Source of the DNA: Schaalia meyeri
GTDB lineage: Bacteria; Actinomycetota; Actinomycetes; Actinomycetales; Actinomycetaceae
Reading direction: 5' to 3'
DNA: 32,000 nucleotides
Assembly (NCBI RefSeq): GCF_900105015.1
Contig: NZ_FNLK01000015.1
Location: 60,001 to 92,000, forward strand
A program made the position numbers and the translations under genes. Below, in pieces: positions 1-32,000 of the stretch (position 1 is the stretch's first letter; each line of letters starts with the position of its first letter). The notes below the pieces were generated by a model, which made no database searches, had not been told where the DNA came from, and worked only from the letters and a program-made list of their open reading frames with translations.

Positions 1-1236
1 AAGGCCCTGGCGAAAAACCGCGAGGATCGCTATCTCAGCGCCGCGGCGATGCTCTCGGACCTGCAGTGCGTGGCCCACGGACTGGACGTGGGTGCCCCGT
101 CCGCCGACTCGTGGGCGACCCAGGTACTGCCCGCTCCGGGATTGGCGGGCGCGCAGACGGCTGCGACCACACCCCTGTCAGCGATTGGCGCGCATGAGGG
201 CGCCCCAGCGATGGCCGCGACCTCCACGTCGCTTCCCCCCGTCGATCCCCAACAGGACGCGGCCAAGGAGGCCAGCAAGGCCCGTAAACGCCGCACCGCG
301 ATCATTGTGTCCCTCGTCGTGATCGCCCTGCTCCTGATCGGCGGGTCCGTGTGGGCGCTGACGCGCCGCGCCGCGACCCCTGAAACCCTCGCGGTTCCCA
401 ACGTCGTGGGCCTCAGCCAGGCGAACGCGAAGGAACAGATCGAGGCAGCCGGATTCACGTGGGAGCTCAACCCCGACAAGATCGCCTCCGACACGGTCGA
501 GGAGGGTTCCGTTGCTTCGACAGACCCCGCCGCGGGCACGCAGGCCGAAAAGGGCGCAACCGTGCGCGTCACGATCTCTTCCGGACCCGACTCAGTGACT
601 CTGCCGTCGAACCTGGTGGGCATGAGCCCCGACGACGCCCGCAAGGCCGTCGAGGCCCTGGGCCTGAAGTGGGAGCTTGACGCCAACAGGATTGCATCCA
701 ACAGCGTCCCAGAGGGCAAGGTCGCGCAAACCAACCCCTCCCCCGGCTCCAAAGTCAAGGCCGGTCAGACCATCCGCGCCAACCTGTCCTCCGGCTCCGA
801 TCAGGTTGAGGTCCCCGACCTTGAGGGTATGAGCCAGGACCAGGCCAGGAGCGCGCTGAAGGCCGTCGGCCTGGAGCTGGGCAACGTGACGAGCGTCGAT
901 TCGGACAAGGAAAAGGATCGGATCGTTTCCCAGGATCCTTCCACCGGCACGAAGGTCAAGAAGGGCACCCGGGTTGGTGTGTCTGTCTCGAACGGCAAGA
1001 GCGCCCAGGTTGAGATCCCGACTGTTGTCGGAATCGGCAGCGAGGATGCTCAAGCGAAGCTGAAGGCCCTGGGCCTGAAGGTGACCGTCGAGGAAGTCGC
1101 CGACAATCAGCCGGCCGGACAGGTCCTGTCCGTCGAACCCGGCGAAGGCTCGAAGGTTGAGAAGAACTCGACCGTGAAGCTGAAGGTCTCCAAGGGGCCT
1201 CAGGGCGGCAACAACAACGGGAACAAAAAGAAGTGA
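1..1236 (+). CDS. pknB: Ser/Thr protein kinase, PknB type, C-terminal part (5' end lies upstream of the window): end of kinase domain, Pro/Ala linker, one TM helix, four extracellular PASTA repeats
   Basis: Frame 1 is open from base 1 (KALAKNREDRYLSAAAMLSDLQ resembles the end of a Hanks kinase domain). TM segment RRTAIIVSLVVIALLLIGGSVWAL. Four ~65-aa repeats of the form (V/L)P(N/D)(V/L)xG(L/M)S...GxxVxVxxSxG. Stop TGA at 1234-1236. Confidence 0.9.
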   Translation, partial: KALAKNREDRYLSAAAMLSDLQCVAHGLDVGAPSADSWATQVLPAPGLAGAQTAATTPLSAIGAHEGAPAMAATSTSLPPVDPQQDAAKEASKARKRRTAIIVSLVVIALLLIGGSVWALTRRAATPETLAVPNVVGLSQANAKEQIEAAGFTWELNPDKIASDTVEEGSVASTDPAAGTQAEKGATVRVTISSGPDSVTLPSNLVGMSPDDARKAVEALGLKWELDANRIASNSVPEGKVAQTNPSPGSKVKAGQTIRANLSSGSDQVEVPDLEGMSQDQARSALKAVGLELGNVTSVDSDKEKDRIVSQDPSTGTKVKKGTRVGVSVSNGKSAQVEIPTVVGIGSEDAQAKLKALGLKVTVEEVADNQPAGQVLSVEPGEGSKVEKNSTVKLKVSKGPQGGNNNGNKKK

Positions 1237-1282
1237 CGCCCCGCAGGATAAGCCCCGCGCAGGGTAAGTGAGGCCGCGTACC

Positions 1283-1419
1283 TGGATAGGAAATTGCTTC
1301 GTGGATAGGAAACAATCATCTGGATAGGTTATGAGCTTCTGGATAGGTTAATAAGCTATCCACGAGCGCATAACCTATCCAGAAACGCACTTCCTATCCA
1401 GCAGCGCGTTTCCTATCCA
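1283..1419. repeat. Array of eight 8-bp motifs: TGGATAGG x4 on the + strand, then the complement CCTATCCA x4, with exact 19-bp register in each arm and mirror symmetry around ~1351; AT-rich
   Basis: TGGATAGG starts at 1283, 1302, 1321 and 1340. (G/C)CTATCCA starts at 1355, 1374, 1393 and 1412. Centre is GGATAGGTTAATAAGCTATCC. Lies between the stop codons of convergent genes (1236 and 1506). Confidence 0.9.
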
Positions 1420-1505
1420 CGAACCAGCGTAGGAGGCCCGCCCGCATCGTTCCTTTATTAACGAGGCCAGGTTCTCTTTCGCGGCCCGTTTCCCGCGCGG
1501 GCAGG

Positions 1506-1664
1506 TCAGGCACCGCCCACGGAGTCTCCGAGCTCCAGGTATGACTGGACCCAGGGGTAGACCCAGGTGAAGAGCGCGGCGACGGCCGCGCCGATAAGGA
1601 TCAGGAATTCGATGGCTTTCAGCCAGGTGGGCCCGGGGAGGTGGCGGAAGATCCATGCGTACAT
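1506..1664 (-). CDS. Small hydrophobic membrane protein (~52 aa from MYAWIFRHLPGP...), immediately downstream of the sortase gene
   Basis: ORF 1506..1694. The internal ATG at 1664 lies 10 nt after the sortase stop, with AAAGG just upstream. One clear TM (AIEFLILIGAAVAALFTWVYPW). Family not recognised with certainty. Confidence 0.5.
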   Translation of the reverse strand: MYAWIFRHLPGPTWLKAIEFLILIGAAVAALFTWVYPWVQSYLELGDSVGGA

Positions 1665-1674
1665 GAGGGGCCTT

Positions 1675-2436
1675 TCAGTTCGTAGGTTCGTCAACGAGCT
1701 CGGCGGGGACGCCCGTGTCCTTCGGGGTCCATGATTCGAACTTGAGGTGGACGATGAACCGCTGCCAGTTGCCGTATTCGGGGTGGCAGGTGGTCATGGT
1801 CATCCAGCGTTCGGTGGGGGTTTCGGACCACGAAACGTCGTCGATGACGGGGGCGACGACGCGCATCTGCGTGGGGTCGGTGGCGTCGATGATCTCGGAG
1901 GAAACCATGGAGTACACCAGGTAGTGGTCGTCAACCTCCACGACGACCTTGTCGCCCTGGGTGAGTCGATCGATCCAGCGGAAGTTGTTGCCGTAGGTGC
2001 GGCGGTGTCCGGCAACGGAGAAGTTGCCGACGCCGCCGGGTTGGGCGGTCATGTCGTAGTGTCCGGCCCAGCCTTGGTCCAGCACGTCTTTGGTGGTGCC
2101 CTCGGCGAGAGGGATTTTCATCCAGTCCCACGTGGGCACGTGGACCAGTCCGTAGACCTCTCCGGCGCCGACTTCGCGGCCAAACTCGGGCGGGTCGTCG
2201 GTGCGGATTTCGCCCTGGGTGCGTTTGGTGGGCTGGTGGTCGTCCTCGTACGAGGCGATGGTTTTCTCGACCTGTCCCGAGACCTCGTAGGTGGTCCAAT
2301 AGAGCTGCCAGACGGAGAATAGGCCGATGACGAAAGCGAAGGTGATGAGCAGTTCTCCGACGACTCCGACGATGTTCCAAAAGATGCTGGAGCGTTTTCT
2401 TTTCATCGGCGAGGCGGGGGCGACGTGTTCACCCAT
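1675..2436 (-). CDS. Class E-type sortase (transpeptidase) with N-terminal TM anchor
   Basis: TM IFWNIVGVVGELLITFAFVIGLFSVW. Sortase motifs GHRRTYGNNFRWIDRL and catalytic MTMTTCHPEY...R. Start chosen at ATG 2436, preceded by GGAGGAAACGA; the longest ORF starts at 2457. Confidence 0.9.
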   Translation of the reverse strand: MGEHVAPASPMKRKRSSIFWNIVGVVGELLITFAFVIGLFSVWQLYWTTYEVSGQVEKTIASYEDDHQPTKRTQGEIRTDDPPEFGREVGAGEVYGLVHVPTWDWMKIPLAEGTTKDVLDQGWAGHYDMTAQPGGVGNFSVAGHRRTYGNNFRWIDRLTQGDKVVVEVDDHYLVYSMVSSEIIDATDPTQMRVVAPVIDDVSWSETPTERWMTMTTCHPEYGNWQRFIVHLKFESWTPKDTGVPAELVDEPTN

Positions 2437-3127
2437 TCGTTTCCTCCACGGTTGCATAGTTGACGGTCAGAGAGGTTGTGGCGGGCGCAAAGTTGAGCGC
2501 GTCCTTTGTTTGCATGTCCCACCCCAGGCCGTACTTGGTGACGTAGGTCTGGTAATTTACCATACGTGGGTTTGAGTTAACCGCCGCTTGCAGGGCGGCG
2601 GGATCCCCGATTGCCTGGATCACATAGGGCGGGGAGAAGCTGGTTCCGTCGACGAGGATCACGTTGCCGATGCAGCGGATGACAGTGCGGCTGGTGATGC
2701 GTACCCCCTGGACGGTCATGGCCTCGGCGCCGCCGCTCCACAGGGCGTTCATGGTGTCCTCGAGATCCTGCTGGTGGATGACCAGGTCGTCGGGGGTGGC
2801 GCCGGGGGGTACCGCTCCGGCGGGCGCGTCAAAGAGTGTGATTTGAACGCCGGGACCCGAAACTGGCCGGGTGGATCGGGTGGTGAATGCGTCCTCGTCG
2901 GGCGCCCCGGATTGCGGCGAGGAGGAGAAGCCCTGAATCTGAGCGTCCAGGGAGGAGATCTCGTTTTCGAGTTCCCCAACCCGTTCCTGTCGGGTGCGAA
3001 CCAGGGTCGATAGGTCGGAGGTGGCCGCGGGGTTTTTGCGTTCATTGAGCGCGGAGACGGAAAAGAGGAGGCCCGATGCGACGGTCACGGCGAGCACGCC
3101 AGCGGTGTGGCGACTGATTCTCGGCAT
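2429..3127 (-). CDS. DUF881 family membrane-anchored protein (division-cluster associated)
   Basis: N-terminal TM followed by a coiled segment (RVGELENEISSLDAQI). C-terminal domain DLEDTMNALWSGGAEAMTVQGVRITSRTVIRCIGNVILVDG...PPYVIQAIGDP is typical of DUF881. RBS GGAAGGAG lies before ATG 3127. Confidence 0.8.
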   Translation of the reverse strand: MPRISRHTAGVLAVTVASGLLFSVSALNERKNPAATSDLSTLVRTRQERVGELENEISSLDAQIQGFSSSPQSGAPDEDAFTTRSTRPVSGPGVQITLFDAPAGAVPPGATPDDLVIHQQDLEDTMNALWSGGAEAMTVQGVRITSRTVIRCIGNVILVDGTSFSPPYVIQAIGDPAALQAAVNSNPRMVNYQTYVTKYGLGWDMQTKDALNFAPATTSLTVNYATVEETNG

Positions 3128-3253
3128 CTTTCACTCCTTCCGTGGCGCTGCGTTTTGGCACTTCTCACGTCCGAGACTACGCTAGTGTTGCGACTAATTC
3201 ATCACCGCCGGGCGGTTTGTCTTCCCGCGCGGGCCGTACAGAGAGGACCCGAC

Positions 3254-3517
3254 GTGGCCGAATCCAAGAAGCGTAAGAAGAATGGGCACGAGGTCATGGA
3301 CGATACCGAGATCCAGAATTGGACCGACGGTATTCCGCTCAGCCCCGCCTGGTGGGCGCCTGCGTTCGTGACCCTGATGATCTTGGGCCTGCTATGGGTC
3401 GTCGTGTACTACATTTCGTCGGGCACCTATCCGGTGCCGCAGCTGGGCGCGTGGAACATCGCGGTGGGATTGGGCACAATGCTGGTCGGCTTCCTGATGA
3501 CGCTCCGCTGGCGTTAA
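3254..3517 (+). CDS. crgA: Cell division protein CrgA (small two-TM septation protein)
   Basis: GTG 3254 is preceded by GAGAGGA. Basic N-terminus (AESKKRKKNG) and two TM helices (WWAPAFVTLMILGLLWVVVYYI; NIAVGLGTMLVGFLMTL). Conserved position next to the pknB/ppiA/rhomboid cluster. Confidence 0.85.
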   Translation: MAESKKRKKNGHEVMDDTEIQNWTDGIPLSPAWWAPAFVTLMILGLLWVVVYYISSGTYPVPQLGAWNIAVGLGTMLVGFLMTLRWR

Positions 3518-3528
3518 CGCCTGGCCGG

Positions 3529-4290
3529 TTAAGCGCGGCTGAGCTGGACCCTCATGCCGGCGTCGTACATGCCAAGCAGGGAGCGTCCGGCCAGCCCGTC
3601 TTCGAGGCGAGCTGGGTGCGCGCTGGCGAACGACATGACGGTCGTTGCGCCGGCGCGCAGCAGCGCGGGGGACGCGGGCGTCGATGGGCCCAATACGACG
3701 GTGTGGGCGCTTCCGGCCAGCTGAAGCAGGCGCGGCATGGTCTTGTTGACGAACGCGGATCCTGAGATGAACACGTAGTCCATTTCGGGCAGCAGGTATT
3801 CGCACGCGGGGTCGGGGTAGTCTCCGTCGAGGACGTTGCGCTCTAGGACGATGAGTTCTGCGGCGTCGGGCAGGGCCGCGGGCGCGAAGGGGAAGTGCCC
3901 GATGATGGCGACTCGTTTGCCGACCACGAGGGGCGCGTACGGGTGGAAGGTGCGCGCCCAGTTGTTTTCCGGGCAGGGGCTAAATCCGCGGGCAAGGGCG
4001 CGCTCGGGGTGGGAGTGGTAGGCGTTGACGGCCGCCATGCCGATGCCTGCGTCCTCAAAGTTCCAGGATTTCGCCAGGGCGGCGACGTCCCGCAGGGGGC
4101 GGCCGACCAGGGTGGTGGGGTCGGAGGCGGCGCGCGGTCGGGACTGGACGTTCATGCCGAAAGCCATGCCCGCCCCGTCCTCGCTGGAGGAGACGCGGCG
4201 CCATTTGCCCTCAGTGTGGATCTGCGTGACGGTGAGGTCGGCGGGAATCTCGTCAATGAGTTGATCGTACAGGTCCCAGGGTCCGGTCAT
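3529..4290 (-). CDS. DUF4213/DUF364 Rossmann-like domain protein (putative chelatase-like, function unknown)
   Basis: VAIIGHFPF...ELIVLERN...DYVFISGSAFVNKTMPRLLQL...VVLGPSTP matches my memory of the DUF364 pattern. Start chosen at ATG 4290 (GGAGACACA upstream); the longest ORF starts at 4350. Confidence 0.7.
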   Translation of the reverse strand: MTGPWDLYDQLIDEIPADLTVTQIHTEGKWRRVSSSEDGAGMAFGMNVQSRPRAASDPTTLVGRPLRDVAALAKSWNFEDAGIGMAAVNAYHSHPERALARGFSPCPENNWARTFHPYAPLVVGKRVAIIGHFPFAPAALPDAAELIVLERNVLDGDYPDPACEYLLPEMDYVFISGSAFVNKTMPRLLQLAGSAHTVVLGPSTPASPALLRAGATTVMSFASAHPARLEDGLAGRSLLGMYDAGMRVQLSRA

Positions 4291-4405
4291 TGTGTCTCCT
4301 GCGGGGGTATGGGGGAAGGCCCGATCATTGATGAGCAGGCCCTCCACCATGTTAGGTCATCCTCAGACGGCTCGCCCGCGGCCCCGGCGCACGGCCGCGC
4401 GCCGA

Positions 4406-5284
4406 TCACGTTCCATAGGCCAACAGGAGAGCGCGGAACACCAGGGCGTTAAGCGCGATAAGACCGGCGAGCATGCCGACCGCGGCCAGCACCTGGCGGC
4501 GGTTCTGCGCTGCCTCGGTGACGCCCGGGCGCGGGCGGGATAGGCGCGTAAGCACCCAGGTGGAGGCCGCCCCGATGAGGAGGCCACCAATGTGGGCCTG
4601 CCACGAGATTCCGCTGGCGATGAAGCCGTACCCCAGGTTAACGGCCAGCAGGACCACGATTGATGTGGTGTCTGAGCCGTGCAGGCGCTGGAGGACGAAG
4701 ACCGCGCCGAAGAGGCCAAAGACGGCGCCGGACGCGCCGACGGTCCCCGCGTAGATTTGCGAGGGCTGGATCAGGCACCAGGCGACCACGAAGGCGGAGC
4801 CGCCCAGCGCGCTCACCAGGTAGACGCTCAGGTAGCGCCACCACCCCAGGGCGGGTTCGATGGCCCGCCCCACCCAGTACAGCGTCAGCATGTTGAAGCC
4901 GATGTGCAGGATCCCGCCATGCAGGAACGCGCTGGTGAGGACGGTCCATGGGTGAGTAGCCAGGCGGGCGGGAACCAGCGTCAGCGCAGAGCCCGCGAGG
5001 GGCATCACCCAGGTGAAAGCGAACATGAGGACGCAGATAGCCATGAGCGTGTAGGTGACGACCGGGGCGCCCGTCGCGACCGCTCGCGAGGCCCGGCCCG
5101 ACCAGCTGCGCTTCGACGCCGCACAGTCCACGCAGATGGAACGCACTTCGGTGGGGACCGCGCAGTCCACGCAGATCGGCCGGTTGCACCGCTTACAGTA
5201 ATCGACGCTGCGCTCTCCCGGGTGGCGCGGGCAGTCGGGGGCGGCGCGCGGATCGGAGCGTTGACCGTAACTCGGCAGGCTCAT
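4406..5284 (-). CDS. Rhomboid family intramembrane serine protease with N-terminal Cys-rich zinc-ribbon
   Basis: CPRHPGERSVDYCKRCNRPICVDCA...CVDCA is Cys4-type. Rhomboid motifs FLHGGILHIGFNM, catalytic GASGAVFGLFGA, and AHIGGLLIG. Confidence 0.9.
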   Translation of the reverse strand: MSLPSYGQRSDPRAAPDCPRHPGERSVDYCKRCNRPICVDCAVPTEVRSICVDCAASKRSWSGRASRAVATGAPVVTYTLMAICVLMFAFTWVMPLAGSALTLVPARLATHPWTVLTSAFLHGGILHIGFNMLTLYWVGRAIEPALGWWRYLSVYLVSALGGSAFVVAWCLIQPSQIYAGTVGASGAVFGLFGAVFVLQRLHGSDTTSIVVLLAVNLGYGFIASGISWQAHIGGLLIGAASTWVLTRLSRPRPGVTEAAQNRRQVLAAVGMLAGLIALNALVFRALLLAYGT

Positions 5285-5310
5285 TGGTTCCCTTTCGGAT
5301 GGCGGGTAGG

Positions 5311-5377
5311 GGACGAGGCCGGGGCTATTTACCCCACCAACTGCGCTTGGGCAGCGGGGGTGGCCCCGGCCTCGTCC
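5311..5377 (-). terminator. 14-bp inverted repeat (GGACGAGGCCGGGG / CCCCGGCCTCGTCC) with ~39-nt loop between ppiA stop and rhomboid start; possible attenuating or terminating hairpin
   Basis: Arms at 5311-5324 and 5364-5377 are perfectly complementary. No T-tract. Confidence 0.3.
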
Positions 5378-5395
5378 ATGAAGAGGAGGAAAAGG

Positions 5396-5917
5396 TCAGT
5401 CGAGGACCTCGATGGAGTCGATGACCTGGTCGTGGACGGGGCGGTCGCCCGCGCCCGTGGCGGTCGCGGCGATGGCGTCAACGACGCGCTTGGAGGCGTC
5501 GTCGGTGACCCTGCCGAAGATCGTGTGGTTGCCGAGCAGCCACGGGGTGGAGGCCACGGTGATGAAGAACTGGGAGCCGTTGGTTCCCTTGCCCATGCGC
5601 TTGCCGGCGTTGGCCATGGCCAGCAGGTAGGGTTCGTCAAAGTTCAGCTCGGGGTGGATCTCGTCGTTGAACTGGTAGCCGGGGCCGCCGGTACCGGTGC
5701 CGAGGGGATCGCCCCCCTGGATCATGAAACCGGGGATGACGCGGTGGAAGATGGTGCCGTCGTAGAGGGGACGGGAGGTCTTCTGGCCGGTCGAGGGGTC
5801 GACCCATTCGCGCTCGCCCTTGGCCAGGGACACGAAGTTACCAACCGTGTTTGGCGCGTGGTTGGGGAACAGTTCGACAGTGATGTCGCCGGCGGTGGTG
5901 TGCAAGATTGCTTTCAT
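5396..5917 (-). CDS. ppiA: Peptidyl-prolyl cis-trans isomerase, cyclophilin type
   Basis: MKAILHTTAGDITVELFPNHAPNTVGNFV...FHRVIPGFMIQGGDP...GYQFNDE...LAMANAGKRMGKGTNGSQFFIT...HTIFGRV. Start is ATG 5917; the 311-aa track ORF is an upstream extension. Confidence 0.95.
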   Translation of the reverse strand: MKAILHTTAGDITVELFPNHAPNTVGNFVSLAKGEREWVDPSTGQKTSRPLYDGTIFHRVIPGFMIQGGDPLGTGTGGPGYQFNDEIHPELNFDEPYLLAMANAGKRMGKGTNGSQFFITVASTPWLLGNHTIFGRVTDDASKRVVDAIAATATGAGDRPVHDQVIDSIEVLD

Positions 5918-6067
5918 GGGGACAATGGTCGCACCTTTTCCTGGGTGTTTCCTGTCCGTCCCGCGTTTTAGGCGGGGCGGTTGGCTGCGGATCACAGGCG
6001 GTTGTAGCACAATAGAGGTGGGTGGCGCGTTTGCGCCCCGCCAATTGTGGACAGGAACGGAGACATC

Positions 6068-6670
6068 ATGGCTACTTCGCCGACTTTCGATGCAGATAAG
6101 TTGCGCACTTCGTCTCAGCACCTTCGGGACGCGGCCGCCATTTACGCCGGGAAGGTTGCCGTGAAGGCAGCGGATCTGGCCAATATGGGCGTCGATTGGG
6201 CCGCCCCTCGCGCTCAGGCCGCGCTGAACTCCGCGATTGAGCACGCGACCCCCGCCATTGAGACCGCCGCCGCGCGCGCTCAGGCCGCCGCTGCTTCGGC
6301 CGGGCCTGCGATTGAGAACGCCCGCGAGCACCTGGTGGACGATTACCTGCCCCGCGCATCGCTCGCGGTGAACCAGGCCGGAGCCGCCCTGTCGGCTCGC
6401 GGCCCCCTGTCGGATCGTGCGCGCCGCGCGACGGAGGCGTCTGCCCTGGCCCTGACGACGCCGACGCGTAAGCGCCGCAAGTGCCGCGTGCTGCGCGTCC
6501 TGGGTCTGACGGCCCTGGTCGGCGCGGTTGCCGGCGCGGGTTACATCCTGTGGAAGCGTTCGCAGCCGATTGAGGATCCGTGGGCCGAGGAATACTGGGC
6601 GGATCTGGACACGGATTCCTTCGTGCCGGAGACCCAGGCGGAGAAGGCCACCTTTGAAACGACCGAGTGA
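6068..6670 (+). CDS. Ala-rich helical protein with C-terminal TM anchor and acidic tail; function unknown
   Basis: ATG 6068 follows GGAACGGAGA. Long Ala-rich helices, basic patch RKRRKCR, TM VLRVLGLTALVGAVAGAGYILW, then DPWAEEYWADLD. Confidence 0.6.
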   Translation: MATSPTFDADKLRTSSQHLRDAAAIYAGKVAVKAADLANMGVDWAAPRAQAALNSAIEHATPAIETAAARAQAAAASAGPAIENAREHLVDDYLPRASLAVNQAGAALSARGPLSDRARRATEASALALTTPTRKRRKCRVLRVLGLTALVGAVAGAGYILWKRSQPIEDPWAEEYWADLDTDSFVPETQAEKATFETTE

Positions 6671-6696
6671 GGTCGGACTCTAAACGAGGCTTTTAC

Positions 6697-6735
6697 TGGT
6701 GGGGGCCGCGACGCACTACGTTGCGGCCCCCACCA
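6697..6735 (+). terminator. Intrinsic-terminator-like hairpin downstream of the 6068..6670 gene
   Basis: 13-bp perfect stem TGGTGGGGGCCGC / GCGGCCCCCACCA (6697-6709 and 6723-6735), followed by TTCGT. Confidence 0.6.
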
Positions 6736-6816
6736 TTCGTCCGTGCCGCCTCGGGTTTCTCCCGCGACCACCGGGAAATATGAGCCCCGCCTCGATCATA
6801 GTTACCGAACACATTT

Positions 6817-6845
6817 TTGCGTGACTCCCTGGACGGTCATATGAT
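6817..6845 (+). promoter_or_regulatory. Candidate housekeeping-type promoter for the 6906-9946 cluster
   Basis: TTGCGT (6817-6822), 17-nt spacer, TATGAT (6840-6845), in a locally AT-rich stretch. Confidence 0.35.
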
Positions 6846-6905
6846 GGTGTTCGTCTCATCGATCTGTGTAGGCTAGGCTTGCGGTTTTACTTCCTGGAGG
6901 GTCCT

Positions 6906-7304
6906 TTGAACGGTGTCGGTTTCGACTCCCAGAAACACGAACAGACGCGCTATGACGCGGAACAGGGAGGGGCGCACCTGGGGAGCGCCGCCAGGGTGGC
7001 CGAGACATTTGCGCAGGCGCAGGTGTCATCCGTATGGGGGGACGAACCGGGTGTCGACGCGGCACGCCGCGCGCTTCAGGCCGCGTACAGCGGCGCGGCC
7101 AACGGATTCTCTTCGGAGCAGGCCCGCATCACCGATTTCGGCGACAGGGTCGAACAGACCGAAAAGGACTTCGCCCAGACGGAAGAGAACATCGTGCAGC
7201 AGATGGCGAGCAACAGCGCCGCCATGAACGCCGACTCCTCTATCAGCAACGCCGCTTCGCAGCCCACGGATGCGCCGACCGCCGGCAATCCCTCCGGCTT
7301 CTGA
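6906..7304 (+). CDS. Small (~132 aa) all-helical Ala/Gln-rich protein, loosely WXG100/ESAT-6-like in layout; function unknown
   Basis: TTG 6906 lies 4 nt after GGAGGG (6896-6901); the track start 6879 is also a TTG. Helix-turn (VWGDEPG)-helix layout with a low-complexity C-terminus. First gene of a tightly spaced three-gene group. Confidence 0.55.
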   Translation: MNGVGFDSQKHEQTRYDAEQGGAHLGSAARVAETFAQAQVSSVWGDEPGVDAARRALQAAYSGAANGFSSEQARITDFGDRVEQTEKDFAQTEENIVQQMASNSAAMNADSSISNAASQPTDAPTAGNPSGF

Positions 7305-7325
7305 GACCAGGAAAAGGACACCACC

Positions 7326-8765
7326 ATGGTTAGCAGCCCGATGTACGAGCGGCTCATGCGGTTCGTGGAGGCAGCAAAGGCGAACGAATCGCTGGCGGCA
7401 TACGACGGCGAACACTCCACAGCGATGGACGCCATCAACGGCTCATCGGAGAGTATTCGACACCTCCGCGATTATCAGGGGTTCGAGGGAGCGGCCGGCA
7501 CGGCCATCAACGGCTGGCTTCAGCGCGCCGATAACCGCGTGGCCGGATGGCGGGCGTCCTTCCTCTCCGCCTCGCAGATTGAGGTGGAAATGCGTCGCGT
7601 TATGCGCCACGCTCGCGAGGAGGCCGAGCGTCTGTCCCCGGTGTTGGTGGATGCGCGCCTTGATTCTCTGCGTCAGATGGCCGAGGTGACGATCCCCGTG
7701 CTCAAGCAGTTCGGGATCTACGGCAAGCCGTTTAACGCCGTGGCGGCCACGGGCGCGGCCCTGTACGACGCGATCGCGGCGCAGGCCAATGCCCAGCGCG
7801 AGGCCAACGCCGCCGATATCCTGACCCGCCTCAACGAGGCCATGCAGGCCCTGGCCAACCTGGCCAGCAGGGTGGTGCAGGAGCAGCAAAAGCTGGTGGA
7901 TGACGACGCACGGTGGAGTCCTGGCAACCTGCCCCAACCCTCCTCGCCTGCGACGGTGCGCCAACTCGAAGACGGCTATAAGTGGGTGTCCCCTCACGAT
8001 CCGGGGATGTATCCGGGTGATCGGGATTCTGATTACGGGCGCAGCTCCTTGCGCAGCGCGAAATCGGGTCTGTATCCGGCCGGGTTCGATGACCCGGACG
8101 CGGAGGGCGCACGGATGCGGGACGCGTATAAGCTTCAGTCCCGGCGCATCCACAACCGCTTTAACACCGAGGGGCAGCCGGGAACGCGCACCAACCCGAT
8201 CACCAACCCCCAGGATCTGATGGATATCGACCTGTTGCATACCCGTGTCGGCGGGGACCGCCACACCAGGGGCACCATCGGCGGATACACCCCCGCTCCT
8301 CCCACCGACCGCGACCATCCCCTGTGGCGCATCAACGGTGGACCCGGATCGGACACGGCGGGCCACCTGGCCGGAGCCCTGGGCGCGGGTGCGCTCGGCG
8401 CGCGCGCCGCGGGCCGTATGGCCGCAGGCACCAACCTGCAGGCGGGAACCTACTCCGGTACCGGGTACGGCACCTACACCCCGCCTGGTGCCGACACGCC
8501 CGCGTCGGGTGCGGCAGGGTCTACCGCCGGGCGCGTCGGCATGGGCGGTTTCATGGGAGGTGCCGGAGCCGCCGGGGCCGGCGGGCTGGGCAAGGGCTCC
8601 AGGAAGGCGCGGCGGCGCACGTACGAGGCCTTCAAGTACGAAGATGACGTTGAGGACGATCTGCCCGAGGGTTACGTGAACCCCATGTCGCAGACCTACG
8701 GGTCGGACCAGGACATCGCTCCCGCACCCAGGAAAGACGACGGATGGGATCCTCGCCAATGGTGA
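7326..8765 (+). CDS. 479-aa protein: N-terminal helical domain, Pro/Gly-rich middle, Gly-zipper hydrophobic segment plus basic stop-transfer patch, acidic tail; function unknown
   Basis: N-terminal helices contain YQGFEGAAGTAINGW (WxG-like with F in place of W). GRVGMGGFMGGAGAAGAGGLGKGSRKARRR is followed by YEDDVEDDLPEGY. Its 3' end overlaps the S8 protease start by 7 nt. Confidence 0.7.
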   Translation: MVSSPMYERLMRFVEAAKANESLAAYDGEHSTAMDAINGSSESIRHLRDYQGFEGAAGTAINGWLQRADNRVAGWRASFLSASQIEVEMRRVMRHAREEAERLSPVLVDARLDSLRQMAEVTIPVLKQFGIYGKPFNAVAATGAALYDAIAAQANAQREANAADILTRLNEAMQALANLASRVVQEQQKLVDDDARWSPGNLPQPSSPATVRQLEDGYKWVSPHDPGMYPGDRDSDYGRSSLRSAKSGLYPAGFDDPDAEGARMRDAYKLQSRRIHNRFNTEGQPGTRTNPITNPQDLMDIDLLHTRVGGDRHTRGTIGGYTPAPPTDRDHPLWRINGGPGSDTAGHLAGALGAGALGARAAGRMAAGTNLQAGTYSGTGYGTYTPPGADTPASGAAGSTAGRVGMGGFMGGAGAAGAGGLGKGSRKARRRTYEAFKYEDDVEDDLPEGYVNPMSQTYGSDQDIAPAPRKDDGWDPRQW

Positions 8766-9946
8766 ACACCAACCACGCCCGCGCCCGTCGTGTGCGCGTG
8801 CGGGCCTGCGCCACCGCCCTGGCGGCCGCGGCTGCGGTTCTGCCCGTCGGCCCCGCTGCCGCTGCCGACACCATCACGGCGGCCGACCAGTCCTACTACG
8901 CCTACTACCACCTCGACCAAGCCAGAGCCAAGGGCTACACCGGCAAAGGCGTCACCATCGCCGTCTTGGATGGCGAAGTCGACGCCAGCGCCCCCGAACT
9001 GGCGGGCGCTACCGTCACCGATAAGACGCCGTGCACCGTCACATCATCGCTTCGATCAAAAAGCCACGGCACGGCCATGGCCTCGCTGCTGGTCTCCAAG
9101 AACTACGGCGTTGCCCCGGATGCACGCCTGCTCAGCTACCGCACGAGCTTCAGCTCGGCGGGCGATGAGTCTGGCAGTGATTGCATAGGAACGAACGGTG
9201 TTGGCGCTGTCAGCCCGACCTCGTTAATCAATCACGCGATTAATGATGGCGCGCAGATTATCAGCGTGTCGTCATCGAATACCCAGACCACTAAGTCCCT
9301 CAAGTGGGCAGTTGCTCGCGCAAACGCACGGGGGGTCATCATTGTCAGCCCCTCCGGTAACGACGCGACCGACGAAACAATTGACAGCTTCGGCAAGTGG
9401 TCCGGTGTCGTCAGCGTCAGCGCTATCGACACGAACGGCAAGCGAGCAGAATATTCCTCGTGGGGCAGGGGCGTTACCACCGCCGCGGTCGGCGGACCGA
9501 TGTTGGCCCGCAACTACGAAACAGGCAACAACGATCCCACAAACGGAACATCAAACTCAACCCCCCTCGTCGCCGGTTTCCTGGCCCTGGCCCGCCAAAA
9601 GTGGCCGGACGCCACCAGCAACCAGATCCTGCAGGTTCTGACGCACACGGGCCTGAGCGATCAGAGCGGTTGGAACAAGTACACGGGATACGGCGCGGTC
9701 GATGCGGGGGCCTTGGTGAACACGGATCCCTCCCAGTACCCCGACGAGAACCCCCTGGCGGACAAGGGCGGCGAGACCAGCCCCACACCCGCAGAAGTCC
9801 AGCAGTACGCAGATGGCCTGGTGGCCCCCACCGAAATCGCCTACGACGACTCCTACGCCTATCGAGGCACCGACGAGTCATACCTCGCTAACACGGACGT
9901 CGCCAACCCCATTCACATCGGAACCAGCCCCAGGTATCACCGATAA
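8759..9946 (+). CDS. Secreted subtilisin-like serine protease (peptidase S8)
   Basis: Signal peptide RARRVRVRACATALAAAAAVLPVGPAAAA. Catalytic triad contexts TIAVLDGEVD, SHGTAMASLL and GTSNSTPLVAGFLALA. ATG 8759 overlaps the upstream stop (AATGGTGA). No C-terminal TM or LPXTG. Confidence 0.9.
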   Translation: MVNTNHARARRVRVRACATALAAAAAVLPVGPAAAADTITAADQSYYAYYHLDQARAKGYTGKGVTIAVLDGEVDASAPELAGATVTDKTPCTVTSSLRSKSHGTAMASLLVSKNYGVAPDARLLSYRTSFSSAGDESGSDCIGTNGVGAVSPTSLINHAINDGAQIISVSSSNTQTTKSLKWAVARANARGVIIVSPSGNDATDETIDSFGKWSGVVSVSAIDTNGKRAEYSSWGRGVTTAAVGGPMLARNYETGNNDPTNGTSNSTPLVAGFLALARQKWPDATSNQILQVLTHTGLSDQSGWNKYTGYGAVDAGALVNTDPSQYPDENPLADKGGETSPTPAEVQQYADGLVAPTEIAYDDSYAYRGTDESYLANTDVANPIHIGTSPRYHR

Positions 9947-10008
9947 TCGTCATCGCAGGAACACCCGTATCAGTCGACCAGCTCATTGTTCGTATCGACC
10001 GGGCCCGT

Positions 10009-10033
10009 TGAGGGCTTTCGACTCAAGCCCTCA
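10009..10033 (+). terminator. Weak hairpin downstream of the S8 protease gene
   Basis: TGAGGGC / GCCCTCA 7-bp stem with 11-nt loop; no T-tract. Confidence 0.25.
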
Positions 10034-10211
10034 CTGTAGCCGCGCTGGCGCGGGCTGCGTCGCATGAAGCGTACGTACGAGGCCGCCCTGGCCCCGTAAC
10101 CTTCCCTCGAATCTGGCACGGGGCCGCGAGTCCATGGGCCGTCAGCTCGCCGTCATGCATGATTTCGGAGATCACGGATGGGGACCGGCGAAGGGGGCGC
10201 AAGATCAAGCG

Positions 10212-10688
10212 TCAGCGCGATACCGCTCGAGAGGTCAGCGCAACGATAGCGGATACGACCACCGTTATTACGCCGACCGGAAGCGCGTACAAGACAAGGA
10301 ACACCCACAGCCACCACAGGCCGTCCCCGCCATCGCCGTGGTCTCCGGGAATGGCGGAAATGATGAGGAAGGCAAGCACCGGCGAAGCGCTCAAGAGTAG
10401 CCCCACGATGAACATAACGAGTGCCGCCGTGTTCTTTGAGCGACGCTGCACCGGCATGCCCCCGGCGTACCCGTACGCACCCATCGGCGGGTACCCCGGC
10501 ACCCCGGTGTTCGTGTTCTGGTATCCCCACCCCGCTTGCACCCCGGGCTGCGCCCCCTGGAAGTACGGTGCCTGAGACTGCACCGCTCCCGGGTACGCCT
10601 CACCGACCGGCTGAGCCGAGTATCCCTGGCAGGAATTCGATCCCGGATAGGGAACGGGGTTATCGGGTGCACCCATGGAATCCTCCAT
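10212..10688 (-). CDS. Membrane protein with Pro/Gly/Tyr/Gln-rich N-terminal region and two TM helices joined by a PGDHGDGGDGLWW loop
   Basis: 158-aa ORF with TMs AALVMFIVGLLLSASPVLAFLIISAI and WWLWVFLVLYALPVGVITVVVSAIVAL. A paralogous core is found at 11607..11867. Confidence 0.65.
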   Translation of the reverse strand: MEDSMGAPDNPVPYPGSNSCQGYSAQPVGEAYPGAVQSQAPYFQGAQPGVQAGWGYQNTNTGVPGYPPMGAYGYAGGMPVQRRSKNTAALVMFIVGLLLSASPVLAFLIISAIPGDHGDGGDGLWWLWVFLVLYALPVGVITVVVSAIVALTSRAVSR

Positions 10689-10746
10689 CCGATAGTTACG
10701 TCAAACCGTGAGACTATCGGATGGGCACCGCCGCCGCAAGGCGCCC

Positions 10747-11610
10747 TCACCCGAGGAGCGAGCGCAGCACCTGGGCAACCCCGGCCTCGTTGTTAGAGGG
10801 CGCGACGAAGCGTGCGGCCCGGACGACGTCGGGCGAGGCGTTGGCCATCGCGAAGGACAGGTCACCCTGGCTCATCATGGACAGGTCATTTCCGGCATCC
10901 CCGAAGACTGCGGTCTGGGACCGATCGACGCCGAGGAAGCGCTGGAGCTCGCGCACGGCCCGGCCCTTATCGACGCCACGGATCTGCAGGTCCGCCCAGT
11001 TCGCCCCCGAAATCGCGTACTGGTGAGTGTCGGCGAAACGAGACAGCGTTGCCTCCGCGAGCGCATTGACCGGCTCGAGGGCGTAGACGGCAAGCTTGAC
11101 GATCGCGTCATCGAGCGCGCCCGATTCGATGGCGTCGACCACGGCAATCTGATCGTTGACGCGCTTGGTGCGGTGATAGTAGGGCATCACGCCATCAACG
11201 AAGCGGTCGTCGGTTCGCTCAACGTAGGCGGATTGCTTCCCGCACAGGACCAGGCCGCCGTCGATCGCCCCTGGCCCGGACGTGGCCTGACGCACCAGGC
11301 GGACGGCCTCGCGCATGGTGGGGGCGTCGAGCGGGCTGGAAGATACCTCGACCCCATCGCGCATGACGATCGCCCCGTTTTCGCCGATGGCGGTCATGCC
11401 GGGGCGTCCGGGAAACATATCGAGCAGGGTCCACACCTGACGGCCGGACGCGGGCGCGAAGGTGACGCCGCGCGCGTCCATCCGGTCGAGCAGCTCGTCC
11501 ATTCCGGGCGGGAAGTTCTTGTCATCATCCAGGAGGGTACCGTCCATATCGACGGCGGCCAGCCGCAGGTCGGCGCCCGCGTAGCGCGCGGGGTCGGTGG
11601 GGGTGTTCAT
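10747..11610 (-). CDS. Cof-type HAD-IIB family hydrolase (sugar-phosphatase-like)
   Basis: Motif I AAVDMDGTLL, motif II FAPASGR, motif IV VFGDAGNDLSMM, and C-terminal ...APSNNEAGVAQVL. Confidence 0.9.
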   Translation of the reverse strand: MNTPTDPARYAGADLRLAAVDMDGTLLDDDKNFPPGMDELLDRMDARGVTFAPASGRQVWTLLDMFPGRPGMTAIGENGAIVMRDGVEVSSSPLDAPTMREAVRLVRQATSGPGAIDGGLVLCGKQSAYVERTDDRFVDGVMPYYHRTKRVNDQIAVVDAIESGALDDAIVKLAVYALEPVNALAEATLSRFADTHQYAISGANWADLQIRGVDKGRAVRELQRFLGVDRSQTAVFGDAGNDLSMMSQGDLSFAMANASPDVVRAARFVAPSNNEAGVAQVLRSLLG

Positions 11611-11867
11611 GCCTCCATTGTGCCCGACGCGCGAGCGCGGCGCTCACGCCCACGCGCGAGGCCGGGCCTCCTTTCCGGAATGACACCCGCGAGCGGGCGG
11701 CCCGGGAGCACGGTAACGATCAGGAGGATTCCTGACACCCAGTACAAGCCATCGCCATTATCGGTATGATCCCCCGGCGTTAAATCGATGAGGAACGTAG
11801 CGATGTCCGGAGTGCTGAGGAGGAGCACGCCGATTCCCCCAAATATGATCCACAGCTTGGGCTGCAT
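11607..11867 (-). CDS. Short paralogue of the 10212..10688 membrane protein (possibly truncated or frameshifted at the 3' end)
   Basis: MQPKLWIIFGGIGVLLLSTPDIATFLIDLTPGDHTDNGDGLYWVSGILLIVTVLP aligns with FLIISAIPGDHGDGGDGLWWLWVFLVLYALP. The tail turns Arg-rich and overlaps the HAD start by 4 nt. An alternative upstream start lies at 11909. Confidence 0.45.
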   Translation of the reverse strand: MQPKLWIIFGGIGVLLLSTPDIATFLIDLTPGDHTDNGDGLYWVSGILLIVTVLPGRPLAGVIPERRPGLARGRERRARASGTMEA

Positions 11868-11980
11868 TCGGCCCGCCGACGCCTGGAACTGGCTGCGGTA
11901 TCCCCGCATCTGGCACCCGGCCGTGCAGTGTCCCAGGGTGGTTGTTCATCGTCGCACCCCCTCTCCCCAAGCGATCAGGT

Positions 11981-12301
11981 TCAGGCCCACCACCACAGCG
12001 CGACGGCCACGACGGCGAGCACGGGAACGACCAGCGCGACCACCCGCGAGCCCCGACGCCCCTTCGCCTGCCAGGGGGAACGCGCGGAAGCGGACAGCGC
12101 AAAGATCTCCTCGTCCAGCTCGGCGCGCGCACGGGCGGACTGGCGCGGGGCGGGCGGGTACGAGGGCGGCGCGGGGCGGCGGCGACGCGCGCGGGGCCTG
12201 GCGACCCGCGCTCCTCGCGCGGCTCCGCCGACTCCCCCCGCGTGAGAGTACTGGGAAGACGAGCGATACACGTTTTCTCCATCGAAGTCATACGACCACA
12301 A
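11981..12301 (-). CDS. Possible small tail-anchored protein (106 aa); weakly supported
   Basis: The C-terminal hydrophobic segment VVALVVPVLAVVAVALWWWA is preceded by a basic patch. The region is so GC-rich that several frames stay open, so codon position bias is not discriminating by eye. Confidence 0.3.
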   Translation of the reverse strand: MWSYDFDGENVYRSSSQYSHAGGVGGAARGARVARPRARRRRPAPPSYPPAPRQSARARAELDEEIFALSASARSPWQAKGRRGSRVVALVVPVLAVVAVALWWWA

Positions 12302-12376
12302 ACAGCGTCATCCTAACATTCATCAGGAGCTAATCATAGGCTTTTGGCCGATTAATTCCCTCGAATTATGCGCCAG

Positions 12377-12412
12377 GGCCCCGGCCTCGCCGATAGGGGC
12401 CAGGCCGGGGCC
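12377..12412 (-). terminator. GC-rich hairpin downstream of the FtsX/ABC operon
   Basis: GGCCCCGGCC (12377-12386) / GGCCGGGGCC (12403-12412) form a 10-bp perfect stem with a 16-nt loop, ~35 nt after the permease stop. No T-tract. Confidence 0.4.
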
Positions 12413-12445
12413 GCGCACGCTCACGGGACGGATGGGGCCGCTCCC

Positions 12446-13816
12446 CTATTCACGCCCCTCGCGCATGTTCGCCAGGATGCGGCGGCGCAGGGGAACGGTT
12501 GCCTCGGAGGCAGCGACAATGATGAGGACACCCACGAGCGCCGCGGCGATGGCCGCGACAAACCCCGCGACCGCACCCGACATGATCATCGGGGACATGA
12601 ACAGCATGCCCAGCAGCATCGCGCCCCCCACCATCACGAAGGCGGGAACAGCAACCTCCAGGCGGCGGCTGCGATCCATGAAGCCCCGCGGGGAACCCAT
12701 GTAGGACAGGGCGCGCATCTGCTCCGCGGAGTCGATGACGCGGATCGACTGGTTGACGGCCGTCGACACGGCACCCAGGGCCAGGGTGATCGCGAAGGTC
12801 ACCATCATGCCGCGCTGAATGTCGCCGGTCACGATGCGGGCAACCTCGTCCATGGCCGTGTCGCCGGACGTCGACACCGCTCCGCTCACCGGCAACAGCA
12901 CACCCACCATGAAGCCAACCAGGGCCACCGCCCCGAAGGAGCGCCACACGCTGCGCGGGTCGTCTGCCAGGCGCCTGCCCGCCACCATCATCTGCGGGCT
13001 GCGCGAAGCGCCCGCCATGATGCGTCCCATCACGCTGATCGACCAGACGCCCAACAGGTTCACGACTAGGAAGATCGCGCCCAGGAATCCCATGAAAATC
13101 GCCATTCCGATCGCGGCACCCAGATTCATGGCGAAGCCACCCACAACGAGCCACGCGACCAGGAGAACCAGCCCCAGGATTGGCCCCAAAGCGCTCACCT
13201 GCCCGGTGTGGGACCGCCGCGCCACACCCAGGGGGGTGATCGCGACCTTGCGCATCGCCAGCCACGAGGAGAGCGCGGCCAGGAGGATCATGGCGACAGC
13301 CTCGGCCAGGAGCACCACGACTCCCACCCACATCTCGCCGACACCCATCGGGCGGCCCTGGAACGATAGCGCACCCCACGCGGGCAGCGTCACCGCGTAC
13401 AGGATCGAACCGGCGACAACGCCGACGGCCGCAAAAACACAGGTCTCGACGATGCACGCCAGCTTCGTCTGGGCGGGTGCCAGGCCCACCAGCCGCAGCA
13501 CGGCGAGGTCACGTTCGCGCCTGCTCATGCCCAGGCGCGCAGCTGCCGCACCCATCGAGATGATCGGGACGATCATCAGTGTGGCCGCGAAGAAGGCCAA
13601 CGGGACATACATGCTCGTCGCGCCCTCAATGGTGGTCGGGTCTTCGCCCAGGCCGCTCGCCATCGCCGCCTCGGTACGCGACATGAACGCCATCACTCCG
13701 CCCGTCACCGCCAACAGTGCCGCGTGCGGCAAGGCGAAAGCGGCGACCGTCAGAACGGAGGTCGCACGGTCGCGGGATCGTAGCAGCGCCTCAGCCGTGG
13801 TGCGCACCGCACTCAT
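12446..13816 (-). CDS. ABC transporter permease, FtsX-like family
   Basis: 456 aa and multi-TM throughout. ATGA overlap with the upstream ATPase gene. Typical partner of MacB/LolD-type ATPases. Confidence 0.8.
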   Translation of the reverse strand: MSAVRTTAEALLRSRDRATSVLTVAAFALPHAALLAVTGGVMAFMSRTEAAMASGLGEDPTTIEGATSMYVPLAFFAATLMIVPIISMGAAAARLGMSRRERDLAVLRLVGLAPAQTKLACIVETCVFAAVGVVAGSILYAVTLPAWGALSFQGRPMGVGEMWVGVVVLLAEAVAMILLAALSSWLAMRKVAITPLGVARRSHTGQVSALGPILGLVLLVAWLVVGGFAMNLGAAIGMAIFMGFLGAIFLVVNLLGVWSISVMGRIMAGASRSPQMMVAGRRLADDPRSVWRSFGAVALVGFMVGVLLPVSGAVSTSGDTAMDEVARIVTGDIQRGMMVTFAITLALGAVSTAVNQSIRVIDSAEQMRALSYMGSPRGFMDRSRRLEVAVPAFVMVGGAMLLGMLFMSPMIMSGAVAGFVAAIAAALVGVLIIVAASEATVPLRRRILANMREGRE

Positions 13817-14598
13817 GACAGGACCCCCTGACGCACGGCGCCGCCCCCCACGGGGGCACCCGGGATTCTTTCCGGCGAGGCGGAGGCCGGCTTCTGGGGC
13901 CCAGCGCCCGGGCCCGTCAGGAAGACGCGGCCATCACGCACGTGAATCGTGTGGGGCAGCCGGCCGGCTACCGCCGGATCGTGGGTGACCAGAACCAGCG
14001 ACGCCCCCGTCGACGCGCACGCGCTGGTCAGCAGGGACATGACCTCCCCGCCGGTCGCCTGGTCGAGGGCACCCGTCGGCTCGTCCGCGAAGATCACCGA
14101 CGGGTTCGTCGCCAGCGCGCGGCCGATCGCGACGCGCTGCGCCTGTCCGCCCGAGAGCTGTCCGGGCCGGTACGGGCCGGCACCGTCCAGGCCCAGGTTC
14201 CTCAGGATCTCCCGGGCGCGAGCAACAGCCTGAGTTTTGGGTGTGCCCGACAGCATGAGGGGCATCGCAATGTTCTCCTCCGTGGGCAGCTCCGGCAGCA
14301 GCTGGCCGTCCTGGAAGACGAAACCGAACCGCCGCAGGCGCAGGTCCGACAGGCCCTTCTCCGACATAGCCGTCATTTCCTGGCCGTCGAGGGTGATAGA
14401 CCCAGAGCTGGGGCGCAGGACGCCCGCCAGGCAGTGCAGGAGTGTCGTCTTGCCAGAGCCGGAGGGCCCCATGATCGCCACCTGCGTCCCCTGCGGCAGC
14501 GTCAGATCGACCCCGGCCAGCGCGTGGACGGGCATCTGCCCGCGCATGTATGTCTTCGTCAGTGCTCGGGTCACCAGACCCGCCGTGTTGTGTGTCAT
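13813..14598 (-). CDS. ABC transporter ATP-binding protein (MacB/LolD-like)
   Basis: Walker A GPSGSGKTT, Q-loop, signature LSGGQAQRVAIGRAL, Walker B VIFADEPTGALD, and H-loop VLVTHD. Start is either ATG 14598 or 14625. Confidence 0.9.
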   Translation of the reverse strand: MTHNTAGLVTRALTKTYMRGQMPVHALAGVDLTLPQGTQVAIMGPSGSGKTTLLHCLAGVLRPSSGSITLDGQEMTAMSEKGLSDLRLRRFGFVFQDGQLLPELPTEENIAMPLMLSGTPKTQAVARAREILRNLGLDGAGPYRPGQLSGGQAQRVAIGRALATNPSVIFADEPTGALDQATGGEVMSLLTSACASTGASLVLVTHDPAVAGRLPHTIHVRDGRVFLTGPGAGPQKPASASPERIPGAPVGGGAVRQGVLS

Positions 14599-15050
14599 GA
14601 TTCGACAGTAGGACCGACGCGGCATGCATTTCTATGGGGGTCCGCCCGGGTCGGCCCCTGAGAGGTCCCCGATTCGCCGCTGCGGTGCCACGACCTCGCC
14701 GCCGGGCTTGCCTCCAGGGTCTTGGTCATGGGGCATGTTCGCAGAACGGCCGTCGTCGTGCGGATAGGGAAGTATACGGCTGGATTGGTACTGCGCTCGC
14801 GGGTAGCCTACTAGCCGATCTGCGAGCCCATCACCTGCCCACTATCCGCGTAGGGCATCGTGGGGCTCGCGCCCGGCCGATGCCTCGTAGTGGCGATCGA
14901 CAGCTTCGCCGCGACTGTGACTGACGAGCCTGCCGAACTCCGATGACCAACTACGTGCGCCACCGCACCAGGGCGACATAGGATACTCAGCAAGGGTGTG
15001 AGCGTTTGCCCTCGCGCCCTAGAGCAGTCCCACAGGAGGGAGTCACCAAC

Positions 15051-15665
15051 ATGTCCGCTGTTTCTCATCGAGAACGCAATGATCTCCGGGTTCTTGGAGT
15101 TGTCTGCACGATTCTTGCCGCCCTCTCCCTCTCGTCGTGCGCAAGCATGCACATCCCGTCCGTGGTGGGACTCAGTCTCCCCCGCGCGGTGAAGGCGCTC
15201 GAGGAAGCGGGTTTCAGGCAGATCACAGCACTTGATGGAAGGGGGCTCACGATATCCCAGTCGAGCTACGCCGACGGCTATACGGTTACCGCCCAAGATC
15301 CGAATGGCTCGAAGAACACCGACCCTTCGACGTCGGTTACGCTCACCGCCACCAAGGATCCCGCCCCTACTCCGTCACCAACGCGCACGGCACCGTCCGC
15401 ACGCACGACGCCAACTCCAATACCGACACAGACACCCCCTCGCCCCTCACCAACTCCACCCCCCGCGCCCGCTGCTCCCCCTGCTGCCCCAATCCCCCAG
15501 GAAACGACCGAAGCACGGGAGTCGACACCCGCACGAGAATCCGGGGGAACGTACTACAAGAACTGCACCGAAGCACGCCGAGCCGGTGCTGCTCCCATCT
15601 ATCGGGGCGAGCCGGGTTATCGCTCTCAACTCGATCGCGACAACGACGGGGTCGCCTGCGAGTGA
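15051..15665 (+). CDS. Lipoprotein with one PASTA domain, Pro/Thr-rich linker and C-terminal Excalibur calcium-binding domain
   Basis: AGGAGGG (15034-15040) lies before ATG 15051. Lipobox LSLSSC. PASTA-like IPSVVGLSLPRAVKALEEAGF...VTLTATK. Excalibur motif YKNCTEARRAGAAPIYRGEPGYRSQLDRDNDGVACE. Confidence 0.8.
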   Translation: MSAVSHRERNDLRVLGVVCTILAALSLSSCASMHIPSVVGLSLPRAVKALEEAGFRQITALDGRGLTISQSSYADGYTVTAQDPNGSKNTDPSTSVTLTATKDPAPTPSPTRTAPSARTTPTPIPTQTPPRPSPTPPPAPAAPPAAPIPQETTEARESTPARESGGTYYKNCTEARRAGAAPIYRGEPGYRSQLDRDNDGVACE

Positions 15666-16109
15666 CAGCGCATACCGCCTGCGACGCTTTCGTTCCCACG
15701 GTCGCCGCCCGACTGTCACCGCCCTTCCCTCCCTGACAGCGAAACCGGCACCGCCCCTGCACCGGATCGGCATCACCGAATTGAAACCCGTGTCACCCCT
15801 GCTCCGCGTCAGAAAGCTCATATGGGCGCTTTCGACCGAGCGGGGGCGGCCACGGTTTCACAGCGACCCAGGAGCTCCACAACACGGCACCCGAGAGTCC
15901 ACCCGGACCAGAGCCGCACGGGAGCCGCCGGCGATGAACGTGGGACATTCACGCATGACCCGTCTCATGGCCACACGGGAGTCACCGGCGATACACTCCT
16001 GCGCTCTCTGCATGTGCCTTTCCACCCCAAGGCCTGCTGGGACCTGCGGCGATAGGATTGCAGCACCCGCCCGGACAGGCGGGCGGAACCACAACTCAAG
16101 GAGGACCGT

Positions 16110-16262
16110 ATGGGTCTGGAAGACCTGACCAAGAAGGCCGAAGAGGGCTTCGAGAAGGTCAAGGAGACCGTCGGCGAGGAAAACGTCGACAAGGCTGTCG
16201 AGGCCGCGAAGGAGAAGGCGACCGAAGTCGCCTCCGACCTGAAGGACAAGTTCACCCAGTGA
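16110..16262 (+). CDS. 50-aa Lys/Glu-rich helical protein (CsbD-like or Rv0909-type small stress protein); not in the ORF track because it is under 60 aa
   Basis: AAGGAGG (16098-16104) lies before ATG 16110. Sequence is MGLEDLTKKAEEGFEKVKETVGEENVDKAVEAAKEKATEVASDLKDKFTQ, stop TGA 16260-16262, followed directly by a hairpin. Confidence 0.65.
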   Translation: MGLEDLTKKAEEGFEKVKETVGEENVDKAVEAAKEKATEVASDLKDKFTQ

Positions 16263-16269
16263 ACGCCCC

Positions 16270-16301
16270 TGTGGGGCCGGGACCGTAGCGATCCCGGCCC
16301 C
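16270..16301 (+). terminator. Hairpin copy A (TGTGGGGCCGGGACCGTAGCGATCCCGGCCCC), terminator-like; 31/32 identical to copy B at 17396
   Basis: 12-bp stem GGGGCCGGGA(C)C / GATCCCGGCCCC with one mismatch and a 5-nt loop. Starts 8 nt after the stop of the small gene. Confidence 0.6.
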
Positions 16302-16525
16302 ACCCCTTCCCCGTAGCCGCCGCATCCAACGCCGCGACATAAACAGACCTGTCGCCTAAGTCGTCACGCAACCGGACGGCATGAGCACCAAAACGAGCGA
16401 TAGACACATAGGCACATGTCATGGATCACCCATACTTGTGCAACAAGCCTCCCCCCATCTTTCCTCATCGTTGCTACAGTAAACATTGCGTACGGATAAC
16501 ATACGTACAAATGAGAGAGATACCG

Positions 16526-16825
16526 ATGAGCACCGCGAAGACACGGCGCTTGGACCTGCGCCTGACCGAAACGCAGGACACCCTCATTCGCCGCGCAGCA
16601 GAACAGGAAGCTCGCAGCGTCAGCGATTTCGTCCTGTCCGCAGCTGCATTGGAAGCGCAGCGACGCCTGACCGACCAACGCGTATTTGTCTTGAACGACG
16701 AGCAGTACGCGCACTTTGAAGCAATCCTCCAGGCCCCGCTCAAGGACGATCCAAAACTGCGCAAGCTCTTCGAGCGCCCCTCACCCTTTGGCACCCACAT
16801 CGATACGAGCCCCGCGCGCCCCTGA
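16526..16825 (+). CDS. DUF1778 (TacA-like, RHH) antitoxin
   Basis: MSTAKTRRLDLRLTETQDTLIRRAAEQEARSVSDFVLSAAALEAQRRL...VFVLNDEQYAHFEAIL. Located 6 nt upstream of the GNAT toxin gene. Confidence 0.85.
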   Translation: MSTAKTRRLDLRLTETQDTLIRRAAEQEARSVSDFVLSAAALEAQRRLTDQRVFVLNDEQYAHFEAILQAPLKDDPKLRKLFERPSPFGTHIDTSPARP

Positions 16826-16831
16826 TCACTG

Positions 16832-17350
16832 ATGCACGTATCAGTCCTACAGGAGCCACGCCCCCTCGCCCACGGGGATGACCGCGCGCGTTTCCAATCG
16901 GGGAACGACGAGATTGATGACTGGTTCCACCGCTACGCTTGGCAGAACCAACAAGCGCGGAACGGGCGCGTATTCGTCACGGTACAGGAGCCTGAGACGG
17001 TCGGGTTCTACGCTCTCGCCATGGGTTCTGTGGAGCGCGGCAGGCTCCCGGCTCAACTAAAGCCGCAGCGCCGTCCAGATCCCTGCCCTTGCCTCTTGCT
17101 TGCCCGTCTGGCCGTCGACCGGCGAGCACAGGGGCGAGGCATCGGCGCGGCGCTGCTGAAAGATGCCCTATTGCGGGCCTACGTCCTCAGCCGTGAAGTC
17201 GGATTTGCAGCACTGTTGGTCCACTGCGCGGACCAACAGGCGCGCGACTTCTACCTCAGCCAGTCGTCGCAATTCGTTCCCTGCCCGGGGGCGGACAACC
17301 ATCTGATGCTGCCGCTTGGCGCGATCAAACGCTACGTCGAACACGTATGA
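16832..17350 (+). CDS. GNAT-family acetyltransferase toxin (TacT/AtaT-like)
   Basis: F.SGNDEIDDWFHRYAWQN..., VGFYALAMGSV, LLLARLAVDRRAQGRGIGAALLKDAL, and ALLVHCADQQARDFY. Canonical pairing with DUF1778. Confidence 0.85.
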   Translation: MHVSVLQEPRPLAHGDDRARFQSGNDEIDDWFHRYAWQNQQARNGRVFVTVQEPETVGFYALAMGSVERGRLPAQLKPQRRPDPCPCLLLARLAVDRRAQGRGIGAALLKDALLRAYVLSREVGFAALLVHCADQQARDFYLSQSSQFVPCPGADNHLMLPLGAIKRYVEHV

Positions 17351-17395
17351 CGGGCTCGGCGCGCCAAGGCAACGCTGCACACACCCGCAGCAAGG

Positions 17396-17427
17396 TGTGG
17401 GGCCGGGATCGTAGCGATCCCGGCCCC
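17396..17427. terminator. Hairpin copy B (TGTGGGGCCGGGATCGTAGCGATCCCGGCCCC); bidirectional terminator position between convergent genes
   Basis: Perfect 12-bp stem GGGGCCGGGATC / GATCCCGGCCCC. Lies between the toxin stop (17350) and the lipoprotein stop (17450). Confidence 0.6.
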
Positions 17428-17449
17428 CTTCAGGGTGTCGGCGACGGTC

Positions 17450-17851
17450 TCAGTTAGCGCCCGGGGTGATGGTTACCGGGAATTCAGTGCTGACCCCATC
17501 GGGATCGGTCAGGGTCACCGTCACGGCATCCTCGTCCTCCCCCAGTGCGCGCAGCGGATGCAGGGTGACGACGTTCTTCTCGGACTTGCCGACCTCGAGG
17601 GCGGTCGGATCAGAGACCTCAATCGTCCACTTCACGGCCTTTTCTAAGTCGGCCAGCTTGACCTTCAGGTCGCGCTTCTCAGGGACCTTGATGCCCCTGT
17701 CGTCGATCTGCGCGATGGGACGCTCGACTGTCTTGACGTCCTTCGGCGTCACGTAGGAGTGAGCGGGATCAGAATCGGTGGCGCAGCCGGTCAGGGCGGT
17801 GAGCCCCAGGCCGAGCGCCAGCACCGCGGTGAGGATAGAACGCTTGTTCAT
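17450..17851 (-). CDS. Small lipoprotein (133 aa), function unknown
   Basis: MNKRSILTAVLALGLGLTALTGC lipobox; ATG at 17851. The track ORF extends further upstream without support. Confidence 0.7.
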   Translation of the reverse strand: MNKRSILTAVLALGLGLTALTGCATDSDPAHSYVTPKDVKTVERPIAQIDDRGIKVPEKRDLKVKLADLEKAVKWTIEVSDPTALEVGKSEKNVVTLHPLRALGEDEDAVTVTLTDPDGVSTEFPVTITPGAN

Positions 17852-17927
17852 GGGCACAATAGTAAGTCGAAGCTCACACGCACGCGTTACAACGCGCGAT
17901 TTTGGAACGATGTCACAACCCGGCCCG

Positions 17928-18860
17928 TCACACGGACCAGACCAGCGCCCCCGTGTCCACGTCGCCCCAGAATCCGCCGACATGGCGCGCCCATTCCTCG
18001 GGGTACTGCATCTGCGGGCTGTGTCCCCCGCCCCGGATCACGCTCTCCCGCGCCCCCAGGTCCCAGGCCTCGGCCGCATACCACGACGGAGGCCACGTCT
18101 GGTCCCGGTCTCCGTAGACGACGTGCACGGGCACGCCGGTAGCCGCAAGCGCCGCAGTGTCGGGCCGCAGCTGCACGAGGATGCGAGCAATCCCCACCAG
18201 ATTTTCCGAGGAGGTCGCCAGGGCACGCACGCGCTGGAACTCCGCCCACCCCACCGTGGGTTCGGCGAGGTTCATGTCCGGGAAGTAGGCGCGCAGCACG
18301 CGCTCGCGGGCCCCCTCGCCCACGGGCAGCGGGTCCAGGATCGGCAGGGTGTGCATCCACTCGTAAGCGGCCCGCCCGGAACAAAACAGGGTGAGCGACG
18401 CGAACAGCTCCGGGCGCGCCACGACGGCCGCGCGCGCGACGATCCCGCCGAAGGAGTGGCCCACGAGGTGCACGCGCCCCGTCTTCCCGGCCCATGCCTC
18501 GGCAATCGAGACGAGGTCGCCGACGAAGTCGCTCATCCCGTACGCGCCGAGGCCAGGGGGAGCTGCGGACCCACCCTGGCCGCGCTGCGAGTACGCCAGG
18601 ACGTCCCAGCCGGCACCGCCCAGGAAGGGCAGGACGGGGGCGTAGTCCTCCTTGGACCCGGTGTATCCGGGGACGAGGAGCACCCTGTTCGCGCCGATTT
18701 GACAGGCGCGGGGCGACGAGGCCGCGCACACCCCATCGACGAGGGAGGACGCGCTCGGCCCGGCGAGCAGGCCGCTGAGCTCGCCCGCGGGCGAGGGCAC
18801 GGCCACGGGCACCGCCGCCGAGGGCAACGCGAAAGGTCCGAAAGCCTCGATTCTTTTCAC
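17928..18860 (-). CDS. Alpha/beta-fold hydrolase
   Basis: VLLVPGYTGSKEDY, nucleophile elbow LVGHSFGG, and C-terminal GGGHSPQ. Start probably GTG 18860 (VKRIEAFG...); the longest ORF starts at 18899. Confidence 0.85.
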   Translation of the reverse strand: MKRIEAFGPFALPSAAVPVAVPSPAGELSGLLAGPSASSLVDGVCAASSPRACQIGANRVLLVPGYTGSKEDYAPVLPFLGGAGWDVLAYSQRGQGGSAAPPGLGAYGMSDFVGDLVSIAEAWAGKTGRVHLVGHSFGGIVARAAVVARPELFASLTLFCSGRAAYEWMHTLPILDPLPVGEGARERVLRAYFPDMNLAEPTVGWAEFQRVRALATSSENLVGIARILVQLRPDTAALAATGVPVHVVYGDRDQTWPPSWYAAEAWDLGARESVIRGGGHSPQMQYPEEWARHVGGFWGDVDTGALVWSV

Positions 18861-18882
18861 GTGACAATCGTAGAATGAACAC

Positions 18883-19632
18883 ATGACGAACGACACCATT
18901 GCGCTTCAGCTCGCCCACCGCACGATCCGCGCCTACAAGGAGCAGCCCCTCACCGACGCCGAGGTCACCACCCTCATGGACGTGGCCCGCCACACGGCTA
19001 CGGCCTCCTACCTGCAGGCGTGCACGATTCTGCACATCACCGACCCGCAGATCCGCGAAAAGATCGCGGCGGCTTCCGGCCAACCCTACGTGGGTGGAAC
19101 CGCCGGCGACCTGTTCATTTTCCTGGTCGACATGTACCGAAACAGCCGTATCCGCGCCGAGCAGGGAGTCTCCTCGGAGGCCCTGTCTTCGATGAATCTG
19201 TTCCTCGCGGCGGCGGAGGATGCGCTGCTGTCCGCCCAGAACGTGGTGGTGGCCGCCGAGTCCATGGGCCTGGGGACCGTCTACCTGGGTTCCATCCTGG
19301 CGGATCCGCGCGGAGTCGTCGAGGCGCTAAATCTGCCGCCCCTGACGTTCCCGATCCTCGGCATGATCGTCGGGCACCCCGACCAGGAGCCGGGCATGAA
19401 GCCTCGCCTGCCGCTGTCGGTCATGACTGGCCAGAACACGTATCCGCACGTCGAGTCCTACACGGAGCTGCTGGCCGACTACGACCGCGAGGTCACCGAG
19501 TACTACGACCTGCGCAGCGGTTCGCGCCTGGAATCCTTCACGCACCTGGTGGGTACCGCCATCGGGGTGGGTGGCGCGCACGTGTCCCCCATCCTTGAGG
19601 TCCTGCACGAACAGGGGCTGTGCCTGCGCTGA
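18883..19632 (+). CDS. NfsA-like oxygen-insensitive NAD(P)H nitroreductase
   Basis: HRTIRAYKEQPLTD...ARHTATASYLQACTILHITD...VVAAESMGLGTVYLGSI...; length 249 aa. Confidence 0.85.
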   Translation: MTNDTIALQLAHRTIRAYKEQPLTDAEVTTLMDVARHTATASYLQACTILHITDPQIREKIAAASGQPYVGGTAGDLFIFLVDMYRNSRIRAEQGVSSEALSSMNLFLAAAEDALLSAQNVVVAAESMGLGTVYLGSILADPRGVVEALNLPPLTFPILGMIVGHPDQEPGMKPRLPLSVMTGQNTYPHVESYTELLADYDREVTEYYDLRSGSRLESFTHLVGTAIGVGGAHVSPILEVLHEQGLCLR

Positions 19633-19719
19633 CTCCCCTCTCGTGACGAGGCCGGCCGCCTCCGCTCATCCGAGAGTGGAGGACCGCCGCCCTCGGGTGA
19701 GCGCCCGTACAATTGGGGC

Positions 19720-20376
19720 ATGGCTGAGCTTGGTTTCTCCACGTACGTGTTCATCGAACGTATCGCCACCAACGCGGCCGCGCTGCACCCGTTCCCCGAG
19801 CACAACGTTGCCCTCGTGCGTGACGCGCTCGCCGACGCGGGATTCAGCATTTCCCTCCTGGGGCCGGACGCGCCGACGATCGGCGAGGGCGTGTACTTTC
19901 AGCCAGAACCCTTCGGCGACGAGGTCATGGGTCTGCTCGCGGACGCCCTGACCCTGCGCGGTATCGGCGCCTACGCGTATGCGCTGGTCGATTCGTCGAT
20001 GGGTGGAGAGCTGGCCGACATCGCCCTGTTCACGCGGGTCGGCGACGTGTTCCCGCGCTGCGGGCGTCGCATCCTCATGACGCGCATGTACATTCACCGC
20101 ACCCCCACGGGGGCGGGCAACAAGGCCGTGACCTGGGTCTTCGGGGCGCCCGCGGACCTGGAGGAGGCCAACGCGCTGTTGTCTCAGCACTTCGACACCG
20201 AACCGGTGCCGGATCCGCGGGGCATGGCGGCGATCGAGATCCGCCACCCGGAGTTCGCCGCCGGGACCGCCGAGCCGATGGTGCTCCTGGACGATATCTT
20301 CCAGGTCCTGGGCGCCGCCGGCTTCCAGGGCGTCACGATGTGCAACGCCCCGGGCGCTCAGCCTCCGCCGAGCTGA
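19720..20376 (+). CDS. Hypothetical cytoplasmic protein (218 aa); its last 111 nt lie inside the left 229-bp repeat
   Basis: Single long ORF in the sense frame; no motif recognised. Confidence 0.55.
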   Translation: MAELGFSTYVFIERIATNAAALHPFPEHNVALVRDALADAGFSISLLGPDAPTIGEGVYFQPEPFGDEVMGLLADALTLRGIGAYAYALVDSSMGGELADIALFTRVGDVFPRCGRRILMTRMYIHRTPTGAGNKAVTWVFGAPADLEEANALLSQHFDTEPVPDPRGMAAIEIRHPEFAAGTAEPMVLLDDIFQVLGAAGFQGVTMCNAPGAQPPPS

Positions 20377-20494
20377 CACACGCGACGGCGGCCACCACGC
20401 CAACCATCGCGGTCCGGCGGCAACCCAGCGCCGCCGGGTCAGCGAATCGCCTCCATGACACGCACCGCGTCAAGAACACTCACGTAGGGCAGGG
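20266..20494. repeat. Left copy of a perfect 229-bp direct repeat (partner at 22380-22608)
   Basis: Base-by-base reading shows identity over 229 bp, at an offset of 2114 bp. Divergence on both sides is immediate (ggg|A... vs aca|A... on the left; ...GGG|a vs ...GGG|g on the right). Confidence 0.95.
20439..20494 (-). pseudogene. Orphan 3'-terminal fragment of the response-regulator gene (duplicate of 22553-22608)
   Basis: Encodes ...PYVSVLDAVRVMEAIR-stop, identical to the end of the intact gene, with no upstream part. Confidence 0.8.
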
Positions 20495-20539
20495 AGCAAC
20501 GTCGATCAAAACATATCCCCCATGCCCTGATGATGATCA

Positions 20540-21163
20540 TTAGCCTAACTCCCCGCCGATAAATCGATCATGCAACTCGCCAAGACGTTGAACAGCTCGT
20601 TTGAGACTGTCAGACCGCTGTGCCGCTCGCCGAGCGTCCCACTCCTCGTCAATAAACCGTCTGATAAGTATGTGATAGCGGCTCCCGAATCTGTACTTCC
20701 CTGAGTGCTTGCTGGGTTCTCGCGCAAAGTCTTGCGCATTGCTCTTTCCGAGCCAATATACACAGCGCAGCATCCGCTCCTTGGCGTCCACCCCATTCGG
20801 GGACTCCACCTTCGCGAGAGGCATGTTAAAGAAGCGTGAGAAAGCCTGGTCATCCGCAAGAATCCAGCTCTCGATCTCGTTGTCACAAACACGCAGGAGA
20901 ACACTCTCCACGCTTCCCCCAGGAAGGAGTGAACGCCTAACCTCGACTGGACAATGACCGTCAGCATCAATAATAAAGATCCTTGGAACTGGCGAGGATT
21001 TAACGGCCTGTTTTCTCAGTATCTTCCCCACTTCACGGAACCCACCCTTGGCAAACACCATAAACTCATCACTGCCCCACCCCGCTGCCTTCATCACGGC
21101 AGAAACCACAGGCACATCAGTCTCTCCCTCGACGTAAACCAAGGCCGACATCCGATGACTCAT
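20540..21163 (-). CDS. Small TOPRIM-like protein (DUF4276/DUF4435-like), putative nuclease effector
   Basis: N-terminal LVYVEGETD (Glu12), IFIIDADG (Asp66/Asp68), and CDNEIESWILADD. 207 aa. ATGA overlap with the upstream ATPase gene. Family assignment is from motif memory, not from a search. Confidence 0.65.
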   Translation of the reverse strand: MSHRMSALVYVEGETDVPVVSAVMKAAGWGSDEFMVFAKGGFREVGKILRKQAVKSSPVPRIFIIDADGHCPVEVRRSLLPGGSVESVLLRVCDNEIESWILADDQAFSRFFNMPLAKVESPNGVDAKERMLRCVYWLGKSNAQDFAREPSKHSGKYRFGSRYHILIRRFIDEEWDARRAAQRSDSLKRAVQRLGELHDRFIGGELG

Positions 21164-22311
21164 GATCCGAGCCCAAAACTAGGCGTACCCTCCGTGCCCA
21201 AGAGAATACTAATGATCTCTGAGAAAGGGGTGTCTATATCGAGGTAACACGTAACATCTTCACGGTCACTGAGCAGACTTCCCTTCGTTCCGTCCTTTCC
21301 AGGAAGAAGCACCAGCACCTCTTCCGCACCAACCGACTCATCATCCACCACCTCAGTGGCGTGGCTTGACAAGATGGCCTGAACGGCTCCCTTCGCGTTC
21401 TTCCTCGCATCAGCTAAAACAGAAGGAAGCTTAGATACAAGCGCGGAATGCAACGAAAGTTCCGGCTCCTCAAGAAGCAACACACTGGATTTCTCCGCAG
21501 GAGTCGCGACCAGCGTCCACAGCAGCCCCAGTAATCGCAGGGTTCCATCAGAAAACTGCGTCTCATTTTGCCACGCCGCATGCGGCCTCCAATTCTTGTA
21601 TGCTGCTTCCAAATGCGGCACGCCCATAGAATCTTTTTCCAGCCTCAGCTTCTCGAACTCCGGAATCGCCCGTTGAAGGGCAGCCTGCACGCGCTTCAGC
21701 CTAGCATCCTGCGTTCTCTTAGGCGTTTCGCTAATTTGCCGAATAAAATCGGAACCGTATGGGTCCGCGGCTTTGATCTCATTGCCCGTCAGTCCCCGAA
21801 TTACTTGCGGAACGGGATGAAAGTACCTGGTCTGCGCAAAGAAATCAGCAATCTTGCGAAACTCTTTGTTCGTTACTTTCTGCTCCAAATACGTCTGCGT
21901 GAGCAGCTCCGTATCTTCCTTATCCCCCTTTGTCGGGCGCTTTAGCACCCGCTTCCCATTAAACTCAACCCTCTCTTCCTCAACCAGCACCCTCCGATGT
22001 CCGGACCCCTCCTGGCGAATGACCAACACATACCGCCATTCATCGTCCCCGTCCCGCATTTTTACATCAATGCTCGGAGAAGGGTGCTGCCGACTAAACA
22101 GGCTGCGTACCTTCTTTAGCCCTCCACGCTGTTCCACGGCCTGGGCCATTCCGCCGCCTGGCGCGACGATGTCCCCAAGAAAACGAAAGACGTCAAGAAG
22201 GTTCGATTTACCGGCAGCATTCGGCCCCACGATAAAGAGCCTATGGCCTACATCGAAGCTCAGATCCCGAAAGTTCTTCCAGTTCTTAATACGCACATGT
22301 GAAAACTCCAT
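21160..22311 (-). CDS. ABC/OLD-type (AAA_15/AAA_21-like) ATPase, 383 aa
   Basis: VRIKNWKNFRD...FIVGPNAAGKSNLLD (Walker A, 22204-22227), a long helical insert, the signature-like QFSDGTLRLLGLL, Walker B SVLLLEEPELSLH, and ILSSHATEV. RBS GAGGGTGG lies before ATG 22311. Confidence 0.85.
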   Translation of the reverse strand: MEFSHVRIKNWKNFRDLSFDVGHRLFIVGPNAAGKSNLLDVFRFLGDIVAPGGGMAQAVEQRGGLKKVRSLFSRQHPSPSIDVKMRDGDDEWRYVLVIRQEGSGHRRVLVEEERVEFNGKRVLKRPTKGDKEDTELLTQTYLEQKVTNKEFRKIADFFAQTRYFHPVPQVIRGLTGNEIKAADPYGSDFIRQISETPKRTQDARLKRVQAALQRAIPEFEKLRLEKDSMGVPHLEAAYKNWRPHAAWQNETQFSDGTLRLLGLLWTLVATPAEKSSVLLLEEPELSLHSALVSKLPSVLADARKNAKGAVQAILSSHATEVVDDESVGAEEVLVLLPGKDGTKGSLLSDREDVTCYLDIDTPFSEIISILLGTEGTPSFGLGS

Positions 22312-22379
22312 GCCGCCACCCTCATTGGATCGAATACATACCGTAAATACAATATACCGCCCATCACATCACCCCCACA
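22312..22379 (-). promoter_or_regulatory. AT-rich 5' region of the cassette; presumed own promoter
   Basis: The minus strand reads ...GGTATATTGTATTTACGGTATGTATTCGATCCAATGAGGGTGGCGGCATG, with several TAnnnT candidates. No confident -35. Confidence 0.3.
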
Positions 22380-22490
22380 ACCGCCGAGCCGATGGTGCTC
22401 CTGGACGATATCTTCCAGGTCCTGGGCGCCGCCGGCTTCCAGGGCGTCACGATGTGCAACGCCCCGGGCGCTCAGCCTCCGCCGAGCTGA
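22380..22490 (+). pseudogene. Orphan 3'-terminal fragment (36 codons + stop) of the 19720..20376 gene
   Basis: Encodes ...AEPMVLLDDIFQVLGAAGFQGVTMCNAPGAQPPPS-stop, identical to the end of the intact gene, with no upstream part. Confidence 0.8.
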
Positions 22491-22608
22491 CACACGCGAC
22501 GGCGGCCACCACGCCAACCATCGCGGTCCGGCGGCAACCCAGCGCCGCCGGGTCAGCGAATCGCCTCCATGACACGCACCGCGTCAAGAACACTCACGTA
22601 GGGCAGGG
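22380..22608. repeat. Right copy of the perfect 229-bp direct repeat
   Basis: Identical to 20266-20494. Confidence 0.95.
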
Positions 22609-23023
22609 GATTAACCCCGGCTTCCAGGACGAACTCGGTGAGCTGGTCACGCACCGTCTCGCGCAGCTCGTCGGGGTTCCACGGCTTGGCGATGTAGTAG
22701 TCCAGGCCAGCCTGATTGACCGCCCGAATCGTGTCCGACTGGTCCGCCTGGCCGGTCACCAGCACCGTTCGGGTTGCGCCGAAACGCTCGTCCTTCATGA
22801 GCTCCACCAGAAAGTCCACGCCCGACTTGCCGGGCAGCCGGTGATCGGACAGGACCAGCGCCAGCTCATCCCCGTCCTCGACGATCTCGTCGACGACGGT
22901 CCACGCGTCGTCAACGTCCTCGGCGACCTCAAGCCTGATGTGATCCCAGAACTGTTCGAGATCGCGCTCAAGCGCGTCACGCACGTCTGCTTCGTCCTCA
23001 AGGGACAGGATTGTCAGGGTCAT
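22553..23023 (-). CDS. Single-domain (REC-only, CheY-like) response regulator with short C-terminal extension
   Basis: MTLTILSLEDEADVRD..., acceptor context LALVLSDHRLPG, TVLVTGQAD, and YIAKPW. ATGA overlap with the kinase stop. Confidence 0.9.
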   Translation of the reverse strand: MTLTILSLEDEADVRDALERDLEQFWDHIRLEVAEDVDDAWTVVDEIVEDGDELALVLSDHRLPGKSGVDFLVELMKDERFGATRTVLVTGQADQSDTIRAVNQAGLDYYIAKPWNPDELRETVRDQLTEFVLEAGVNPLPYVSVLDAVRVMEAIR

Positions 23024-25128
23024 GATTCCTCCTCGTGTGGTTGTGTGGGCAGCAGGATCCGCATGGTCGTGGACCCCGGGTGGGTGTCGATCGCGAGGGA
23101 GCCCCCGTGGTCGGCGATGATGGTTCGGACGATGGACATGCCCATGCCCAGCCCGAATCTGACGCGCCCCGCCTTGGTGGTGAAGTGGGGTTCCATGATC
23201 TTGTCGACGATTCCCGGGTCTATACCCGGTCCGTTGTCGCAGATGGTGACGCTCACGCACCCCGGTGCGGGTCGCACGGTGATGCGGATCAGGGCATCGG
23301 CCTCGCCGCGCGCCGGCAGCTCGGGCACGCCGCCCGCGTTCTCCGCTGCCGAGGCCTTGTCGGCGGATTCGTCCTCGATGGCCTCTGCGGCGTTGACGAT
23401 GAGGTTCGTCCACACCTGTTGCAGCTTCGCGGGGTGCGCGTAGACGGGCGGCACGTCCTCGTAGTCGCAGTCGATACGGATGCCCCGCACCCTGTGCGCG
23501 GTCAAGCGCAACACGTCGTCGATGCCGTCGCGCACGTCCACCGGTTTGAGATCCTCAGCATCGGGGCGCGCGTATCCCTTGAGGGACTGCGTCAGCTCAA
23601 TAACGCGATCGGAGGCGGCCAGCACCGAGCGCAGGGAACCTCCCAGGCGCGCCCCGGCCTCGTAGGCGTCGATGCCTCCGGGGGTGCGCGCGAGCGTTCG
23701 TGCCCCTTCGGCCCCCTGCACCCCCGCGCGTACCAGGCGGCGCGCCAGGGTGTGGTCTGCGACGACGGGCAGGAGCTCCCTGATGAGGGCACGCTCGACG
23801 GACGTGGAGCGCGGCGGCACGGTCAGGGCGCGCGCCATGGCCTCCCGGGACGAGGCCGCGGCCGGGGACGCGAGGACCGAGTCGACGTCCTCGTGGAGGT
23901 GTTTCGCGGCGCGCACCAGCGCGGTCACCGGGTTGTTGAGCTCGTGGGCGATCCCCGCGCTGAGTTCGCCAAGCATGGCGAAGCGCGCGCGTTCGACCAG
24001 CTCGGCCCGGGTGGCACGCAGGTCTTCGAGGGTGGCGGCCAGCGCCTGCTTTTGGGCCTCAAGGTCCTCGGCGAGCATAGCGTTCTCCAGGTGCAGGTCC
24101 TCGGCCCGCATGAGGCGGCGGGTCAGGGAGCGGATGGCTAACGCCGTCAGCGTGGCACCGATCGAGGGGTCCTCGGAGATGACGATCTGCAGCTGCTCGG
24201 TCGTGAGGCGCACGAGCGTCGCCTCGCCCGTCGTGGTGCCCGTGAAGAACGCGTTCTCGGCGCGGGCCAGGGACACGAGGCCGATGAGCGGGCCGGAGGA
24301 CGCCAGGTGCGCCAGCACCTCGCCCCTCGCGGAATCACGGTGCAGGGACACTTTTCCGTCGAGCACCAAATACACGGCCCACACGGGTTCCCCCTGCGTC
24401 ACCAGCTGGATTCCCCCCGGGACGACGAGCCGCGGCCGCTGGCCGAGGACCCGCTCGACGCCGGCCAGGAGCTCCATGACCACCTCGTGTTCGTCTCGGT
24501 CCAGGCCCTCTAGGAGCGGCCCCTGCACCGCGAATGGTGGCGGGTCGGCGATGAGGGAGCGGATCTGGCCCTCCGAGTATCCGCATCCGCGCAGGTAACG
24601 CACCATTGTCGAGTACGCCTGGCCGGCCAGCAGCGGCAGCGTCCACGGGGACTTCAGGACCGAGGAGAGGGCACCCGATTGCATGCACCGGGCGAGGTCC
24701 CGGTGCTGCGCGGCGTCCGTGACGACCACCCACTGCATGCCGCGCAGCACCGGGATCGTGGCCGCGCAGTCGATCAGCTCGTCAATATCGGGCACTTCGG
24801 AGGTGACCAGGCCCATGAGCACGTGGTCCTGGGCCCCCAGGCTCGCACCGTAGTCCACCAGGTCGCCGGCGCCGTCCACGCGGTCCAGGCACAGCCCGGG
24901 GAACGCGTCGGCCAGGTCGCGGGTGACCGGCGCCGCTATCGAACGTGAGTCGTCGCCGACGACCAGCAGGTGAATGGGGTATCCCGCGCGGTGCCCGCCG
25001 CTGCGCACGTCGGTGCGGGCGAGCACCGACGCGTCCTCGGCCATGGGGCCCCGCGTCCACCCGCGGGCCAGCCCCGGCCTGGGCTGCGCCTGCGCGCCCG
25101 AGCCGGCCACGGCCGCATCCATGGACAC
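23020..25128 (-). CDS. Soluble hybrid sensor histidine kinase: receiver-like N-domain + cyclic-nucleotide-binding domain + HisKA + HATPase_c
   Basis: The REC-like segment (IHLLVVGDD...LKSPW) is at ~aa 52-160. The cNMP-binding-like barrel (LVTQGEPVWAVYLVLDGKVSL...GPLIGLVSL...ATLVRL) is at ~aa 205-340. H-box FAMLGELSAGIAHELNNP (His395), N-box QVWTNLIVNAAEA, and G-boxes ICDNGPGI and GLGMGMSI. No TM segments. Confidence 0.85.
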   Translation of the reverse strand: MSMDAAVAGSGAQAQPRPGLARGWTRGPMAEDASVLARTDVRSGGHRAGYPIHLLVVGDDSRSIAAPVTRDLADAFPGLCLDRVDGAGDLVDYGASLGAQDHVLMGLVTSEVPDIDELIDCAATIPVLRGMQWVVVTDAAQHRDLARCMQSGALSSVLKSPWTLPLLAGQAYSTMVRYLRGCGYSEGQIRSLIADPPPFAVQGPLLEGLDRDEHEVVMELLAGVERVLGQRPRLVVPGGIQLVTQGEPVWAVYLVLDGKVSLHRDSARGEVLAHLASSGPLIGLVSLARAENAFFTGTTTGEATLVRLTTEQLQIVISEDPSIGATLTALAIRSLTRRLMRAEDLHLENAMLAEDLEAQKQALAATLEDLRATRAELVERARFAMLGELSAGIAHELNNPVTALVRAAKHLHEDVDSVLASPAAASSREAMARALTVPPRSTSVERALIRELLPVVADHTLARRLVRAGVQGAEGARTLARTPGGIDAYEAGARLGGSLRSVLAASDRVIELTQSLKGYARPDAEDLKPVDVRDGIDDVLRLTAHRVRGIRIDCDYEDVPPVYAHPAKLQQVWTNLIVNAAEAIEDESADKASAAENAGGVPELPARGEADALIRITVRPAPGCVSVTICDNGPGIDPGIVDKIMEPHFTTKAGRVRFGLGMGMSIVRTIIADHGGSLAIDTHPGSTTMRILLPTQPHEEES

Positions 25129-25129
25129 G

Positions 25130-26584
25130 TCACATCACCCCGATCGCGCTCCACGTCAGCGGCGCAACGAACGCCAAGAGGATGATGCCGACGACGCCCA
25201 CGACGATGCCGACCACGGCCATTTCGCGGGTCGGGGTGGTGCCGGTCGAGTACGCGATCGCGTTCGGCGGGGTCGATATGGGCAGGCACATGCCCAGGGA
25301 GCAACCCAGCGCGATGACGATGGCGATCTCGGCTGCGCTGGTCGACACCGTCGTCGCCAGGCCCATGCCCATCGGGATGAGGAGGTTCGCCGACGCGGAG
25401 TGCGAGATGACGTTCGAGGTCACCCACCCTACGAGGGCCAGCACGAATATCAGCAAGGCGCCCGGGATCGATGCCCACTGGATCGAACCGAGCATCCACT
25501 TGTCCAACCCGGTGGCGGCCACGCCCGAACCCAGGGCTATTCCGCCCGCGACCAGCCACAGGACGGGCCAGTCCAGGGCGCGCAGGTCGTCTCCGCTCAT
25601 GACCTTCGCCATCAAAAGGATCACGACCGGCAGGAAGCCGACGATGTTGGCGGAAACGTGGTGCAGCGACTCGGTCATCCACAGCAGGATTGTCAGCCCC
25701 GCGACCACGTAGAAGATGACCGCGTTGCGCGACCTTTCAAAGCGCGCAGACGTGTCGATGTCGAAGGTTGCGTCGACGGGAATGTAGCGCCACGCGATGA
25801 ATGCCCACGACAGGGCCAGCAGCACCAGCATGAGCGGCACGGCGGCGAGCATCCACTGCAGGAACGTCACGGCCAGCCCCGCGTTCTCCAGGGCTCCCAA
25901 CGCGATCGCGTTCGGAGGCGTGCCCACCGGGGTTCCGATGCCGCCCACGTTCGCGGCCACCGGGATCGACAGGGCGATGCCCGTGCGCGCCTTCCCCTCG
26001 GGTAGGGCCGTGATAACCGGCATCATGACGGCGAACATCGTCGCCGTCGTCGCGGTGTTGGACATGAACATACTCATGATCGCGGTGATCAGCATGACGC
26101 CCAGGACGGTCAGGCGCGGCTTGCCGATGAAGGGCCTGAGGAGGACCGCCGACAGTGCTCGGTCGAGCTTGTACTTCGCCGCGCCGTCAGCCACCATGAA
26201 GCCGCCCAGGAACAGGATGATCACCGGGTTGGCGAGCGCCCCAAAGAACTTCGTGTAGGTCGGCGCCCCGTCCCCGACGTCAAGCAGCGCGTGGTCGGAG
26301 ATCAGCAGGACCTCCAGGAAGATGACCAGAACCGCCGTGCCCGCCAGGGGCACGGCCTCCGTCACCCACAGCAGGATGGCCGCCAGGAAGATGCCGAACA
26401 TCCGCGTGCCCGCCGCGTCCAGGCCCGGCAGCTGGATGAACAGGCAGATGACGATGGAGGCCACCGCACCCAGGACACCGAAGGTCTTGACCGGGTTCTT
26501 TTTTGAGAAGTCGGACGGCCGCGTGGACATGTTCTGGGCGGAGCGTGGATTGATAGACACCGCGCCCCTGGAGCGTCGAGCCAT
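25130..26584 (-). CDS. DASS/SLC13-family anion (di/tricarboxylate or sulfate) symporter
   Basis: Polytopic, with duplicated hairpin motifs SNTATTAT and GTPVGTPPNAIA / LPISTPPNAIAYS. The stop abuts the kinase start. An alternative start lies at 26530. Confidence 0.85.
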   Translation of the reverse strand: MARRSRGAVSINPRSAQNMSTRPSDFSKKNPVKTFGVLGAVASIVICLFIQLPGLDAAGTRMFGIFLAAILLWVTEAVPLAGTAVLVIFLEVLLISDHALLDVGDGAPTYTKFFGALANPVIILFLGGFMVADGAAKYKLDRALSAVLLRPFIGKPRLTVLGVMLITAIMSMFMSNTATTATMFAVMMPVITALPEGKARTGIALSIPVAANVGGIGTPVGTPPNAIALGALENAGLAVTFLQWMLAAVPLMLVLLALSWAFIAWRYIPVDATFDIDTSARFERSRNAVIFYVVAGLTILLWMTESLHHVSANIVGFLPVVILLMAKVMSGDDLRALDWPVLWLVAGGIALGSGVAATGLDKWMLGSIQWASIPGALLIFVLALVGWVTSNVISHSASANLLIPMGMGLATTVSTSAAEIAIVIALGCSLGMCLPISTPPNAIAYSTGTTPTREMAVVGIVVGVVGIILLAFVAPLTWSAIGVM

Positions 26585-26625
26585 TATGGGAAGACCTCAT
26601 CGTCTCGCGTGGATACTATCCGATC

Positions 26626-26654
26626 AGTGTATGCCAGCACACACAAAATGTGAA
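26626..26654 (-). promoter_or_regulatory. Candidate promoter of the transporter-kinase-REC operon
   Basis: On the minus strand: TTCACA (26654-26649), 17-nt spacer, TACACT (26631-26626). The GGATAGTATCC palindrome follows immediately. Confidence 0.35.
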
Positions 26655-26762
26655 ACCGGGGCGGGGCGGGCGCGCCCCGTCTGGACGCTCGCTCCTTTAC
26701 TCGGCCTCTTCCCCGTCGATCGCGTCGCCCCAGGCCACGGCACCCGGGCGCATGCGCCGGGT

Positions 26763-26797
26763 AAAACGAAACCGCAGATCCCGTGGGACCTGCGGTT
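26763..26797 (-). terminator. Intrinsic terminator downstream of tRNA-Leu
   Basis: AACCGCAG / CTGCGGTT stem (26770-26777 and 26790-26797) with inner GGGA/TCCC pairs, followed on the minus strand by TTCGTTTTA. Confidence 0.6.
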
Positions 26798-26802
26798 AAT
26801 CG

Positions 26803-26886
26803 TGCGCGAGGGGGGAGTTGAACCCCCACTCCATCACTGGAACACGGACCTGAACCGTGCGCGTCTGCCTATTCCGCCACTCGCGC
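26803..26886 (-). tRNA. tRNA-Leu (anticodon CAG)
   Basis: Cloverleaf read by hand on the minus strand. Acceptor GCGCGAG/CTCGCGC; anticodon stem CACGG/CCGTG with loop TTCAGGT; long variable arm TTCCAGTGATGGAGT; T arm GGGGG-TTCAACT-CCCCC; discriminator A. CCA is not encoded. Confidence 0.9.
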
Positions 26887-27040
26887 GTACCCAGAAAGAA
26901 TAGGGGCATCCCACCCCCCGCGTCAAATCAGCGCCGCATGACCCAGGGCACAGCGCACCCCGCAGCCCCGGCGTCCCCTCGTCCCACAGTCCAGCAATAC
27001 CACCGCCCCGGGCGGATGCTGGTCGGCGTACCCCGGCAGG

Positions 27041-27907
27041 CTACCGCAACAGCCTGCACGCAACGACCCCGGCGACTCCCAGCAGGGTCACGGCGATAAT
27101 GCACGCGTCAACCCACCCGAGGCGCATTTTTTCGCCACCGCCGCGCCCGCACGATTCCGCGGCCGCGATAGACCCGCGCATGGACATGGCGCGCCCCGTC
27201 TCGGCCGCTCCCCGCGAGGCGGCCGACAGGATCGCGGTGATGACGTCGACGCCCAGGCGAGCGTAGCCACCCACGGACAGGGTTGCCATGTCCGTGCCCA
27301 GCCGCAGCTTGGCGGTATCCAGCACGGCCTGCGCTTGATCGCGCAGCATGGGCAGACCTCGCAGGGCAGAGGCCATGACCAGCGCCCACTGGTTGACAGG
27401 CGCTCCCACCAGGCGCAGGGGCGCAAGAAAGGAGCGCAGCGCACCCGCGAGGGCGGCCGTGGGGGTCACCCACGCGATCAGGGACGATCCCCACAGGACG
27501 ATGACGGCCAGCGTGGTAGCGCGCAGGAACAGCTCAAGTCCGTCCCCCAGCCACGCCCCGATGCATCCGCCGACTACCCCGGACATCATCCACACGGGCG
27601 GGCGGGGGGCGACGCTGCGCGGCAGGCGGATGATCGCGGAGGCGACGGCCAGGAGGGAGCCGACGATCGCGAGCGTCGACCATCGTGGCAGCAGTATCAC
27701 GCACGTGGTGAGCAGGGTCCAGCAGGCGATGAGGGTGCCGGGCCACGCGCGCGATAGGGGCGTCGCCCACGGCAGGGGACGAGGCAGCGTGAAGCCCGCG
27801 CTCCTGCGCGGCCTTGGCCGCGGCGGGGTTTCACCGGGGCCGGTTGGGGTGGCAAAGAACCTGTCCCCGGTGGCGCCGTCTCCGGGTGCGCTGTGGGGGT
27901 CGGTCAC
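27041..27907 (-). CDS. ECF-transporter T component (EcfT/CbiQ family) membrane protein
   Basis: Multi-TM protein directly downstream of the duplicated ATPase. GTGA overlap places the start at GTG 27907 (track start 27946). Family is assigned from context and hydrophobicity pattern. Confidence 0.7.
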   Translation of the reverse strand: MTDPHSAPGDGATGDRFFATPTGPGETPPRPRPRRSAGFTLPRPLPWATPLSRAWPGTLIACWTLLTTCVILLPRWSTLAIVGSLLAVASAIIRLPRSVAPRPPVWMMSGVVGGCIGAWLGDGLELFLRATTLAVIVLWGSSLIAWVTPTAALAGALRSFLAPLRLVGAPVNQWALVMASALRGLPMLRDQAQAVLDTAKLRLGTDMATLSVGGYARLGVDVITAILSAASRGAAETGRAMSMRGSIAAAESCGRGGGEKMRLGWVDACIIAVTLLGVAGVVACRLLR

Positions 27908-30090
27908 GAGAGCACCCCCTGGGACAGGTGTTGGTGGGTGTCGCACAGGGTGTCCATCCCCTCCAGATCGTGGGAGATGACCAGGATGGACAGTCCGGCG
28001 CGTCGGCGCTGGTCAAGGACGGAGATGAGCAGGTCACGTGATTCCGTGTCCAGGCCGGCCATGGGTTCGTCGAGGATGAGGACCCGCGGGTGCGCGGCGA
28101 GCAGCCCCGCCAGGGCGACGCGCCGCATCTGACCGCCGGAGAGGTCGTCGATGCCGCGCGAGGCCAGGGCCGGGTCCAGCCCGACCAGTTTCATCGCCTC
28201 GGCGACCAGGTGATCGCCTTCCCACCGGGGCAGGGCGTCCTTGCGGCGCGCGGATGTCGCGCCGATTCGGGGGCCGTGTCCGGCGGCGGCCAGGATATCG
28301 GAGCGCACGGAGGGGCGCTGGAGCTGGAGACGCGCGAATTGCATGGAAAGGGCGACGTCGCCGACCCTGCGTTCCATGGGGTTGCCTCCGAGGGTCACGT
28401 TTCCCCAGGTGGGGGTCAGCAGTCCGGTGAGGATACGCGAGAGCGTGGTCTTGCCGGATCCGTTGTCGCCGGTGATGAGCATGGCCTGGCCCGGATCCAG
28501 GATGAGGGTCACGTCGTGCAGGACTGGCCGCTCCCAGGGGGTCCCGAGGTCATAGGTGTGGGCAACGCGGTCGGCCCACAGGTGTTCCGTGTTGATGAAC
28601 GACGGCCCTCTCCCCCAGGGCTCCGCGCGCGCCCAGGCGCCCTCGCTCCCCCAGGCGCCGCCGCGCGCCCGGTCGGTGGATGGGTTGTTGGGGGGCACAC
28701 GAGGTTCCGTGTCGCCGTTGGGCCGGGTGGCCTTGTATCCGGCAGCGGACAGGTCGGCCCCGCCCCGGATGTCCGAGAGGATGCGACCGCCGTCGATCGT
28801 GATGACGCGGTCTGCGCGGTCGGCCTCGGCGGGGTCGTGGGTGATGTGGACGACGGCGATTCCCCACTGGGGCAGAGAGGCGAGCAGGTGGAGCATCTCG
28901 GCGCGCCCGGCACGGTCGATCATGGCGGTGGATTCGTCGGAGATGAGCAGGCGGGGCGAGCGGGCGAGGGCTCCCGCGAGCGCCAGTCGTTGGAGCTGCC
29001 CGCCGGAGAGGGAGCGCGGGTTGGCGTCGGCCAGGGTGGACAGCCCGACGCGTCCGAGAAGCTCATCCAGGTCGAGGTCCTGCACCTGCTGGGCGCTCAT
29101 ACCCCAGGTGATGTCTTCGGCCACGCTTTGTCCGAGGACCAGCAGTTCGGAGCGTTGGCCGACCAGCGCCGTCCCGCCGACCGCCCCGAGGACGCCGCCC
29201 CCTGTGCGCGTGCCCTCGTCGGGTTCGGCTCCGGCCAGGAGCAGCGCGAGGGTCGATTTGCCCGATCCGTTGTGCCCGACGATGACGGTGTATTCGGGGC
29301 GCTCGAAGCTCACGGTGATGCCGCTCAGGGCCCGGTGATCGACCCCCGGGTAGGTGAAGCTGACGTCGGTCAGGGTCAGGGGCAGCGGCGGCCGGGCGGG
29401 GGTATCGGGATCGGCGTCGCTCCCGCGCGTGGGGGTGTTGACCAGGGGATCCCACCCGGCGTCGAGGGAGATGCGACGCAGGATCGCCACCAGGAGCCAT
29501 CGGGCGGACAGGACCAGGAAGGCAACGCCGACGAGGCGGGTGATGGGAATCCAGACCCACCAGGCGTCGACGATCCACTGGCCCAGTGTGTGCCCGGCGT
29601 CGACGACGCCCCCGGAGCCCGGGATGTGTTCGATGAGGCGCAGGAATCCATTCAGCATCTTTTGGATGCTTTCGAGGCCGAGGGCGCGCAGGTCGGAGAG
29701 AAACCAGAAGGCCACGTCTGTCCCGATGCCCCAGATGGCGCCGAGGCCAACGGCGACCGCGCCGACGCTCAGCCACGACGCGCGTTTCCCGTGCAGAAAG
29801 CCGATGATGAGGCCGACCAGGGCCGCCTGGAAGGATCGTCCCGCCGTGGCGATGCCTCCGACGGCGATGGCCAGGAGGACCGTGGACGCGAAGGTGGCCA
29901 CCGATGCCCGGGGGCGCAGCTTGAGCGCGACCATGGCGAGGGGGACGGCCGTGGCGACCTGGAAGAGCAGCTGAAAAACGGGGGTCACGGCGGCGATGAG
30001 GCCGAAAGTGACGGCCAGACCCGACAACGCACCGGCGGTCGCCACCTCGACGGGGGTGAGGAGGCGGGTGTCGCGCGCGGTGGAACTCAT
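27904..30090 (-). CDS. Fusion protein: N-terminal ~250-aa polytopic membrane domain + two tandem ABC ATPase domains (EcfA1/EcfA2-like)
   Basis: ATG 30090 (MSSTARDTRLL...). There are 5-6 TM helices. NBD1: GHNGSGKST, LSGGQLQRLALAGAL, LLISDESTAMID. NBD2: GDNGSGKTT, LSGGQMRRVALAGLL, VLILDEPMAGLD. Confidence 0.85.
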   Translation of the reverse strand: MSSTARDTRLLTPVEVATAGALSGLAVTFGLIAAVTPVFQLLFQVATAVPLAMVALKLRPRASVATFASTVLLAIAVGGIATAGRSFQAALVGLIIGFLHGKRASWLSVGAVAVGLGAIWGIGTDVAFWFLSDLRALGLESIQKMLNGFLRLIEHIPGSGGVVDAGHTLGQWIVDAWWVWIPITRLVGVAFLVLSARWLLVAILRRISLDAGWDPLVNTPTRGSDADPDTPARPPLPLTLTDVSFTYPGVDHRALSGITVSFERPEYTVIVGHNGSGKSTLALLLAGAEPDEGTRTGGGVLGAVGGTALVGQRSELLVLGQSVAEDITWGMSAQQVQDLDLDELLGRVGLSTLADANPRSLSGGQLQRLALAGALARSPRLLISDESTAMIDRAGRAEMLHLLASLPQWGIAVVHITHDPAEADRADRVITIDGGRILSDIRGGADLSAAGYKATRPNGDTEPRVPPNNPSTDRARGGAWGSEGAWARAEPWGRGPSFINTEHLWADRVAHTYDLGTPWERPVLHDVTLILDPGQAMLITGDNGSGKTTLSRILTGLLTPTWGNVTLGGNPMERRVGDVALSMQFARLQLQRPSVRSDILAAAGHGPRIGATSARRKDALPRWEGDHLVAEAMKLVGLDPALASRGIDDLSGGQMRRVALAGLLAAHPRVLILDEPMAGLDTESRDLLISVLDQRRRAGLSILVISHDLEGMDTLCDTHQHLSQGVLS

Positions 30091-30254
30091 GCCCCTAGTG
30101 TCCCAGGCACCGCCCTGATCTGCGAGCGCCGGGCCCCACCGCCCGCATTGCATCTCGCGTGTGACCCGGGGAGTGGTGCCCCGTGGACCGGGGATCACCC
30201 CATTCCATTACCATTGCCCAGGCCACCGAAGAAGCTGGGGAACTCACGGGACTT

Positions 30255-31187
30255 CTACGCCCTGTTGAGTTCACCGAAGGGGATGTGGACGCTGGGCGTT
30301 GAATCCGAGGCCGTGTCCACGTGGCGGCGCTGGTCGTCAAAGAAGATATGCGGCTGCAGGACACCCAGGATGGGTCCCTTGTTGATTCCTCCCAGGAAGA
30401 ACGCGTCGTTGACGCGCAGCCCCCACCCACGGATCGAGTTAATCGCGCGCTCGTGGGCGGGCGCACTGCGCGCCGTCACGACGGCGACGCGGACCCTGCG
30501 TTCGTAGCCTTCCGGATCGGCGTCGTGCTTGGCGTCCTCAATCCGTTGGATGTGGTTGATCTTTTCCAGGAAGGCCGCCAGCGGGCCCCTGGGGAGGGGC
30601 ACGTCGGCCAGGGCGCTTTCGTTCTCCTGGTACGCCTCCAACGTTCCCTCCTGATAGATCCTCTCGGAGGAGTCGTCGGCCAGAACGCCGTCGAAGTCGA
30701 AGGCGATGCGCAGGTCGGTGCCCCCGTCGTCCGCCACCGCGCGCCCCACGACGCGGCCAGCCGCGAAACCCAGCCCGATCGCCTCGCGCACGTCAGTCTC
30801 GTTGGCCGACAGGAACAGGGACATGCGCAGCGGTTCCATGAAACGGTAGGGAGAGCGGCCCTGCATGAAGATCGCGCGCGTGATGTCCAACCCGTGGTGC
30901 TTAACCGAGCGCATGACGCGCAGCCCCGTCTCCGGGTCGTTGCGCGACAGGATGACCACCTCGACCAGGCGCTCGTCCTCGGAGAGGTCGTTGAGGGTCA
31001 GGAGGCGGCGGATGAAGGGGAAGGCCACCCCCGGTGCCAGTGCGTTGTCAAGGTGGTCGCGCTGGTACTCGCGGTACTTCTGCTCGCCATCCTGGCGGAA
31101 CACCGCGTCCGAAGACCTCAAGTCGAAGAGCGCGCTGGAGGCGACCCCGATGACGAGGGCACGCTCCAGATCCAGTTTCCCGGGCAT
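30255..31187 (-). CDS. 5'-nucleotidase family protein (PF06189-like, HAD-related)
   Basis: LVIGVASSALFDL, RIAFDFDGVLADDSSE, VAVVTARSAPAHER, and IFFDDQ. ATG 31187 is preceded by GGAAGGAAGGA. Confidence 0.75.
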   Translation of the reverse strand: MPGKLDLERALVIGVASSALFDLRSSDAVFRQDGEQKYREYQRDHLDNALAPGVAFPFIRRLLTLNDLSEDERLVEVVILSRNDPETGLRVMRSVKHHGLDITRAIFMQGRSPYRFMEPLRMSLFLSANETDVREAIGLGFAAGRVVGRAVADDGGTDLRIAFDFDGVLADDSSERIYQEGTLEAYQENESALADVPLPRGPLAAFLEKINHIQRIEDAKHDADPEGYERRVRVAVVTARSAPAHERAINSIRGWGLRVNDAFFLGGINKGPILGVLQPHIFFDDQRRHVDTASDSTPSVHIPFGELNRA

Positions 31188-31395
31188 TGCGTCCTTCCTT
31201 CCGCTCACTTTGACCCACTTCCCTGTGGGCAAGGGTATAGGCGCCCATGCTCACCTGCGTCCCAGGATCCGCGCCGCCCGGTGTCCCTGATCCGAGGCCG
31301 CCGACGCGCACGTTAACCCGTAAGGACGCGCATGCGCGCAAGCTCGACGCGCCCTCATCGCACTGTCGCGGCGGCCACAGATTGTCCAGCCGGAT

Positions 31396-32000
31396 TTAAG
31401 ACCGACCAGGGGTTGTGTCAGCTCGGTGCCATGCGACTGCGATCTGCACCCGGTCACGCAGGCCCGTTTTAGTCAGGATCCTGCTCACATACCTGCGCAC
31501 GCTCGTGACCTCGATGACGAGTTTCCCTGCGATCTCAGCATTCGATAGCCCATCAGCAACCAAAGCGGCCACTTGGCGTTCCCTGGGCGTCAGTGCCCCA
31601 AACACCTCACTCGATCCCGTTCCACCGACTCCGCCAAAGGTCGGAGATGCCGCCGCGCGACGGATCAGTTCGCCTGTTAGGCGAGGAGTGAGCACGGCAT
31701 CACCGCGGGCAACCGCATGGACCGCATCGCACAGCTGTCGGGCGGTGGCGTCCTTGAGGAGAAAACCCGACGCTCCCGCAGCCAGGGCGCCGAACGCGTA
31801 ATCATCCTGGTCGTACGTCGTCAAGACAAGCACCCGGATCTGCGGGTAGCGTGCAGTCACCAGGCGCGTCGCGTCTATCCCGTCCAGCCTCGGCATACGC
31901 ACATCCATCAAAACCACATCAGGCATTTCCTGGCCGCGCAGCGAGAGACTATCGAGCTTCTCCAAGCCCTCGCATCCGTCCTGAGCCTCAGCCACCAATT
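31396..32000 (-). CDS. NarL/FixJ (LuxR-type) response regulator, partial (N-terminus beyond the window)
   Basis: REC: PDVVLMDVRMPRLDGI, VLVLTTYD, GASGFLLKD. HTH: LTPRERQVAALVADGLSNAEIAGKLVIEVTSVRRYVSRILTKTG. The frame is open to base 32000. Confidence 0.9.
   Translation of the reverse strand, partial: LVAEAQDGCEGLEKLDSLSLRGQEMPDVVLMDVRMPRLDGIDATRLVTARYPQIRVLVLTTYDQDDYAFGALAAGASGFLLKDATARQLCDAVHAVARGDAVLTPRLTGELIRRAAASPTFGGVGGTGSSEVFGALTPRERQVAALVADGLSNAEIAGKLVIEVTSVRRYVSRILTKTGLRDRVQIAVAWHRADTTPGRS

Follow-up and report, generated by a model that had tools for sequence, protein, structure and literature searches.

A HEC-01 operon lies between two perfect 229-bp direct repeats in the 32-kb window (the whole stretch of DNA that was analysed, from Schaalia meyeri, an oral species of the Actinomycetaceae), and this arrangement probably descends from an insertion made long ago, with a long target duplication, at a hotspot where host recombination has since homogenised the two copies. 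By direct string comparison, segments 20266-20494 and 22380-22608 agree at 229/229 positions, as the preliminary description had claimed, and the match extends no further in either direction; a repeat search reported the pair as 240 nt at 98%, and a 40-mer taken from the repeat occurs exactly 2 times in the window against 0 expected by chance. The coordinates also agree with the composition given there, namely the last 111 nt of a gene for a 218-aa protein, a 62-bp spacer and the last 56 nt of a response-regulator gene. Each of these genes is intact on one side of the insert and represented by an orphan 3′ fragment on the other, and because the duplicated module spans 56 nt, spacer and 111 nt, both keep their native ends together with the putative terminator between them. 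The features are as follows.

19720..20376, + strand: intact left-flank gene for the 218-aa protein; the left repeat takes in its last 111 nt, and at empty sites (L013-L016) it is conserved beside the regulator gene
20266..20494, no strand: left 229-bp direct repeat copy (3′ end of the 218-aa gene, spacer, orphan response-regulator 3′ end)
20377..20438, no strand: 62-bp spacer between the genes, left copy; both strands are predicted to fold strongly
20439..20494, − strand: orphan last 56 nt of the response-regulator gene; identical to 22553-22608, no upstream coding sequence
20495..20539, − strand: 45-bp cargo tail downstream of HEC-01B; empty sites lack it, and in the sister species it is 95% conserved and has an identical junction
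20540..21163, − strand: HEC-01B, 207 aa, TOPRIM-like partner; PADLOC PDLC04194, E=5.7e-61, residues 3-201
21160..22311, − strand: HEC-01A, 383 aa, ABC-type ATPase (AAA_21); PADLOC PDLC04180, E=7.7e-157, residues 1-371; Pfam AAA_21, 3e-31
22312..22379, − strand: 68-bp AT-rich cargo leader; conservation in relatives 92.6-100%, the junction to the orphan being shared
22380..22490, + strand: orphan last 111 nt of the 218-aa gene; identical to 20266-20376
22380..22608, no strand: right 229-bp direct repeat copy (orphan 3′ end of the 218-aa gene, spacer, functional response-regulator 3′ end)
22553..23023, − strand: intact response-regulator gene, 156 aa, right flank; Pfam Response_reg, 9e-13; its last 56 nt lie in the right repeat
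23020..25128, − strand: context only, a histidine kinase that also has a cNMP-binding domain and shares the orientation of the response regulator; Pfam HATPase_c and cNMP_binding

The cargo between the repeats (20495-22379, 1,885 bp) comprises the leader, two genes with a 4-nt overlap and the tail. The preliminary description had called it defence-like, in keeping with the matches to the HEC-01A and HEC-01B models (8e-157 and 6e-61 when rounded), and we regard it as a candidate HEC-01 operon, a type that PADLOC lists as an anti-phage defence candidate. HEC-01 is the Hma-embedded candidate 01 of PADLOC, and the required HEC-01A and HEC-01B genes stand side by side here. No Hma (helicase-methylase-ATPase) genes are found among the cargo's neighbours, which are the two-component system and the 218-aa gene; such embedding was the route by which HEC-01 was discovered and is not necessarily required for membership. 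HEC-01A also gives weak matches to the AriA, GajA, AbiLi and MAD3 models, and in Pfam HEC-01B gives only sub-threshold matches to DUF3226/DUF4276, its type having been described as TOPRIM-like (bioRxiv 10.1101/2024.01.29.577857). The pairing of an ABC-type ATPase with a TOPRIM-like protein recalls PARIS (AriA/AriB), the OLD family and Gabija, but the best near-full-length matches here are to the HEC-01A/B models, and HEC-01, unlike those systems, was negative in the single published test. Because that heterologous test gave no phage protection (bioRxiv 10.1101/2024.01.29.577857), the 'defence' role of HEC-01 is a prediction. A protein identical to HEC-01A is annotated in Schaalia meyeri, and dN/dS values against the sister species are ~0.14 for HEC-01A and ~0.17 for HEC-01B. 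The leader is presumed to hold the cargo's own promoter; a sigma-70 consensus scan of it called none.

The GC content is 53.3% in the cargo, 65.8% in the whole window and 70.3% in the repeat; the low cargo GC reported earlier thus stands, at a value slightly higher than the ~50% then given. PADLOC and Pfam profile matches include no methyltransferase or restriction domain in the cargo. Searches of the cargo, and of those window ORFs that were scanned or read, found neither integrase nor transposase, and the cargo ends carry no inverted repeats, in line with the preliminary description on both counts. A DNA transposon was rejected on the lack of a transposase and terminal inverted repeats and on a duplication of 229 bp, which is not short and of fixed length.

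The 218-aa protein has no Pfam or NCBIfam match. The spacer downstream of its gene is predicted to fold at −42 and −49.9 kcal/mol (z = −4.6 and −4.3), and 0/200 shuffles fold as well. Lacking a T run, it was passed over by a consensus terminator scan; given the predicted folding, it is probably a bidirectional terminator without a T-tail.

Short-read assemblers break at repeats, and many contigs end inside the 229-bp segment, as would be expected if one segment had been wrongly doubled around a contaminant or a misjoined contig. The arrangement recurs, however, in over 15 independent assemblies, each spanning both copies (among them L005, L020-L029, L047, L060, L069 and L073, including the isolate genome GCA_000185285.1), and each junction between cargo and repeat is covered separately by other contigs (L003, L010, L011). 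In several of the spanning assemblies 1-18 SNPs tell the copies apart, a pattern that collapse or duplication during assembly would not create. An assembly artefact is consequently very unlikely, and we consider that reading effectively refuted.

Empty alleles and relatives date the insertion. The comparison sequences are mostly metagenome contigs, some possibly chimeric, and their species were assigned by identity level. As the preliminary description had predicted for a conspecific empty site, four conspecific metagenome contigs (L013-L016) carry exactly one 229-bp copy, 100% identical, in colinear flanks of 96.5-99.8% identity, and a protein identical to the 156-aa response regulator adjoins empty sites. 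In the sister species Actinomyces sp. oral taxon 180 (L020-L029, L047), whose flanks are 86-88% identical to the window, the repeat is 223 bp long and all four junctions match those of the window to the nucleotide. A further cassette lineage (L051/L048), with HEC-01A ~76% identical to the window's at the nucleotide level, retains a decayed 111-nt orphan in colinear alignment with the window's as far as the shared junction between orphan and leader, and L037 keeps 14 nt across that junction. Since the junctions are common to lineages diverged by 12-14% and by 24%, the insertion is not recent; these alignments indicate that it predates the split of species-level lineages and that filled and empty alleles coexist within the species. 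The preliminary description had taken perfect repeat identity to imply a recent event, a claim contradicted by the junctions of the 12-14% diverged sister species and by the decayed orphan of the 24% diverged lineage. It had also set against mobility the case in which relatives carry the arrangement fixed and with diverged repeats; relatives do carry it, but with homogenised repeats and with empty and filled alleles side by side.

The identity of the copies is instead explained by concerted evolution, the ongoing conversion that had been offered as the alternative to a recent event. The window and sister-species (L020) repeats differ at 45 positions (33 mismatches and 12 gap columns), and every one of these species-specific differences is present in both copies of each genome. 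Within the sister species, 23 repeat columns are variable (L020-L029, L047), yet the two copies of a genome differ at 0, 2, 1, 1, 1, 0, 0, 18, 0, 1 and 0 positions versus a mean of 5-7 between genomes, and strain-specific spacer haplotypes occupy both copies. A block of ~15 linked spacer variants is found in both copies in L023 and in the regulator-side copy only in L027, which looks like an unconverted intermediate. These patterns indicate that the two copies evolve in concert, so that perfect identity reflects homogenisation and not youth. In-place gene conversion, repeated excision and re-integration, and amplification followed by collapse cannot be separated here because each homogenises the repeats.

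The cargo has a history of its own. Synonymous divergence (dS, by Nei-Gojobori) is 0.19-0.26 in the cargo versus 0.44-0.65 in the flanks for the sister species and 0.014-0.03 versus 0.12-0.20 for the L001 type. GC3 is 59% in the cargo genes versus about 88% in the flanks, and the 2-fold gap in the sister species could be partly compositional; the 5-10-fold gap in the L001 type is more robust. In close comparisons, cargo alleles evidently are younger than their flanks, and deep cassette alleles sit in near-identical flanks, two observations that together argue for exchange of cassettes at this site.

The site between the response-regulator and 218-aa genes is, by these comparisons, a variable hotspot at which other cassettes carry their own duplications. 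It is empty in 19 of the 59 scanned loci in which both flanking genes could be placed; the remainder hold deep HEC-01 alleles, Abi_2/AbiD, unassigned cargos or IS insertions. Cassettes can be stacked in either order, HEC-01 preceding Abi_2 in L001 and following it in L043, with copies of the module between them. Another cassette at the same site (cassette X) has a duplication of its own of at least 230 bp that starts 150 nt inside the regulator gene. Across cassette lineages, the extents of duplication are about 15, 46-55, 83, about 117, 223-229 and at least 230 bp, and some do not overlap, that of L043 covering only the end of the 218-aa gene and that of L030 only the spacer. A single ancient event does not explain everything, because the L036, L043 and L030 lineages have differing junctions, for which one must assume secondary rearrangement or else independent insertions. 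At four distant HEC-01 loci in other phyla no flanking target duplication was seen; one 48-bp repeat pair found at such distant loci falls within the sequence coding for the C-terminal parts of two adjacent genes.

We propose that host homologous recombination, through RecA-type gene conversion or unequal sister exchange, would keep the copies of this old duplication identical without any dedicated recombinase. The repeats would permit precise pop-out of the cargo with one copy, regenerating the empty allele, and relatives may resupply the cargo through recombination between homologous flanks or repeats, with a Campbell-type single crossover as one possible route. The first duplication could have arisen when a staggered or two-sister break was repaired with captured DNA, by replication template switching at the hairpin or when a circle with 229 bp of local sequence integrated. 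It is conceivable, if improbable, that the hotspot is a recombinase-free cassette array in which each cassette travels with one module of gene end and terminator, the module taking the part that attC sites play in integrons. Host RecA would then excise circles of cassette plus module and re-insert them by single crossover into any resident module, which would explain stacking in either order, homogenised modules and cargo alleles younger than the flanks. In a stronger version of such an array, the first long duplications would be made actively, either by the TOPRIM nuclease of the cargo or where the structured spacer breaks.

The preliminary description pointed to Campbell-type integration, and the geometry does fit a single crossover: the direct repeats correspond to the shared homology around the insert, present as a single copy at the empty site. 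Insertion with long target duplication fits equally. A recent event would have involved a 2,114-bp circle (cargo plus 229 bp of homology) entering the empty site by one RecA-mediated crossover, with the identity of the copies reflecting youth. Since conspecific empty sites are 100% identical over the 229 bp, a conspecific circle would yield perfect repeats; the youth of cargo alleles relative to flanks agrees with such an event, and the heterogeneous copies in L027 and the L001 type are those expected of a non-identical circle. Contigs of cycle length (2,141-2,144 bp) recur in Logan assemblies, an observation that is not diagnostic as a de Bruijn graph cycle gives the same, and no circle junction separable from the chromosomal arrangement was recovered. 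The junctions common to the 12-14% diverged species and the 24% diverged cassette lineage make the structure old, however, and the circle must already have held both junctions between cargo and repeat, so that this route covers propagation and not origin. Crossovers between lineages would moreover leave reciprocally chimeric, non-identical copies, and gene conversion would still be needed for internally identical repeats. Campbell integration proper resembles the locus in having repeats as long as the shared homology and in being reversible by recombination between them, but it starts from a laboratory or plasmid circle of known origin, whereas here we find ancient junctions, identity kept by conversion and no known circle or replicon. 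We judge a recent integration of this kind unlikely.

Lower still is the probability that an active process inserted cassettes repeatedly and independently, creating long and variable duplications of which the window's is one instance. The trigger might be the cargo's TOPRIM nuclease or breakage at the spacer, followed by end-joining or template switching. HEC-01 lineages and cassette X, which share one intergenic site, do differ in their duplication boundaries, the spacer is strongly structured and the junctions between cargo and repeat show 0-1 nt of microhomology. For the comparable insertions of restriction-modification systems, Furuta et al. 2010 put forward DNA breakage caused by the cargo as the underlying event. 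The window-type junctions are nonetheless inherited and not new, decay or deletion of orphan copies could equally give variable extents, the four distant HEC-01 loci lack flanking duplications and any link between HEC-01 and DNA breakage in vivo is hypothetical. Very improbable, finally, is a cis-mobilisable, CIME-like remnant on which a site-specific recombinase acts in trans, in which the repeats would be attL and attR, the target the 3′ end of the regulator gene and the duplicated segments replacement gene ends. Several cassettes are followed by an orphan regulator 3′ end (56 nt for HEC-01, 150 nt for X), as with integrase elements that target gene 3′ ends, and some oral taxon 180 contigs carry a gene for a large serine recombinase at a distance of ~5 kb. 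Against this, the cargo and the window ORFs scanned or read contain no integrase (a distant trans-acting enzyme being possible), the duplications vary in extent and share no common core, with those of L043 and L030 not even overlapping, and the duplication takes in the ends of both convergent genes. Nor would site-specific recombination explain identity and co-variation over the whole length of the copies.

An old insertion maintained by host recombination has its closest precedent in insertion with long target duplication, known from restriction-modification systems (Nobusato et al., 2000, Gene 259:99; Furuta et al., 2010, NAR, PMC2853133), and by structure the locus belongs to that class. 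Tables in Furuta et al. (2010) give flanking direct repeats of 46-423 bp, and the life cycle proposed there consists of insertion, amplification through the repeats and release. As in the cases set out there, a defence-type unit of <20 kb with atypical GC and no mobility gene (here 1,885 bp with two genes only) is bounded by direct repeats that exceed the >30 bp required there (229 bp at 100%), that are far longer than transposon duplications and that match a single copy at the related empty site, often across a flanking stop or start. The likeness is one of structure and not of cargo, the cargo here being a HEC-01 ABC ATPase/TOPRIM pair and not a restriction-modification system. Concerted evolution within populations and across species, and a single hotspot with several cassettes each having its own duplication, are seen here and are absent from the available text of that account.

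Minimal mobile elements of Neisseria, in which different cassettes or none occupy the interval between the same conserved genes without a recombinase, offer a second parallel, since empty sites, HEC-01 alleles, Abi_2/AbiD and other cargos alternate between the same two genes here. Exchange at such elements and at core defence hotspots presumably runs via homologous recombination in the conserved flanks, and duplication of the site is not known to be required.

Defence systems are often found in hotspots without recognisable mobility genes, and their coming and going is poorly understood. The class of insertions with long target duplications, described in 2000 and 2010 without an established mechanism, is extended by this locus to another defence candidate. 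Because such repeats can stay identical over the long term by concerted evolution, perfect repeat identity should not be taken as the sign of a recent event. With empty, single, stacked and decayed alleles coexisting, the locus constitutes a naturally polymorphic and densely sampled system in the human oral microbiome, one that would allow direct measurement of how host recombination brings about loss, amplification and re-acquisition.

Direct string comparison of positions 20266–20494 and 22380–22608 confirms the full identity claimed in the preliminary description: all 229 of 229 positions agree, and the match ends abruptly on both sides. A repeat search picks out the same pair of segments. 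A 40-mer taken from the repeat occurs twice in the window, each time inside a repeat copy, against zero occurrences expected by chance. Each copy is composed of the ends of two convergent resident genes and the spacer between them, and on the far side of the cargo each gene leaves a 3′ fragment (hereafter, orphan).

Genes and spacer contributing to the repeat
19720–20376, + strand, intact 218-aa gene, last 111 nt inside the repeat
62 bp, spacer in the repeat, between the two gene ends
22553–23023, − strand, intact response-regulator gene, last 56 nt inside the repeat

The hairpins of the 62-bp spacer lack a T-tail and were not called by the terminator scan. Because that scan misses such hairpins, we used RNA folding, which indicates that each strand folds strongly (z = −4.6 and −4.3); the modelled structure is plausibly a T-tail-less terminator that acts in both directions. 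The promoter scan called no sigma-70 promoter, and no Rfam family was found in 19500–23100 at E ≤ 1.

The cargo between the copies spans 1,885 bp at 53.3% GC, compared with 65.8% for the window, and consists of a 68-bp leader, two genes with a 4-nt overlap, and a 45-bp tail. PADLOC models assign the genes to HEC-01A (E = 7.7e-157) and HEC-01B (E = 5.7e-61). The former is an AAA_21 ATPase by Pfam, and Schaalia meyeri genomes have an annotated protein identical to it; the latter gives only sub-threshold Pfam matches to DUF3226/DUF4276. HEC-01, discovered inside Hma systems, pairs by definition an ABC ATPase with a TOPRIM-like protein, and it afforded no protection in a heterologous test (bioRxiv 10.1101/2024.01.29.577857); because of this negative result, the label ‘defence’ is a prediction. 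Comparison with the sister species, Actinomyces sp. oral taxon 180, yields dN/dS values of 0.14–0.17 for both cargo genes, indicating purifying selection on each. Neither the cargo nor the other window ORFs scanned or read yielded an integrase, transposase or resolvase domain, and the repeat search detected no inverted repeats at the cargo ends.

Filled and empty alleles of this site coexist. In the conspecific loci L013–L016 (L-numbers denote comparison loci, mostly metagenome contigs), an identical response regulator is followed by 62 bp and then by the 218-aa gene, which is exactly one 229-bp copy, as had been predicted for an empty site. This single copy is 100% identical to the window repeat, and the flanks are 96.5–99.8% identical over about 6 kb per side. 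The filled arrangement is reproduced in independent assemblies, with both copies spanned in L005 and junctions found singly in L003, L010 and L011, so that an assembly artefact is very unlikely. Logan contigs of 2,144 bp (L008), 2,143 bp (P0126) and 2,141 bp (P0127) contain one 2,114-bp period (cargo plus one repeat copy) with about 30 nt of terminal overlap. We rejected these as evidence for a circle because their length is the period of 2,114 plus k−1, and a repeat-induced graph cycle would give the same; such cycle-like contigs are expected from the repeat, and would be compatible with amplification or free circles as well.

HEC-01A variants of 95–96% identity occupy the same place in oral taxon 180 (many metagenome contigs as well as the isolate assembly GCA_000185285.1), in which the flanks are 86–88% and the cargo 92–94% identical to the window. 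The four junctions (regulator/repeat, orphan/leader, tail/orphan and repeat/218-aa gene) fall at exactly the same nucleotide in the two. The oral taxon 180 repeat is 223 bp long. It is separated from that of the window by 45 differences (33 substitutions, 12 gap columns), each of which is shared by the two copies of a genome. Among 11 oral taxon 180 contigs the repeat has 23 variable columns; copies within a genome differ at 0, 2, 1, 1, 1, 0, 0, 18, 0, 1 and 0 positions, and repeats of different genomes at a mean of 5–7 and a maximum of 18–20. Two spacer/hairpin haplotypes that differ at about 15 linked positions segregate in this taxon (L020–L029, repeat columns 66–94); L023 has the ∼15-variant block in both copies, and L027 in the regulator-side copy only. 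Unconstrained orphans that had been independent since the species split (flank dS 0.44–0.65) should differ at dozens of sites, and their identity must therefore be actively maintained. The insertion is old and its repeat copies evolve in concert; a recent mobile circle, as first proposed, is not favoured, since the junctions are common to the sister species and the repeats co-vary within genomes. The L051/L048-type cassette, with HEC-01A about 76% identical at the nucleotide level, has a decayed orphan of the 218-aa gene end that is colinear with that of the window up to the same orphan/leader junction, and L037 (Pauljensenia hongkongensis HKU8) retains 14 nt across this junction. To judge from these alignments, at least the orphan/leader part of the duplication is older than cassette lineages about 24% diverged.

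A scan of the genome collection with HEC-01A recovered only L036 and L037 as close relatives, owing to exact-peptide seeding; far more informative was a metagenome scan with the response regulator, which gave 80 loci, with both flanking genes placeable in 59. The hotspot is empty in 19 of these 59 (gap of 59–93 bp), and the other loci hold HEC-01 alleles, Abi_2/AbiD alleles (PADLOC AbiD, 1.5e-64), small-membrane-protein genes or IS insertions. The order in L001-type loci is regulator, module (gene ends plus spacer), orphan, HEC-01, orphan, Abi_2, 218-aa gene, with copies 87–89% identical. Abi_2 is the sole cassette in L018, and in L043 an Abi_2 remnant precedes HEC-01, with 46-bp repeats bracketing each.

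Duplications recur at the site, and those around HEC-01 vary in length.

Duplications around HEC-01
L030, about 15 bp
L043, 46–55 bp
L036, 83 bp
L037, about 117 bp, derived from another neighbouring gene (2-thiouracil desulfurase)
Window and sister species, 223–229 bp

A further cassette (cassette X; about 660 bp, 54% GC, L097 5230–5892) has a duplication of at least 230 bp on both sides at 70–83% identity, which takes in the hairpin together with the final 150 nt of the regulator gene and occurs in at least nine contigs (cassette X loci: L097, L109, L105, L110, L131, L096, L108, L113, L117 and L049). Cassette X is without a convincing ORF or family match; the duplication around it is a second long target duplication at the site, with another boundary.

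The L037 repeat (6738–6920 and 8765–8881) is the 3′ end of the 2-thiouracil desulfurase gene, which is absent at the window locus; one copy is interrupted internally by a 66-bp insertion that contains a tandem motif, and the 3′ end of HEC-01B overlaps the convergent desulfurase ORF. An Abi_2/AbiD allele 51% identical to that of L018 lies between 38-bp direct repeats of 97% identity (L105 2528–2565 and 3791–3828; L117 7399–7436 and 11141–11178), and the L117 interval also holds IS-type transposase genes (rve, Mutator). The cargos of L098 (4571–7202), L121 (6576–7779), L115 and L065 encode small predicted membrane proteins of about 90 and about 126 aa, to which L098 adds proteins of 253, 102 and 324 aa. 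These cargo proteins have no Pfam or PADLOC match, and the cargos could be uncharacterised defence or toxin modules.

At distant HEC-01 loci (L038–L041, 41–49% identity), three of the four have no target duplication, and a 48-bp repeat pair in L038 was rejected as one because its copies encode C-terminal parts of two neighbouring gene products; the four distant loci checked yielded no general rule for the HEC-01 family. The motif TGTGGG stands at the leader start in the window (22379, minus strand), L020 (5933), L043 (5724) and L037 (about 6921), and 63 bp inside the leader in L036. Upstream orphans end at differing positions among the cassette lineages with this leader start. We did not use the motif as evidence of a defined cassette end because the L043 leader is longer and its interior gives the better alignment to the window leader; the motif could reflect a promoter element, the end of a cassette, or chance.

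Cargo alleles have also been exchanged between lineages. Nei–Gojobori dS is 0.19–0.26 for cargo and 0.44–0.65 for flanks against the sister species, and 0.014–0.03 and 0.12–0.20, respectively, against the L001 type; the genes differ greatly in GC3, which makes the 2-fold contrast soft but not the 5–10-fold contrast. Between L043 and L048, response-regulator genes are 100%, 218-aa genes 95.6% and HEC-01A genes 70.5% identical, and between L030 and L037 the flanks are 99.5% and the cassettes 89.5% identical, with different junctions. Near-identical flanks with divergent cassettes, together with low cargo dS, indicate that deep cassette alleles segregate and are exchanged at one site. Within one species (response regulators 100% identical), this site carries the HEC-01 alleles of L043 and of L048/L051, which share only ∼70% DNA identity, a deep polymorphism reminiscent, by analogy, of balancing selection at an immune locus.

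The best-supported reading of the locus is that an old insertion, accompanied by a long target duplication, sits at a hotspot free of recombinases. Unequal exchange, or gene conversion of the RecA type, would keep the copies alike, recombination between copies would remove the cargo precisely to give the empty allele, and the cargo could be regained through homologous recombination with DNA of relatives. Campbell-type integration of a circle, as put forward in the preliminary description, would be one way of regaining the cassette and is consistent with the non-identical copies of L027 and L001. It cannot explain the origin, since the circle must already hold both junctions, and conversion would still be required to produce species-specific, internally identical copies. 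An integrase acting in trans is disfavoured because the duplications have no common core. In the old insertion, the first duplication could have arisen by repair of a break in which DNA was captured, by a template switch in the structured spacer, or from a chimeric circle.

About 3 kb from the hotspot, a TacA-like antitoxin gene (134 aa; PF08681 in homologous loci) adjoins a GNAT toxin-like gene (172 aa; Acetyltransf_1/7) at 16421–17350, probably forming a TacAT-type toxin-antitoxin pair. The interval 14600–16400 is lower in GC, and conspecific contigs differ there, some carrying a 297-aa gene and others one for a PASTA/Excalibur protein of 204 aa, as if this were another variable region close to the first. 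A tRNA-Leu(CAG) gene lies at 26802–26886. On the tRNA-Leu(CAG) side, a few kb past a transporter gene, some oral taxon 180 contigs encode a large serine recombinase (Resolvase/Recombinase, 473 aa), of which the window has no equivalent.

The hotspot resembles the minimal mobile elements of Neisseria, which are recombinase-free cassette sites between conserved genes. Literature searches found nothing specific either on defence hotspots, direct repeats and Campbell-type integration or on the concerted evolution of repeats that flank islands. The closest published class is the insertion of restriction-modification systems with long target duplication, with repeats of 46–423 bp (Nobusato et al. 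2000; Furuta et al. 2010, PMC2853133). These insertions have no mobility genes, empty sites in relatives and repeats that often lie across gene ends, and a cycle of insertion, amplification and release is proposed for them. The window locus has the structural features of this class, but its cargo is not a restriction-modification system. To this class it adds evidence of long-term homogenisation and of several such insertions at one hotspot. The locus belongs to an already known category, and is instructive and a good natural system for work on the mechanism of such insertions.
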